From: Batkoa obscura
Lineage: Eukaryota
Direction: 5' to 3'
Assembly (NCBI GenBank): GCA_030770535.1
Contig: JASVEC010000028.1
Location: 1 to 64,000 of the forward strand
Length of the DNA: 64,000 nucleotides
Notes under the pieces: model-generated
The model's input: only the letters and a program-made list of their open reading frames with translations
What the model was told of the DNA's origin: nothing
The model's database searches: none
Shown here: piece by piece, positions 1 through 64,000 of the stretch
How the letters are laid out: each line of letters begins with the position of its first letter
Numbering within the stretch: the first letter of the stretch is position 1
Made by a program: the position numbers and the translations under genes

Positions 1-1001
1 CCTAACCCTAACCCTAACCCTAACCCTAACCCTAACCCTAACCCTAACCCTAACCCTAACCCTAACCCTAACCCTAACCCTAACCCTAACCCTAACCCTA
101 ACCCTAACCCTAACCCTAACCCTAACCCTAACCCTAACCCTAACCCTAACCCTAACCCTAACCCTAACCCTAACCCTAACCCTAACCCTAACCCTAACCC
201 TAACCCTAACCCTAACCCTAACCCTAACCCTAACCCTAACCCTAACCCTAACCCTAACCCTAACCCTAACCCTAACCCTAACCCTAACCCTAACCCTAAC
301 CCTAACCCTAACCCTAACCCTAACCCTAACCCTAACCCTAACCCTAACCCTAACCCTAACCCTAACCCTAACCCTAACCCTAACCCTAACCCTAACCCTA
401 ACCCTAACCCTAACCCTAACCCTAACCCTAACCCTAACCCTAACCCTAACCCTAACCCTAACCCTAACCCTAACCCTAACCCTAACCCTAACCCTAACCC
501 TAACCCTAACCCTAACCCTAACCCTAACCCTAACCCTAACCCTAACCCTAACCCTAACCCTAACCCTAACCCTAACCCTAACCCTAACCCTAACCCTAAC
601 CCTAACCCTAACCCTAACCCTAACCCTAACCCTAACCCTAACCCTAACCCTAACCCTAACCCTAACCCTAACCCTAACCCTAACCCTAACCCTAACCCTA
701 ACCCTAACCCTAACCCTAACCCTAACCCTAACCCTAACCCTAACCCTAACCCTAACCCTAACCCTAACCCTAACCCTAACCCTAACCCTAACCCTAACCC
801 TAACCCTAACCCTAACCCTAACCCTAACCCTAACCCTAACCCTAACCCTAACCCTAACCCTAACCCTAACCCTAACCCTAACCCTAACCCTAACCCTAAC
901 CCTAACCCTAACCCTAACCCTAACCCTAACCCTAACCCTAACCCTAACCCTAACCCTAACCCTAACCCTAACCCTAACCCTAACCCTAACCCTAACCCTA
1001 A
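1..1001. repeat. Telomere, (CCCTAA)n / (TTAGGG)n, about 167 perfect units
   Basis: Uninterrupted CCCTAA hexamers from position 1. Confidence 0.99.
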
Positions 1002-1180
1002 AAATAACCCTAACCCTAAAAATAACCCTAACCCTAACCCTAAAAATAACCCTAACCCTAAAAATAACCCTAACCCTAAAAATAACCCTAACCCTAAAAA
1101 TAACCCTAACCCTAAAAATAACCCTAACCCTAAAAATAACCCTAAAAATAACCCTAACCCTAAAAATAACCCTAAAAATA
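1002..1180. repeat. Proximal variant telomeric repeats: CCCTAA interspersed with AAATAA
   Basis: About 11 AAATAA units, mostly as CCCTAA-CCCTAA-AAATAA; ends at ...cctaaaaata|tctcttg. Confidence 0.95.
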
Positions 1181-1958
1181 TCTCTTGTGAAACATCGCTT
1201 CATCAGCTCTATGATTGATTGTCGCATAATAATCACTTAACTTGTTTACAAAACTAGTTGTAGCCTTGTAATCTATTTGACTGTGAACCATGTGGCATAA
1301 TCAATCCAGAGTTCGTTGTTTTAATTTGCTGTAAAAATTTCTAACTTCACATTGCAAAGAATATAAAAGAGATTCTTCAACATGATAACTCGATGCTTTT
1401 TAATTGAATTATTCCCTGATACCGTACCATTAACAAAGCTATTAAGTCTTTCTGACAACATCTTACGTAGATTTTACAGTAGTATTTTATATTCTATTTG
1501 TTTTACATAGTTCGTAACTTATTACGTATTATTCCTATTCATTTAAGTCCACCTTAGTTATATAAACTAAGACCGTTTGATTCAAGGCAACTTAATCAAT
1601 CAAGAACTGCTTTTAACTACTACCACTGAGTACCAACTTTCACACAAGTTAATAAATAAACAAATTTGCTAAATGTTTGTTATTAGCAGCTAAACTTTAG
1701 AATAAGAATCATTTCATAAATATAAAAAATATATGCACAAGAAAATAACAATGAAATTAAAAATTTAACTATAATTTTAAATATAATATTTAAAAGTTAA
1801 ACTAAAATTTTATAATTTATTATAAATTACAAAATTTTATTTTTAATTTTAATCTACTTGAAGCTTTTTTAAATTGAGTTTAACTTTAATGCTAAAATTA
1901 GTTATTGAGTTAATATAAATCCATTCAATAAACTTTTTTATTAAATACAAAGCAATAT

Positions 1959-2054
1959 GGGGATATGTTTTTTTGTTTAAAAATTTTACTAACAATTTTT
2001 CCACTCAAATAGCGCTTAAAAAATGGAAAAAATGATGAAGCTAAAAACACCCCT
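1959..2054 (+). mobile_element. MITE copy 1 (~98 bp family)
   Basis: GGGGATATG...ACACCCCT flanked by ATAT/ATAT. Confidence 0.85.
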
Positions 2055-2412
2055 ATATGTACTTTTTTGTTTTATAGTAATATTATACTTTAATTTTTTA
2101 CAAGTAATTAAATACAAATAATATTCAACTCTATTAATAAAAAATAACAAAAGTGATTAAACTAGCTTTTATCAAATAAACTTGAAATTAGGTATTACTC
2201 AGGTTTTGTAATTATTGTAATTTCTTAAACTCAAGTCACATGCTATCATTTAAATAAGTTTATTTCAAAATCACGATTTATAGCTGTTGCAATAGAATTG
2301 CAAATTATCAAACTGCTTATTTAAAAAACTTTATCCCGAAATTCATCTAAAATATAAGAGTCAGGGTTCAAAATATTAGCTATATAAATAATTTGACTGT
2401 AAAAATTATCAG

Positions 2413-2452
2413 AAAGTTGTAAAAAAGTTGTAAAAAAGTTGTAAAAAAGTTG
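2413..2452. repeat. 11 bp tandem repeat (AAAAAAGTTGT) x ~3.5
   Basis: Directly visible, ~110 bp upstream of the ATG at 2559. Confidence 0.85.
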
Positions 2453-2655
2453 CAATAACTGTAACCAAGCGTTTGGTCACTATAATAAATTTTCAAAAGA
2501 AATGTATAAATAAAACGGTGCGATAAAGGAAATTTTTATAGAAAAAACTTTTTTAAAAATGGAAAACTCAAGTACAGAGCTTCTAGTGCCACTAGATAAA
2601 TCCCAGTCAGTATCTGAGGAGATGCAGAACCTTTCTGCTCCAGAAATTAAAATAT

Positions 2656-2755
2656 GGGGATGTATTTTTGCGTCTAACAATTTTACTAACGATTTTTCCA
2701 CTCAAATAGCGCTTAAAAGATAGGAAAGGTAATGAAGCCAAAAGAAAACACCTCC
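2656..2755 (+). mobile_element. MITE copy 2
   Basis: GGGGATGTA...ACACCTCC, flanks ATAT/ATGT. Confidence 0.9.
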
Positions 2756-5645
2756 ATGTGCATAGTTAATTTGTTAAACCAGCTCGAGACGAATTTCAAT
2801 GACCAGATAAATAAATTAAATTCAGGGCAGCATAAGAATGGCAGCATTGAAAACCTGTTTATGCCAATTTTAACTAATATATAAAACTTCATGGCCCTAC
2901 TTGTATGTTTTCCTTATGACAATTTGGGTGAAAAAGAGAAGCCGGCCACTAACAACCAAGACCTTTTTAATAATACTTTAGATGTACTTTTTATCTTCTT
3001 ATGCATTTTTGATAGTATAGAGCCCTTAATAACAATAATAAACATTATTGAATTAATTTATTTCCCTATTCCTTTAGAGTGCTTTGCGCTCTCTGGCTCT
3101 ACATTTATTGAAAAATATTATGATAAATTCAAAGCGATAGATAGTAGTATTTCAAATAACTTTTTTTTCAAATTTAGTGAAGTTTATAATAAAGTCATTT
3201 TTTTGCTAAAATTTAATAATATCACCCTTGATGCCCAGCAATTTCCGGTTCAGCTCTTGTGCTTACAAAAAGAAGGACTTATAAAGCACTGCATTAAATC
3301 AACCAATGCTATATAGAATCTATTCCAATATTTGCAATCAAAGCTTAGTTAGGTATCAAACTCTTCAAAGTCTTGCCTGTCTTCAAGTTTCTTTAGCCAC
3401 TTTAGAGACCTATTCGACATTCCACTAAGTGGGGATATAATCTAAGCGCTTACTTTGGAGATAGTTCTAGAAATAATCGCGACAGCATTGTTACTGAAGA
3501 AACCCTTAGAAATAACTATAAGATAGAGAAAGTCTCTTGTGAATTAATTAGTTTGATTGGTGATAGTGTAGAATCAAATAGTAAGTTTGAAACGAGAACA
3601 AAGTTTTTTGATGAGACTATGAACTTATTTCCAAAAGTAATGTATTAACACTATAATATTAATATTAAAGAGTCTTTGAGTACAAACTCTAAGTTTATTG
3701 AGTTAATTACTTTGCTCTCCTTCAAATCATTCCACTTAGTATTCACAAGGGAAAGGAATGAATCAGATCAAATGTTAGCATCTAAACAGGTTTATTTTAA
3801 GCGATTGAAACGCTGTTTATTAAATTATTTAGCTTATATTCTAAACCATATAGTTAAATCCGAAAATTATGCTTACTTACAAAGAGTAATGTTACTGAAT
3901 AAATGAAAAGAGTGCCTTTTTCTTGAGTTGTTAGTTATATTTTATAAAATATTAAAGAATACTAGCCTTAGATCCACCGACCTCCAAGATAAGTTGATAA
4001 TTTTTGATGAATCTTTAATTTTTTTAAGAATTTTTTTCCAGTTTACTGATCCTGTATTTAACGGCTTTGGGATAACAATATATGATTAGTATTCTATCTA
4101 TATAGAGTTCTACAAAAGATTAGACTCGTTTGAGCAAATACAAATTGATCCCAAAAGAATTAAATTCAACACCCAAATAGATAATCTTTTTAATCACATA
4201 ACTTATGTAATAAATATCATGCTTGATCCTTTTTGTGAAACAACTCTGATAAAATATTGCCCATCTGGTTATCAAGGGATGGGAGGACAGTTTTTAGTAA
4301 ACTATAATATGCTACCTGTCTTCGGTAAGGTTGTCAGGATTTTATTTTATAAAAACTATCACCTTTTAAACCCATCATGTATAACTAATATTTTATATAT
4401 ATCAAAAGTGTTAACGACTAATGAAGTTATAGCAATATTGAATCGGATTTATCCGAATTTTTATAAAATGTTTTGCCTTAAAGCATACCAAGTTTTAAGC
4501 AAACATTGTTTTAAGAAAGAATCTAGTAAAACGTCCCATGCACTTAATTATAGTATATCAAGGATTGTAGCGCATTCAAGTGATATCATTACAAGTGCTG
4601 TAAAGTTATATCGATTTAATGACTTTACAAAAAAATTCAACTCCCTCAGATTATTTCTTCATATAACTTAATTGAGAATCCTCTAAGTGATTGTGATATT
4701 ACAGTAATTGAACCTGTATTTAACTTGTTTATTGAAACATTTTCAATTTTTGAATTTCAAAACAATATTTCAAAAGAGTTTGTAGTATCACATTTTATAT
4801 TTTTATTAGCCCATAGCTTTATGTTTTGGGATTAAACCCCCAAATTATTACCAAAGTTAAAGGACAAAAACAATAGTTATAAATTTGTCCATTATGGAAA
4901 ATCGTTAAATAAATAACATGGATATAGATATAAGATTTTAAAAAGATTATTCCAAATACTTAAACGGCTGGAAAACAACGAGGAATGGACGAAATCGTTA
5001 AGCTTTACTCCACTTGAAAAAGATTATTCATGTAGCATTATTGATATTGCAAAATCAGATTTGTATAAACTGATTGTAGTAAAACATTATTTAGTTCCAT
5101 TAAAAAAAGAAATTATAGAAATGCCACAAGGTATCTAATCAAAATAATCCACTAAATAATCCATTTTCAATCAATTGTTAGGATAGTTATGAAAAAAATA
5201 TATTTATTTCAATTATAAACCCAGTTTTTAAAATTGTGTTGTCTTATATTATGTTATGAGAACGATATAGGTATAAGTTTATCGGCAGCCAAATTTTTTT
5301 TCAAGCTAATTTCAATCCTCCCTGTTACTATTTATGTAATAAATCATGAAAAATATCTAGGCTACTTATATAATTCAACAATTGTTCATCATGTTGATTC
5401 CAAATTATATGATTGTTTCAACAAGATTGTAAGTAAGCTTTTAATGAATAAAAGTCAAATAAGAATAATTTTATTAAAATATAAATTTGGTGAATGGTTT
5501 AGAAATATATTAGAACACTACAACTATTCTACTTATAAAAAGGTAATTGAATTCAAGTTGATAAAAGTCTTAGCTAGGGAAACTGTAGATAATTGTCAAT
5601 CTATAAAAAACATTTATAATGAAACTGAAATAGAGGATAATATAT

Positions 5646-5742
5646 GGGGGTGTTTTTCTTCGGCTTCATTATTTTTCCATTTTTAAGCGCTATTTGAGTG
5701 GAAAGATTGTTAGTAAAATTCTTAAACAAAAAATACACCCCC
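5646..5742 (-). mobile_element. MITE copy 3
   Basis: Reverse orientation, TSD ATAT/ATAT; excision fuses ...EIEDNI to CSSKQYAS... in frame. Confidence 0.92.
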
Positions 5743-7126
5743 ATATGCAGTTCAAAACAATACGCATCTGTGAGTTTAGCCTATTATAGATCATCTCCTT
5801 ATGCTTACCATTTTCCTTGTTTCCAAAGAAATCATTTGAATATACTCCTGCTTTATATACACTTCCATCATGGAACTCTAAAATACCATTTAGCATTTTG
5901 TTTCAAATGTTATTTAATTCAAGGGATAGTAATAATCAGAATTCATATCAATATATTCAATCACCAGCCAATTCATCAAAACGTAAAGCAGCTGTATATG
6001 CAATAAAATATAATGCCTTCCTTAAAGCTAACGATGTGTATAAGGAATTAAATACAAATTTTATGAAAGCAAAAAGCAAACTTGAATTGATTGGAAAACC
6101 AATACTTGAAGAATATGACCCAATCTTATTTAGTAGCAATATTGATAAAATGTTAAATAGTAATAACATTAATAAAGTAACAATTAAAGATAAAATGATG
6201 ATGAAGTGTATGGAGTATCTAAAATGCCCATAAATACAATTAAATTCATGTCATCAAAGTTTAATTATAATTTGGGTAACAAAAGTTCAGGAATAATGAG
6301 AAAGTTATTGAGTTACCTCATGACGATTTTAAATTATTAAGTTTTTTAAATAATAGAATCAATATTTTAACAAAAAATTATCATGAAAATCCAAATAATG
6401 ATTTTAGTAATCAGCTTATAGGAGATATCGTTGAAGTTTCAAGACCATTGATATTAAAAAAATGATTAGAATTTTCCAAAATATGATATTCATTTCCTTC
6501 AGTTATATTGTTTTAATCATATTTAATTTACTCAATCTGCGTAGAAAAAGGTGGTAATTTCCCAGTATTTGGAAAAGTATCAGAACTGATTAAATATATT
6601 TATCATAGTATTACTTTATATATAAATGAATTTTTAGAAATTCAAGATGATCAATTTAACTCAACCTTTGATTCAGTAATTTATAATTTTAGCCTAAATA
6701 TTATAGCTAAATTTTGGGCTGAATTATACTTTAGATAAACTTAAGTCTATTTTAATATATTAATAAAAATAGTTTAAAAAAGAAAAAAAATTAAATAATA
6801 TCGTACTTTTTAATTCAATGTATTTTAATTTTGATATTATCAAAAAATAACTTAATCAAAGTCATTACTTTATTAATCAACTTTATAATTTTATAATTTA
6901 ATAATTTTAAAAATAAGATAATATTGGCTTATATTTAAATAAACTATTATATTAATCTTGATATTTATTTGTATTTGTTAATTATAACAAATTATAAGTT
7001 GAGTTTTCATTTCTATTACGCTAATATATTATTTAGTAAAAGTAAATTATCAGAATATCATATTTTATATAAAAAAATTTATTTTACTTTAAATTTCATA
7101 GAAAATATAAAGTTTTAGATGGAAAC

Positions 7127-9542
7127 TTAGTTCCCACCCCATTCACCATCAAAACCGTTGAATCCCTATTTTTAAATTAATATACTAAATAAATAAATCA
7201 AATAATTAATTCTTACAGTCATTAAAAATACTGGGAAAAAAGGCTTTTTCTCAATTGAAGAACACCAATTCCATGCAGAAGTTAATCTACCATCAATACA
7301 AGAACCTAAAATTATTAACTACTATTTTGGAACAAATACTAAATAAATTACCAGCATCAAAAAAGTTATCTGCTCCAGAACCATCAAATGCACTTCTAAA
7401 AAAGTCTGCAAGGATAACTTTGCGTAAATTAGCAATACTTTCAAATGTATTATTAATGTATTTTAATAATCCGTTATCGTATTCTTTCATTTTACGTCTT
7501 TCTTCAAGATTATCTAAATATTCTAAGCAACGTACTATTGGATTAAGTATACGAGCAACTTGATTATATTTATCAATAAAAACTAAAGCATTTGGTACGT
7601 TTCGGTCTCCAAGATGAATTACGGATGAACCTACCCAATAACCAACCTTTTGTTGAGCACGATGTAATGTACGGTGTGCAATTTTAGATACATTAGGACA
7701 GTTTTGAACACGATTAAGTCCTTGTCCAGTATCACGGAGTCTATAGATATTTGGTCCAAGTAAATCTTCATCTGCATAATACCAAAACATAAACATATCA
7801 TGTAATATTTCTCTCCATAGAGTCAATGTTTGGTGGACATATTGATATTGTGTTTCATGGCTATGAGATAGTCTTGCTCCACCTCTTCCACTAGCAATAG
7901 CTAGATTGAACTGGATCTCGGAAGGCTTACTTGATGAGAAATAAGTTGAAAGATATTTAAGCATACGATCACAAGGATCACTTATAAATTAAATGTTATT
8001 ATAAAATTATGTTTATGAATATTATTATTTACCGGTTGAATCTTAAATACGCATGGTTATCACCAATGGAATAAAGACAAGTTTTAATCTCATCAGGAGT
8101 TAAATTTTCATTTGAATACTTTTGACTTAAAAATTCAATTGATCTTTCTTTTAATTTTATCTCCATTTGAATTGCGTTCCTGGATTTACCTTCTGCAATA
8201 ATTTCTTTAGTGGCTTGCATCATATGCTCATTATTCAACAACTCTAAGCCATTTCTTTCTTGAAGGAAATTATAAACTGTAGCAATAGGTTTAATACATG
8301 AAAACCCTAACATTTCCTGTACTTCTGGTATACAAGAATCCTGCCAATAAAATAAATAAAATAAACAATTATATAAAAATACATACTTGAAGCAAGAACA
8401 TTAATTTCCCATAAGCAGTACGCATTTTTTCTGGATTCATAACTTTATATCTACGTCCTATTTCAAACAAATCTTGGAAAAAAAATTCATTTTCTTCAAA
8501 ACTTTTTGTTGCAAATAGTTGCTGACCTCTCCTATAATCACTATTTTATAATTAGTTTACAAAATTAGACCCATTTAATAAAAACAAGATTACCAAGCAA
8601 CCTAAAGTTATAATTAAGTTATGTTGAATTAGATAAAATAAAATAAATATACTTACCATAAGCCCTGACAAAATTGCACAAATATCTTTAATTTGATGTA
8701 CAATTCTTTTGTTCTTATTCCCATACATCAAAATATCAATTTTATCAACATATTCACTGACATTTAATGCGGATTCTAATCTGAAACAATTAATATTTTC
8801 TAGCTATAAATTTTATAATAATTTACAATCTCAATTTCTTTCTATCATTTACAGATAATCTTAACGGGATATATTTAGACCTATGTTAATGAATAAAATT
8901 AAAATTATGCAATAATTATTCCATAATAGGTATTATACCTTTCAATTATCCATTCTCCAAAAGACGAACCTGTAGTAATAACTGTACCTAGATTACTATC
9001 AAATTTTATTTCTTGATCTATGGGCTAATAAAATTAAAAAATCTTTCAAAATTTAAAATAATTACTGTTGATGTACGGGTAGAGTTAGGAGTACTTTTTA
9101 ATGAGTCAATACGTGAGTTACTGGGATTAGCACTTATTTGTTCAGAAGTGGCATTTACTTGTGGTACTTGTAAAGATTTTGTTGAATGGTTTTTTCTTTT
9201 TCCAGTTCTATGAATCATATGGAAGCATACTTCGCAAAAATCTTCATCACACTGTTCACAAAATAATCCTGCCTATTAAAGAAATAAATGATATGACATA
9301 ATATTTAATAACTTTAAAGTTACTTTTTGGTCTCTACATTCTACGCAAAATCCTTGATCAGCTGGAGTGACATTATCAGAGTTATTTTCTGAGTCATTGG
9401 CTTCATTTTCTACGGCCCCAACTTCAATATTATCTTCATCTTCTGAGTTTGTTTCTAAAATATTTCCTAAAGTGGATTTAACAGGGTGAACTTCTGTTGA
9501 CGAAGGTTCAATAGCATCACTTTCTATATGCTTTTCCTCCAT
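7127..9542 (-). CDS. UPF0652/DUF2009 family protein with N-terminal B-box-like zinc finger (multi-exon)
   Basis: GFCVECRDQ...CEQCDEDFCEVCFHMIH; GARLSHSHETQY; WVGSSVIHLGDRNVPNALVFIDKY; AFDGSGADNFFDAG; ends GFDGEWGGN*. Start may lie further upstream. Confidence 0.85.
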
Positions 9543-10000
9543 TGAATCAACTTTTTTAAAACGTTTTTGTGGTGGAGTTAAAATTTTGATTTAATTTATA
9601 TTAAAATAATGAACAAGTAAATATGATACTTTTGATTTAGAATTTAAATCTAAAACAATTTAACTTTGCACTCTTTTCAAATAGCAAATAATTTTAACTT
9701 TTGTCATTTTCTAATAATAATTCAAGCCTGTTGAATTTTTTGTGCTTATAATAAATCTCATTGGCTAACTTATAAATTAAAAGTTCTTTAATTTTTTATT
9801 AAAAGCAATAAAATTATATTCTATGTTACATTTATTATTTTGATACTATAATAAATTTTATAATACCATTACTAATATTTAAATAAAACTAAATGTGATA
9901 CTTCATATTGAGTTATAAGACAAAAGCTCAAATATAAGTTTAAATATAGTTTATTATTTGATATTATTATACATCATAAATTTTTATTAAGCTCAAACAT

Positions 10001-12525
10001 CTAAAAAAATATAAGATCAACAATTTTAACTATAAACATATTAATTACTAAGTTTAAGGCTCTCATCATCATTCCACGATTAAAGGGATTCGAATTTATT
10101 GGCTCTTCCATCTGCGAAGATCTAGTATAAAATGAATGTAACAAATCTTCGTTAACTATATTATTAACATCAGTGATGTGTTCAATGTCTTGCTTAGAAG
10201 ACATTAATTCATTTGTTTCCGCTTCCTTAATAGGGTAAGTCGTAAAGTCTTTAACTTTGTTTAAAAATAATGAACTTGTTGGATCTTCTGGAAACCAATC
10301 AGGATTATGTCCCTATTTTTAAGGTTTAGTTTAATTGTAGTAAAATACAAATTCGATTACTTTAAAAGTGATAATTGATTTTTCTAATTTTCCATCTTTT
10401 GAAGTGTATTTTCTATTTAAAGTATCATTATTCAAGGTTGACGGTACGCCAGACTAATATATTTGTAAATATCAACTATTTAAAATTTAAACATTGATAT
10501 ACCTTTTTATCCCCATGTTTTTGTAAATTAAATGAAGCAAAAGAGCATACATAACCTAACCCAGGCTCTTTAGAAGAACACTCTCGAAATAAATCAACTA
10601 TATCAAAGCTTGAATCCGGTAGTGAAAATAGCAAGATATATGGTGTAACAAATAAGCCAAATATTTCATGAATTAATTGTACAACTTGCAAAGTAAACAT
10701 TGAAGCAAATTCTTGTCTCACCTTATATAAATAGTCAAAATATACTTAATAGTTATAAACAGCCTTACTTTCTCTGAGTGAAGTTTGTCATGCCAAGCTT
10801 TTGGCATATAATGTAAATATTCTAAAAGCACGGCTAGATGTGATTCTGCATTAATAACTTTGGCTTTTTCAGCCACTGGGGGGCGAGTTATTGCTAATAT
10901 CATTCCTAATATCGCTGTACATGCCAATACTGACCTTCCACCAACAATCTCAAATTGTAAAACTGCTTCTGAATCAAATATTGCTAATATAGCGAATGCT
11001 CCTGCTAAAGTTCCGGCAATAAAAGTTACAAATTTCATTAATTTATCTGTTTTTTCTTTAGGAAAATGATTTAGATATTCTACAGCTATAGGGTATGAAT
11101 TATCAATCCTATTTCGGAAGTGATGTGGAAGTTCATTAAACTCTCTAAATTTCCATTGTGATAGTAAAGTGTATTGCCTTATACCTAATGCTTTAGGGTT
11201 TTTGTAGTATTCCTAAATGAATCTCAAATTAGTAAAAAAGACACTGGAAACTAGATATTACCTCGAAATATCTAAAAACAAAAAAACAAACTGTATAAAT
11301 AACTATCACTGGTCCAAAAATTAAATTAATAAGGCCCATTAATTTAAATTTGCGATTGAGTCTAAATAGAAGGTTAATTTAAAAAACAATAAACGATAAC
11401 CAATATACTTTGACGCCCAAATCTTTTTTTCTTCTCTGTTAAGTATCCCTCTATTGAGTTTCCCTCGAGAATCAAAGAAAGTGGTATCAATACAAAAAGA
11501 TATGTTCCATTCTAGACCTTTTGTTAAAGCTACTGGATAAAACCATCCGCCAAGCATTCTAGGGAGTTGTATTCCTAATTTAAGTTTATTTAAATTATAA
11601 AGAGCGATAAGATAATTTTCTTTTCGTAAAATAAGATGTGAAACTTTGTAAGCATCTAATTTAGCAGCTCCTAAATTAACAGTTGCTGTTACCAAATTGC
11701 TACTTGGGGCATCTAAACGATTGATTCTTTTTGTTACTTCCTTCCAATCAATAGATTGCATATCTTCCTAGTTCAAAAATAAGCATATTTAAGTAAAATA
11801 AATGAACTAAAGTTTTACATTTGGTATTCCTAAAACTTTGGTATAAAAATGATACATTTCTAAAAGATCTCTCGTTTCATAAATAATTTTAGCTAGATAG
11901 CCTATTATGATAAAACCAAAGAAAATTAACCCAAGCTTAGCTAAAGCTGGCAGCCTAAATTGATTTTAATAATCAGTAACAAAAAACATATAACACAATT
12001 TACTCATGTAAGCATTCCTCAGCAATAGCATCATTTAAGCTATTTCCAGGTTTAAATTTATCATAATTTAGACACCCTCCAGTAAAAGTCAAGAAAGAAA
12101 CAACAAATACCATGGACCTTAAATACAGTTACTTTAATAAAATAAGGTCATTTATTATCTTACAATAAATTCAATATCTCAGATAAAACTATACAATGAA
12201 TGCCTTTCCCTTCATAATAATAATACACATTTCGCAGGTATTGATCTAAATTCCCAACTTTTTCCCAATTGAATTGATATGGTTCAGTTACATTTTTAAT
12301 TCTTTCTTTTCTATTTGTTCTTTTCTTTGTCTTTTTTCCTAGATTTAGATGTTGATCTACATTAGATTCATAGGTATTCATTTCTAATATAAGCGAAGGT
12401 GGAGCGTCTAATTCGTCTCCATCAAAGTCTTCATTTTGTCTACTAAATTCTTCTAAGCTACCAGTGTTGATAGTTAAGTCAGAACCCTCATCATTTAAAC
12501 GAAGCTGCTCATATCTATGTGCCAT
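10001..12525 (-). CDS. ATG9: Autophagy protein Atg9 (multi-exon)
   Basis: NLDQYLRNVYYYYEGKG, ILRKENYLIAL, LTKGLEWNI, FIAGTL, LHYMP, GLGYVCSFASFNLQKHGD; 3' end approximate. Confidence 0.92.
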
Positions 12526-13533
12526 TGATAAAAGTAAAATAGAAATGAGTTGAAAATTCAACAGTCACAACTTAAATTTAGATTTTGCATGCATTAACCA
12601 AAACTTATTGTAAATTTAAGCTATAAATAGTAAGTTGAGGAACTTTTAAAAATCATTTACAATTAAAATAACATTTGTGTGATATAAGCATATAGATATA
12701 GGAAATGGATAAATAAACAATACAGATGTGTCCATATATAATATATTATAATTATACAGCCATGTAAAAATAGCGTGAATAATCTATAATCACAAAAATG
12801 AGTACAGTTTTAGATCATGCTTAGTTTACATAGAAAATTGATTAATTTTCTTTAACAAAAATAAATATTCTAAAAACTTCAACATAAACAATAACCTTAT
12901 TTTATAATAAAAACATATACGTAGCATTTAATATTATTAGACTTATAATGGATTTACACTAAAATTATTAAATTCAGATGATTTAATAATAGTTTATTCT
13001 TTAATAATTTCATAAAAATAAATGTTATACTATATCAATTTATAAATATCAATGCGAGAAAATCTAAAATATATAAGGGACTTATAACTGAATTTATAAT
13101 AGGATTAACTTGAATACTTTAATAACATTAATCTTTTTTGTTCATTATCAGGATGCTTATATGAAAAACTATGACAAATTAAAAACTTTGCTTCATATTT
13201 AAACTGAGCATGTAATATTATAAAACTGTAATTTAAATATAAATTAATTAAAATATAAAAATTACTTAACCTACTTTAATAAATAAGTATAATTATATTT
13301 TTGTTAATAAATAGTATTACTTTTCTTTGCCTTAAAAATCTCCCTTTTATCTGTTTATTATTTATTTATTTTTGCTTTATCTTTTTTTTCTGTCTTTGTT
13401 TTTTTATTCCTACTTTCCTATTTTGAACGTTTTTAAAATCAATAGTTTGTTTTATAGGACTATATTTTAATCCCATAATTCCCGAGATAAATTTTTTGGT
13501 CTTCAAAATTTTATTTTATTTTTATTTTTTAAA

Positions 13534-15265
13534 ATGTCAAAAAGACAAATAGATCAAAATGATAAGCAAGCAAAGCAATTTCAAGCTGAATCAAATATAG
13601 ATAAAGTTCCAATTCAGCCTGAAGATGATATGGGCGAGTTTGAAGACCCTTTTGAAGATGAAATGGAAAGTGAAGAAGAAGTTATAGATCCAGACCAACA
13701 AGATGAAGGTAAACAGATTCATTATTTTATAGTTTAAACTAAAAATAAAAGTTACCGAAGTAAATGAAGAAGAAGAAGAGGAAGAAGAAAACAATTTAGA
13801 AGTATATTTACCTGGGGGTAAGCTTGAAGAGGGTGAGAAACTTGAAGTAGACAACTCCGCATATGTTATGTTACATTCTTTAAACGTACCATGGCCTTGC
13901 TTATCTTTTGATATTATAGAAGATCATTTAGGAAATGATAGAGCTAAGGTAACTTTTCTTAATGATATCATTCTATAGGTTAACATTTGTGTTATAGTTT
14001 CCTCTTACTTCATATTTAGTTACTGGAACCCAAGCAGATAAAGCAAATAAAAATGAAGTTATGGTTCTCAAGTTATCACAATTAAGTAAAACAAAATATG
14101 ATGATGGTATACTTTATTATTTTTAGTGTAAACATATTAACTTCTATAAAGATGATGAGGATATGTCTGATGATGATGAAATAGAAGATGATCCAATATT
14201 AGAATCTCGCTCTATTCCTCATTTCGGTGGAGTTAATAGAATTCGTGTAATTATATAATTTATTAATCTAAATATAACCAAATTAACTCAAATTTACAGT
14301 CAACAAAAATTGATAATAACATTGTAGCAGCAACCTGGTCTGATACTGGGAAAGTCCATATTTACGATTTACAGCCACATTTAGCTGCTTTAGATGTACC
14401 TGGACACACTATACCTCCTCGTGCACAACAACCAATTTATACAATAGAATCTCATGGCCAAGAAGGGTTTGCAATGGATTGGTCAACTATTCAATCTGGA
14501 AAGTAATATAATATAATATAATATTTTAATAATGTATTTATTTTTCAAGGCTTATAACTGGTGATTTTAATAACCGTATATATTTAAGTAATATAAGTAG
14601 TAATGGTATATCCCCTGATAGAGTTCCTTTCACTGGACATCAAGGATCTATTGAAGATTTACAATGGTCTCCATCTGAAGCGAATGTATTTTCTTCTTGT
14701 TCATCAGATTGTTCCGTAAAAATATGGGATATAAGAAATAAAAAACGTCCTGCATTAGGTATCACTGCTCACAGTGCAGATGTCAATGTAATTACTTGGA
14801 ATAAAAAAGTAAATTATTTGCTTGCTTCTGGTTCAGATGATGGAAGTTTTTCGGTTTGGGATTTACGTACATTTTCTAATAGTAAGGCTCCTACTCCAGT
14901 TGCAACATTTAAATGGCATTCTGCACCTATTACATCAATTGAGTGGCATCCAACAGAAGAATCTATTATTGGAGTTTCTGGAGCAGATGATCAAGTATCT
15001 CTTTGGGACTTATCTGTTGAACCTGACGAAGAAGATCCATCACATTCTACATTTAAACAAGCAAATGGATCAGATGTTCCACCACAACTTTTGTTTGTTC
15101 ATCAAGTAATTTTAAATATGTTTTATTTTATATTAGTTTATTTATTTATTTATTTATTAGGGACAAAATGATATTAAAGAGATACATTGGCATAAACAAA
15201 TTCCTGGATGTATGGTATCCACTTCTTATTCTGGATTCAATATTTTCAAGACTATTTCGATCTAA
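13534..15265 (+). CDS. RRB1: Ribosome assembly WD40 protein Rrb1/GRWD1 (multi-exon)
   Basis: [27 protein letters not shown] repeats ([21 protein letters not shown]), [20 protein letters not shown]. Confidence 0.93.
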
Positions 15266-15920
15266 TGTCTTGACGATGATATAGATGAGATTGTTAAAAA
15301 AAGTATAAGTGAATTTACTGTTTAGTTTATCTTCTCTTAAAGAATACTTAAATCAATAACATAGAGTTATAAAATATACTATTTAATCAAAATTTCTGGT
15401 AACTTTTATACTTTTTATTTCAAAAGTTTAAACAATATTTATATTTATATTTATATTTATATTTATGTATTGTATTAAATATATATTGATAATAGTAAGT
15501 AAAGTATTTTTTAATCAAAGACATAAGTTATTTACACATCAAAATAAATTTGATTATAAATTCCATAGTTGTTCATAGCCAACTTAAATATGAGATTTAA
15601 TAAAAATTTAAAACAAAAGTAAATAATAGAAAGTTAGAATGTTTATATTAAAGAATAAAGAATATTTGTTATTTAGTTGTTAACTAATGAGATATTGACT
15701 TAGAAATATACAAAGATAATATTAACATCTACGATATAGTTCATTGAATAATTAAATCTTCAGTCAACTTAGATTTGCTGAAGTATCTTAAAATACTATT
15801 ATAAAGGAATTAGTATCTTTATTCTTAAATAAATATAAAAGTCTAATAATAAATATAAAATGGGTATGATAATTTATTTATGAGAAATTAAAGTATACTT
15901 TGATGAGTTTCAATATTAGA

Positions 15921-16574
15921 TTATGCATTAACAATTGGAGTTGGTGCTTCAGAAGAATTACCTTGGCTATTGCCAACTTGATTTGAGTTATCACTACTAT
16001 TTGTTAAAGCACTATTGTCATTAGCAAAGAAATTGGAATTATTTTGTGGTAAAGCTACAGGAGGTGAGTTAGGTTGCATATTGTTTGATAAATCATTTGA
16101 ATTATTTTGTACATTGGGCTGAATTTGTGGATTAGGTTGAATATTATTATTATTTAATATAACAGGATTAGTTTGTACTGGTGATTGAATTTGGGGTTGT
16201 GCAGTTGGTTGAGAACGGAATAAAGTAATTGGTGGTCTTGTTGGAGTAATTGGAGGTAATGGCCATGGGGTTGGATTTGGTGGGTAATAATTATTGTAAT
16301 CATTATAAGTATTTGTTGGTCTTCTACTATTATCAAAATCATCAACACTACTTGTTTCTGGTCTTCTAATTGGAATATAAATAGGTTGTGGTACAGGTAC
16401 ATAAACTACTTTTTGTTTATATTTAGTCTTATATTTGATCTTTGTTTTATGTTTTGGATGATAATGGGGTTTATGTTTTGGATAATAATCATCATAGGAA
16501 TCCTCATAGGAATCATCATAATTTTTAGCTAATAAAGCTGATAAGAAACCAATAATAAGAATAGTATGTTTCAT
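15921..16574 (-). CDS. Secreted Tyr/Lys/Pro/Asn-rich low-complexity protein
   Basis: 217 aa ORF with signal peptide MKHTILIIGFLSALLA. Confidence 0.8.
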   Translation of the reverse strand: MKHTILIIGFLSALLAKNYDDSYEDSYDDYYPKHKPHYHPKHKTKIKYKTKYKQKVVYVPVPQPIYIPIRRPETSSVDDFDNSRRPTNTYNDYNNYYPPNPTPWPLPPITPTRPPITLFRSQPTAQPQIQSPVQTNPVILNNNNIQPNPQIQPNVQNNSNDLSNNMQPNSPPVALPQNNSNFFANDNSALTNSSDNSNQVGNSQGNSSEAPTPIVNA

Positions 16575-17178
16575 TATTTTAATTAATATTTAATAATTTA
16601 TGTATTAAGCTTATTTATATATCATTTTAGTATTCTATATACATAATGACTTGTTTATATCATGATTATAAACATATTATATAATAAGTAAAGTGATCAG
16701 CTATTTTGTATCTAATTTTACTATTAACCGATTTAACGTAATTAAATCAAAAATTAAAAAATTAAGTTTCAAATTCAACAGTCAATAAAGGAATTAAATT
16801 AATATTAAGATCTTAAAATTATGTTAAGTGGTATTATTGAAATTTGGTTATAAATTAATATGAATTTAATGATATTATGATCTATATTATGGTATATCTC
16901 TATACAGTAAATACTTAAAAAGTTACTTAAGCATAAAATTTTGAATAAATAATTCATTCCTATTTTATTTGTAACGAGAAAAAAAATTAAAAAATTTGAC
17001 TTATTTTTAGTTGTTAATTTAAATTAAACTAACTGTAAATTCACTTTAAGTTTACTAACTGTAAATTTCCGGAAAATCATAAATCATAAATAAATAATAA
17101 TATAAATAAATAAAAAATCATATATATATATATATATATAATTACTAAACAGAAGAAAAAGTAAGTTTAAACTAAATC

Positions 17179-17733
17179 ATGAAATCTATTGTATTATTAG
17201 GGTTTATTAGCCTTGCATCAAGTCATTATGAGCATCAAGAATATCATGAGTCTCATCATCCAAAGCATTACCAAGAATATAAAGATAATGAATATTATGG
17301 TGGCTGGAAAGATAAAGTAAAGAAATATTTTGACGAAAAAGACTATAAAGGATCTTATGATGATGACTACCATGGTGATTATAAAATTACTCCTATAAAT
17401 TTATACGTTGAAGATAGCAATAACTTATCAAATGAAAAGAAAGATTATAAAGAGAATGAAAAGAAAGAAGAAATCAAAGTAAATGAACCTAAAGAAGAGT
17501 ATCATGATAATGAAAAGAAGGAAGATATGCCTGCGCCTATGCCTACTAATTCAGAAAAGAAACAAGATATGCCTATTCCTACTAGTTCAGAAAAGAAACA
17601 AGATGTGCCTATGTCCACTAGAGATATTACTAGACAACCTCAAAACCGTAAGAATAGCATTAAATCTACTCGCTTAGAACCAAATCAGCCTGCTCCAACT
17701 GAAATTGTTGAATTCGAGCCAGTATCAAATTAA
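17179..17733 (+). CDS. Secreted His/Tyr/Glu/Lys-rich protein with internal SEKKQDMP-like repeats
   Basis: 184 aa ORF with signal peptide MKSIVLLGFISLASS. Confidence 0.8.
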   Translation: MKSIVLLGFISLASSHYEHQEYHESHHPKHYQEYKDNEYYGGWKDKVKKYFDEKDYKGSYDDDYHGDYKITPINLYVEDSNNLSNEKKDYKENEKKEEIKVNEPKEEYHDNEKKEDMPAPMPTNSEKKQDMPIPTSSEKKQDVPMSTRDITRQPQNRKNSIKSTRLEPNQPAPTEIVEFEPVSN

Positions 17734-17819
17734 TAATAAAGTCATTTAATAAATAATTTTAATTTTAATTTTTATATTATTTATATTTATCTATATTTAT
17801 TTATATATTGTTTAAAATA

Positions 17820-18616
17820 TTATCCTAAAGGACGTGGGATATTTAATGAGCTATTAAGGTTTTGTTGGATCGGTAAGGGTAGAGAGGGTAATGTATTTAA
17901 AAGTGGTTTAGTATAAGTTACACTAAATTGGGACTTGGAAGTGATTTTAGTGTTGGCATTTACAGGAATGGATTCATAAATAACTTCATTAAATATTGAA
18001 GTCATTTTGATATTAATTTTACCACCTTCACCTAATGGTAGACCACCAAATAAATTAAAATTCAATCTTTTAAATGGAATTGTGCTTCCATTCACATCAA
18101 TAACAACATCTTTTACAGGAACAGCTAAATTAGTTACTCTAAAAATTAAATTTAATATATATTAATATATATGATATGAATATTATAATATTACAATAAT
18201 GCAATTGTTTTTACATTAGGAGGATAAACCCAATAATATTCAACTGTCCCTAAAACTGGACAAGGCGAGAATGCCCAATCAACTTCTATAAAGCCTAAAG
18301 ACAAATCTCCTATTTTTGAAAATGAATCTCTATCCATAACAATATCCGTCGGATTACATCCAAGACATTGATCAACTATAGTAACTTGTATCGATTGTTG
18401 ACTTAATCTATTTTTGATTACTGCACATAAACCACATGAATAGGTATCAACAAAATTACTTGGTCCAACTGCGGCATAAAATTTAAAAGCGTTATCATTG
18501 AACGCACATTTAGTTGTACTCAATGGAAACGAGTTATATCTTGCAAGCCCACTATATGTATCTGCATATACTATAGTAAATAAAAATAAAATGAAATAAT
18601 TAATTATAAATAACAT
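17820..18616 (-). CDS. Expansin-like protein (DPBB + CBM63), one intron at ~18140-18194
   Basis: Signal peptide; SCGLCAVI, VTIVDQCLGC, VDWAFSPCP; spliced exon 2 VTNLAVPVKDV...FKRLNFNLF resembles expansin domain 2. Confidence 0.8.
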
Positions 18617-19416
18617 ATTCTATAAGATAAAGATCAATTAAAAGTGAAATTTAATTAAAGTTGAGGTTTATAAATTATATTAACTATCTGTGTATGATAA
18701 ACATCGGAATTTTATCTATAAGTGAAATGAAGTAGTAATAATTTTTCCTTGATATAAAACTATAAATTAATGTAAAGTAACTGAAATTATGGATTTTAAA
18801 TTTTACAAGTATAGTGAGACTGTAAGTTATGTTTAGTTATCAAATTCAATGAATTAAACTTTAACGTTTAATGTCTTATATCCTTATTTTTTACTTTTCA
18901 ACTGAAAAACATAATAAAATGTAAACTATTCAGTTAGATTTTATTTAGTAAAATAAAATATCTGAATCATAACTTTGAATTTATAACTAGTATCCTTATT
19001 TTAATGATTAAACATAATTAATTCTACCTAAAGCCATTAATAGAATTAAAGCCTTTACTTAAACACATAGAAGTACCGTTTTTTATAAGTAAATTCTAAT
19101 TAAATTACAATTTTGAAGTAAATATTTAGCTTATAAAACAATAATTTATAACTCTTGGTGTACTTATTACCAGTAGTAGATATGAATGATTTCATAAATG
19201 TATGACTAATATCGTCCTGGAAGTTACCAGTCCCTCCTTAAAACCTAATTAAAATACAAGGAACGTATGTAACAAAGGAGCTTTAGGAAATAGTACTATA
19301 TATCAATTTTATTCATTTACAATAAGACAAATTTATTTATATCTAGTTATATAGTAAGATGTGCCCAATAAAGGGTGTTTGAACATTGATTTTTATTAGC
19401 ATATAAAAAGTTATAT

Positions 19417-19515
19417 GAGGATGTGTTTTTTTGTTTAAGAATTTTACTAACAATCTTTCCGCTGAAATAGCGCTTGAAAAATGAAAAAAGCAATGAACCC
19501 AAAAAAAACATCCCC
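19417..19515 (+). mobile_element. MITE copy 4
   Basis: GAGGATGTG...ACATCCCC, TSD ATAT/ATAT. Confidence 0.9.
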
Positions 19516-20365
19516 ATATTATGAGGAAATTAACGAACAGAAAGATCAAGTATCAACATGTAGTAACTTAATAATTTTTTGAATATCAATCAAAGTATAA
19601 ATAGGTGCTTTAATAATATATATAAAGATTGTAGCAATATAAATGAAATCTAGTTATTTTAATACTAGAATTAAGCTTCTAATATAACCTTAAGGAATCT
19701 CTAGGGTTTTTCTAAACAGAAAAAATAAAAATAAAAATTCTAATTTCTCTAATTACTAACTTCCTTTTTTACTTTTTTTTGTATTGAATTTTTATTAATA
19801 AATAGCCAAAAATAGATGTTAATATAAACTAATCTATTAAACTGGGTTTATATTAATTGATTTTCAAGTATAAAGCCAACAATCAATTATACACAAGTGA
19901 TATAAATACTTAAAACTTATTCAACTCAAATAAAGATTTTAAAAAAACGACAGTAATTTAAAAAAGAGGCTACACATGAAATCACTAATAAAATAACTAA
20001 TTAACAAATTATAAGAATTGTCAAAAAATCAACTCAAAGTTAACCCTATACTCATATGATTATTACTAATGTTAAAGATATATCATTGCACTTATAGCGA
20101 AATTAAATACCTCACTTGCATAAATTGTTAATAAGTAAATATAGAATTAACTATTATTAGTATGAATAAAATAGGTTTGAAATAGTTTTTAAACACTACA
20201 AAACAAAGCGGTTCAAATATAATGAAATATTCAGCAGAACCAAATTAACATATCTGTGTTTAGTTAAAAAATAGATATAAATACAAAGCATTAAAAAAAA
20301 TTATCAAAATTTAACACTCTTTTATTAAGGATATCAAACTAATAATATAACCACACTTATCAAAG

Positions 20366-21943
20366 ATGAAAATAGATTATAGCCCATTATTTGATAGTTA
20401 CAAAGCAAAAGGGATTCAAAGAGACAAACGACCAAAGCCATTGGATTTAAACTATAATGGATATCAGCCATTATTTGATATGATCAAAAGTTCAGGGATT
20501 CGTATGAGAAGTGCAAGGCTAAATATAAATATAAAATCAAGCAATAAATTAATAGAGATAAACGAAGTTATAAAAGAAAAAATACACACCAGTAATATTT
20601 ATAACAATGGGAAAAATAACACTATACCAAAGTCCTTTATATTTCTACAAACAATTGAGCTCTTTATTAATGTAGGACTACGCTCGATATTAATATTTTA
20701 CTTAAATTCAAAAGTCGGTACAAACCCAGAACAGTCGAAACATATAACTCATCTGTTTGGGGCTCTAATTTATTTATTTCCATTAATAATGGGGATAATA
20801 TCTGATATAGTATTAAATGAATATTATTGTTCATTGATTTGTATAGTGATACTAAATATTGGCCTATTAATATTATTCCTAACATCGTTTAGTCCTTCAC
20901 TCTACTTTTATTATATACTGTTAAGTTTATTTTTAATATCAATAGGATTAGGAGGACTAAAACCAAATTTAAACTCATTGGCAATATTAAAAATGGAAAG
21001 TAACAACATATCAGAATATAATATAAAGAGATATTTTAATTATAATTTTATATTTAATACATTATCTATTACATGCGCATCATTTATAGTACCATATTTA
21101 ATATCATTTAGATGCAATAAGTCAAATCAATGTTATCCCATTCCATTTTCATTACTATTGTTACTATCTATATTGATGTTTGGGATATTTTTATTTAAAA
21201 GTGATGAGAGTATTAAAAAAATAATACCAAAAGAAAAAAAGGTGTACAATAATAAATATATAAACAATTTGATTAATACATTTTTATTAATAAGTCCACT
21301 ATCTTTTTTTTGGATGTTATATGATCAAGGTATGACAGTTTGGCAATATCAATATGAGAATATGAATAAAGAATGGCTAATTCCAACAATTAGTATTCCA
21401 ACAGAAATAATAGGCTCAATAACAAATTTTTTATTGATTACAATATTAATAATAATAATTTTTTTAATCGACCCTTTACTTAACTCGTATAAAATACAAT
21501 TCAATGGTATGCCACGTATGATAATAGCTTTCCTTTGCTTGATAACCGCTTATATTGGATCTAACATTTTACAATATAAAATTCAACAAAATCAAGTAGA
21601 CAATTTAATAAATAAAGTATATCTAAACAATCGAATAGTAAAATGTGATAACTGTTTACCAGGTTCATTGCAAATATTTCAGTTATTTTTCCAAGCTTTA
21701 GCTGAGGCATTATTAGGAACTTCAACTCCACAATTCGCATACTCCGAAAGCCATAGTAACCTAAGAAATATTACACAAGGTATTTTATTCCTTACCAATT
21801 CTATAGGGAATTTCTTAGTTTACTTCATAGATGGATTCGTGTTATTTAACACTTCAACTACAAATAGTATGTGGGCTTATATAGGGCTATCTATTATAGC
21901 TAATATTATATTTTTATTTTTATACTTTTATAAAAAACAATAA
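20366..21943 (+). CDS. POT/PTR2-family (MFS) oligopeptide transporter, divergent, intronless
   Basis: Many TM segments; IGLGGLKPN, FWMLYDQG, FAYSES..NLR; ExxER motif degenerate (QTIELFINVGLR). Confidence 0.8.
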   Translation: MKIDYSPLFDSYKAKGIQRDKRPKPLDLNYNGYQPLFDMIKSSGIRMRSARLNINIKSSNKLIEINEVIKEKIHTSNIYNNGKNNTIPKSFIFLQTIELFINVGLRSILIFYLNSKVGTNPEQSKHITHLFGALIYLFPLIMGIISDIVLNEYYCSLICIVILNIGLLILFLTSFSPSLYFYYILLSLFLISIGLGGLKPNLNSLAILKMESNNISEYNIKRYFNYNFIFNTLSITCASFIVPYLISFRCNKSNQCYPIPFSLLLLLSILMFGIFLFKSDESIKKIIPKEKKVYNNKYINNLINTFLLISPLSFFWMLYDQGMTVWQYQYENMNKEWLIPTISIPTEIIGSITNFLLITILIIIIFLIDPLLNSYKIQFNGMPRMIIAFLCLITAYIGSNILQYKIQQNQVDNLINKVYLNNRIVKCDNCLPGSLQIFQLFFQALAEALLGTSTPQFAYSESHSNLRNITQGILFLTNSIGNFLVYFIDGFVLFNTSTTNSMWAYIGLSIIANIIFLFLYFYKKQ

Positions 21944-22006
21944 TAAACTAATAAATTAATTATTTTCTTATTTATTTTTAATAATGATAATATAGGATTT
22001 AATATT

Positions 22007-25000
22007 TCAAAGATCTTGTATTGTTAAAATTTCTAATTCATTGAAACAGCATGACTCAGGCTGATTTAAACGCAAAGTTTCGATTTCTTCAAGTGGGCGG
22101 AAAAATACTTTTAAATTAACAACACCTAATTCGGTACCTACTTTTAAAAGCCATTCACGCCATGGTTTAGGGTTTGGTAAATTAACATTTAAGGTCTCTC
22201 GTAATGGCTTAGGAATATCACTTTTAATAGGAAGATCTTCATACCTTAGATCAGATCGAAGTAAAGATTGTAAAGAGACCGGAATAGTTGAATTGAAATT
22301 AATAGCAACATAGATAAAACTAGTATTATCAGGAACCCGAAGACTATACGCACTTTCGTTCACGCTAATATCATGTCGCATTAGAGGAGTATAATTACTA
22401 TTTATACCATTTATGGCCCCTTGAAATGATATTATTGTGAGATTTTGGATTATTCTTAGAGGATAATTTACTATAAATGAAATATTATTAAGTTATATTT
22501 TAAAAAAATAAAATTACCATTTATTTCATCTAGCTTTATATCAATGTTGTCAATCATACCATCTTCATCATATTTGATTCTTTTGTTTGATTCATCAAAT
22601 GACTCATCTGTATAGAGAATATAACTTTGTGATTCATTATAAGCTTGATAAAAGTTTGAATTGTCTGCTATTTCTTCAATGTTACCATACGATCCTTCGG
22701 ATGACAAACTAGGTGATCTAACTTCTTCTTCTTCTTCTGGTGGTTTAATTAAAAATGGCTCAAATCCTAAATCGGTATCTAAGTAACACACTCAATATAT
22801 GCAATTTTTATCAAATTAAACTTACTTCCTATATTTTCTATACTGTTATTTGACCGATTTGATTTACTATTACTATGTTTATGTGTACATGAATATTTTT
22901 TTGCAAAAGGAACTCTTTTTAAATTGAGACCAACTTCTCTTTCTACTAATCTGTATGGAAAATATGGATAAACACTGATATATTTTGCTCGATCAACCGC
23001 AGGCTTAAACTTATTTTGTTCAGAAGGTGCATAAATAAATTCGTAAAAGAAAGTATCACTATCACTATGGTCTTTGGAATAATCTTAAATAAAGAAGTTA
23101 GGGTTTTAAAAATTTATAAAAAATAATAGTTATTACAACACTGATACTTCTTTACAAATAATAGGCAGCACTTCCTGCTTATTGCTCCCATTACGTACAA
23201 ATTCTTATTTTGTGTTTTAAATACTTCGTTAGGCTCAAAACCATAATTTATACTTGAAGGTATCTAAAATGTATTACTTTAAAATATATATCTAATTTTA
23301 AAATTTAGATTTACAGCATCTTTAAAAATAAACTTTGATCCGGTAATATAAGCATCCTCTCTAATATATGAATTAATATTTTTTAACATTATTGTTTTGA
23401 TGTACCCTTTTCGTGTTATACAGCTAATAGATATTATGACATCCATATTTAACTCTTGATCATAAACTAGCACATTATCACCTAAGAAAGTTTAATTAAG
23501 ATTGGCTAGAATAAAAATATGCACACCTTACCTAAGCTATATATTACACCATCATAGTAATAAGTTAACAAGCCAGAGCTCTAAAATAACATAAATAATG
23601 TCAATGAATTATTGTACTCTTTACCTTATACTGCTTCACATTTATTTCTTTATTTAATCCTAATTTTAAGAGTTCACTGCTTAAAAAATCATAAACAAAC
23701 TAAAAATTAAAAATTAATGTTTATATTAAATATTAAATATACCTCCAATACAATGGACTTCTTGACTAAAGGATGGCTTTGATCATAGTATTCTTGTACA
23801 TTCCTTGTTAATAGCTTTATATTCTTATCCAAATCACTTATACTTTTGATAGCATTTATCCTATTCTATAACTATTAATCTTAATAAAAAGCTTACATCA
23901 ATAAAACTACTTTAATCATGATAATGTTAATAGGACTAGTAATTATTTCATAATAATCCGGATAGTCTTCGATTGGAGGTAAATTCGCAAAATAAGATAC
24001 TAATGGTTTATCGTCACTAATTTTATAATATCATTAATAGTATTTTTTTAATGTAGAATTATATTCAACCTTTTATCCGTGTATTCTAAAATCTGATTAA
24101 ACAATTCGTTCAATATTAAACTGCACTGTTTACTAATTTCAATCGGTGCCATTTCCCCTTCATTTTTTTTTAGCCTTTTTAATATGTTTTCTTTCATATA
24201 GATTTTATGTGTTTCCAATATTTCTAAGATTTCTTTCATTTCTTGATCGCTTAGTTTTAAATTCATCGATCTTTTTCGTTTGGGTGTTTCTTTTTTAATG
24301 TTGATTTCAATAGTATTATCCGTGTTTTTTTCTTCAATTTCTGTCATAAAATCCACATTGATATTTCCTATACTATCATTAATTTCATTCGATGGAAGCC
24401 CATCTCTATAATAGGCTTTGCCATGTTTAAAAAAATATCTAGATACAGAGCCCTCCTCGAATTTTAACTGATCCAATGGTATATAATTATCCTTCGAAAA
24501 TAAGTAAATATATTTTTACATAATAAGGTAATTTTACTTTTAAAATACTTTTTCTCCAATTCTCAAAATCATAGTATCTATCAAAACTAATACTTGAGGC
24601 ATGTAACTGATTAGAAGTTTCTATATCTAAATTTGAAACTTTAAGGAGATGGTAACAAACTTTTGGATTTCCTAAATTTATTATTATTATTTTTCGGATC
24701 ATTTTAACAATACATTATCTATATAATACATACCACCTAATGCCCCCCATTCCAAAGCATTGAGATTGAAAATAGGGTCTACAGTATCAGGACTATAAGA
24801 CTCTCCTAATAAGAATAATAATCCACGAATCCTTCCGAAAAAGCTAGCAGATTGTAAAGGGGTGAAATAAACTTGACAACCGTTAAATGTAAGTTTAATT
24901 GGTGTATCCATATCGTTCTTCTTATAATTTTTTCCATCCTTTATTGTAATGTCATGATGCACAAACAGCTTACTTAATATTTCTCCATCTATTAAAACAA

Positions 25001-26012
25001 TTTGTTATGAAAGATAGTTTTATTAAGAACATTAAATTACCAATGACTGGTCCAGTTCTTATATATTTTTTTACTATATTCCATTTAGCATCAAAAATTT
25101 GCTGTAAAGTACAATCCATGTCACCAGATATTGGTTTTTTTTCGCCATAAGGTATTATTTCCTTTTCCCCATCGATTGTATTGTCTAAGTAAGCGCGTTT
25201 TAAATTATTTTTAATCTTTGGTTATATCATGATCTTTACCCTCTTCTTGATTTGGAGATGGTTTTCTTTCAATTTTATTAATCTCTTTCTCCAACTCTAT
25301 CATTGCCTCAAGAGCGGGATCTTTTTTAACATAATATTCTTTTTTATATCCCTTTGCTTTTATCTTTTAGCATTCATCTTAATAAATTCAAAAAATTACC
25401 ATTTAAATCAATATCCTTCATAAAAGGATTGTACTTTAAATACTGTGATACTCTGCGCATACCTTTCTAAAAAATATTTTTATATGATAGCCCAATTTCT
25501 ATTAATTTAAGTTACCATTATATTATCAGCATCTTCATAAATTTCAGAATCTGGCATATTGTACTGTTTCGCATTGTCAGTCAACAATAACCAATCTTTA
25601 AAAAAGGCATCCCAATCTTTATATTCTTCTTTTTGAACTTTTTTCTAAGATTAAGTAATAAATAAAACATAAATTTGATTAGTTACTATATTACTTGAAT
25701 AGATTTAATTGAAATTGGTCTTTTGATCTCTTTATAATAATCTGGATAGTCTTCTTTCGATGGTAATTCTACAAACATCTCGCTTATATTCCTTTTACTT
25801 TAAAAGATATTTAGTACATGAATTAAATTATTCCCTCATTTTATTACTCAACGTCTTTTAAGTTATTAATCCATTTAATAGTATGTTTAAACGCAGTCTT
25901 CAAATCCCAATTTTCTGCTTCTGGGTCCTGTCTTATTTAGTAAAGATTTAGATGTACTATTTTATTAATTTACTCTTTTGATCTTTCTTCCATTTAACGC
26001 CAATTTCTTCAT
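22007..26012 (-). CDS. RSC1/RSC2-polybromo-like chromatin remodelling subunit (bromodomains + BAH; many exons)
   Basis: EMFVELPSKEDYPDYYKEIKRPISI and YFANLPPIEDYPDYYEIITSPINI bromodomain motifs; YKLGDNVLV...FEPNEVFKT BAH-like segment. Confidence 0.72.
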
Positions 26013-26230
26013 AACTATAAACGTAAAAAGTAAAAAGTTGTATTGTTCAGATATTTACACTGTCATACTTATTTTTGATTAGTGAGTTTATTTATTGAAT
26101 ATTATTTGATGCCAACTTAATTTAGTAGTAATTTATTATGAATAAAGTCAAATAAATTAAGCATGTTGATAATATCTTTTTACTATTCGAATAATAATAT
26201 TAACTTGCAAATATATCAATACAATAAACT

Positions 26231-27437
26231 ATGATTAAAAACAAGATATTAGTACCTTTTAGTGAGCTTCGCTTGAGTACGGTTTTGAAAAATGGGCAAA
26301 GTTTCACTTGGGAAAAGACTGGGGATAAAGAATGGTAATTATTGCCTAAAACCAATAAAGTTGTTTTAAAAAACAATAGGACTTCGGTATTAAACGGGTT
26401 GCTTTTAAGTTTGACTCAGCTAGGTGGATATGTTGTTATTAATTTACTATTTATTATTTACAATTATAGATGATGGAATAGAATATAAAATACATTCAAA
26501 CTTAAAACAGCTAAATGAAGAAAATATTAAAAAAATAATAGTTGATTATTTCCAATTAGAAAGAATAAATCTCTCACTTTTGTACAAATCCTGGTCTAAG
26601 AAAGATACTAACTTTGCTAAAAAAGGATTGAGATTTCCTGGTATTAGAGTTTTACGACAAGATCCCCTCGAAAATTTATTTAGCTTTATATGTTCATCTA
26701 ATAATAACATAGCTAGGATAACAAAAATGGTATTCATTTCCCTACTCTGATTCAAATTCATTTAATTTTTATAGGTCCAGAATTTATGTGAACATTATGG
26801 TGAATTAGTTGGAGAATATCAGAATAAAAAATATTATAGCTTCCCTAAAATTGAATGTTTAATTGAAGATCAAGTAGAAGCCAAATTGAGGACTTTAGGT
26901 TTTGGATATAGAGCAAAGTATATAAATAAATCTGCAAAAAAGTTAGAGAAGTTGGGTGGTGAAGAGTGGCTACTTAACTTAAGAGATGTCCCATATGAAA
27001 AATGTAAACACGAGCTTTTAATGTTAGAAGGAGTAAAATAATTGTAATCTTTTATAAAAATTTAGATTTAAATTAAATATATAAGGTTGGGCCCAAAGTT
27101 GCAGATTGTGTGGTAATTTAAAATTTTTATTTTTATTTTTGTTTTTATTTTTATTTAAACTGTTTAGTGCTTGATGTCATTGGATAAGCATGGTGCCATA
27201 CCAGTAGACACACACGTTTTTCAAATTGCGAAAAGAGATTATGGATTTAAAGGGAGTAGAAATAAAACTTTAAGTAGAAAAGAATATGATTCAATTAATC
27301 AACATTTTAGAGACATCTTTGGAGAATACGCTGGCTGGGCCCATTCGGTACAGTTGTTATTTTGTAGTTTTTAATTTCTAACTATGATTTAGATTTTGTT
27401 TACTGCTGATTTAAAAATGTATGAAGAAGTTAGTTAG
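26231..27437 (+). CDS. OGG1: 8-oxoguanine DNA glycosylase (multi-exon)
   Basis: [70 protein letters not shown]. Confidence 0.95.
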
Positions 27438-28722
27438 GAGTATTTCGATAATATTACATTGTAGAAGTTTATTTGAGATTGCTTTTGTTTATACATACCA
27501 ATAGTATTAGAAATTAAACAACAGTAGAATAACAATTACAATACATCCTATACATGCTTATATTTGTTTTTATTTTTTATTTTTTTTTATGTTTAAGACT
27601 TTATAATTGTATTTAGCAATACTTATTGGACATGATAAATGTAAAAATGATTTATTAAGCAAGACTAGTGAAAAAAGTAAGAGTAATGATGTAAATTAAT
27701 AGTTTGCGGAAAAATACTAATTATAGAGTTGAGAATCCCTACCACTCTTGTTACTAGGTAACTTAATTTAATTTAATCATTAGTGCATCATTTTCACAAT
27801 CTGTACATGAATTTGATTGCATAAAAATCTACGCAGATGATAAAACATTCCAGGAAAAAGTCTAATATTTTCAAAGCCCAAACAACATCTTAATGTTTTG
27901 GATATTTATTCATATATGATTTTTTAATCTGTGTACCCTGTTATACAGTTTTTATTACTATTGGGCCCAGATTGATATTCGCGAAGTTATTTCAATTTAC
28001 TTTATCTTTATTCGTATCATGATTCCAGTTTAAAAAATTATCTATCTATATTAATACAGTTCATCCATTTAATATAATTCAATAAAGGTGAAAAATAAAG
28101 AGTACGTCTAATGAAATTATAATAATCTAAAATATAGATTAATACTCCTAGATACTTGTATTTTTTATATAGTACCTGTTTTATGATGAGAGAGTTTAAT
28201 TTTATTTAAACTTGTAGTTCTTCTAATTAAACTGTTTAATAGTTGTATCAACAGTTGCTGTTTCACCTATTGAGTGAAACTACAATAATTGCTTTTAAAT
28301 TAATTTAAATTAATTTACAATTTATTCTAAAAAAATCCGATGTTTATGTGGTGTTAGCCATATAGCTTATTTGATATAATTTGTAATCTATAAGTTTCTT
28401 TGTGAATAGAGAATTTGTTTATATTTCAATATAACAATACTATTATTTTTTCTTATTAAATCCTATGTTATTATTCAAACAATATGTTTCCTTTTACATT
28501 AGAATGGTTTAAATGAAAGTTAACTTCATGATAGCTGCTAAACTATTATGACCTAACTAACTATTCATTTAAGAATAAAATTTTGTTAAATTTAGGCTTT
28601 AAAAAACTAAATAAGCGAATAACTAGCTTTAAAAATTACCACAAATTAAGTCACAATAGAGTTGCAACAGCCGTATTAACAAATCCCTTAAGCCTAATTT
28701 ATTAGTTTTTCAAATACCATAT

Positions 28723-28818
28723 GGGGATGTATTTTTTTGTTTAAGAATTTTACTAATAGTTATCCTATTCAAATAGCACGAAAATAGAAAAAGTGATGAA
28801 ATCAAAAAAAACACCCCC
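28723..28818 (+). mobile_element. MITE copy 5
   Basis: TSD ATAT/ATAT. Confidence 0.9.
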
Positions 28819-29082
28819 ATATTAATTTATCATTATTACTGCAATTTTATTGTGTATATCCTCGAAATTCCTTTGAAAGCCAAAAACTGTAATCTTATAG
28901 TGATGATATAATTCTTGTTTTATTATTAACTTTCTTAAATAAAACTTTTATCATATTAAGCTGTTGAATATCAGCTGTTCAAGGTTATTAATGAAAAACA
29001 TAATAAGAACAATTTTCTAATAAACAGAACTTTATTTATTATATTACATTAATACTAACTTAAAGCAGTCTAGAAAATAAAC

Positions 29083-29607
29083 TTAAACGAGGAATAATGA
29101 TGCTGCTGCAATTGCAACTAAAGGAGAATTAGATGAGAAAAATGCAGAGGAGGTTTGTGAAGTTGACTTAGCAGCGTTGCTATTGATACTGGTACTGATA
29201 GATTTCAAAACATCTTGATAGCATTTGAGACTACAAGAGATATCGTCTTTACAATCTTTGGTGCATTTTACAGTTTTATCAAGATCCTCCTTTGAAACTT
29301 TTCCATCAGTGCATTTGGATAAGCAAGCAGTATCATCTTTACAATTGGAAACGCATTTAATATTTTCTTGAGTTTGTTCGGAAGTAAGATCTGATGGTAA
29401 GGCATCAGTTATACATTTTGTTTTACAGTTGTCATCGCTACACTTTGATTGACAAGTGCTTATTTTGTTTTCGATTTCAATGCCTGCTTCGAATACTTTT
29501 TTACAAAGATCTTTAGTGGAAGGGTCTAGTGAATCACATTGATTTTTTGATACAGCTGCTGAAGCGATAGATACAATTAAAAAGGCTACAATTGATTGAT
29601 ATTTCAT
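29083..29607 (-). CDS. Cys-rich secreted, probably GPI-anchored surface protein (paralog A)
   Basis: Signal peptide, three Cx3C-x4-6-Cx3C units, Ser/Thr stalk, hydrophobic C-terminus. Confidence 0.85.
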   Translation of the reverse strand: MKYQSIVAFLIVSIASAAVSKNQCDSLDPSTKDLCKKVFEAGIEIENKISTCQSKCSDDNCKTKCITDALPSDLTSEQTQENIKCVSNCKDDTACLSKCTDGKVSKEDLDKTVKCTKDCKDDISCSLKCYQDVLKSISTSINSNAAKSTSQTSSAFFSSNSPLVAIAAASLFLV

Positions 29608-30540
29608 TTCTCTGATATAAATTTAAGTTGAATGATAAATTTCAGTCTGCTATATATACTTTTACATCAGAATATTATTATGCTTAGTATGCTATGACTT
29701 AACTCGATTTAATCTATTTATAATTTAAATTTTATAAATATATTTTGATAGGTTATGAGGAGGAATTGGCTTTTGTGTAAATCTTGGCAGAAATCATCAA
29801 GAATTTTTTTGATTCGTATTAGTTAAAGCCAAAACCTATTATAATATTCAAGGCGTACCACAAAGCTATTAATAAGCGTAACCATTGCATATTAAGATAT
29901 GGAAATCAATGTAGTGAATGTATGTTGTCATGCCTTGTTTTAACAGAATAGCAATACCCAAATCTTATCACTTATTAATATTCTAAAAGAAATTAGTGCA
30001 TAACTAATCATAGTTCATTTAACTCGGATAGTAACATAAAATTCTTGACTTATGAAATACCAAATAAATTACTGGTTGAATAGCCATTGTTAATTTTGCC
30101 AGTAAGTAAGATAAAAATAGAATTAATTTTGGGCATATATTTTTGTAAAAAATCCACTAAATTAAAATAATGATTAAATACTTGATCATTTCAAAAAAAT
30201 TATTTATAGATCTGGGTCTAATAATAAATATTTTAGCCGCACTTGTATGAAAGTTAAAGTGGTTTGGTTAATTTCTCCTAAACTTATAGTAACATTTGAC
30301 GTATGTTAGATAACTCATAGCAAATATCAATACCCTTCTATCATATATATAGCATAAAGTTTTAATGTTGTATAATAACCAAAAAAGATTATTATAAAAA
30401 AATAATAATTAAACCTTTATAAAATCCAGCTACCAGGTAGGTCAAAAAGTGTTAGGCTATTTGATTGAGACCACTATATGAGATTAATATAATGGAATAA
30501 AAATGAAGCCGAGTAGAAGGCTATCCTATACATTACAATT

Positions 30541-30638
30541 GGGGATGTATTTTTTTGTTTAATAATTTTACTAGCAATCTTTCCGCTCAAATAGCACTTA
30601 AAAAATGGAAAAATAATGAAACCAAAAAAAACACCCCC
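30541..30638 (+). mobile_element. MITE copy 6
   Basis: TSD AATT/AATT. Confidence 0.93.
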
Positions 30639-31321
30639 AATTGATAAAACTTATATTGCACTAAAAATGCTACAAGAAAAAATATCAAGCTCAAATAATC
30701 TTTTATAACTTTGGTATTTTATAAATCAAAATTTTAGCCCAAAAGTTAATACAATACAGTTTCAATTTTTTTGCTATAGTCGCGATAGGTTAAAAATACT
30801 GCGTTGTGTATCTTTCTATCGCCTTTATATTGCTTAACATTTGTCAATATCTTCAACCATACCCACTGACCCTTAAAGGCTGGCAGTGTCAAATAAAAAA
30901 TGGTGATTACAATTTATATTTCAAATTCTATCAACATTAGCAAAATTGTTAATATTAGAGTTTTAAAAAAAAATACTCTTCAATGACCAATATAATATTT
31001 AATATTATAAACAATGATTTTGAAATAATAAATCAATTGTAAATATTCAAATGCCGATAATCGTTTCTATAAGAACTAAACTTTAGCTTATTTGAGGAAT
31101 TACTATATTAAATAAAAAATTTATTTTATAATGTTTGATAATTTAACTAAAAATAAAATAAAAATATGAAAAATAGATGATGGCAAGATTTAATTAAATA
31201 TTTTATGTGCGCTATTTAAAGCTATAAAATTAAATATTTTAGACTCTTATCTTGAATATGTGATAGGTTGGAAAGAAATAGTTTGATAATTTATTTAATT
31301 TAAATAGCAATCATAGCTTTC

Positions 31322-31687
31322 CTATTTCGCTTCATCATCTAATATATCGTCAATGGCAAACAATAACCTATTAAAATAACTAAAATAGCGATGTTTTCCT
31401 TTTATCTGGGCTTCCTTCACCTTGTTCTTATTATACTTATTTAATTTAAATGACTTTTTCAATCGATTGTACAATTTTGATTTCATGTGCACATTCAAGT
31501 CAAAATCAATTAAACTATCATTATCATTTTCCTTGTCTCTAGGCTCAATATTGATATGAACTGGAACCTTGTTTAACAAGGTAAAGCTTTCTTTAACTAC
31601 CTCATGATCATTCTTATTCATAAAAGGGTGCTCCTTGGAGTGGATCAAATTAAATATTACGTTTAACAAAATGAAAAATAAAAGCAT
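31322..31687 (-). CDS. Small secreted hypothetical protein
   Basis: 121 aa ORF with hydrophobic N-terminus. Confidence 0.6.
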   Translation of the reverse strand: MLLFFILLNVIFNLIHSKEHPFMNKNDHEVVKESFTLLNKVPVHINIEPRDKENDNDSLIDFDLNVHMKSKLYNRLKKSFKLNKYNKNKVKEAQIKGKHRYFSYFNRLLFAIDDILDDEAK

Positions 31688-32059
31688 TTTTTTTTATAAA
31701 ATCAAGTCTATTTAATTTGATTATATACTTTTTTATAGAGGTTTAATTTATTTTTTTGTGGCACATTTTGTTATATTGGATTCTAGTCCTGTTCATATCA
31801 ATTTATTTATGGCATGAAGTGTTTATGGAGAAAAATAAACAATCTTAGCCCTAAAAGTTTTTTGTTGATCATAAGCCATAAAATTTAGTATATTATATAG
31901 ATAATTGAAAGGTAACAAGAGTAAATATAAAAAAAACAGTTAAACCCAATATAGCGTTTATGTACATTGTTTCATTAAAATATCATTGCTTATGTTTTTG
32001 ATAAAATAGTTTAATTTATAATAAATTAATACTGATTAAATTAATTTAGCTTACCAAAT

Positions 32060-32157
32060 GGGAGTGTTTTTTTTGATTTCATCACTTTTTCCATTTTTCA
32101 AATGCTATTTGAGTAGAATAATTGTTAGTAAAATTATTAAACAAAAAATACATCCCC
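32060..32157 (-). mobile_element. MITE copy 7
   Basis: Reverse orientation, flanks AAAT/ATAT. Confidence 0.88.
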
Positions 32158-32363
32158 ATATTTAAAAAGAGAATAAATTCTTAAATTTTCTTAATAAAGC
32201 AATATAAACTTTTACATGTTAAAAATATTAACATTGAATTAATTTGAGAAATTGCCAATAAATTCAATATAGTTAAAGTTTTATATACTATATTAATATA
32301 AACTTTTTAAATGTGAAGATATTAACAACAAAGTTACATGAATTTGATTTCAAACAAATAAAT

Positions 32364-32462
32364 GGGGATGTATTTTTATATTTAAGAATTTTACTAATAA
32401 TTTTTCCGCTCAAATAGCGCTTAAAAGATGGAAAAAGTGATGAAGCCAAAAAAAACACCCCT
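32364..32462 (+). mobile_element. MITE copy 8
   Basis: Full-length copy; left flank AAAT, right end imperfect. Confidence 0.88.
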
Positions 32463-32751
32463 AATATTTATTAAAAAACATTATTTTAAATATGATAATA
32501 TTATATCTTAAGAAAACTAAATATATTAATTTATATGCTGATTATGTAATATCCTCTCGCTGTTCAGGGCTGTCTAATTTCATCCCATAAACTATATACT
32601 TAAATGACAAATGACATAAAAACAATTGACCCCATTGTAAATAATATTATATTAAGACATTTAACTTGCAATAATTAGATGTTCGAATATAGATATAAAA
32701 GATTTGGCAATTTTGTTATATAATAAAGTACTTTAATGGCTTAAAAATTAA

Positions 32752-33321
32752 TCAAAATAATAGAGCTCCAGCAGCTAAAAGAACTAATGGGGAGGCGGTG
32801 TTGATGAACGAATTAGAACCTGCCTTTGGTTTAGGAGGGTCACTTGAAGTAGGTGACTTATTGTTACTTTCCGAACTTCCAGATTTTACAGTAGTATCTT
32901 TGGTTGTTTGCCCTGAAGCTCCCAATGAACACTTAGAAAGGCAACTTATATCGTTATTACAACCTTTAGAACATTCAAGGCTTTTATCAAGATCTTCCTT
33001 TTGGACCATACCACCTGAGCATTTTGAAATACAGGCAGTATCACCTTGCTTACATGAGTTATAACATTTGCTTTGTTCTTGAATATCTGGGGAGTTGATT
33101 AAATCGGAGGCAGCTTCTGTCGAACATTTTACCTTACAGTCCATATCAGAGCATTTAGCTTCACATGCTTTAAGTTTGTTCATATATTCATTTCCAGAAG
33201 CAGCCTGTTTTTCGCAAGTATCTTTAGCACTACCACTAAATGAATCACAAAAGCCTCCACTTGAAACTGCTGCAGAGGTAATGGCTGATATAAAGATAGC
33301 AATAAGTGAGATGTTTTTCAT
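32752..33321 (-). CDS. Cys-rich secreted, probably GPI-anchored surface protein (paralog B)
   Basis: Same architecture as 29083-29607; shares KEDLDK..C.K.C..DISC. Confidence 0.85.
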   Translation of the reverse strand: MKNISLIAIFISAITSAAVSSGGFCDSFSGSAKDTCEKQAASGNEYMNKLKACEAKCSDMDCKVKCSTEAASDLINSPDIQEQSKCYNSCKQGDTACISKCSGGMVQKEDLDKSLECSKGCNNDISCLSKCSLGASGQTTKDTTVKSGSSESNNKSPTSSDPPKPKAGSNSFINTASPLVLLAAGALLF

Positions 33322-34477
33322 TTTTTTGATTTGATTTTTTGATTTTTTGAAAAATTAAAGTATTTATACTTTTTATCAACATGATCCTTATTTTAATTGA
33401 GAAAATAATATTCATAAGACATTTATATGTTAGATGCGGCTTGGATATAATTCATGTACAATTTATTGATATTTGTTGAAGCTTGATTTCATTAACCATT
33501 TTAATAAATGTAACATTTTTTTATTTAAATTAAATATAACTGTTAAAGCTCGTTTGTAAAGTACTTAATTATCTATTTAAAGATAGATTTCTGACACAGT
33601 TTTCGCTAGTGCTTAAATGTTAGGCTCTAAAAAAGTAAGCAAATTAATAATACCCGAACAAATCTTGCTAGAGATTCCATGTTTGAACTTTAACAGATGA
33701 AGAATTCCTGATCAAGCTTTGCATGTTAAATTCTGTTAGAACCCCCAAACGCCCCATCTTTATTTTACCTCAAATTATATAGCTTCTTAATAAACTTTCC
33801 TTTTTTAAATAAATAGAAAACAATAAAGCCGAAATCCTTACTCATACTAAAGCTTAATCCCTTCCGGTTCTAAAAAACATTTGTGATATTGATTAGAGTA
33901 GCACCACTTGTTCATATGTATGATTGGTTTTAATAAAATTCAAAGTTTATATAATGGCATGTATAATGATAATAATAAGTAAACATCGTTTATAATATCA
34001 ATGTTTAATGGTGTCGTTGGGTGTTGCTGATAACAAGTTATAAATATATCACAAATTAATAACTATTTTTAATTAATTTATTGTATAAAACTAAATATCA
34101 AAAAACGCGATAGCTCAAATTATTAGATCTCGCTTTTAACCAAATAAGTAAATAGCTATTAATCTATCAATACCAGTAGTTACCACTATAACTTTGGCAT
34201 AAATATTGTGATCTTAATTTAATTTAACATATCAAAATATCATATAATTTTCAAATTCAAATTAAGTATTTTAATATAGATAAATAAATGTTCTCAAAAA
34301 TTAATTTCTTTAAATATCCATTTCTTTAAAAAATAAACTATAACTCAAATATTATACTATGTTTTAATACATTAAATGCTATTTAACTATTCAATCATTG
34401 TAATAAGCAAACTATCAGTATCTCCAATGCAGTAATTATTTTAAATTTTGGCTTTAATAAAGGGATTTTCACAATAT

Positions 34478-34677
34478 GGGGATGTATTTTATGTTTAAGA
34501 ATTTTACTAACAACCTTTCCGCTCAAATAGCGCTTAAAAAATGGAAAAAATAATAAAGCTAAAAAAAACACCCCCATATGGGGATGTATTTTTGTTTAAG
34601 AATTTTGCTGGCAATTTTTCCACTCAAATAGCACTTAAGAAACAGAAAAAGTGATGAAACCAAAAAAAAACACCCTA
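34478..34677 (+). mobile_element. MITE copies 9 and 10 as a head-to-tail tandem (34478-34575, 34580-34677)
   Basis: ATAT-element-ATAT-element-ATAT. Confidence 0.9.
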
Positions 34678-35387
34678 ATATACTCTCTAAAATACAAAGT
34701 CCCAAAATACATAATGATCCGAAATATATTATTTCAGTAAAAACAATTCATAATTAAGTATCATCTAATTTTTTTATATTACATAAGAATGATACTATTT
34801 TTTATATTATGTCTATATAATATAAGCGTTTTGACTTTATTATAAATAAATATTTACTCATTTTTATTGACTTCATACATTATTAAAATAGCATACTGGA
34901 AAAGCCAATTTGCAACTCAAAAATAGTTCAAATATCTTTAAAGAATTATTAAAAATGTACTTCTATGTCTTAAATTAATTTGTAATATACCAATTGTTTC
35001 TCTAAAGACTATACATTTCTTGTTTAATAATAATATGATTTATTTTTATTTTAAGGCGTTTTTATATATTTAATATATTACAAAACAATGGTATTTTTAA
35101 AAACATTGATATGATATTTAACAAACATATTAAGAGCCAAGGATGATGTCTGAAATATCTTTGAGTATAATATATATTGTTCTAAGATTAAAAACTAATA
35201 TCAGCTTTTTATCATTTTATCGTGATAAAGGTAACAAATAAAAGATAAGAATAATGATTACTTTATTTTTTAATCTGGTGTTTTACTAAATCAACTTAAT
35301 AATGTTGTTATTGACTATAGATAAAAAATTGAAAAAATTGAATTAAAAAATGCTCTTCGATCAAATTTGTAATTTCAATATAGGAAT

Positions 35388-35485
35388 GGGGATGTGTTTT
35401 TTTGTTTAAGAATTTTACTAGCAATCTTTCCGCTCAAATAGGGTTAAAAAATGGAAAAAGTGATGAAACCAAAAAAAACATCCCC
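35388..35485 (+). mobile_element. MITE copy 11
   Basis: Flanks GAAT/AAAT; a possible very degenerate copy follows at ~35539-35623. Confidence 0.88.
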
Positions 35486-36145
35486 AAATACTGAATTAAA
35501 CTTATACTTACTTTCTCAAGCTTACAATTGCAAATATTGGGATGTTTTTTGACTACTAATTTAACATAATTCATTCATTTTTTAAGCTTTAAAAATAGAA
35601 AGGCAGCCGAAAAAAAGACATCTATATTTTATTATTATCTATGGCTTTTTTAAAATACAATAGTAAAAGGATCAGAGCTTTTAGAGGAATCAGAGTAACT
35701 AACCCTACAAACAAATAAAAAAACCAATAAGTAGCTTTAAAAACAAACTTTCAAAATTAGCATATATGAGTATCTTTTTTAACCATTTGTTCACTTTTCA
35801 ACCATAAAGTTTAAAAATATCAGCTAAATTCATAAAACAGACATTATCCTAAAATTTTATGACTATTGTATATGCCCAAAATATATTTTATACATTTATA
35901 TAGATAATAAATTAGCATACTATAATGACAAGTAAATACATTTAAAAATATGCTTTCATTCAATTGTGACATAAAAATATTCATATGTTAAATGGTAAAA
36001 TAAAAGGAAATATAACTATTGTATTTAAAAATGAATTTAATATTTTTATTTTAATTAAAGATAAATTTGTTTATTCTTTAGCGAATCATTTTACTTCTTT
36101 ATTTTATAAAATATCGAAATATTGAATTAGACTATTGTTTTTAAG

Positions 36146-38989
36146 ATGGGTAAAGCTAAGAAATCTACTAAAAAGTTCAATAAGTCCAGCCTCCAGACTG
36201 AGCTCAAAAATAGAAGAAAATTTAAGCAGATAAAGGCTAAAACAGGGAAAAACAAGTCTAGCTCATCTACTGCTGAAAAAAGTGTGAAAAGTAACTTTAA
36301 TTAAACCTTATTAAAACTTTGATTAATGTCAAATCAAACTTTAGGTAAAGATAATGAAAGCTTAGGTTATTTAAAGGTTTCTGGAAAAGATTCGTAATAC
36401 TTTAGAATATCAAATTGATAATTACTAACTAAAATAAATAGCACTACTACTACAGGTGACATTTTTGAACAATTAGAGGAGGCCGAAGTAATATACATAC
36501 TGTTTGGAATATAATTTAACTAACATTATAGGATTTCGACATATCTGACTCAGAAGGGAATGAAGGTAATTTTATATCATGAGTTAAATTTTGGTTCTCA
36601 TTTTGGAAATAGATTCTGAAGAAGATATACCTGATCAAAACCTTGAAGATATAGAAAGGGAAGACATAGAAGAAGATATAGAGCAGGAAGATATAGAGGA
36701 GGGTATAACAGAAGATATGGAAGAAGAAGGTATGGAAGAAGAAGGTATGGAAGAAGAAGATATAGATGAAGAAGAAGAAGAATACATTAAGGAGATAGAA
36801 AAACTTAAAGAAAAAGATCCCGAGTTCTATAAATATATCGAAGAGAACGATAAAGCTGTTTTAGATTTCGGAGAAGGGGACGACAAAGATGGAGTAGAAA
36901 ATGCTGAAGGAGCTGAAATGAATGTAAGAGTAAACTACTATTATTAACGATATATCTGACTTTTTAAAGGGAACCTTTGATATTGGTTCAACTGTTTTAA
37001 CAGTAAAGCAAATCACTTCTTGGGAACAACATCTTATTAAGGTAATCTTTTTTATTTCAGATATTTATGGGAATTAACTGTTTTAGTCAAAATCCCTAAA
37101 TACTGCTAAGGAACTTATATTAGCTTTTAGGGATGGTACTCATATCAATGATAAAAATGAGGAAACCAGCCCTGTAGCTAAGTATAGCTTGAATAGCGAT
37201 AAAGGTATTTTATTTAAAGTTATCATATTTTAACTAAATATCGTAGTATTTAATAAAGTTATGGTTGCAGCTATGAGGTCGCTCCCAAGTTTTTTTAATC
37301 ATCATTTAAAAACCGGAAATAATCCGTAAGTTTATTTAACTGATATTTACAAGGATCCAAACTAAACCTGTGTTAGTAAAACCCTCCCATCTCAATCAAA
37401 AAGTTGGAAAAAGATGCAAGCACTCGTTAAGACTTATTTAGAATCCATTGTCCATATGTTGTCTCAAATAACTGAGCCAGACATGATTAAGTTCATACTT
37501 GACCGTACTCAGGATTTAATAAAATATATCGCCTGTTTCCCAAAGATATTGAAAAGTTTCTTAAAATTGTGGCTCGAGTTCTTTGGATCATCTAATGAAA
37601 GTAGTGTCTATCTTTCAGCCTTTTCTTTAATTAGAAAAATTTCAATTATATCCCCATTTGCACTTGATTTAAGTATTAAAGTAAGTTTTTGTACAATATT
37701 GTTTTAAAATAGTTAATTTTGTCAGGGAGTATATTCTACTTACATTCGTGCTACAAAATCCATTAATAATTACAACTTTTTACGCCTCAATGTCTTAAGA
37801 AGTCTCAGTGTAGAGTTGTTTGGTCATGATTTTGATAAAAGTTATCAATTAGCTTTTACTTCAATTCGTCAATTAGCCGTACATCTTCGTAATTCCATTA
37901 ATAACAAAACTAAAGTAATTATTTCGTGTAGCTACTTACAAAATTAACTAACGATCTTAGGAATCTTACACATTGATTTATAATTGGCAATTTATTTCTT
38001 CAATATCTTTTTGGTCCAAAGTTTTATCTACTTACTGTAATAAAGACATAGAAGCCGAGCATGGTGAATCCCCGTTACGTCCATTAATTTACCCTTTAGC
38101 ACAAGTTACTTTAGGTGTTATAAGGTAGTCATTGTCTATTGTTTAGACCATTTTTTAATTTTTTATAGATTGATACCTTCTCCAAAATATTTCCCGTTAC
38201 GTCTTAATTGTATCAAAGCCCTTTTAGCACTTACACATAAAACTACCGTATATATTCCTATCTCGCCCTACCTTATAGAAGTAAGATTCTTTTTTTAAAA
38301 CTGCAGTTTAATATAATGTTTAGATGCTTGAATCTTCCGAATTCCAACGTCGTCCAAGTAATTCTACTCTTAAACCATTTAATCTCAACTTGGTTTTGAA
38401 AGCACCAAAGGAACATTTAGGAACGAAAACCTATCAAGTAATTTTAAATGAAAATAGCAAGAATAATATTAATGATAGTAGGACATGTTATCTGATGAAA
38501 TACATGAATGTCTATTAGCCCATTTAGCCTCATTCTCTAATTCTATTGCTTTCCCAGAAATCACTCTTCCTTTAATACATTATGTAAGCTAGTAACATAT
38601 TAATCAAAAAATAGCTAACAATTGGAATAGCTTAAAAGATTTAAAAAGGCCTCAAAAAATATGAAGATAAATAAATTTTTAGAGAACATTTTATTAAAGG
38701 TAAATTAGAATAGATTTTAAGAAATGGATAATAACTTTTTCAAAGATTGATGCCACCACAATAATAATCCAAAAACATCGTTCTCAGCTTGATTTCGCAC
38801 CCTCTAATGTTGAAAAAATGGTAAACTTAATCCAAAGCTTTATTATTACTTTGTAATTTCGTTATTTAGAAAGCATTTGTTGACTCTGTATCTTCAGATG
38901 ACACTCCTATTGGACAGTACTATACTAAATACCTTGAGATGAAAGCTAAGAAAGAGGCATTACTTAATGACGCTGAGGACTCGGATTAA
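36146..38989 (+). CDS. NOC2: Nucleolar complex protein Noc2 (multi-exon)
   Basis: [67 protein letters not shown]. Confidence 0.93.
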
Positions 38990-39517
38990 ATTTCTAGCAA
39001 GAGTTATTTGAATCCAAAATCTTAGCTGTAACCATTACATAGCAGTTACTACGTTTACTTTTTAAAATATTAATTGTTTGAAATAGAATATAGCTTTATA
39101 AAATAAAATGATAGACTTTATTATTATTGCTTCTTTTGAATTAGAGCAGTTTAACATATATTTCAAATTATTTTTCGATACTATAGAGAGTAAAATTTGA
39201 CTTTATTTGAATAGAATATCAACTTAGTTTTGAATTTGATTTGCTTCAATACTTTAAATTATTTCTCGAAAATTTATGAAACTGTTTTCTAAAAGTAAAG
39301 GTGGACTATAAACTCAATTAGTAGTAAAAGATGTATAAAGACTATAAGGTATAAAAACCAATTTTGATATTACTATTACTAAAACGTCTATAGTTGATAC
39401 TTCCATCAAGGGAGTATGTAAGCCCAAACTTAATAAATAAATTGTATGAAGAGAACAGGGAAAGGATTGAGGTAAAAGATACAAGAATTTATGTAGGAAA
39501 ATTAAAATTAGATGTAA

Positions 39518-40677
39518 TCTAAGTCCAAGAAAAGCAATAAGAGTAAAAAAAAAGTAAACAAGAGTAATGTCTTAAAAGAGTCCAACTGGCTTAAATTTAG
39601 AAAGGTATTTACTTCAGGAGATTTAAAACGATAGAGATTAAAATTAATAAAGCAATTACTTTCCAAACTGATAAAAAATAAGCAAAAAAAGAATGGGGAA
39701 GATACTACCATAGAGTAATTTAATTCTAGATCAATAAATAATATTTTTATTCTTTTTTTTAGGATTACTGAATTGTAAGAATAAGCTAATTGTTATTTAT
39801 AACTAACTATATTTCATAGAGAAGTCAAAAAAGAAAACGTACTACAAGAGTTAAAAGACAGATTTAAAAAAATTCAGTCATATAATCAAGATGAAACGTA
39901 AACTCTATCTTTTTAAAGGAAATAAGTTTTAATCTTGTATAGTATATCTAATTTTGTAGCATTAAGTACAGCTTTTACATATATTGAAAATAAAATGGAG
40001 CGTTTAGCCAAGGTTACTATTGTTGATTCGAATGGTAGGCTTGTATACAATGCTTTCATTAAATCTTCAAAACAGGTAGTTAATTATAACAAAAAAGTAT
40101 ATGGGTTTACAAGTGAAGACTTTAATAAAGGTATAAAGCTAAGTTTCGTAATTAGATAATTAAAATTAAATAAATTGAAAGGTAAACCATTTTTAAAGGT
40201 CCAAGAAGAAGTAAAAGGTATAATAGAAGGAAGGGTATTAATTGGAGCAAATTTAAACAAAAGTTTAGCATTATTGAACATTACACATCCTAAAATAAAC
40301 TCATGTGATATTGTAAAGTTTCGACCCTTGCTTAAAGTAAACTGTGGGAGACCATTAACGCTTAAAAAACTTTCAAAGCACCTTCTAGGGTTATGGATTC
40401 AAGATAAATCTATCAATACAGTAAGTTGTATAGTTTAATCCCAATACAGATTTTAATTATTTTTAAGATAGAAGACTCATACGCGTGTATGGCAATTTAT
40501 GGTATAATTAAAAGGTCCATAAAAAATCCTAATCCGGTCGAAATTAAAGCTGGGGATGATATAGAGCTACTTCCAACTAAAAATAAACCAAAAGAAGTAA
40601 AAAAGAATAAAAGAAAAGAAACACAACCAAGCTCCAAGTCTGACAAGCCTCCAAAAAAAGAAAAGACGGGGAAATAA
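39518..40677 (+). CDS. REX4-like DEDDh exonuclease-fold protein with substituted catalytic residues (multi-exon; start approximate)
   Basis: SNWLKFR, LAKVTIVDSNGRLVYN, KPFLKVQEEVKGIIEGRVLIG, TLKKLSKHLLGLWIQ, IEDSYACM. Confidence 0.75.
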
Positions 40678-41151
40678 TTAATATAGAAGGATATAGAATT
40701 AGAAGTTATAATATATTTATGCTTTATTTAAGCTCTATTTTTCTAAGTGTTTTTTAAAGCTGTAAATAAAAGTTTAAAAATATTAATAGCTATTAATAAT
40801 CAGGTTTTTTAAATAAATCTTTATTTTTGAATCAAAAGAAAAAAACTAGGGTTGAGCTATCCTTGATGCTAATGGTTTTGAAATCCCATGATTTCAACTC
40901 TTTTTCGTTTTATTTATATTATAGTTCATAATATATGTGAAAATAAATTAAACCATATTCTACAGAAAGTCGGATATTTGAAAATATTTGCTAATTTTAT
41001 AATATAGCCTAGTACTGCTATAAAATTCCGTTCGAAAATAGCAACCATTTCTAATTTTGAGCTTTTAGTTGAAATTTATGACAAGCATTCACAAATAAAT
41101 TTAGTTTGATAAAATTAATAAGCTTCTTTTAAGCAAGCTAACTTTATAAAA

Positions 41152-41906
41152 ATGCCATGCTCATCTAGATGCGAAGATCATAATCATGAACAAGATATTG
41201 AGCCATTCAAAAAAGAAAGCTTATTAGGAAGTATAGATGTAGATAATATCAGATGTCTCAATGAAGCAGAAGACGATTCAGCTAAACAAGTCTTTAAACC
41301 ATATGAAGATTGTTTAAGTGAAGAAAAAGTAAATAATAATTACATACTGCTTTCATCAAATTGATATTTTGTAGTTTTTAAGATCAGACTGTGATGAACA
41401 ATTATTAATATTTGTTCCGTAAGTCAATAGTGATCCTTGGTATATTTATTAACATCAAACCTAGATTTACTGGACAAGTAAAATTAAAAAGTATTTCATT
41501 GAAAGTAGGGCGAGGTGGAAGTGCACCAGATAAAATGAAAGTATATATAAACCATGAAAGTATTGACTTTGATACAGTTGAAGATTTGGAAGAAGTACAA
41601 AGTTGGGATTTAGTTTCAGAACATGATGGCGTAATTGAATATAATACCCGTATCTCTAAATTTAATAGGGTCCGAAATTTAACTCTGTTTTTTCCTAGTA
41701 ATTTTGGAAATGATACTACTATTATTTACTATATTGGATTAAGAGGGGAGTTTATGGAGGTAAAAAATACTCAACAATAGTTTTAATCAAATTAATATTT
41801 TTAGATGAAACAAGCACCTATAGTTACTGTTTATGAAGTACAGCCTAATGTTAAAGATCACAAGATCCAAGGAATTGGAAATACAAACAACCATCAAATA
41901 GGATAA
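41152..41906 (+). CDS. PITH domain protein (PITHD1-like; multi-exon)
   Basis: IRCLNE, SDCDEQLLIFVPFTGQVKLKSI, SNFGNDTTIIYYIGLRGEF. Confidence 0.9.
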
Positions 41907-41940
41907 ATTATAAATATAATAAACAAATATCAAATTTTTA

Positions 41941-43665
41941 TTATTCTACTTTTGTTTTCTTCTTAATAAAGAATAAATTTAATAAATTTGAGATTGTTTT
42001 ATAAAGAAGATAAGAGAATATTGAAAAGGAGAGTAGAATAGGTAAATAAATATCCAAAAGGTAACGCTGATAAAGGGATAAATTTTGTTGAGGTAATTGA
42101 AAGTGAGAGTCAATACAATTATTATTATTAATCCATTTAAATGAGTTATTGCTACTTTGGCATATTAGTTTTAAGTTTAATAATTGTTGTATGTAATTTA
42201 TCGCAGTATCTATACCATTTTCATTTTGTTTTGATAACAAGTTTGCTCTTTTTAATGATAAATCGAAAGTATTATCCTTATCATTTATAATAGTCATTAT
42301 GTTACTTGAATATTCTTTTAATTCTGAGTTAAAGGGATCCATATATATTCCAATACCCATTTCAACTGCTTTACGTGCATTCCTTGGTTGATCAACAGAT
42401 AATGGTAATAATAACATAGGTTTGCTATAATGAATAGACTCAAATAAGGACATCAAACCACCATGCGAAACAAATAGCTTAATCTCTTGTTGATTTAATA
42501 TTTCTTTTTGATTTAAATATTCAACTAATAGAAAGGCAGGGTGGTTCAATAAGTCAATAGTATCCCCTATTAAATCAGAATGAATATTTAATAAACTTAA
42601 ATTATTTAATAAATATTTGTTTGCTATTATAACTCCATCTATTTCTCCCTTTTCTACTAAATTTAGTAATCCTTTTAATAGTTTTTTGAACTCACTATTA
42701 GGAGGATAAAATATGGTACCAAAGCTAACATAAACAATCCTTTTCCTTAATTTTAAAAACTTTACTATTTTTTTATCTAAAGGTTGAGCTTGGATTGAAG
42801 TCCTTATAATTGGCCCTATCATTTTAACACTTTGATCTAAAGGTCTATTCACCTCTAAACCATGGAACGTATTAAACAACTTTAAGTGATTGAATGGGCC
42901 AAAAGGTACTCTTTTCTTATTAATGTTATTTCTCTGTCTAATTTTATCTAGCTTGATTATATATTTACTTAAATAAACTAACTTTGATATCTTATTAATA
43001 AAAGTATAATAAATTCTTTCATAATAATCTAACTCATATAACTGAGTGGGCGTATAATGGAATTGGGAAGGTGAAATATAAGGGGAATTTAAAAATGGAA
43101 AAGATAAGTCAACTGTTTGAAAGCCGTGTATAACCGGTAAGTTTAAACTTTCTGCTGCATCCAGACATGCGGTAGACATAAAATCACATATTACAAGGTC
43201 TGGTTCATGTTCTTTAAATAATTTGAAATACGATTTTAAATTTAACTCATAGTTCGGTAATAATAAATTGCCTAATATATTCGAATACATTTCAATCTCA
43301 TTGGTTTTTGGCTCTTTTCTAGTTACTGCTTCACCCCAAATTTCAGACTCTCTTTTTAATACCCTATTCATATCCCTCTCAAGAACTAAATTAGTTACAT
43401 TATATCCCTTACTAAATTTTTGGTTATAGTCATGGCTAATATAATAAATGGTGTGGTCATATTTTTGTTGTAAATCTTTACATATTTCAAAGAGATAATT
43501 GACGTGACTTGGAGTCCCAATTTCTAGCCCAATCATTATTTTTTTGTTTATCTCCTCTCCAAGGGTATAGCATAATAAACACAATATTAAAGTTTTTACT
43601 ATTATCATTATCGACTTTGAATCTTTGTTTAAATATCTTTTATTGTTATCATTTATTGTTGTCAT
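41941..43665 (-). CDS. UDP-glycosyltransferase (GT1), intronless, membrane-anchored
   Basis: SH near the N-terminus, PDLVICD, VYVSFGT, signature FVSHGGLMSLFESIHYSKPMLLLPLSVDQPRNA, C-terminal TM and Lys-rich tail KKKTKVE. Confidence 0.92.
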   Translation of the reverse strand: MTTINDNNKRYLNKDSKSIMIIVKTLILCLLCYTLGEEINKKIMIGLEIGTPSHVNYLFEICKDLQQKYDHTIYYISHDYNQKFSKGYNVTNLVLERDMNRVLKRESEIWGEAVTRKEPKTNEIEMYSNILGNLLLPNYELNLKSYFKLFKEHEPDLVICDFMSTACLDAAESLNLPVIHGFQTVDLSFPFLNSPYISPSQFHYTPTQLYELDYYERIYYTFINKISKLVYLSKYIIKLDKIRQRNNINKKRVPFGPFNHLKLFNTFHGLEVNRPLDQSVKMIGPIIRTSIQAQPLDKKIVKFLKLRKRIVYVSFGTIFYPPNSEFKKLLKGLLNLVEKGEIDGVIIANKYLLNNLSLLNIHSDLIGDTIDLLNHPAFLLVEYLNQKEILNQQEIKLFVSHGGLMSLFESIHYSKPMLLLPLSVDQPRNARKAVEMGIGIYMDPFNSELKEYSSNIMTIINDKDNTFDLSLKRANLLSKQNENGIDTAINYIQQLLNLKLICQSSNNSFKWINNNNCIDSHFQLPQQNLSLYQRYLLDIYLPILLSFSIFSYLLYKTISNLLNLFFIKKKTKVE

Positions 43666-44530
43666 TTATTACATTTTTATATTCTTATTCGAATACTATT
43701 ATTAATATTTTAGTTTATCTTAGTTTGATAATCTTAATTTTATTTTCTTGATCTTCAATTTAACTTATTTTTTGCTTATTTTTTGCTTATTTTTTTTGAT
43801 AATTTATTAATATTACTGTTATTGAGGGTAAAATTAAAGCATCAAAATTTTAAAGGTTTTAATTTTTGCTATATTGTAAAGCTGAAATTTATTTAAAAAC
43901 AGTAATTTATTAAATGTATAAGAAAACACGTTATTTATTGATGATTTAAAAAGATTCAATAGATGTGTTCTATTCGTTTGTTATTATTAACTACTATGAG
44001 CATTTATAAGGTTATTTATAGTATTTAATATTACATTTGTTTAATTAAAAAATACCCAAATAGTTATATAAGTGATGAATTTATAATTAACTGCTTTTCA
44101 ATGTTTACTATCAAATTTAATCTCATTTTGTACTTCATTTAGTATAGTTAGAAATTAAACTCAATGACAATGATTGAACCTAAACAAAGGTAAACTGTAT
44201 ATGAAATATTCCATAGTTTATAGGAATATCTATATCTAGCATCCATGATTGATCCTATTTAGCCAATCGTTAGAAAAATAAAATTATCGACTAAATCAAA
44301 CTTAAAATAAACCGAAATTAAACGTTAAAAGTAAAAAAGTAGCGGGTCATAAAAAAGAAAAAGACAATTAATAAGAATAATAATATATAGATCAGCCAAA
44401 ATTACTATTTCAAGGGGCATATTAATAATGAATAAACATTATTTGTGTAGATAAATATAAACAATGATTTTACTTTTTTACTTTTATTACTTTATAAGAC
44501 CTTCACTTTATTTTTAATTAATCTAATTCA

Positions 44531-46192
44531 ATGGAGTTCATTCAAACGGGTATAGTGGACTCACCAAGGAGAGTAAAAGAGTCAATTTCAAACCCAGACT
44601 TCGACTTTATAATGGAGGATAACAGACTAAAGTCACCATTAGGAAACATATTACAATCCAATATAAATGCATTTCAACATAAGAAAAACTTACAGTTTCA
44701 GATAAATAAAGATCAAGTAGGAATTAAGATTACAACTAATAGTCTAATAACTTACTAACTAAAATCTAGGTCAAAACAAAACCAATTGTAAAAGAGAAGG
44801 ATGACATCCAATTAAAATGGATGTTAGCTTTAGAGAAAATAAATAGGTTAGAGAAAGAGTTGACTTTGACAAAAGAAGAAAACGAGTTACTTCAACAAAA
44901 ATTGAGTCAAAACGAACAAAATTATTACCACGGCTATTGGTTTATTTACAAACAATATATGGATCTACAAGAAAGATATTTCAAAAGGAGGATAGTAGAC
45001 TCATCACAATTAAAAGAAGCTAGTGTACAAACTGACCCTTTACCTCCAATTCCAGACGACATATTAAACAGAAAATTTCAACCATCTAGGTTGCCGCCAA
45101 GAATACAAGATGAAATCAAAAAAGACTCAAACATACTAAAGGGGTTCCAATCCCAACCAAATTTTAAACATTCTCATCAACTTTCTACTCTATCTGATGC
45201 GTCTACAAAGCTCCATGATATTTTATCCCCTTCAAAGATTAGTATTTATAAGGTAAACCAAATCAAATTTCAAAAATAAATTTTAACATAAAATATAGAC
45301 TGGCAATCATGGCTATAGTCAATCAGGTATATAATAATAATAATAATGATACCATGAGCTAATTTTTATAATAGTTGAAACATTAAACCAAGATAATGTA
45401 AGTTATGAAAAAGATAAGAATAGTGGAGAAATAAGGACTAGTAAATGGATGGTAAATACATATTTTAACATTGGTACTAGTTAATAATTATTATTTAGAG
45501 TACTTATAAAAAATTTCAAAAGGTGAGGTCAATATTTAATAAAACCTAACAAAATTGTTTGATTTATTTAAAGGTGAGTAGTGCGGGCTTATTTTAAATA
45601 AATCTTTTTTTGATATTTTATTTTAGATTATTTATTAAGGAGTCTTGATTTTAATCCCTTGTTTTAGGTAAAACCTTACCATCGAGCTTCCCCTTCAAAT
45701 GAAAACGTAAGGTTTTCTACTTTCATGGCGTGGGACAACTTGAAGTTAGATCTGACCAAAAACGATAAAGAAGCTTCTTTAGATAATGGTGATATAAGTG
45801 TTTTTAACAACAGTGAAACGAGCCATACATTAATAGAAAGTAAAGAAGATCGACAACTTTTTAATAATAAGAGAAAAGTACATGACTCAACTGACTTTAT
45901 AGCTCAAGAGAATGAAATGAATACAGATAATCATAGTAATGAAACTGTGGATACCAAGAGCGATATTGTAACTGAAAGCACAGTGCCAAAAAATGGTGAT
46001 CAAGAAGACAGCGTATCAAATGGTGAGGATAAGGATACTACACTCGGAAGCATTGATAATGAAGATTCCGTATCTATAAATAGTAGTGAGGAGCTTAATT
46101 TTGATGACTTAGGACCTCATTTAAAAGAAGAGGCGACTGAAATAAATTTTGAGTTAGACATGGAAAAGAGAAAAAGTAAATTAAACTTTTAA
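44531..46192 (+). CDS. Hypothetical coiled-coil / disordered protein (multi-exon)
   Basis: Successive + strand exons separated by GT-AG introns; heptad-like segment LEKINRLEKELTLTKEENELLQQKL. Confidence 0.6.
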
Positions 46193-46301
46193 ATTATAAT
46201 CTCAGGGAGATAATTGAACAAATAAAACATGTAAATTATTAGTAAATTTAATTCTGTTTCAAATTTTAAGTTGAATAACTTTTTGATTTTTTTGCTAAAT
46301 A

Positions 46302-46939
46302 ATGATAGTAGGCATCGGGGTTGATGTTTTGAAAATAACACGTATAAAAGCAGTTATCAGTAATGAGAAAAAGCTAATTAGATTCACTAATAGAATATTA
46401 AGTTTGAATGAAAGAAAAGAATTTTATAATCTGCTTAAAAAAGAAGTTAAACTAATCGATTTATCAGAAACTACACAATTAACAAACAAAGAGTTTATAG
46501 ATAAATATAGAATTGGTAAAGACTACATATTTTGATTTATTTGTTTAAACTCATATTCGATCTTTAGTTTATAATAAAATGGATCACTCTTCTTCCATAT
46601 TGAAATATCTTGCTTCAAGGTAATTAAGTTCAATACCAGAAGCCTTTCAATTAATAAAGAAGTGTTTAGATGGGCGTTAAAGGAAGCTATTTATAAAGCA
46701 GGGTACCCTGAAATAAAATTTACCTGGAAGCAAGTTGAGATTTATCATCAAAATAGTAAGCTATAAAATCATGTTATTTAAACTATAATTTATATTAAGA
46801 TAAACCATGTATACGAATACTATCAGATGAAGGAGGAGTTTCAAAACAAAATGATCCTTTTAAAATTTTAATATCGCATTGTAGCTTATCCCATGATGAA
46901 GATATCCTCTTTGCACAGGTTTTATTAGAATCCAACTAA
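46302..46939 (+). CDS. AcpS-type 4'-phosphopantetheinyl transferase (Ppt2-like; multi-exon)
   Basis: MIVGIGVDV, LASRWALKEAIYKA, KP, SLSHD. Confidence 0.88.
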
Positions 46940-47506
46940 ATGTATTAAATCGCAGATCATGTATAAAAAGATTGAACTTATGCAATAAAAAGGGTTTGAA
47001 TTTATTTCTAAGCTATATTTACATATGATTTATTTTATAGCATAATCAAAATAACTGAATTGAGTTATATAAGAATGTATCAATAGATTTTTACCAGAAA
47101 GTCTTCTTTCCTTTCAACGGTTTGTTCGTTTTTTAAGTGAAAATCTTCATTGAAATATTAAACAAGATAAACATTCTTGTTTCTTTAGTGTTTCTTTATG
47201 TATATTTTGAATTTTATCAACAAGAGCAATAGTTAACAAAAGTAATTATGGATAATACTATTGAGCTAGAATTTTAATATCTAAAATAGCTCCTGTACTT
47301 TTGTATCAATAATTCATTATGTGACCATATTTCGATAATTTTTAAATGATAGCAACATCTAATAAATTAAAATCACTTTCCCAAAGCTACTTAATCAAAA
47401 GAGTAACAAATAGATATTAAATTACACTAATGCCTTTAATAAGAGTATAATTGATAAAATAATAAATATAGAAATACAAAGTAAAATTGACAATAATTTA
47501 TTTTTC

Positions 47507-49485
47507 TTAAACATCATTATTAATAGCATCATTTTGATTTGTGTCCTTCTCCAAATCTTTTTGATCGTTTTTATCTTGTTGGTTTTCTTCTTGGATTTCA
47601 ACTTTGTCAGCCTGTTTAGCAACACTTTCATCAACTTCTATTTCTTCCTCTTCCTTAGCCTCTTCCTTTGATTTGTTATTTTGATCGTTTTTAGAATCAT
47701 GGATATTTCTTCTACTATCTCCTTCATCTTCGGAGTCAGATAATTCTCCTGGATGTACCCTTCGAGAATATGAATATTTTTCTACACATAATTAAATAAA
47801 TTCATAACAAAATAAATTTATTACCTGTTATTCTTATCTCTGGATCGTCAATATCTTCGTCATCACTGTCAACATATACGTCTCTAGGAACTTCTTGCAT
47901 TTGAACTGAGGGTGCAAATGGAAGATTTCTCATATTTTCAAATACAAACGATCTAAAGTTATGTAAATAAACAAACTTGAAAAATAATAGTACTAATTAC
48001 TTAATCCTATCTAAGTATTGTAATGAATTTAAATTATCCATATTGTTTGAAGGTACAGTAAGTTTATATTCTGGCCCATAGTAGTTAAAATACTCATTAT
48101 AAGGAAGATCTTCTTCTACAGTTTTTCCTACTAAAACTGAAGTTTCATATGTCCAAGCTCTTGCTACATTTCGGATTGAATACCCTCCTCCTCCAAGTAC
48201 AAGTAAAGGGACATTAAATGTTTTTACAAACTCAACACAATTACCATGACCTAATTAAATATTCAAAATTATTATTTAATTTCATGGAGCTTTGAGGTGT
48301 TAAGTAGTATATTATAAATTTTAATACCTTTTCCTGAAAGATTGAAACAGCCTAAACGATCACCTGCTAAAGAATCAGCACCGCATTGTAATACAATTGC
48401 TCCAGGTCTATAAAATTCCATCACTCTTGAAATAACTGATCGAAAAATATAATCATAGGAAATATCATCTATTCCATCTTTTAAAGGGAAATTTATGGCA
48501 TAATACTTTCCCCTGTTTAATCCTACATCTTTTAAATCTCCAGTACCTGGAAAATATTCACCAAATTTATGAAATGAAACGGTCATTACCCTATCGGTTG
48601 TATAAAACGCTTCCTCCACTCCATCCCCATGATGAACATCAATGTCAATGTATAATACTCTTTGATGGTATCTTAAATAAAATAAGCTTAATTCTTTAAA
48701 TATATATATAAATAAAAACACCTTAATAGTTGTATTATAGAAAGAACAATATCATTGACGTAACAGAATCCCGATGCCTCGTTCTTTTTAGCATGATGCA
48801 AGCCTCCAGACCAATTAATAACTATATCACTACGACCCGAGTTTAAATTTACAGCGCCATCTTATATTAACTGTTAAACACTACTTGGTGTTCAAAAATA
48901 ATTTACCTATTGAGCCACCAGCACTAATTTCGCAAAATTCAAATAATCCTTCATAAACTGGACAATCTTCTCCAGCAAAAACTAAAAAAGAGTTAATTGA
49001 AAAAATTGATTTGAAATAATTTACATTTATTTTGATGAGGGCCAAAATATTCGGCATTTTCAGGGGTAACTCTTGAAATGAAGTCAATATAATCATCAGT
49101 ATGAAATGCAGTCATTTGGGCTCTAGTTGCGCGAGAGGGTTGCTATTAAAATTATAAATACAAGATTAAACTTGAAGTGATATAACTTACCAAAATTTCC
49201 ATATGTTTATATAGACCATAAGAATTGACCAAGCTATTTACCATTCTCATCCTATGTGGCTTCATTGGGTGCCCTTTTTAAAGTTAGTTCATTTCCAATT
49301 ATAATTGAATCATTTACCAGAAGCAAATTGATAGTTCCCGACATCCTCTAAAAATTTAAATTAGTATAAGATATAGCTGATGAATATTAATGAGTGCTGT
49401 GGTATTTATTATTGTATAAAATTTATATTGAATGAATATATAACTTACTGTCATAGAAATAAGATACAGTAGGGTTATATGACAT
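47507..49485 (-). CDS. RPD3: Class I histone deacetylase Rpd3/HDAC1 (multi-exon)
   Basis: [58 protein letters not shown]. Confidence 0.96.
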
Positions 49486-49970
49486 TAGTTTTGATTATTT
49501 TAAAAAAATGATAAATCAAGCTTTTTTTTTGAATAATTTAATATTACGTTTATGCAGAATGACTTGAGAAAATGCAAAGGATGGATTTAAGCAATCATTT
49601 ATAATAATTAAAGCTATATTTTTTATAATAAACTTTCTTAATATTTTTGTTAGTTTATTTAAAACTATACCACTAATTAATGATTATACTACAGTAATAA
49701 CAAAGCTCAAAAAAATAGCTGTGTACTTTATTACTTCTGACATCATTTGATTTTTCATAAACCAAAATCAGTATAGCAATATAATAGTGAAATAAGTAAA
49801 AATGATTATGAAAACTTCATTAACCACAAATTCAATTTTTTTTATAAATCCGAATGTAAGTTTTAAAAAAATATTTATCTGTTCGTATTTTAGTACAAAT
49901 AAGAGCTATTATATATATTTAAGCAATATCAAACAAATACTGTGTTGGACATCGTCGTTTGGCAAAATAT

Positions 49971-50068
49971 GGGGATGTATTTTTTTGTTTAAGAATTTTA
50001 CTAACAATTTTTCACTCAAATAGCACTTAAGAAACGGAAAAAGTGATGAAGCCAAAAAAAACACCCCC
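49971..50068 (+). mobile_element. MITE copy 12
   Basis: TSD ATAT/ATAT. Confidence 0.92.
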
Positions 50069-50532
50069 ATATATTGTATATGTTACGATATTAATTAAAG
50101 GATCTTTCTTAATAAAAATTGGATTTAGATAAAATCAAAATGACACATAAAATATCAACATAAAACAACAGCAAAATATTATTTTGAACATTCATTCTTG
50201 TATTGAATAAATGCAAATTGAATTATATATAAGTGTATAATTTAAAACAGGAAGACGATAATACTTTAAAGTTATACTAAAATTTGTTTTTTAAACAGAA
50301 TGAAAAAATAACATAGGCTTTAATTTAAATTTTTAAATGATAGTATAAAGTAAAAACAATAACATCTTATATAAGGATGGTAGTCTTTTAAAAATCTTGA
50401 ATGAGTTAGACTCTTGAGTGGTTTATTGTTGTAGATAATCAAAAGAAGAATGGTAGTCTTTATGTTATAAAAATGACAAAAGAAGTAGTCCTTAAAATGT
50501 TTTTTGTATACATCAAAAACTAATCTAAATAC

Positions 50533-50629
50533 GGGGATGTATTTTTTTGCTTAAGAATTTTACTAACAATTTTTCTACTCAAATAGCGCTTAAAAATGGA
50601 AAAAGTAATGAAACCAAAAAAACACCCCC
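50533..50629 (+). mobile_element. MITE copy 13
   Basis: Flanks ATAC/ATAT. Confidence 0.9.
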
Positions 50630-50666
50630 ATATAATTATCATTATTATTACCAAGATTAATAATAT

Positions 50667-50765
50667 GGGGATGTATTTTTGTGTTTAAGAATTTTACTAA
50701 CAATTTTTCCGCTCAAATAGCGCTTAAAAAATGGAAAAAATAATGAAACCAAAAAAAACATCCTC
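50667..50765 (+). mobile_element. MITE copy 14
   Basis: TSD ATAT/ATAT. Confidence 0.9.
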
Positions 50766-53057
50766 ATATAACAATGATTTTAATGATTTGTTTTAGAATT
50801 AATTCTTATTTAAAATCGATCTTGATTTTAACATCTAATATCTAAAACATTTTTTATAGCAGACCATTTAACTTTTATAATTTTAAAAAATCATGTTTAT
50901 ACACCAATGAGATTGTATTGTATATCTAAAAAGTAACAAAAGTTAAAAAAGTCATTGTGATAAAGTCATTCCTGAAAAATTAACTCGGAGTATTATTTAT
51001 AAAACTTTAAAACTTTAACTTATAATAACATTTTATTTAATAATCATTCCTATTTATTTATAATTTGTAATTCCAAATTATTATTATTCTAACTTTTGAC
51101 CTTTTAAAATATTAACCAAATTAGGTTACTATTTTTGAACATAAACATTTTAAAACAAATTGAAATTTAGTTAAAAAAACATGCGTATTTTCTCAACCAA
51201 AGTCAATAATCTTAAACAATACACAACTTATTAAACTAGCTTTAGAAATAGTACCTTGTAAAAAGTTATTTATAATTTTGTTTATATTGTAAACTTTAAT
51301 ATTTTTTAATATTATGAAATATTGGTATATTAATCAAATCGAAGAATAATTATTAATACAAATAGTAATGTGCTTTTAAATCTTAATATAGTTTCTATAC
51401 TTTGAAATTAAAAAGTTTTCATTTCACTCATTTATTTCTCAAGAATAGCTGAAATCACACATAACAAATCTTAAGGTAAAGTTGTAACTTGTTGTCTTAT
51501 TTTTAAACGTGTGTTATTGTTTTTTCTTTAATTTGTTGTTTTAAGCTAAAAATAAATTTGAATTTGAATATCTATATTTAGTATATTTGTATTTATAAAA
51601 TTTCTAATATTCCATGTAATTATGAATTTTAATATCAATAAACTATAAAAGTTGTTAAAACGTGGGATAGTGTACACTATATTATAAGTTATATTAATGT
51701 ACTTGACTTTTAATAAGAAATAAAATTTCTAATAATAAATGAATTGTATAAAGCATTAATCCCGCCATTTAAAAATGCAATAAATAGAACCATTTATTGT
51801 TTCGAATTATAAATAAAACATATTATATGTCTAAATTTAATTCATTATCTTACAAAATGATTTAATTCTTTATCAAATACTTGTAAATTACTAAAATTAT
51901 TAAGAAGCTTATTTATCATTTGGTTACTACATTAGTGAATATACTCTTACAATATATTAATTTAAGTCATTTAAAGGTGTTAAAGTGGATAATGATCAGA
52001 GTTATTATATAAAATAATATAATTTATCCTTGGCATTTATTTTTAAAAATAGCTAAAAAATGTTTATTTAATTAATTAAATATTCTTAAAAGATATAAAA
52101 ATAAAATAAAATAATAAAATAATAAAATAATAAAATCTAGATTTGATATAAAACACTTTATTTTTAATAATAAATGACGTCTAATGTAAATTAGAGGATC
52201 ATATTCTAAACTTATTTTAAATTTACACTTCCTCTTGAAAGCCCACCGTTTTTCATCACCCAATATCTCCAAATGTTTTTCAGGGGTAAATTCAAATAAT
52301 AGCAAATCAAGCTAATATTGTAGTTTAAGCCATAAAGATCTTAAAATTAATTCGAGTTAAAAATAGTTAATCATTTTGGAGTGGTGAGATCATTAAGCTC
52401 TTTCAACCATTTAATTAGAATAAATTGATTGATACAGAATTAGGTTGAAACTAAGTAAAGGCTTTAAATTAGGCGGCAGACTTTTAACTAAGTTGATTAA
52501 TAAGCCATAAAACTTTATAGAATATCACTTACTTTTGGGCCAATTTTTAATAAATTTATTTTATGCACAATTATTAAACTAATCTTGAATTGATAATGAA
52601 TTCTTATTCTTTATTTTATAAAGTATATATAATTAAACTAAATCCCTTCTCTTTCTTTATTTTATTTTTACGTTTTATTATTTCCTATCCTTTCAAGTAA
52701 AACCGGTGAGAGAATAAGTACCGTTAGTTCATAATTAAGTTTAAGGTCCTTTCAAATATTAATATTAATTTGGTTTGGCGTTGTTATTTTGTTAGGAGGT
52801 TCTAATATTATTAAGTTGAATTTTAACAACCATTTATTTTTTCTCCCCGAAACCTTAAATTAAATTTAATTGGTTGAGTGATTATTAACCCTACTTCACC
52901 TTAGACTATTAAAACTTTCCGTAATTGATAATTCTTTTGTATATAACAAGAATTTAATACGTTTAAACTTACGCCAACTCTTAAAATTCAAATTATAAAA
53001 GCAGCTTAAATTGCCCCTTTTTAAATATATTTTTTTAATTATTTCAAAAATCTCAAT

Positions 53058-54188
53058 ATGCTTCAAGGCCAAAATGATACCAAACCCAATGAAATGGAAA
53101 AATTCAAAGTATTCTTAAAAATGCCAATAACCAAAGATTTTGTAGACATTTTAACATTAAAGACAAAGATTGTATTAGATTCAACTAGTTCAATTAAGCG
53201 ACCAATTACTCCTCCCTTGACACCTTTATGTCCTGGAAATTCACCTTTACCAAAACTTTCTACATTTGTTCGTAACCTCATAATAAGATCAAGAGTTCAA
53301 CCTGCTACATTATTTGGTACCATGGTATACTTGGAAAGGCTAAGAAGCAAATTTCAAAATATTATTGCTAAGCATGAGTGCGCCCCACATCGCATAATGT
53401 TAGCTGCATTAATAGTGGCTGGTAAATTTTTGAATGATTCTTCACCAAAAAATAAACATTGGGCTAATTACTCACAAATTTTCCACATATGTGACATCAA
53501 CCTTATGGAAAAGCAAATGTTAGAGTACCTTCATTTCAATCTTATAGTTACTGAAGAAGAACTTATGAAACAATATAATAGCTTTTCGCACTTACCTCAT
53601 AGTCCAAGGGAATTAGCTATTATTACTTCCATCCCATTCACACCTTCAACACCAAAATCGGGTATATTTCCACCTAGTCATAAAACTCCGTTTTCTATCC
53701 ATTTCCCAGAGATTTTAGATACAAACACAAGAAAGTATCATAAAAAAGAATTATTGACACCAGTCGTATTAAGCAATATTAAGGAAGGATCAATTTTACC
53801 AACACCTGATAGTAAAGGAAATAGAAAATACAATCCTTATCCTAAAGCAATTATTACAAAGTTAAACCATCCATCAAAAGGTTCAACACTCTATCAAAGA
53901 CGTGCATCACGTAAAAAGTTAAGCAATGAGTTCACACAGCAAACTAGTTTTAAAACTAACCCAGAAATTATATTGACAGTTCCAAACACAAATATTAATA
54001 ACCCACCTCTCTCCGCACCTTTATTTAAGCAATTTCCATACCCCACTTATAATTTAAAACAAACTACCCCTAATTATATGGCAACTGGACAAAATTGCCT
54101 TACCTTGCCACCTTTGAGTTCAATTATGGAACAAAGTCTTTCATTAAATTTATCTTACTCTACTAACTTATTTCCTCGCTCTGGATAA
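53058..54188 (+). CDS. Pho85 cyclin (PCL1/2-like), intronless
   Basis: LPKLSTFVRNL, VYLERLR, HRIMLAALIVAGKFLNDSSPKNKHW, INLMEKQML. Confidence 0.9.
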   Translation: MLQGQNDTKPNEMEKFKVFLKMPITKDFVDILTLKTKIVLDSTSSIKRPITPPLTPLCPGNSPLPKLSTFVRNLIIRSRVQPATLFGTMVYLERLRSKFQNIIAKHECAPHRIMLAALIVAGKFLNDSSPKNKHWANYSQIFHICDINLMEKQMLEYLHFNLIVTEEELMKQYNSFSHLPHSPRELAIITSIPFTPSTPKSGIFPPSHKTPFSIHFPEILDTNTRKYHKKELLTPVVLSNIKEGSILPTPDSKGNRKYNPYPKAIITKLNHPSKGSTLYQRRASRKKLSNEFTQQTSFKTNPEIILTVPNTNINNPPLSAPLFKQFPYPTYNLKQTTPNYMATGQNCLTLPPLSSIMEQSLSLNLSYSTNLFPRSG

Positions 54189-54947
54189 AGCAATCAAAAG
54201 TAGCACTTTGAAGCATTTTTGATCAATTTTGTTTGTATAAATTTAAAATATTAACCTCTTTTGTTCCTTTTCTTAAAATAAGCCGGTTTTAAAATAAAAT
54301 AATTCATAGAATTAAAATAAATTTTAAATTAAGTTATATTGCGAATTGTAGTTAAATTTGTAACTGAAATAACCATCTTGTTTTAAACAAATATATTTAA
54401 TAAATACTGTTTTCAGATAAACTGATTAGTTTTGAGCACAAATAACAGTTTAAATTAGAATATCAATAAATTAAAAAATATTGTTATATTGTTGTTAGAT
54501 AATACTAATATGAGAATTTCTCAGTTCAATTTTGTCCATTTATTAGATAGCTTAAAATTTAAGAAATAAGCAAGGGTGGAATGATGATGCTATCAATTTT
54601 CAAAAGCTAATAAGTTAAGGTGAAATAGAGGTAAAGTATAAATAAACTTTTCAATTTTAAAATTAATTTAACCTTAAAATCAAGATATAATAATGTAGTA
54701 AAAATAAAAGATCATAATACTGATTTAAGGTTTAAAAACTATGAATAAATCAATAAAAGTAGTAAAAATGAACTTTTTTTTTATAATTTAATGATTTAAA
54801 TGCGCTATATGCCATATTAAGTTCTATAAATACTACATGCTTTTGATATGGTACTTCATCCCGCTTCCCTGATTAAATATTTCATAATAATTTTTAAAAT
54901 ATACATTTCCTTATACGTTCTATATGCATTAAAGTTAAAAATAAAAT

Positions 54948-55045
54948 GGGGATGTATTTTTTTGTTTAAGAATTTTACTAACAATTTTTCTACTCAAATA
55001 GCGCTTAAAAGATGGAAAAAGTAATGAAACCAAAAAAAACCCCCC
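54948..55045 (+). mobile_element. MITE copy 15
   Basis: TSD AAAT/AAAT. Confidence 0.93.
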
Positions 55046-55289
55046 AAATAATAATTATACACTCTGATGAAGTGTTTTAAAAAATACTTGAAAAGTTATG
55101 AATACGATTAGATAATTCCGATTATCTTTTATAATACTAAAACATTAGCTTAAATTGTATGAGATAAAAAATACAGTTTAATTACAATTAAAAATTTGAT
55201 AAACTATTGGATGTATAATTTTATACAAATTTGTGTTGATATCTAATTATTTTCACAAGAGTATAAATATTTAATATCACTTATGTTAT

Positions 55290-55724
55290 TTAATAACACC
55301 ATAGTGACCAATAATTTAAGTGTAAAAAGGAGCTACTATAGCCACCTTTTCCATAATCACCATCTCTACAAATATAGTTGAAGAAAAACTCAGGGTTCTT
55401 TTCATTGATGCCTTTAGTGGTACTAATTCTAGCTGAAAGAAAATCTTGATCACGTAACCATAATATCTGTTGTAAAAATGTTTTATAAGTATTTTCACTA
55501 TGTATATCTAAAGATGCCCCTTTTCTAGCACATACACAGACATTTACTTGTCTTTTTGCGTATTGTTCAGCACCATCTAAAACAAGTATTGAAAAACAGC
55601 TATTTAAGTCTTCTGGAAAGCTCTCCATATTTTCTGGTAGATCTTCAATAGCATAACTTGAATGGGTATGAATTTCAATAGCATCCACAATTACAAAAAA
55701 TAAAATAAAGCTATAAAAATACAT
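55290..55724 (-). CDS. Small secreted Cys-containing hypothetical protein at the left edge of the viral-like block
   Basis: 144 aa intronless ORF with signal peptide MYFYSFILFFVIVDA. Confidence 0.65.
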   Translation of the reverse strand: MYFYSFILFFVIVDAIEIHTHSSYAIEDLPENMESFPEDLNSCFSILVLDGAEQYAKRQVNVCVCARKGASLDIHSENTYKTFLQQILWLRDQDFLSARISTTKGINEKNPEFFFNYICRDGDYGKGGYSSSFLHLNYWSLWCY

Positions 55725-56236
55725 TATAAAAATATTTTTAATATTAGATAGCTTATATACAATTTGAAGATATTCTATATATTATGTTTGTAACCATTAT
55801 TTCTAGATATACACAACTGTATAATTAATTCTAAACAATATAATATTTAAAAACATTTTAATATGGAATTTGAATATAAGTACGATTCTAGCAATTGTAA
55901 AACTTCCAAAGAGGGTTTTAAATACCAGTATATATTAGAATCTAAAACAAAAGAATACACATACAATAATTTTTTATTGGTTAATGAAAATAGAATAAAG
56001 TAAAACTTTTTGTCTCTGATAAATAATTCTTTACAAAATCTATTACTCTATTTAACAAGCAGTTTAATCAAAACAATTATGTTAACTCGAAATATTATCT
56101 TCCATCTATCAGAGAAGATACTGGAACAGAAGGTAATATAGATTTAGAAGAAGATGATACATCTGATAAAACTTTTATATGTTTGATATTAAACATTATA
56201 AAAAACTTTTCAGCCCTTTGATATACTGATATATAT

Positions 56237-56852
56237 ATGGTTATATTTACATCAAAAGATGCACTATTTTCAAGACAAGAAAAACTGTTAGTAAACTCCA
56301 TGAAAGGACTAGATATATCTGATAAGTATCTATTGGAATATAGTGTTGCAAAGTTACAAGATAAATTTGTAATTGTAAATCTTAAAGATGTTAAACAACT
56401 AAACACTGCTGATATTGTAACACTTTCGGAGATAAAAAAATCTAAAGTATCTTATGTAAAAGATCTTAAAGGGTGCTACTATTATGCATTTGAGTTTAAT
56501 GATTCAAACAATACATTATCTTTATCTCAAAATAATTTACCTGTATCAGGATGTTGGAAGAATCATATCCATACTTGTTCTACTTATGATATTGATTATA
56601 TCAGATCATTATTTAAAAAAGGTGTAAAAATTGTATACATTTATGAACCAATGGGTTATAGATGGATATCAAGTGATAAGAAATATATGGGGGTATTTTT
56701 TTTGGTTTCATTATTTTTTCTACCTTTTAAGCGCTATTTGAGTGAAAAAATTGTTAGTGAAATCCTTAAACACAAAAATACATTCCCATATTGAGTTGCT
56801 AAAGCTTATAAAAGATAAAGATATTGAAAAATTCTTATCTACAGAATTATAA
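56237..56852 (+). pseudogene. Hypothetical viral-like protein (170 aa when restored) interrupted by a MITE
   Basis: Removing 56689-56787 plus one ATAT restores ...SSDKKY-IELLKLIKDKDIEKFLSTEL*. Confidence 0.75.
56689..56787 (-). mobile_element. MITE copy 16
   Basis: Reverse orientation, TSD ATAT/ATAT. Confidence 0.93.
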
Positions 56853-56876
56853 CAGTATAAAAATTTGTTTGTATAT

Positions 56877-56975
56877 GGGGATGTATTTTTGTGTTTAAGG
56901 ATTTCACTAACAATTTTTTCACTCAAATAGCGCTTAAAAGGTAGAAAAAATAATGAAACCAAAAAAAACACCCCC
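56877..56975 (+). mobile_element. MITE copy 17
   Basis: Near-identical inverted partner of copy 16; flanks ATAT/ATAA. Confidence 0.92.
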
Positions 56976-57012
56976 ATAATATAAATACAAACGCCTTAAA
57001 TAAATAGTTCAA

Positions 57013-57255
57013 CTAGTTTATATACACAAACATTATATTGTTTCGAATAAGAATCTCATTTACTGTAAATGTATTACTGGTATTATTATAGTAAAATAAT
57101 GTATCCAAGACACCTTCCATTTTTTGAGTGTACTTAAATATTTCCACTTCTTTTCTAATATTATATTCCTCATCTTTATAAAAAGTATCGCCGTTTATTT
57201 TCCAAGACATTTGTTTTTTATTTTTGTTAAGATGGTAAGATTTTATATATTTCAT
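57013..57255 (-). CDS. Hypothetical viral-like protein (80 aa)
   Basis: Intronless ORF divergent from 57348. Confidence 0.5.
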   Translation of the reverse strand: MKYIKSYHLNKNKKQMSWKINGDTFYKDEEYNIRKEVEIFKYTQKMEGVLDTLFYYNNTSNTFTVNEILIRNNIMFVYIN

Positions 57256-57347
57256 CTATTAAAATAATTACAACTTTTTTCTCAAATCAATTATAATAAA
57301 ATAAATTATTTTTGTTATAAAAGTATTAGAGATGTTTTTTTATAATA

Positions 57348-58543
57348 ATGTCTGATATTAGATTTTCTAAGATTAAATCTGTAGCAAAAAATTATAGACT
57401 CAAGATAAAAAATAATCGTAATATTCATATAGAGTCAGATTATGATTATTGCTATCATGATGCCGAAAAATGGTATTATAAACATAAAAAATATGATTAC
57501 CAATTTATACAACCCAACCCACATTCTTTTATTGATATAGAAAACGGTTACGAATATATAAATTGTGTTGAAAAACTTAGAAAACCTTTTAAAGTGTCTA
57601 CATTAATTTTAGATTTTATCTACTTTAATGGATTTGAATTCGATTATGGTGGAAAGTTTGTCTATACTGATGTAAACATAGAACAATTATTCACAAAAGT
57701 TAATGAAACAATTTTGCTACAGAGAAGTTCTTAAGATTGATATACCCTATGTGGTTAATAGACAAAATATGCTATATTATTCCAATCCATTTGTGTTCGA
57801 TAAGTTTTATTTTAGATATAATCTTGATAATTTTACAGTTTATGAAGATGATTTAAATGAAGATGATTTAAATGAAGATGATTTAAATGAAGATGAAGAT
57901 GAAATGATTGCATTTGGAAACTGTATTTATATAGCTGAACCAGGTTGTTATTTAGCCGTTAGTTTAAATGGTTTTAATAAAAATCATCCTATTATTCCAA
58001 AGGTTTACAGGAAGAAAACACTCGCTAAACAGAAAAGAAAACAACTTTATAATCCTAGAAAGATAAACGAACTGTTAAAACCCTCTACAATTATAAAGAA
58101 ATGGAAATATATACCATATTTTAAGTTTACAAAACTTTATATAGATATTAGATGCATCACAGTGTTAAAAAATATTTTTAATATAAATATTAGTGTTGCC
58201 CAACCAACATTTTATAATATAGATAATGTTAAAGAAAGACATAATATTATTACATGTATCGATTCAAACAATATAAATATTACAAGAATTACAGATAAAC
58301 CTCTTTGGATTATATACTATAAACAATTTGATCACGTAAATATCATTACAGATATTGATCAAGCTAATGAAAATGATATATTTACCGATGAATCTCATAC
58401 AACTATTTTTATAGATTCTAAAGAAAGACCTAGTGTTTAATATAGCTGGCAAAACATATATTCTAATAAACTCTATGACTATTCATGAGATTAAATACGA
58501 AATAGCAAATATTATTGAAGGATATGCATTAATGAAATTATAA
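57348..58543 (+). pseudogene. Hypothetical viral-like protein, probably one gene broken by two frameshifts
   Basis: Overlapping ORFs 57348-57734 and 57703-58440, plus a shifted tail (...LVFNIAGKTYIL...YALMKL* ending 58543); contains (EDDLN)x3 at ~57844-57888. Confidence 0.55.
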
Positions 58544-58622
58544 AAAAAAATTTGTAAAAAAAAATTTTTTTTAACTGAATATTATTTATTTATACCAAAT
58601 TTTAAATATAATCAACTTACGT

Positions 58623-60446
58623 ATGTTATTATATCATCAAGAGTTTGCAAACAATTTTATCAGTCCAGATAACAATAACAGATCAGTATTACTTTTGTTT
58701 AGTACTAGAGCTGGTAAAAGTTTTACTACCATAAGTATATGTGATTCATTTCTAAACAGTAACTTATATGGTTATTATGAATATCCGATTATTATAGGTA
58801 AAAGTGATATAACAAATCTTAACTTTAAAAAACAAGTAGAGTTATATAACAAAAAATATAGCAGAAAAATGAAAATGAAGTATAAAATTATATTTAAAAC
58901 CGATAATTTAAAACTAAACAATGAATATAGATATATTCTTATATATGATGAAGTACATCATGTTAGAAAGATAAATAAGCTATATAGTAAAATTAAGATA
59001 CCTAAGGGTGTTATATTATTTTTAACGGCTACAGAATATATAGATAAAGTAGAAGGATTTTATGACATTATGGATTTATTACCTCAGAAAATATTCTTAA
59101 ATATACCAATAATGAATGTAATGTAAGGGTTACATATAAAGGGCAAAATGTTGGATATAAATATCCAGTTGTGTCTCTAGAAATGAGTAAAACACAAAAA
59201 CAAGATTATGACAGAATACCCAATACCAGTATAAGATGTGAAAAAGTTTACGAAACAATAATGTCAAACAGTTTGAGGACAAAAATAAAAAATAAAATTT
59301 CCAACATAACTATCGAAGATCTACAAATACATCAAATAGAACTATATACAATGATTAAAAATCCAAAAAATCTAGCATATATTTATTGTGAATATATTCA
59401 AGAAAATGGTATACAGTCTATTGTGAAGGTATTAAAGATTATTATACCAGATATCAAAATAGCCATATATACTAGAGAAACACCTCATTGTGAATCAATA
59501 GTTGAAAATTTTAATGATCCTTCAAACATAGATGGAGATATATATAATATAATTATAGGTAGTAAAATTATCAGTGAATCAATATCTTTGAAGAATGTTA
59601 AACAAGTACATATACTTACTCTACACTGGAATTATAGCTTGATAGATCAAGTTATTGGAAGAGCTATACGCATCAACTCATATGTCCCTGGATCTACTAT
59701 TGAAATATTTATATGGTAAAAAATAGTATAGACAAAATAAAGTTGAATATCTCAAGAAGTAAACATAAACAAGAAATGTAGATAGTTACAATTTTATAGA
59801 TATCAACAAACAGATAAAAGATTATAATATACATAAGAAGCTTGGTAGTATAGAATGTAATCTTAATAGTATATCTATAAGTTCATCTCAAAAATTTATA
59901 GAGGATAATATTTCAATAGATAAATCAAAACTTATAGAGATGAATCTCAGAGATAAAATATCATACATAGAACAGATTGAAGATCCAAGTGTTTATGAAT
60001 CTATAGTTTTTAAAGACGATGAGAAATTTGTACATATTTTATATTATTCTACATAACTTAATAATAATCATCATATATCTTCTAGTAATTATAAATGTAT
60101 TGGTAAAACAAGATATAGATATATCAATGAACAACCCTGGTACTGGTATCAAGGTGATGAACAACTGGTAAAAGAACATTTTGAATCTAGACTTAGAAAT
60201 CTAAAATCTGATCATTATGTTTTAATAAGTCATACAGATAGGAAAAAAGGGTATGTCTATATTAAAGACGATGGAAAAGATCTAAGAAAACGTAGCAGAG
60301 GTAAAGATATAAATACGATGTTATGGAAAGAAATAATACCTTTGGCAACTTTTTTAGATATTAAAATAGACAACAAAAGGATAGTTATAATAGAAAGACG
60401 TGTACATATATTGATAAATCAAGGAAAGCTTGTATATCATCACTAA
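58623..60446 (+). pseudogene. SF2 helicase/ATPase of the poxvirus D6/D11 (VETF small subunit / NPH-I) family, frameshifted
   Basis: HQEFANNFISP, LLLFSTRAGKS (degenerate Walker A), YDEVHH, LTAT, ISESISLKNVKQVHILTLHWNYSLIDQVIGRAIR. The frame continues through shifts near 59100, 59715 and 59770 and a TAA at ~60054 to ...LVYHH* at 60446. Confidence 0.85.
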
Positions 60447-61408
60447 TATAATCCAAATATAATACGAGATGTATTACTTTTACAATCATCTACAGAGTTA
60501 TTTATGGCAGCTTGTTTAAGTGTATTATATGAATTTTCAAAAGCCATATCTGCTATAAAACCTTTATTTAGTTTCTTATGACCACTAAAAGTTATTGGTA
60601 TAAGTTCATAACAATTCGATATAGGATTTAAGAAACACATTTTATCTACAATATATGTAATTTCTTGCAGATAGTTTTCACCAACTATATCTAACAATCC
60701 TTCTGTAATTGCTTTTTTTGCTCTTTTAATAACATATACATCATATACTTGTCTTATACAAGATGTTCTAACATTAAAGAAATATTGTGATAATTCTTCA
60801 AGATTACTTCCCAATGTTACATATTTTGTCTTAGATATTTCAGTGACTGCTCTAATACCTTTAATACCAATACAAGTCTCGTTAAGAATCTCATATATTT
60901 TTCTCGGATAACATTCCACAACAATAGCACAATCAAATTCGTGAGATAATGCAACTAATAAATCTCCAAAATAGTTTCCGAATTCCCAGAGAGATAATCT
61001 GTGTTCGTATAGTTTTTTTAACTTTATAGTATAAACCTCACTGTATCTATCCATCATAAACAAATCTAAACCTGGATATTTATCCGTTACAGATTCTACA
61101 TGAAAAAACAGATTACGATATACTATTTGTAATGGACGTATCTTATATTCTTTCAGATCTTTTTCATGATTAAATCCATATTTATCTTTTATAATACAAT
61201 TACCATCACTAGATAGTTCTATTATATCAAGACATCTTTGGAAACCATTTGTAAGATTACCTGTATTACGAAATGCATTAAGTGTGTTTTGTACTAATGG
61301 TCTCATAATTGTCTGAGCCATATCTATACCGTCATCCATTTTAATAACATTTATCTTTTCATCATCAGATAAATAATGTTCGCTATTGTAAGATTCAGAA
61401 TTAGACAT
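60443..61408 (-). CDS. DNA-directed RNA polymerase largest-subunit C-terminal part (RPB1 domain 5 / archaeal A''-like), stand-alone
   Basis: AQTIMRPLVQNTLNAFRNTG (cf. AQSIGEPxTQMTLNTFHxAG), GFQRCLDII, IKGIRAV, TLGSNL, MAFENSYNTLKQAA...DDCKSNTSRIIFG. Confidence 0.85.
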   Translation of the reverse strand: MSNSESYNSEHYLSDDEKINVIKMDDGIDMAQTIMRPLVQNTLNAFRNTGNLTNGFQRCLDIIELSSDGNCIIKDKYGFNHEKDLKEYKIRPLQIVYRNLFFHVESVTDKYPGLDLFMMDRYSEVYTIKLKKLYEHRLSLWEFGNYFGDLLVALSHEFDCAIVVECYPRKIYEILNETCIGIKGIRAVTEISKTKYVTLGSNLEELSQYFFNVRTSCIRQVYDVYVIKRAKKAITEGLLDIVGENYLQEITYIVDKMCFLNPISNCYELIPITFSGHKKLNKGFIADMAFENSYNTLKQAAINNSVDDCKSNTSRIIFGLY

Positions 61409-61443
61409 TTTTATAAAGGTATAGTTTTAATTATTTTATTGAA

Positions 61444-63327
61444 ATGAACTTACGTTTTCAAAGAATGTCTTATAAATGAAAATTTTATAATAATTATGCT
61501 ACTAATGCAGCTAATGAAGAAATAACATTTGATGGTTATAAATTTATACAAGATTTGAATGGAACTTATAACTCTATATCTGGTAATAAATATCCTAAGC
61601 AGTATATAAATTATGCATCTATTTATAACAAATTAGAAATATACAACCAATATGAGTTACAAAAATATGTAAAGATATTTTCGTTTGATATTATTTTTAT
61701 GACATGTATTATAGTTCAAGAGAATAATACCACTAGACGATATACACTTAAACAAAATTTTTCAGAATTTTTTATTATTTTAGAAGATGAGAAACCTAAT
61801 GTTATTACTGGATATAATATTTGTGGTTATGATTTTCCAAAAATAATAGAACAGATTGGTACAAACAGTTATAATGCTATAAATTTAGGATGGGAGTCAT
61901 CAGCTTTTGGAAAGAATAGGATCAAATACATAGATTTACCATTTGCCGTTGTGATAGATTTATATCTCATTATAAAACGTGATTATATTTTAGAATCTTA
62001 TTCTCTGAATGAAGTTTCAAAACATTTTCTTAAGGAGACTAAGTATGATTTGTCTTATAAACAGATGTTTAAACTATATGAACGGAATAGTTTTGATGAA
62101 ATAGAAAAATGTTGTTTACAAGATACACAATTAGTCATAAATCTTTTTAATAAGATGAATATTTGGATTGGTCTTTGTGAACTTTCTGAGTTAACATATA
62201 CACCTATTAAGGAATTATATACAAGAGATCAGACATATAGGTTAAAAAATATGTACTATTATGAGTTTATAAAAAGAAATTATGCGTTTGACTATAATGG
62301 TTCTAAAATAAATTATGATAAAAGACAATGGGCATATAAAATTTTAATAAACTCTATATACGGTGCTTTTGGAGCTAGGGGAGTTTTATATAAACTAGAT
62401 ATTGCACAACTAATTATAAGGGTTGGTAGAGAGAATCTTATAATTTCAAAACAAGTTATAGAATCATATGATGGTTTCTTAGTGTTCTATGGAGATACAG
62501 ATCCTTGTATGGTAAAATATGAATTTAGTATATATATAGTTCCTAAGATAATAGAAGATGTTTGTTCCAAAACAGAGATATTCTTGGAAATGGAAAACGA
62601 GTTCAAAACTTTTCTACTGGTATCTAAGAAAAAATATATTGCTAAAAAAGACGACAATACCATTTATAACAGAGGATTGAGTGTTCAAAGATTATTTTGT
62701 AAATTTATTAAAGAATTACTAAAACAAGTTTACATAATGATTTTAGACAATAAAGGTCCCAGAAAGTATATAAAAGAACAGATCAAACAATTATTAGCTG
62801 GAAATATTGACAACGATAGATTGATAATGAAAACAAATCTTAAAGAAGAATATAATAATGTTTGTGCTAATAGTATATTTCGAAATAATATAAAGTCTGA
62901 ATTCAATGAATCATTTGGAGCAGTTGAATATTATTACAGTTATCCTAGAGTAGAAGATTTTATCAAAGATCATAATTGTAAAGATAAAATGGGGTATTGT
63001 TATTCTTTGGAACCAGATAACATAGGCTGCATACTATACCTTAGACAGTTGAAACAGATAGATACAGTACTAAATATAATATATAAAGAAATTATAATAT
63101 AAAAATATACGAAAGCCAAAAAGAATTTGAGAGAAATAAATGTAAAAACATATATGAATGGTGAAGGATATATATTTTTAGAAACTCCAGAATATGTTAC
63201 AGATGGAATAGGTCTTATTAATGGATATATGAAAATAGATCATAAAAATATATTAATAAGAGAATGGATAAAGAATAAATATAATAAGAGTAATCCACTT
63301 CACAAATCTATGATAAAATACATTTGA
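61444..63327 (+). pseudogene. Family B DNA polymerase (RNA-primed delta/NCLDV type), internally deleted
   Basis: SFDI (ExoI, altered), ITGYNICGYDF (ExoII), SYSLNEVS, CLQDT (ExoIII), QWAYKILINSIYG, YGDTDP, KKKY. Motif A (DxxSLYPS) is absent. ATG 61444, ORF 61555-63102 and ORF 63127-63327 share one frame, with stops at 61477 and 63100. Confidence 0.88.
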
Positions 63328-63502
63328 ATACATTAAATCTAATAACAATAACTATATACTCTTTATATATATATATTATTAACAAAAAGCTATTATATAT
63401 ATAAAAATATTATGATAGTTCTTTAAAAAAAATATTTTTCTTTTTAGAATATTATAACAATACAAAAATTTTAATATTTATTGAGTTGATTATATTAGAA
63501 CT

Positions 63503-64000
63503 ATAAAAATATTATTATTGTTTGCTTTATCACCTCTAGTTAGTTGTGAAGATATTATCCTCCAACCTTCTGCTATTTCATATATTACTCCTCAGGTAAA
63601 TTCTAGATCGGCTGTTGATACAATGGATTGGTTTTATGACAAACATGCCTTTGAAACTGTTAGTAAAGCAGATCCAAAATTACCGGAAAGAAATTTATCC
63701 CGTAGATTTGATATCTATGACTTTGAAAAAGAAATTACTGATATAGAAAACAGTATTAAAAGTGCTTTCTATCCATCGATTCTAACCGATGGAATAACAT
63801 TATTAACTACTAAAACAGATAATGCTAATGACAGTGCTAATTTCGGAGCATTAGTTGGAACAATGGATTATTAGAAAGCACAAAAAGCAACGGTTTATTC
63901 TAAAGTAGATAATATTTATGAGAACACCAGAGCAATGTTTGATAAAGAATCTAATGGTAACGCAAAGTTTCAAAGAGATATTGGAAAAGGTCCTAAGTTG
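63503..64000 (+). pseudogene. Decayed secreted protein gene, running off the window
   Basis: ATA-KILLLFALSPLVSC reads as a signal peptide with a lost ATG; in-frame TAG at 63872; the frame stays open to 64000. Confidence 0.6.

What the first reader, a model, noticed from the sequence alone, without database searches (positions are those of the whole stretch)
55863..64000. Endogenous large DNA virus-like element integrated ~56 kb from a fungal telomere
Seen: an abrupt switch from intron-rich host genes to tightly packed intronless ORFs. The helicase and RNAP stop codons overlap at 60443-60446, and only 35 bp separate the divergent RNAP and PolB starts. Established: a D6/D11-family helicase, a multisubunit RNAP and a PolB together are hallmarks of cytoplasmically replicating DNA elements (Nucleocytoviricota; yeast pGKL2-type virus-like elements). 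Inference: this is a relic of a large DNA virus of an early-diverging fungus, possibly an undescribed lineage, given how divergent the proteins are and that several ORFs were unrecognisable to me. Host MITEs with TSDs inside it argue against contamination. It probably extends past the window.
Basis: partly seen in the sequence, partly recalled or inferred. Interest (0 to 1): 0.9.

Follow-up and report, generated by a model that had tools for sequence, protein, structure and literature searches.

The report
Decayed fundsalphavirus relic near fungal telomere
A 7.5-kb block near a chromosome end holds broken genes for a DNA polymerase and a helicase plus half an RNA polymerase subunit, and is likely the dead, inherited remnant of a giant-virus relative of a kind already reported from early-diverging fungi and moss.

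Summary
The block is real. Positions 55,863-63,327 are ORF-dense and intronless and carry a D6/D11-type helicase, a stand-alone C-terminal half of RNA polymerase Rpb1 (RP1c) and an RNA-primed PolB. The lineage is not undescribed. The PolB falls in one clade (SH-aLRT 99) with the Bifiguratus 'fundsalphavirus' PolB of Gong et al. 2020, next to a Cedratvirus-sized record. Grouping with Pol delta is rejected (AU p=0.0004). The split Rpb1 and the order PolB-RP1c-helicase match published fundsalphavirus maps, and Conidiobolus coronatus is a published host. This copy is dead: PolB lacks motif A and has two stops; the helicase has three frameshifts and a stop. A second genome (run X1, 3-4.5% different) carries the same block, so it is likely inherited. 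Two host MITEs sit inside it. Unbroken relatives (60-78% identical) exist on 5-48 kb public contigs, one in C. coronatus. No capsid gene was seen here or in 24.9 kb of an intact clade member, which carries lysozyme cargo. Whether these elements are viruses or capsid-less cytoplasmic plasmids stays open. Verdict: new member of a known kind.

The parts
1..1001 (+). Telomeric (CCCTAA)n array, followed by variant repeats; anchors the block on a chromosome end
55290..55724 (-). 144-aa orphan ORF with a hydrophobic N-terminus; evolves neutrally against X1; possible decayed cargo at the left edge, or a host pseudogene
   Evidence: no Pfam, PHROGs, NCBIfam or meaningful PDB hit; 4 synonymous, 19 non-synonymous and 1 stop-making difference against 81 and 351 sites
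55863..56221 (+). Two short orphan frames (46 and 64 aa), likely pieces of decayed element genes
   Evidence: no family hit above noise
56237..56852 (+). Orphan ORF of about 170 aa, interrupted near its 3' end by a MITE; the frame resumes in the 81-nt spacer (end read by eye, approximate)
56686..56791 (-). Host ~106-nt MITE copy A, 2-bp TA/AT target duplication
   Evidence: X1 contig 4 ends 35 nt inside it
56873..56978 (+). Host ~106-nt MITE copy B, 98% like copy A (likely a recent local hop)
57013..57255 (-). 80-aa orphan ORF
   Evidence: only weak hits (phrog_29132 E 0.004)
57348..57734 (+). 128-aa orphan ORF, overlapping the next ORF by 32 nt
   Evidence: no family hit
57703..58440 (+). 245-aa orphan ORF with a 15-nt acidic tandem repeat
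   Evidence: no family hit; single-sequence model uninformative (pLDDT 30)
58623..60446 (+). D6/D11-like SF2 helicase pseudogene: frame changes near 59,090, 59,710 and 59,775, stop at 60,054, 13-codon deletion near 60,030, altered Walker A motif
   Evidence: 58-78% identical in four pieces to the intact 621-aa P0285; P0285 best matches vaccinia NPH-I and VETFS
60443..61408 (-). RP1c: stand-alone C-terminal half of a split Rpb1 (321 aa, frame still open, 19-codon deletion near 61,042)
   Evidence: PDB Rpo1C E 7e-4; 60% identical to Conidiobolus coronatus KXN65837.1 = P0122, 332 aa; P0122 matches the RpoA'' model TIGR02389 over residues 14-330, E 6e-8
61465..63327 (+). Compact RNA-primed family B DNA polymerase pseudogene: stops at 61,477 and 63,100, deletions in ExoI and of about 76 codons including motif A near 62,320, altered motif C
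   Evidence: 65-68% identical to the intact 729-aa P0001 and P0121; trees
63503..64000 (+). Decayed orphan frame with a hydrophobic N-terminus, no ATG at its start and an internal stop; runs off the window; possible right-edge cargo or host pseudogene
   Evidence: no hits; X1 contig 7 continues about 2.8 kb beyond the window

Best explanation
The block is a broken PolB-RP1c-helicase gene cluster with orphan ORFs, lying among host genes 56 kb from a telomere, and is likely a dead, vertically inherited fragment of a 'fundsalphavirus', a pithovirus-related DNA element of early-diverging fungi. Shown: the three core genes, their lesions, the host MITEs inside the block, the same block in a second genome, and unbroken relatives in public data. 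Inferred mechanism: the parent element replicated in the cytoplasm with its own RNA-primed PolB and transcribed its genes with its own split-Rpb1 polymerase and D6/D11 helicase. A piece was captured into the subtelomere, probably by double-strand-break repair, since no integrase or terminal repeat is seen. It then decayed by point mutation towards A+T, small deletions and MITE insertion. It now most likely does nothing. The host is inferred to be Conidiobolus-like.
For: Tree: window PolB plus P0001 (100) lie in a 99-supported clade with P0132 (Bifiguratus OZJ01442.1, on a 3,791-bp contig, the size Gong et al. give for their fundsalphavirus contig MVBO01000368.1) and P0127 (Linderina). That clade is sister (98) to a clade holding L001, whose record length of 589,068 bp equals Cedratvirus A11; the 185-row FastTree shows the same 39-row clade (0.994) but supports the sister link only at 0.646. 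Pol delta grouping is rejected, p-AU 0.00044. The split Rpb1 is the published signature of the lineage (PMC4083422). The order POL-RP1c-HELICc-DEXDc is drawn for several Neocallimastigomycota elements, and POL-RP1c for C. coronatus KQ964610.1. The only RP1c hit among 624 candidates is from C. coronatus. Among the ORFs of 294 viral loci, the best match of both the PolB and the intact helicase relative is L081, an intact clade member with a stand-alone RP1c. X1 contigs span 55,010-56,721, 56,976-57,902, 59,346-61,691 and 61,686-63,999 at 3.0-4.5% difference and break at the same MITEs. Decay: GARP residues lost 81, gained 39; FYMINK gained 190, lost 95 against the intact relatives (sums).
Against: The Conidiobolus-type PolB sits on a long branch (1.16), its place inside the clade is unresolved, and the mixture-model tree did not finish. 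The groups were drawn, and the Pol delta rows were picked by C-terminal cysteine clusters, not by name. Only one published fundsalphavirus sequence (P0132) was in the tree. P0122 against L081 RP1c is only 23% identical (E 8e-5), and a profile of the three close RP1c sequences found no hit in the loci. No single X1 contig joins the cyclin gene to the block; two contigs end in the same MITE from both sides. No empty site was seen. The orphan ORFs have no homologue, so their viral origin rests on packing and position. The host name is inferred from a viral gene's relative, not from host genes.
Confidence: 0.88

Rival explanations
1. Same relic, but the parent was not a particle-forming virus: fundsalphaviruses would be capsid-less cytoplasmic DNA plasmids reduced from a pithovirus-like ancestor, working like yeast pGKL elements but with RNA-primed replication, and often carrying secreted antagonism genes. 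This is compatible with the best explanation and concerns what the parent was.
For: No capsid or packaging ATPase in the moss regions (PMC4083422; PMC5294986 table lists only two markers for P. patens). None among the 18 main ORFs scanned in 24.9 kb of L081/L295, which hold RPB5, helicase, capping methyltransferase, PolB, D5, RP1c, TFIIS, UDG, flap nuclease, ligase and a lysozyme with a peptidoglycan-binding domain. In Gong's MCP and A32 trees no 'Fungi_' label exists for six fundsalphavirus host genera, and Conidiobolus and Bifiguratus are written out once each, in Table S1. Published maps show zymocin-alpha-like LysM-ChtBD1-GH18 next to POL in Zancudomyces and ChtBD1 in anaerobic fungi. The PolB is very compact (729 aa).
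Against: Only 24,895 of 51,666 bases of the L081 record were held, and the record begins inside an ORF, so the element is larger than 51 kb or joined to other DNA. Pithoviruses have a divergent capsid protein and no detectable A32 (PMC5127014), so missing hits are weak evidence. No termini, no extrachromosomal DNA and no copy number were seen here. Maumus et al. argued against a mitochondrial-plasmid origin.
Confidence: 0.3
2. A member of a separate, unnamed Conidiobolus-specific lineage of Nucleocytoviricota that only resembles fundsalphaviruses through long-branch attraction.
For: After P0001 itself (1,654 bits) the next representative scores 242 bits at 36% identity among 1.84 billion proteins; long branch; weak RP1c similarity to L081.
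Against: Split Rpb1 and the same gene order as published fundsalphavirus elements; C. coronatus is already a listed host with two loci; PolB and helicase both point to L081.
Confidence: 0.08
3. Processed or duplicated host pseudogenes of Pol delta, RPB1 and a SNF2 helicase, or a contaminant joined by misassembly.
For: The best solved-structure match of the PolB is yeast Pol delta; base composition equals the host's.
Against: AU test rejects Pol delta; helicase relative matches poxvirus D11/D6; intact intronless relatives exist; host MITEs lie inside; a second genome has the block with the same MITE breakpoints.
Confidence: 0.02

Closest known systems
Fundsalphaviruses, endogenous NCLDV-like elements of early-diverging fungi (Gong, Zhang and Han 2020, PMC7017919)
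   Same: PolB in one clade with the Bifiguratus member; split Rpb1; D6/D11 helicase; order POL-RP1c-HELICc-DEXDc; stops and frameshifts; C. coronatus is a listed host.
   Different: The host neighbours listed for the two C. coronatus loci differ from those I identified here (cyclin, HDAC, UGT, PITH, OGG1, ATG9), so this looks like another insertion. It is anchored to a telomere, seen in two genomes, and has four to six orphan ORFs where the anaerobic-fungus maps have RP1n. D5, RPB2, RPB5, SAM and RP1n are not in the window.
Physcomitrella patens NCLDV-like regions (Maumus et al. 2014, PMC4083422)
   Same: Dense intronless core genes, RP1n/RP1c split, no capsid or packaging ATPase seen, inactive copies invaded by host transposons.
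   Different: Moss has 61 near-identical loci; here one decayed locus in a fungus-type genome, with a different gene order. Methylation and silencing were not measured here.
Pithoviridae / Cedratvirus (Pimascovirales)
   Same: Sister clade in the 37-row PolB tree (98); no detectable A32.
   Different: Giant genomes of about 600 kb with particles in amoebae; the relatives here have a 729-aa PolB and sit on contigs of 5-52 kb.
Yeast and Zoopagomycota virus-like elements (pGKL1/2 type; PMC13348850)
   Same: Own RNA polymerase, helicase and capping enzyme for cytoplasmic transcription; relatives carry chitin-binding or chitinase cargo.
   Different: VLEs use a protein-primed PolB with terminal protein; this PolB hits only PF00136 and PF03104 and not PF03175, and clade members have a D5 primase.
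Mycodnaviridae (PMC13533422)
   Same: Large DNA viruses and endogenous copies in early-diverging fungi.
   Different: Defined by a capsid gene, allied to Algavirales/Imitervirales, in zoosporic fungi; the paper never names Conidiobolus and calls earlier fungal EVE clades distant.

Membership tests
Fundsalphavirus (Gong 2020) | PolB groups with fundsalphavirus PolBs, next to pitho-like viruses | tested here: met
   99-supported clade with P0132; sister to the L001 clade at 98, 0.646 in FastTree; one published member only; long branch
Fundsalphavirus (Gong 2020) | Rpb1 split into RP1n and stand-alone RP1c | tested here: met
   321-aa RP1c with own start and stop; intact relatives are 332 aa. RP1n itself is not in the window
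Fundsalphavirus (Gong 2020) | D6/D11-like helicase near PolB; order POL-RP1c-HELICc-DEXDc | tested here: met
   against the maps (order read from PDF text, strands not visible)
Fundsalphavirus (Gong 2020) | D5, RPB2, RPB5, capping methyltransferase in the element | tested here: inconclusive
   Not found in the window (L081 ORFs as queries hit only PolB and helicase); published copies are often partial; next window not available
Fundsalphavirus (Gong 2020) | Endogenous in an early-diverging fungus, with disabling mutations | tested here: met
   lesions, MITEs, second genome; host taxon inferred
Nucleocytoviricota (virus sensu stricto) | Major capsid protein, A32 ATPase, VLTF3 | tested here: inconclusive
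   None in the window or in the held part of L081; whole-record searches were not possible
pGKL-type virus-like element | Protein-primed PolB (PF03175) with terminal protein | tested here: not met
pGKL-type virus-like element | Linear extrachromosomal DNA with terminal inverted repeats | not testable with these tools
   No termini in the window; no whole relative could be fetched
Host Pol delta pseudogene | Nests with Pol delta | tested here: not met
   p-AU 0.00044
Mycodnaviridae | Capsid gene and affinity to Algavirales/Imitervirales | tested here: inconclusive
   No named Mycodnaviridae row in my trees; PolB lies away from the named phycodnavirus row P0068; no capsid gene in the window

The most novel reading that the evidence does not exclude
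The block is the chromosomal fossil of a still-living, capsid-less cytoplasmic DNA element of Conidiobolus fungi: a second, independent reduction of a giant-virus lineage into a killer-plasmid-like replicon, RNA-primed instead of protein-primed. Its intact form would be the 25-48 kb contigs that encode P0001, P0122 and P0123, and the decayed secreted-type ORFs at both edges would be its antagonism cargo.
Probability: 0.25. Interest if true: 0.8.

Novelty: new member of a known kind. Interest (0 to 1): 0.42.

Why it matters
As a fossil it adds one telomere-anchored, two-genome locus to a little-studied group (the word 'fundsalphavirus' occurs in 1 paper of the library). Its use is as a pointer: unbroken relatives 60-78% identical exist in public data, one in a culture-collection strain of C. 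coronatus. That makes an open question from 2014 and 2020 testable: are these elements true viruses of terrestrial fungi, or capsid-less cytoplasmic plasmids? The second answer would show that giant-virus lineages became plasmids twice.

Tried and rejected
No whole genome is held for the window, so the right-hand continuation and other copies could not be read. DNA around the close relatives was not found: P0001 in viral and metagenome contigs, P0285 in both, the RP1c alignment in prokaryote genomes. Whole-record capsid searches on L081 were not possible. Structure models of the 245-aa orphan and of RP1c were unusable (pLDDT 30 and 32), so no fold search was run. The ESM Atlas gave no answer. 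Orphan ORFs: nothing beyond noise in Pfam, PHROGs, NCBIfam, PDB or 17,424 locus ORFs. The mixture-model tree did not finish. No RNA holder was listed, so expression is untested. X1 shows no long listed piece at 57,903-59,345, which proves nothing. Rejected: iridovirus-type origin of the split Rpb1 (recalled for an insect iridovirus; the PolB does not group with the L067/L080 rows, whose iridovirus label is recalled). Rejected: reading 56,686-56,978 as one 293-nt MITE; each 106-nt arm has its own ends and target duplication. The HDAC exon search did not name the host. Searches for a capsid-less reading of this group in print listed none, judged from titles and abstract openings; Maumus et al. 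discuss plasmid and transposon alternatives.
Full report
Setting. The window starts with 1,001 bases of perfect CCCTAA repeat and is about 25% G+C throughout. Up to 54.2 kb it carries eukaryotic housekeeping genes, many in exon-sized pieces: ATG9, a WD40 protein, PTR2, OGG1, PITH, a UDP-glycosyltransferase, a histone deacetylase and a cyclin. No whole genome is held. The host is inferred to be a Conidiobolus-like fungus from the relative named below, not from host genes.

The block. From 55,863 to 63,327, long stop-free frames cover 79% of the bases, against 36% in the host part and at most 9% in 200 shuffles. Three genes are recognisable: an SF2 helicase (58,623-60,446), a fragment of RNA polymerase Rpb1 on the minus strand (60,443-61,408) and a family B DNA polymerase (61,465-63,327). 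The ORFs to the left are orphans in every library that answered.

Intact relatives. Each core gene has one close cluster and then a steep drop. PolB: P0001, 729 aa, 806 bits against 138 for the next of 383 hits; longest contig 47,852 bp. RNAP piece: 1 hit among 624 candidates, KXN65837.1 of Conidiobolus coronatus NRRL 28638, 332 aa, 60% identical, on a 25,963-bp contig; a second member lies on a 25,119-bp contig. Helicase: P0285, 621 aa, one of 2 hits among 633 candidates. The RNAP relative is itself only 332 aa and matches the archaeal RpoA'' model along its length, so the short gene is a true split subunit (RP1c), not a truncation. P0285 best matches vaccinia NPH-I and VETFS, which confirms the D6/D11 label.

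This copy is dead. Against these relatives PolB has stops at 61,477 and 63,100, has lost part of ExoI and about 76 codons that include polymerase motif A, and has an altered motif C. The helicase has three frame changes, a stop, a deletion and an altered Walker A motif. RP1c is still open but lacks 19 codons. Replacements run towards A+T-rich codons. Two copies of a host ~106-nt MITE, a family with 17 copies in the window, lie inside with 2-bp target duplications; the first cuts an ORF.

It is likely inherited. Run X1, the only listed holder, has contigs over 55,010-56,721, 56,976-57,902, 59,346-61,691 and 61,686-63,999 that differ from the window by 3.0-4.5%, so it is not the window's own sample. 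Its contigs break at the same MITE positions near 55.0 and 56.7 kb, and their word depth (23-26) is like that of host-side contigs (25-41), a weak sign. No single contig joins the cyclin gene to the block, and no empty site was seen. 301 of 363 differences are transitions. The 144-aa ORF at 55,290-55,724 evolves neutrally, so the left border may lie about 0.6 kb further left than stated.

Lineage. The nearest named PolBs come from Linderina pennispora and Bifiguratus adelaidae. Gong, Zhang and Han 2020 (PMC7017919; I read parts 1-2 of 3 of the text and parts 1, 2, 3 and 7 of 7 of the supplement as extracted text) named this group fundsalphaviruses, listed the 3,791-bp Bifiguratus contig and two C. 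coronatus loci, and noted shared RP1n, RP1c, helicase, D5, RPB2, RPB5 and SAM genes. Their maps show POL-RP1c-HELICc-DEXDc in anaerobic fungi, the order seen here. Maumus et al. 2014 (PMC4083422; passages) called the RP1 split a signature of the related moss elements and found no capsid or packaging ATPase. In my 37-row tree (LG+G4, SH-aLRT) the window PolB and P0001 sit in a 99-supported clade with the Bifiguratus protein, sister (98) to a clade with a record of Cedratvirus A11's length. A 185-row FastTree gives the same clade at 0.994 but the sister link at only 0.646. Joining Pol delta is rejected at p=0.00044. Limits: long branch, groups drawn after the first tree, 12 of the 197 sequences of the close sets aside not counted, delta rows chosen by cysteine clusters, mixture model unfinished. 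Rows under 500 aa were left out of the large tree, and the small tree is a hand-picked subset.

What the parent looked like. One intact clade member came from IMG/VR (L081/L295, 24,895 of 51,666 bases held). It has ligase, RPB5, helicase, capping methyltransferase, PolB, D5, a stand-alone RP1c, TFIIS, UDG and flap nuclease, plus a lysozyme with a peptidoglycan-binding domain, and no capsid hit. This is a full kit for cytoplasmic replication and transcription (established for poxviruses and pithoviruses; my own knowledge). Published maps add chitin-binding and zymocin-alpha-like genes beside POL. That suggests a killer-plasmid way of life, but the PolB is RNA-primed, unlike pGKL-type elements (PMC13348850; abstract and passages), and pithoviruses hide their capsid gene well (PMC5127014; passages). 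The question cannot be settled from half a record.

Other papers seen as passages only: PMC13533422, PMC5294986, PMC11840718, PMC13524828. Earlier notes of this scan list 23 findings with the word fundsalphavirus in other genomes, none on this genome or sequence.

Verdict. This is a new, decayed, telomere-anchored member, most useful as a pointer to intact Conidiobolus-associated relatives that could show whether the group makes particles at all. Interest 0.42.

Noticed in passing
window 56,976 (run X1, contig 5): X1 has 3,145 nt that are not in the window joined directly before this position: an insertion in X1, or element DNA that the window has lost beside MITE copy B.
   Followed up: no
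window 1,953-56,978: A ~106-nt MITE family with ATGGGG...CCCCAT ends and 2-bp TA/AT target duplications has 17 copies in the window, including a head-to-tail pair at 34,472-34,682.
   Followed up: partly
window 1,002-1,180: The perfect telomere array passes into variant units with an AAAATAA insert before unique DNA begins.
   Followed up: no
L081 3,522-6,464: An intact fundsalphavirus-clade contig carries a phage-type lysozyme with a peptidoglycan-binding domain and a 572-aa tryptophan-rich repeat protein without Pfam or PDB hit: possible antibacterial cargo.
   Followed up: partly
L295 1,394-2,281: An ATP-dependent DNA ligase in this clade member; the moss elements were reported to lack one.
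   Followed up: partly
window 29,083-29,622 and 32,752-33,354: Two paralogous small cysteine-rich proteins with signal-peptide-like starts and hydrophobic ends, likely surface-anchored host proteins.
   Followed up: no
window 54,100-64,000 against X1: 301 of 363 differences are transitions, which would fit methylation-driven decay; not tested against a host control of equal size.
   Followed up: no
window 62,320 and 61,693: Two PolB deletions lie between short repeated dipeptides of the intact relative (YD...YD and DI...DI), which suggests microhomology-mediated loss.
   Followed up: partly

What the first reader, a model, noticed from the sequence alone, without database searches (positions are those of the whole stretch)
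60443..61408. Stand-alone C-terminal RNA polymerase largest-subunit gene (split, A''-like)
Seen: an uninterrupted 321 aa ORF with its own ATG and a short leader. It starts just before the trigger-loop motif, ends at the conserved C-terminal IIFG region, and has no NADFDGD. PolB starts 35 bp upstream on the other strand, so there is no room for the N-terminal part. Established: archaea split this subunit into A' and A'' at about this point, and yeast linear plasmids also encode the beta'-like C-terminus as a separate small protein. Inference: the virus had a naturally split RNAP. The trigger-loop His appears replaced (NAFRNTG), and it is the only hallmark gene here with no stop or frameshift.
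Basis: partly seen in the sequence, partly recalled or inferred. Interest (0 to 1): 0.72.

Follow-up and report, generated by a model that had tools for sequence, protein, structure and literature searches.

The report
Split viral RNA polymerase gene fossil
This gene encodes only the back half of a giant-virus-type RNA polymerase subunit, in a decayed viral insert of what is likely a fungus; the two-piece design was likely inherited from the virus and has already been described in moss and fungal relatives.

Summary
60443-61408 (minus strand) is an open 321-aa frame that matches archaeal Rpo1C/A'' end to end (E 2.7e-29), with no NADFDGD half in the window. The split is natural, not a local deletion: two 332-aa homologues (Conidiobolus coronatus KXN65837.1 and a JGI/Logan protein, about 60% identical) begin at the same point. 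It is also published. Maumus 2014 described separate RP1n/RP1c genes, with the archaeal analogy and purifying selection, in moss NCLDV-like inserts. Gong 2020 mapped POL-RP1c-helicase-RP1n in fungal 'fundsalphaviruses', and the window shows the same POL-RP1c-Helicase_C-DEXDc order. The trigger-loop Arg is private to this copy (5 of 5 homologues keep His) and comes with a 19-aa deletion. The neighbouring PolB has two stops and has lost motif A. An unbroken frame is expected by chance at this level of decay (P about 0.14-0.27). Verdict: a new, decaying member of a known kind. The partner gene could not be searched for, because no assembly is held. Still open: whether intact-looking relatives come from a live, capsid-less element related to yeast linear plasmids.

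The parts
60443..61408 (-). RP1c: stand-alone C-terminal half of a viral RNAP largest subunit (trigger loop to C-terminal clamp base), 321 aa. Open frame, but with His47 replaced by Arg, Gly226 by Val, Glu237 by Gly, and a 19-aa in-frame deletion after residue 122.
61409..61464 (.). AT-rich spacer between the divergent RP1c and PolB starts (35 bp to the first in-frame ATG, 56 bp to the start shared with the homologue); inferred to hold both viral promoters
61465..63327 (+). Decayed family B DNA polymerase (PF00136, PF03104). Stops at codons 5 and 546, a 76-aa in-frame deletion that removes motif A, and YGDTDS changed to YGDTDP, all against the intact 729-aa homologue P0004.
58623..60446 (+). 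Decayed D6/D11-like SF2 helicase (DEXDc part, then Helicase_C part) in four pieces with two frame changes and one in-frame stop; converges on RP1c with a 4-bp overlap. That the last two pieces belong to the helicase is inferred.
   Evidence: (best PDB hits vaccinia NPH-I E 3.8e-9, VETF small subunit E 2.9e-7)
57348..58440 (+). Two overlapping ORFs of unknown function (128 and 245 aa), possibly one frameshifted gene of the element. They sit where RP1n lies in published relatives but show no RPB1 similarity.
   Evidence: run X1 lacks one base at 57624
56686..56978 (.). Host MITE-like inverted pair of a 106-nt high-copy repeat at the left side of the viral cluster
53058..54188 (+). Host cyclin gene (PF00134, PF08613), nearest recognisable host gene on the left

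Best explanation
This ORF encodes the C-terminal half (RP1c) of a giant-virus-type RNA polymerase largest subunit, which the donor virus likely carried as two separate genes, and it now sits in a likely non-functional endogenous remnant of a fundsalphavirus-type element. Shown: the protein covers the trigger loop through the C-terminal region, starts with its own ATG, has close homologues that start at the same point, and lies between a broken PolB and a broken D6/D11-like helicase among host genes. Inferred: in the virus, RP1c assembled with a separate RP1n (NADFDGD site, bridge helix), RPB2 and RPB5 into a cytoplasmic RNAP, as archaeal A' and A'' do, with the helicase serving initiation or termination. 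Inferred: after integration the cluster lost RP1n from this locus and decayed; the Arg in the trigger loop and the 19-aa deletion are private damage, and the frame stayed open by chance.
For: Stand-alone homologues of 332 aa: P0002 (C. coronatus KXN65837.1, E 5e-117, 60% identity) and P0003 (308 of 332 identical to P0002). The Q.TL..F[HR] motif begins at residue 40 here, 30 in P0002/P0003, 23-26 in three distant proteins, and 1180 in a fused relative. Gene order POL, RP1c, Helicase_C, DEXDc matches several Neocallimastix rows in Gong 2020 Suppl. Fig. 2, where RP1n follows; a C. coronatus row shows POL-RP1c. Maumus 2014 found no fused RP1 in moss inserts and omega<1 for both halves. Decay: PolB stops and motif A loss; His47, Gly226 and Lys320 are invariant in 5 of 5 homologues but changed here. 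Yeast His1085 substitutions are lethal or lower activity. Contigs of run X1 cover most of the cluster at about 95-97% identity, with their own different indels in the helicase.
Against: RP1n was not found: no assembly is held and no locus was retrieved for any homologue. No tree was built with fundsalphavirus sequences, so membership rests on gene content, order and the nearest named relative. A symmetric count shows no general loss of conservation in the window protein (56 of 70 columns vs 54 and 59 for P0002 and P0003). X1 shows no indel in RP1c against 5 in the adjacent helicase stretch, which leans slightly towards constraint but is not significant (P about 0.14). The three distant proteins come from contigs of 1.3-3.4 kb, so their starts may be cut.
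Confidence: 0.88

Rival explanations
1. The ORF is a post-integration artefact: a deletion joined a short N-terminal stub to the C-terminus of a full-length RPB1.
For: Large in-frame deletions did happen at this locus (76 aa in PolB, 19 aa in RP1c). The first 25 residues do not align well with the homologues (BLAST starts at residue 26). Fused viral RPB1 relatives exist (P0126, 1704 aa).
Against: Two homologues only 60% identical start within 10 residues of the same point. PolB begins directly upstream on the other strand, as POL lies next to RP1c in published relatives. No longer homologue was found (weak).
Confidence: 0.03
2. The host has kept RP1c under selection (domestication), for example as a catalytically altered subunit that poisons the RNAP of related incoming viruses; the His-to-Arg change would be part of that role.
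For: It is the only hallmark gene with an open frame; no indel against X1 while the helicase stretch has 5; overall conservation is no lower than in the homologues; an annotated open copy also exists in C. coronatus.
Against: The chance of an open frame is 0.27 from neighbour break rates and 0.14 from indel rates. Structural residues are changed too (Gly226, Glu237, 19-aa deletion). The C. coronatus copy keeps His, so the change is not shared. Moss relatives are silent and methylated.
Confidence: 0.05
3. The donor was not a virion-forming virus but a capsid-less cytoplasmic element (plasmid-like or helper-dependent) of NCLDV descent, and its split RNAP shares ancestry with the ORF6/ORF7 polymerase of yeast virus-like elements. 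This is compatible with the best explanation and differs only in what the donor was.
For: [quoted passage not shown] No capsid gene was recognised among the 38 ORFs scanned here. Intact-looking RP1c and PolB homologues lie on 25-kb and 48-kb contigs.
Against: The PolB is of the delta/NCLDV type, whereas yeast elements use a protein-primed enzyme (recalled). Yeast RNAP groups with poxviruses, fundsalphaviruses with Pithovirus. The subunit is encoded by two ORFs in other lineages too (IIV-6 176R and 343L; two accessions each for Lausannevirus and Marseillevirus), so convergence is easy. A 6-kb remnant cannot show absence of a capsid gene.
Confidence: 0.15

Closest known systems
Fundsalphaviruses, endogenous NCLDV-like elements of early-diverging fungi (Gong, Zhang and Han 2020, PMC7017919)
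   Same: PolB next to RP1c next to a D6/D11-like helicase in the same order; broken genes among host genes; C. coronatus is a listed host with a POL-RP1c locus.
   Different: RP1n, RPB2, RPB5, D5, UDG and the methyltransferase are not in this window. The paper maps RP1n and RP1c but, in the parts read, does not discuss the split. This copy has Arg at the trigger-loop His.
Physcomitrella patens NCLDV-like regions (Maumus et al. 2014, PMC4083422)
   Same: [quoted passage not shown]
   Different: Moss RP1c rows show about 55 or more residues before the trigger-helix motif (trimmed alignment) against 17-26 in the three Conidiobolus-type proteins; gene order differs (RP1c-RPB2-RP1n).
Archaeal Rpo1C (A'') subunit
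   Same: Same region of the largest subunit, aligned end to end (TIGR02389 E 8.6e-6).
   Different: About 45-55 residues shorter at the N-terminus; far below the family cut-off (25 vs 420 bits); viral context. An independent fission is inferred.
Yeast virus-like element pGKL2 ORF6/ORF7 RNAP (Sykora et al. 2018, PMC6211774)
   Same: [quoted passage not shown]
   Different: ORF6 fuses beta to the front of beta'; the yeast enzyme is much more reduced and groups with poxviruses; the DNA polymerase type differs (recalled).
Invertebrate iridescent virus 6 ORFs 176R and 343L (Eaton et al. 2007, PMC1783846)
   Same: RNAP largest subunit listed as two ORFs in a live NCLDV.
   Different: The split point was not checked here.

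Membership tests
RNAP largest subunit, C-terminal half (RP1c / A''-like) | Homology from trigger helix and loop to the C-terminal conserved region | tested here: met
   Profile E 2.7e-29 to Rpo1C over 6-317 of 319 positions; PF04998 in 6 of 6 members at E<=1
RNAP largest subunit, C-terminal half (RP1c / A''-like) | Own start, no NADFDGD half in the same frame | tested here: met
RNAP largest subunit, C-terminal half (RP1c / A''-like) | Trigger-loop histidine present | tested here: not met
   Arg47 in this copy; His in 5 of 5 homologues. This lowers the claim that this copy is active, not that the lineage's gene is an RP1c.
Fundsalphavirus endogenous element | PolB clusters with fundsalphaviruses near Pithovirus in a tree | not tested
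   No fundsalphavirus PolB sequences were returned by any search; only P0004 is close, the other listed hits are 26-34% identical
Fundsalphavirus endogenous element | POL flanked by RP1c and a D6/D11-like helicase | tested here: met
Fundsalphavirus endogenous element | Separate RP1n, RPB2, RPB5, D5 and methyltransferase genes | tested here: inconclusive
   None recognised in the window; the assembly is not held. Many published loci are also partial.
Fundsalphavirus endogenous element | Integrated among host genes of an early-diverging fungus, with stops and frameshifts | tested here: met
   Eukaryotic host genes ATG9, HDAC, OGG1, cyclin and others on the same window; breaks in PolB and helicase. 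The fungal lineage is inferred from the nearest named relative.
Yeast cytoplasmic linear plasmid (pGKL2-type VLE) | Protein-primed DNA polymerase with terminal protein | tested here: not met
   PolB matches PF00136 and PF03104 and delta/NCLDV-type proteins; the defining feature itself is recalled
Yeast cytoplasmic linear plasmid (pGKL2-type VLE) | beta fused to the front of beta' in one ORF | not testable with these tools
   Partner genes are absent from the window; published relatives have separate RPB2 and RP1n
Archaeal Rpo1C (TIGR02389) | Score above the family cut-off | tested here: not met
   25 bits vs cut-off 420.65

The most novel reading that the evidence does not exclude
The intact-looking RP1c (P0003) and PolB (P0004) on 25-48 kb contigs come from a still-replicating, capsid-less cytoplasmic element of entomophthoralean fungi. 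Its compact RNA polymerase, split at the same point as yeast plasmid ORF6/ORF7, would mark a living intermediate between giant viruses and the yeast linear plasmids, and this locus would be one of its fossils.
Probability: 0.1. Interest if true: 0.72.

Novelty: new member of a known kind. Interest (0 to 1): 0.2.

Why it matters
As it stands, it adds one more fossil to a lineage described in 2014 and 2020. It shows a short-leader form of RP1c and points to intact-looking relatives in public data. The lineage is little studied ('fundsalphavirus' appears in 1 paper of the library searched; RP1c with RP1n in 2) and no live member was described in the papers read. The contigs behind P0003 and P0004 are therefore the useful lead: they could give a whole element and a small, naturally split RNA polymerase for reconstitution, and would test a link to yeast virus-like elements.

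Tried and rejected
No whole genome is held, so the partner search was limited to the window. Locus searches found no relative: viral contigs with RP1c and PolB alignments and metagenome contigs with RP1c and P0004. The search for longer homologues gave 0 of 7750 candidates (weak). The AlphaFold2 model from 6 sequences was poor (pLDDT 37, pTM 0.28); its viral fold search ranked RNAP subunits first but with TM-scores of 0.25 or less, so it is not used as evidence. The protein atlas did not answer. No RNA holder was listed, which says nothing about expression. The substitution table for X1 was cut before RP1c (40 of 230 rows shown), so neither the state of codon 47 in X1 nor dN/dS could be read; 57903-59345 had no long X1 contig listed. 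The count of 10 of 53 conserved columns lost was rejected as a measure of decay because P0002 and P0003 are near-identical; the symmetric count shows no excess. My recollection that yeast ORF7 splits at a later point was wrong according to Sykora 2018. Mycodnaviridae (PMC13533422) was considered: the paper is built on capsid-bearing elements close to Algavirales and Imitervirales, and its main text has no occurrence of 'RNA polymerase', 'split' or 'Conidiobolus'. No earlier scan notes exist for this genome or sequence.

Full report
1. Observation. The frame at 60443-61408 is open on the minus strand: 321 aa from an ATG to ...SRIIFGLY*, with an in-frame stop 6 codons upstream. Pfam alone does not call it at E<=0.01. 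phmmer against the PDB gives archaeal Rpo1C, residues 27-319 against 71-376, E 7e-4, and NCBIfam gives subunit A'' at E 8.6e-6. A profile of six homologues matches archaeal A'' chains end to end (best E 2.7e-29), then Pol I, II and III largest subunits (E 1e-27 to 1e-21), ASFV RPB1 (4e-12) and vaccinia Rpo147 (1e-7). The protein runs from the trigger helix to the C-terminal conserved region. No N-terminal half is in the window: tblastn with a 1704-aa fused RPB1 hits only 60455-60982, and the one DFDGD-like string in six frames lies in the host ATG9 gene. PolB starts head to head, 35 bp away at the first in-frame ATG or 56 bp away at the start shared with its homologue.

2. Surroundings. The window is an AT-rich eukaryotic chromosome piece with host genes such as ATG9, OGG1, histone deacetylase, a POT transporter, a glycosyltransferase and a cyclin. 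The viral cluster spans about 57.3-63.3 kb: two unknown ORFs, a helicase in four pieces, RP1c and PolB. The helicase's C-terminal piece finds only vaccinia NPH-I and the VETF small subunit in the PDB (2 hits at E<=0.01); the N-terminal piece found none but matches PF04851. PolB is 65% identical to an intact 729-aa JGI/Logan protein, P0004. Against it, the window copy has stops at codons 5 and 546, lacks 76 residues including motif A, and has YGDTDP for YGDTDS. One public DNA run (X1) holds 0.26 of the sampled words. Three of its contigs cover 56976-57902, 59346-61691 and 61686-63999 with 39, 105 and 70 other letters, and 190 of the 230 counted changes are transitions. The insert is thus shared with a diverged strain or sister taxon, and the two versions of the helicase differ by their own indels. 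That the host is an early-diverging fungus near Conidiobolus is inferred from the nearest named relative only.

3. Is the split natural? The word-index search returned 1 protein among 624 candidates: P0002, 332 aa, 60% identical, C. coronatus KXN65837.1, on a 25,963-bp contig. Its cluster mate P0003 (JGI/IMG and Logan, 25,119-bp contig) is 308 of 332 identical to it. Both start with Met, 30 residues before the Q.TL..FH motif; the window protein has it at 40. The full HMMER scan gave 5 hits at E<=0.001: P0002, three short proteins (311, 509, 351 aa) with the motif at 23-26, and one fused 1704-aa RPB1 with it at 1180. The three short ones lie on 1.3-3.4 kb contigs and may be cut. A search of longer proteins found none of 7750 candidates (weak). 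A local deletion would not give the same start in records 40% diverged, so the split is older than this insertion (inference).

4. Is this copy special? His47 of the trigger loop is Arg here and His in 5 of 5 homologues; Gly226 and Lys320 are likewise invariant in the other five, and Glu237 is acidic in all five. A 19-aa stretch present in P0002 and P0003 is missing. In yeast Pol II, His1085 to Ala, Asp, Asn or Phe is lethal and Tyr or Gln lowers activity (Kaplan 2012, PMC3325174; Arg did not appear in the passages shown). With 5 breaks in about 1227 codons of PolB and helicase, 1.3 are expected in 321 codons, so P(none)=0.27. All 28 gap letters of the X1 contig over RP1c fall in the helicase stretch; with 8 indel events in 3949 neighbouring bases, P(none in 966)=0.14 (events counted from the 12 of 13 rows shown, with adjacent gaps in one repeat merged). 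Against a simple decay reading, the symmetric conservation count is 56 of 70 for the window protein and 54 and 59 for the homologues. Neutral decay is the simplest account; selection on the host allele is not excluded.

5. Mechanism. In the donor, RP1c would pair with a separate RP1n carrying the metal-binding motif and bridge helix, plus RPB2 and RPB5, as archaeal A' and A'' do; the break falls between bridge helix and trigger loop (beta'a15/a16). The viral RP1c is shorter at the front than A'': 26 residues precede the aligned start here against 70 in Rpo1C. The assembly and the cytoplasmic role are inferred from known families; nothing here tests them. At this locus the enzyme cannot be completed from the window, and its replication and helicase partners are dead.

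6. What is known. Maumus et al. 2014 (PMC4083422) state that two ORFs, RP1n and RP1c, encode the halves of RP1 in moss NCLDV-like regions, that no region has the fused gene, that this is analogous to archaea, that both halves have omega<1, and that the split may be a signature of the lineage. The regions lack capsid and packaging ATPase and are silent and methylated. Gong et al. 2020 (PMC7017919) place these within fundsalphaviruses of 14 fungal species in six phyla, including C. coronatus, and list RP1n and RP1c among shared genes. In the text of their Suppl. Fig. 2 several Neocallimastix rows read POL, RP1c, Helicase_C, DEXDc, RP1n, and one C. coronatus row reads POL, RP1c. The window reads POL, RP1c, Helicase_C, DEXDc. 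These are domain labels read from a PDF layout; ASFV also shows RP1n and RP1c side by side, so only rows with genes between them show separation. Whether P0002 is the locus in that row was not established. IIV-6 also lists the subunit as two ORFs. Membership in fundsalphaviruses was not tested by a tree.

7. Verdict. New member of a known kind; interest 0.2. The bolder reading, a live capsid-less element linked to yeast virus-like elements, is not excluded (probability about 0.1). The searches run did not show that link argued for this lineage (listings only), which is a narrow check.

8. What was seen of each paper. Gong 2020: parts 1-2 of 3 of the main text, supplement parts 1-2 of 7 and two searches in it. 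Maumus 2014: passages, and parts 1, 3 and 4 of 4 of the RP1c alignment file. Sykora 2018: passages. Eaton 2007: one table passage. Mycodnaviridae 2026: passages. Kaplan 2012: 12 of 21 passages. All others: search listings only. Figures were not visible, so gene orientations in published maps were not checked. Supplements of bioRxiv preprints could not be seen and may bear on the novelty of the bolder reading. Recalled without a call: the protein-primed polymerase of yeast elements, and the names 'motif A', 'trigger loop' and 'bridge helix' as applied to these positions.

Noticed in passing
window 56686-56978 and 15 further matches across the window: A 106-nt MITE-like repeat: 17 blastn matches in 64 kb, with a 98% complementary inverted pair 81 nt apart here; very high depth in run X1. 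It overlaps the 3' end of ORF 56237-56794.
   Followed up: partly
window 58614-58622 and 61447-61455: The 9-mer AACTTACGT occurs only twice in the window, directly before the helicase ATG and in the RP1c/PolB spacer. It was picked after the fact and may be chance or a viral promoter element.
   Followed up: partly
window 55290-55724 (-) and 63494-64000 (+): Two ORFs with signal-peptide-like starts on either side of the viral cluster, with no Pfam or NCBIfam hit; the right one lacks an ATG at its apparent start and has an in-frame stop. Host genes or viral cargo.
   Followed up: no
window 57348-58440 (+), 57013-57237 (-), 56237-56794 (+): Intronless ORFs of unknown function left of the helicase, with no family hit of note; one carries a threefold EDDLN repeat that is shorter in X1.
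   Followed up: no
proteins P0003 and P0004: Intact-looking RP1c and 729-aa PolB on 25-kb and 48-kb JGI/Logan contigs, candidates for an unbroken element. P0003 is mislabelled 'ribosomal protein L30E' by its source.
   Followed up: partly
proteins P0125, P0127, P0128: Three unrelated-looking stand-alone RP1c-like proteins of 311-509 aa from short contigs, 25-26% identical to the window protein; they may be further independent splits.
   Followed up: partly
window 1-1240: Open frames running off the left end with extreme GC skew (-0.78 in the first 2 kb), probably a simple tandem repeat such as a telomeric array.
   Followed up: no

What the first reader, a model, noticed from the sequence alone, without database searches (positions are those of the whole stretch)
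58623..60446. Compact ~600 aa D6/D11 helicase: possible link between NCLDVs and fungal cytoplasmic linear plasmids
Seen: stitching the frameshifts gives ~600 codons, with a C-terminal region not shown in the ORF track (SIDKIKLNIS...FVHILYY...IGKTRY...W...DLRKRSRGKDI). Inference, from memory and unverified: the size and this tail resemble the helicase of yeast killer-plasmid virus-like elements (pGKL2 ORF4 type). The neighbouring polymerase, however, is RNA-primed delta/NCLDV type rather than the protein-primed PolB those plasmids use. A plasmid-like helicase, a split RNAP and an RNA-primed PolB together would fit a virus lineage intermediate between Nucleocytoviricota and fungal virus-like elements.
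Basis: inference. Interest (0 to 1): 0.7.

Follow-up and report, generated by a model that had tools for sequence, protein, structure and literature searches.

The report
Fungal giant-virus fossil, killer-plasmid cousin
A broken helicase gene sits beside an RNA-polymerase and a DNA-polymerase gene in what is likely a fungal chromosome; it is likely the fossil of a known group of large fungal DNA viruses, whose helicases are likely the closest viral relatives of the helicase of yeast killer plasmids.

Summary
Observation confirmed: 58623-60446 is a 608-codon SF2 helicase broken by three frameshifts and one stop, 58-78% identical to an intact 621-aa protein whose cluster includes Conidiobolus coronatus. 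It lies next to a stand-alone C-terminal RNA polymerase subunit and an internally deleted RNA-primed PolB, the gene order reported for fundsalphaviruses (Gong 2020). A related strain shares the insertion with different lesions (pN/pS about 1.1): a decaying fossil. The plasmid link is partly real. Plasmid (VLE) helicases, this helicase and fundsalphavirus-type helicases form one clade (993-995 of 1000 bootstraps, ignoring or omitting poxvirus D6). The capping-enzyme gene lies head-to-head with the helicase in 13 of 18 such loci and 0 of 235 others, as in one published VLE gene table. But this copy groups with the viruses (930-974) rather than the plasmids (14-49), and its tail is virus-type. 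A sister position to plasmids is not rejected (AU p 0.13-0.34) and some core shortenings are shared; pox D6 as plasmid sister is not rejected either. A 2022 preprint already grouped plasmid and moss-EVE helicases. Verdict: known kind of fossil, compact deep-branching variant, useful lead on the plasmids' viral parent.

The parts
58623..59099 (+). Helicase pseudogene piece 1: Q motif, Walker A (glycine replaced), DEVH, motif III
   Evidence: tblastn P0001 q1-159, 78%; Pfam ResIII
59075..59716 (+). Helicase piece 2: second RecA domain, motifs IV-VI
   Evidence: q152-366, 66%; Helicase_C; vaccinia D11/D6 hits
59707..59772 (+). Helicase piece 3 (SIDKIKLNIS helix)
   Evidence: q365-386, 68%
59778..60446 (+). 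Helicase piece 4: shortened fundsalphavirus-type tail, in-frame stop at 60054-60056, terminal D.K..RG module shared with VLE and other NCLDV-type helicases
   Evidence: q389-621, 58%; alignment A1; tail profiles
60443..61408 (-). RP1c: stand-alone C-terminal part of the largest RNA polymerase subunit, 321 aa, open frame
   Evidence: Rpo1C hit; RP1c family profile E 1.7e-10; alignment A7
61480..63102 (+). RNA-primed family-B DNA polymerase, open frame of 540 codons but lacking motif A; predicted inactive
   Evidence: Pfam DNA_pol_B and exo1; best locus hits are fundsalphavirus-type PolBs; alignment A6; sister to them at 87/87
57330..58440 (+). Two overlapping intron-less ORFs upstream of the helicase, probably one frameshifted viral gene (inference); family unknown
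   Evidence: no Pfam hit; weak Atlas lead to DUF5757/VETF-large at 0.77 not confirmed by hhalign
56686..56978 (.). Host MITE-like element (106-nt inverted arms, 98%) that cuts the ORF at 56222-56794
   Evidence: 16 blastn matches to one arm in the window

Best explanation
This is a broken helicase gene in a small cluster of virus-type genes that is likely a dead, chromosomally integrated fragment of a fundsalphavirus (a Pimascovirales-related nucleocytovirus of early-diverging fungi), and its intact ancestor likely served the virus's own cytoplasmic RNA polymerase as a DNA-dependent ATPase. Shown: the four-piece gene, its intact 621-aa relative, the RP1c and PolB neighbours, the shared locus and independent lesions in a second strain, the tree positions. 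Inferred: the protein was of the D6 / early-transcription-factor small-subunit type (about 65%; D11/NPH-I type otherwise), working with a split RPB1, RPB2 and the capping enzyme; the fragment entered a subtelomeric region and now decays neutrally. The Conidiobolus-type helicase is the deepest branch of the fundsalphavirus-type helicases, and the yeast/zygomycete VLE helicases are the sister of that whole group. So the plasmids' helicase most likely came from a fundsalphavirus-like virus in a fungal cell, while the small size of this copy most likely arose in parallel.
For: Intact relative clusters with C. coronatus KXN68574.1, a species in which Gong 2020 list fundsalphavirus DNAPs. Gene order POL-RP1c-Helicase_C-DEXDc in their Neocallimastix elements equals the window's. 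Twenty metagenome loci with the nearest long helicases carry the same gene set: D5, split RP1n/RP1c, RPB2, RPB5, UDG, capping enzyme, RNA-primed PolB, HET. Window PolB is sister to 8 such PolBs against 5 others (87/87). Helicase core tree, 76 rows x 365 columns, LG+C20 PMSF: this+virus+VLE 743 of 1000, or 993 ignoring the wandering pox D6; this+virus 974; this+VLE 14; VLE+D6 10; VLE+D11 0. Without pox, adding 54 terminal columns (53 rows): 995, 930, 49; trees that pull VLEs out of the clade are rejected (AU p 0.010, 0.009). 31 of 35 VLE tails score best on the fundsalphavirus-type profile; pox tails score under 6 bits on all non-pox profiles. Capping enzyme head-to-head with the helicase in 13 of 18 virus loci, 0 of 235 others; ORF2 capping (-) and ORF3 helicase (+) in D. 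hansenii VLEs (PMC8472843 Tables 4-5). Run X1: same region at host-like contig depth about 26, other lesions, 31 non-synonymous to 9 synonymous among 40 of 45 listed changes, pN/pS 1.15. Foldseek top hits are ascovirus and iridovirus helicases.
Against: The protein is on a long branch (1.4-1.5) and the branch joining it to the viruses is short (0.06-0.08; 80/80 and 93/83). With pox included, AU rejects only VLE+D11; this+VLE (0.34), VLE+D6 (0.52), VLE outside (0.10) and VLE+Pimascovirales-like (0.13) all stand. Core segments are shortened at the same places as in VLEs (49 residues against VLE 33-43 and virus 66-97 between Q192 and K241), and its tail scores higher on the VLE profile (26.0) than any of 31 virus tails (max 20.5). 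Pairwise and profile PDB scores slightly favour D11 over D6. The virus group is called fundsalphavirus from gene content and order; Gong's own sequences could not be fetched. No named asfar-, pitho-, marseille- or entomopoxvirus sequence is in the trees. The window itself has no capping-enzyme gene upstream. A preprint places the VLE RNA polymerase beta subunit with eukaryotic RPA2, not with these viruses.
Confidence: 0.62

Rival explanations
1. Stepping stone: the compact Conidiobolus-type lineage is the specific sister of VLE helicases, a reduced fundsalphavirus-like replicon from which the plasmids took their transcription genes.
For: FastTree sister position at 83; AU p 0.34 and 0.13, delta lnL 4.8 and 2.5; shared shortening at three core segments (41/43/54, 55/56/66, 49/42/83 residues for this / VLE median / virus median); highest VLE-profile tail score outside VLEs; VLEs occur in the same phylum, Zoopagomycota.
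Against: 14 and 49 of 1000 bootstraps under the mixture model; tail keeps the virus motif and lacks the VLE motif; it is shorter than VLEs at four other segments, so the lineage shrinks generally; whole-protein profile score 240 (virus) against 181 (VLE); two long AT-rich branches can attract.
Confidence: 0.22
2. The element is an ordinary fundsalphavirus fossil and the grouping with VLEs is an artefact; VLE genes came from a poxvirus-like or other donor (Sykora 2018) or from a pre-NCLDV ancestor (Koonin, Krupovic and Yutin 2015).
For: VLE+pox D6 not rejected (AU 0.52) and VLE-outside not rejected with pox present (0.10); LG+G4 drew D6 into the clade; RNAP tree of Sykora 2018 favours poxviruses; one gene only.
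Against: Even the constrained VLE+D6 tree sits next to the virus group; pox tails lack the terminal module; AU rejection without pox; the head-to-head capping/helicase pair; an independent preprint tree joins plasmid and moss-EVE helicases inside the marseille/asco/pitho/irido clade.
Confidence: 0.12
3. The locus is an integrated VLE or plasmid-virus recombinant, or the breaks are assembly errors in a live gene.
For: Integrated VLEs exist in early-diverging fungi; the first frameshift lies in a short A run and is not covered by run X1; X1 lacks three of the window's lesions.
Against: PolB is RNA-primed type; RP1c is 321 aa against 130 aa for the VLE small subunit; no terminal inverted repeats around the cluster; a nonsense change, a 4-base indel, a Walker A change, X1's own lesions and pN/pS about 1 indicate real decay.
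Confidence: 0.04

Closest known systems
Fundsalphaviruses (Gong, Zhang, Han 2020, PMC7017919)
   Same: Endogenous in early-diverging fungi including C. coronatus; RNA-primed PolB, D6/D11-like helicase, RPB1 split into RP1n and RP1c; order POL-RP1c-helicase; stops and frameshifts.
   Different: Helicase 608-621 aa against 769-995 aa in the 31 metagenomic relatives; branches outside them; PolB internally deleted; RPB2, RP1n, D5 and capping enzyme not in this window.
VLE helicase YKP4 / pGKL2 ORF4 (P05470) and relatives on pSKL, pPac1-1, pPE1B, Coemansia VLEs
   Same: Similar size (560-734 aa), same clade, shared terminal D.K.RI...RG module, shortened linkers at similar places.
   Different: Different mid-tail motif; VLEs use protein-primed PolB, a fused beta/beta' RNAP with a ~130-aa small subunit, and terminal repeats, none seen here.
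Pimascovirales D6-like helicases (irido-, asco-, pitho-, marseilleviruses)
   Same: Sister group of the whole clade (997 of 1000 ignoring D6); top Foldseek hits; homologous tail.
   Different: 853-1180 aa in the rows used; capping enzyme not head-to-head; tail score only 14 bits.
Poxvirus D6 (VETF small subunit) and D11 (NPH-I)
   Same: SF2 core and similar length (630-638 aa); the only solved relatives.
   Different: Unrelated tails; D11 sits in another clade; D6 is on a very long, unstable branch.
Mycodnaviridae (PMC13533422) and fundsbetaviruses
   Same: Nucleocytoviruses of fungi.
   Different: Reported as related to Algavirales/Imitervirales and to asfarviruses respectively; not compared by sequence here.

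Membership tests
Fundsalphavirus EVE | RNA-primed PolB grouping with fundsalphavirus DNAPs | tested here: inconclusive
   RNA-primed type met; sister to 8 metagenomic fundsalphavirus-type PolBs at 87/87 with only 5 outsiders; Gong's named sequences not available
Fundsalphavirus EVE | RPB1 split, with stand-alone RP1c | tested here: met
Fundsalphavirus EVE | D6/D11-like helicase adjacent, order POL-RP1c-Helicase_C-DEXDc | tested here: met
   window map against text of Gong's Fig. S2; strand not readable from that text
Fundsalphavirus EVE | Integrated in a fungal nuclear genome with decay | tested here: met
   telomere repeat and eukaryotic genes; X1 contigs carry the region at host-like depth and run into flanks; lesions. 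Fungal host is inferred from the C. coronatus relative
Fundsalphavirus EVE | D5, RPB2, RPB5, RP1n, methyltransferase nearby | tested here: not met
   profiles of these families found nothing in the window's six frames; Gong report variable content, with C. coronatus elements showing POL alone
Cytoplasmic VLE (pGKL2-type helper plasmid) | Protein-primed PolB | tested here: not met
Cytoplasmic VLE (pGKL2-type helper plasmid) | Helicase inside the YKP4 clade, with the WD..CF..N..KISW tail motif | tested here: not met
   VLE clade 100/100 without it; motif in 34 of 35 VLE proteins, absent here
Cytoplasmic VLE (pGKL2-type helper plasmid) | Terminal inverted repeats | tested here: not met
   only the MITE arms in 54500-64000; the element may be truncated
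Sister lineage of VLE helicases | Exclusive clade with VLE helicases | tested here: inconclusive
   14 and 49 of 1000 bootstraps, but AU p 0.34 and 0.13
D6 / VETF small subunit type | Groups with D6-like rather than D11-like helicases | tested here: inconclusive
   separated from the D11 clade by a 97/97 branch, but pox D6 is unstable and PDB scores slightly favour D11
D6 / VETF small subunit type | Binds a VETF large subunit and early promoters | not testable with these tools
   upstream ORF not confirmed as large subunit

The most novel reading that the evidence does not exclude
Fundsalphaviruses are the missing nucleocytovirus parent of fungal killer/helper plasmids: a polinton-type protein-primed replicon captured their head-to-head capping-enzyme/helicase pair and split RNA polymerase inside an early terrestrial fungus, and the compact Conidiobolus lineage fossilised here is the closest surviving relative of that donor, possibly already a reduced, capsid-less cytoplasmic replicon. 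(Probability given is for the whole statement; for the first half alone, fundsalphavirus-like donor of the helicase, about 0.65.)
Probability: 0.2. Interest if true: 0.8.

Novelty: new variant of a known kind. Interest (0 to 1): 0.52.

Why it matters
Recent VLE papers state a dual origin (Nucleocytoviricota transcription genes plus a polinton-type polymerase) without naming the virus donor and call the origin enigmatic; the standing candidate is poxviruses. Here a fungus-infecting lineage is a concrete, testable donor, backed by a helicase tree, a shared tail module and a shared gene pair. The clade itself was glimpsed in a 2022 preprint (plasmid plus Physcomitrella helicases inside the marseille/asco/pitho/irido clade, read there as plasmid-to-moss transfer; the passages searched do not mention Gong or Neocallimastix). 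The word fundsalphavirus occurs in one paper only of the library, and searches listed nothing joining the two. The locus itself is a dead fossil of a known kind.

Tried and rejected
No whole genome is held. P0001 alone found no relative in viral contigs. Records behind the pox and metagenome loci are not searchable by handle, so capsid and A32 genes were not sought beyond the fetched flanks; none appeared among the 89 ORFs scanned, which says little. No RNA holder listed. Run X1 does not cover 58600-59345. Upstream ORFs as VETF large subunit: Atlas 0.77 only, hhalign probability 0.1%; left open. The tail cut and hhalign values were faulty and replaced. treekit's own AU run did not finish; AU tests were done with short constrained searches (10-12 iterations), which can overstate rejection. 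The AlphaFold model (pLDDT 69, tail mostly under 60) served only for the Foldseek search. No complex prediction was run. Rows: 76 and 53 were hand-picked from 319 proteins and 384 loci; P0070 (truncated) was dropped; pox rows were dropped from the second tree. In the synteny count 2 of 20 virus loci and all pox loci were left out for having under 1.5 kb upstream; the 235 others include repeats of one contig and non-orthologous helicases, and the virus loci are related to each other.

Full report
Setting. The window starts with about 1.2 kb of CCCTAA telomere repeat, is about 25% GC and carries eukaryotic genes such as ATG9, a histone deacetylase, a cyclin and a UDP-glycosyltransferase. No whole genome is held. 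The host is inferred to be an early-diverging fungus because the closest relative of the helicase clusters with a Conidiobolus coronatus protein.

Observation. The interval is 608 codons long. A search with the middle piece found one close relative, P0001, 621 aa, 66% identical. tblastn of P0001 against the window gives four collinear pieces, 58-78% identical, separated by frameshifts near 59090, 59710 and 59773, with an in-frame stop at 60054-56. The quoted tail peptides are present. Downstream lie a 321-aa ORF like archaeal Rpo1C and a 540-codon family-B polymerase with Pol delta as best solved match. Aligned with intact relatives, this PolB lacks motif A and about 110-130 residues, so it is predicted to be inactive.

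It is a fossil. Run X1, a related strain at about 95-96% identity, holds the region in contigs of depth about 26, like the host flanks. It lacks the window's lesions at 59709, 59773 and 60054 but has its own: indels at 59456, 59918 and 60399, and a contig end with foreign sequence at 59346. Of the 40 listed substitutions (45 in all), 31 are non-synonymous and 9 synonymous, pN/pS 1.15. This indicates a shared insertion decaying independently.

It is a known kind. Gong, Zhang and Han 2020 (PMC7017919; I read parts 1-2 of 3 of the text, supplement parts 1 and 5 of 7, and search passages) describe fundsalphaviruses in 14 fungi including C. coronatus, with DNAP, D5, a D6/D11 helicase, a methyltransferase, RPB2, RPB5 and RPB1 split in two, close to Pithovirus; the moss Physcomitrella elements fall among them. 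Their Neocallimastix elements read POL, RP1c, Helicase_C, DEXDc, the window's order. Their supplement has no plasmid or Kluyveromyces entry. The nearest long relatives of P0001 were traced to 20 metagenome loci that carry this gene set: RP1c in 6, RP1n in 5, PolB in 8, capping enzyme in 15, also D5, RPB2, RPB5, UDG and HET. I call them fundsalphavirus-type from content, not from direct comparison. The window's PolB is their sister (87/87, 5 outsiders).

Test of the plasmid link. Named VLE helicases were retrieved (pPac1-1, pPE1B, pSKL; pGKL2 P05470; Coemansia), as were pox D11 and D6 and a group of 850-1180-aa helicases that includes an iridovirus-like isolate record, L146, labelled Pimascovirales-like by inference. 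FastTree on 234 rows placed P0001 as sister to VLEs at 83, inside a 99-supported clade with the virus group. With a site-mixture model on 76 rows and 365 core columns the best tree is (VLE,(this,virus)) next to the Pimascovirales-like group. Bootstraps of 1000: this+virus+VLE 743, or 993 when the unstable pox D6 is ignored; this+virus 974; this+VLE 14; VLE+D6 10; VLE+D11 0. AU tests on this set reject only VLE+D11; this+VLE (0.34), VLE+D6 (0.52), VLE outside (0.10) and VLE+Pimascovirales-like (0.13) survive. Dropping pox and adding 54 terminal columns (53 rows) gives 995, 930 and 49, rejects both trees that separate VLEs from the virus group (0.010, 0.009) and still does not reject this+VLE (0.13).

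Tail and size. The tail scores 56.7 bits on the virus profile over 166 residues, 26.0 on the VLE profile, 14 and 13 on other NCLDV-type profiles and below 0 on pox profiles; shuffles reach 7.8. It keeps the virus H..Y..YS.SS..GxTR..W motif and lacks the motif of 34 of 35 VLE proteins.

Gene order. A capping-enzyme gene lies head-to-head directly upstream of the helicase in 13 of 18 virus loci with enough flank and in 0 of 235 other loci, 29 of which have a capping-enzyme hit elsewhere. In D. hansenii VLEs ORF2 (capping) is on the minus and ORF3 (helicase) on the plus strand (PMC8472843, Tables 4 and 5 seen as passages); adjacency is read from the numbering. The window itself lacks the capping gene.

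How it likely worked. By established knowledge of poxvirus D6 and D11, and the finding that pGKL2 ORF4 associates with the VLE RNA polymerase and capping enzyme (PMC6211774, passages), the ancestor was a DNA-dependent ATPase of a cytoplasmic viral transcription machine, more likely the D6-type initiation factor (separated from D11 by a 97/97 branch) though PDB scores lean slightly to D11. Today it does nothing that I can show.

Literature. Heneghan et al. (bioRxiv 2025.10.13.682091: part 1 of 5, Discussion, passages; PMC13348850: passages) describe a dual origin without naming the donor. Sykora 2018 favour poxviruses but could not reject other NCLDVs. PMC4405056 and PMC11161782 (passages) derive the plasmids from polintons. 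bioRxiv 2022.05.25.493380 (passages only; figures and supplements unseen) already found a joint plasmid plus Physcomitrella helicase clade inside the marseille/asco/pitho/irido group, and put the plasmid RNAP beta subunit elsewhere. PMC13533422 and PMC13556262 were seen as passages. One earlier scan note reached a fundsalphavirus reading for another fungal genome; it is not evidence.

Verdict. A decayed fundsalphavirus-type insertion with an unusually compact, deepest-branching helicase. The plasmid link holds at the level of the virus group (about 0.65 for the helicase, one gene plus synteny), is partly anticipated in print, and is unproven for this copy as the specific intermediate (about 0.2).

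Noticed in passing
window 60443-63102: RP1c and the deleted PolB are open frames while the helicase has four breaks; X1's contig shows no indel in RP1c (its 28 gap letters are all accounted for in the helicase). Chance, or some constraint on these two genes.
   Followed up: partly
window 61480-63102: The motif-A-less PolB has a span similar to Gong's C. coronatus DNAP KQ964598.1:37719-39284 (1566 nt), which may mean the deletion is old and shared.
   Followed up: no
P0004/P0005: In C. coronatus-like data the helicase is intact (621 aa) on a 33-kb contig that also carries a host-type gene (P0003) and is mis-fused to it in KXN68574.1: an intact viral helicase in a nuclear genome.
   Followed up: no
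window 56686-56978 and 14 further matches: A MITE-like element with 106-nt inverted arms, very abundant in run X1; it cuts the ORF at 56222.
   Followed up: partly
window 55290-58543: Several short intron-less ORFs without family between the cyclin gene and the helicase; probably further decayed viral genes.
   Followed up: partly
L225-L255: Fundsalphavirus-type loci in metagenomes have dense, intact ORFs (contigs up to 93 kb), fungal HET-domain genes, MutS, ligase and an intein-bearing PolB: they look like extant replicons rather than fossils; no capsid gene seen in the fetched flanks.
   Followed up: partly
P0049, P0107, P0183: Deep-branching VLE-type helicases from unnamed metagenome/Logan contigs; P0049 has an RGQDINT motif like this protein's RGKDINT. 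Their genomic context could show early VLE forms.
   Followed up: no
window 63485-64000: An ORF with a hydrophobic N-terminus, continued in frame after a stop at 63872-74, no Pfam hit; marks the likely right flank of the insertion.
   Followed up: no
window 1-1180: CCCTAA telomere array grading into a variant repeat; the insertion lies 55-63 kb from the chromosome end.
   Followed up: no
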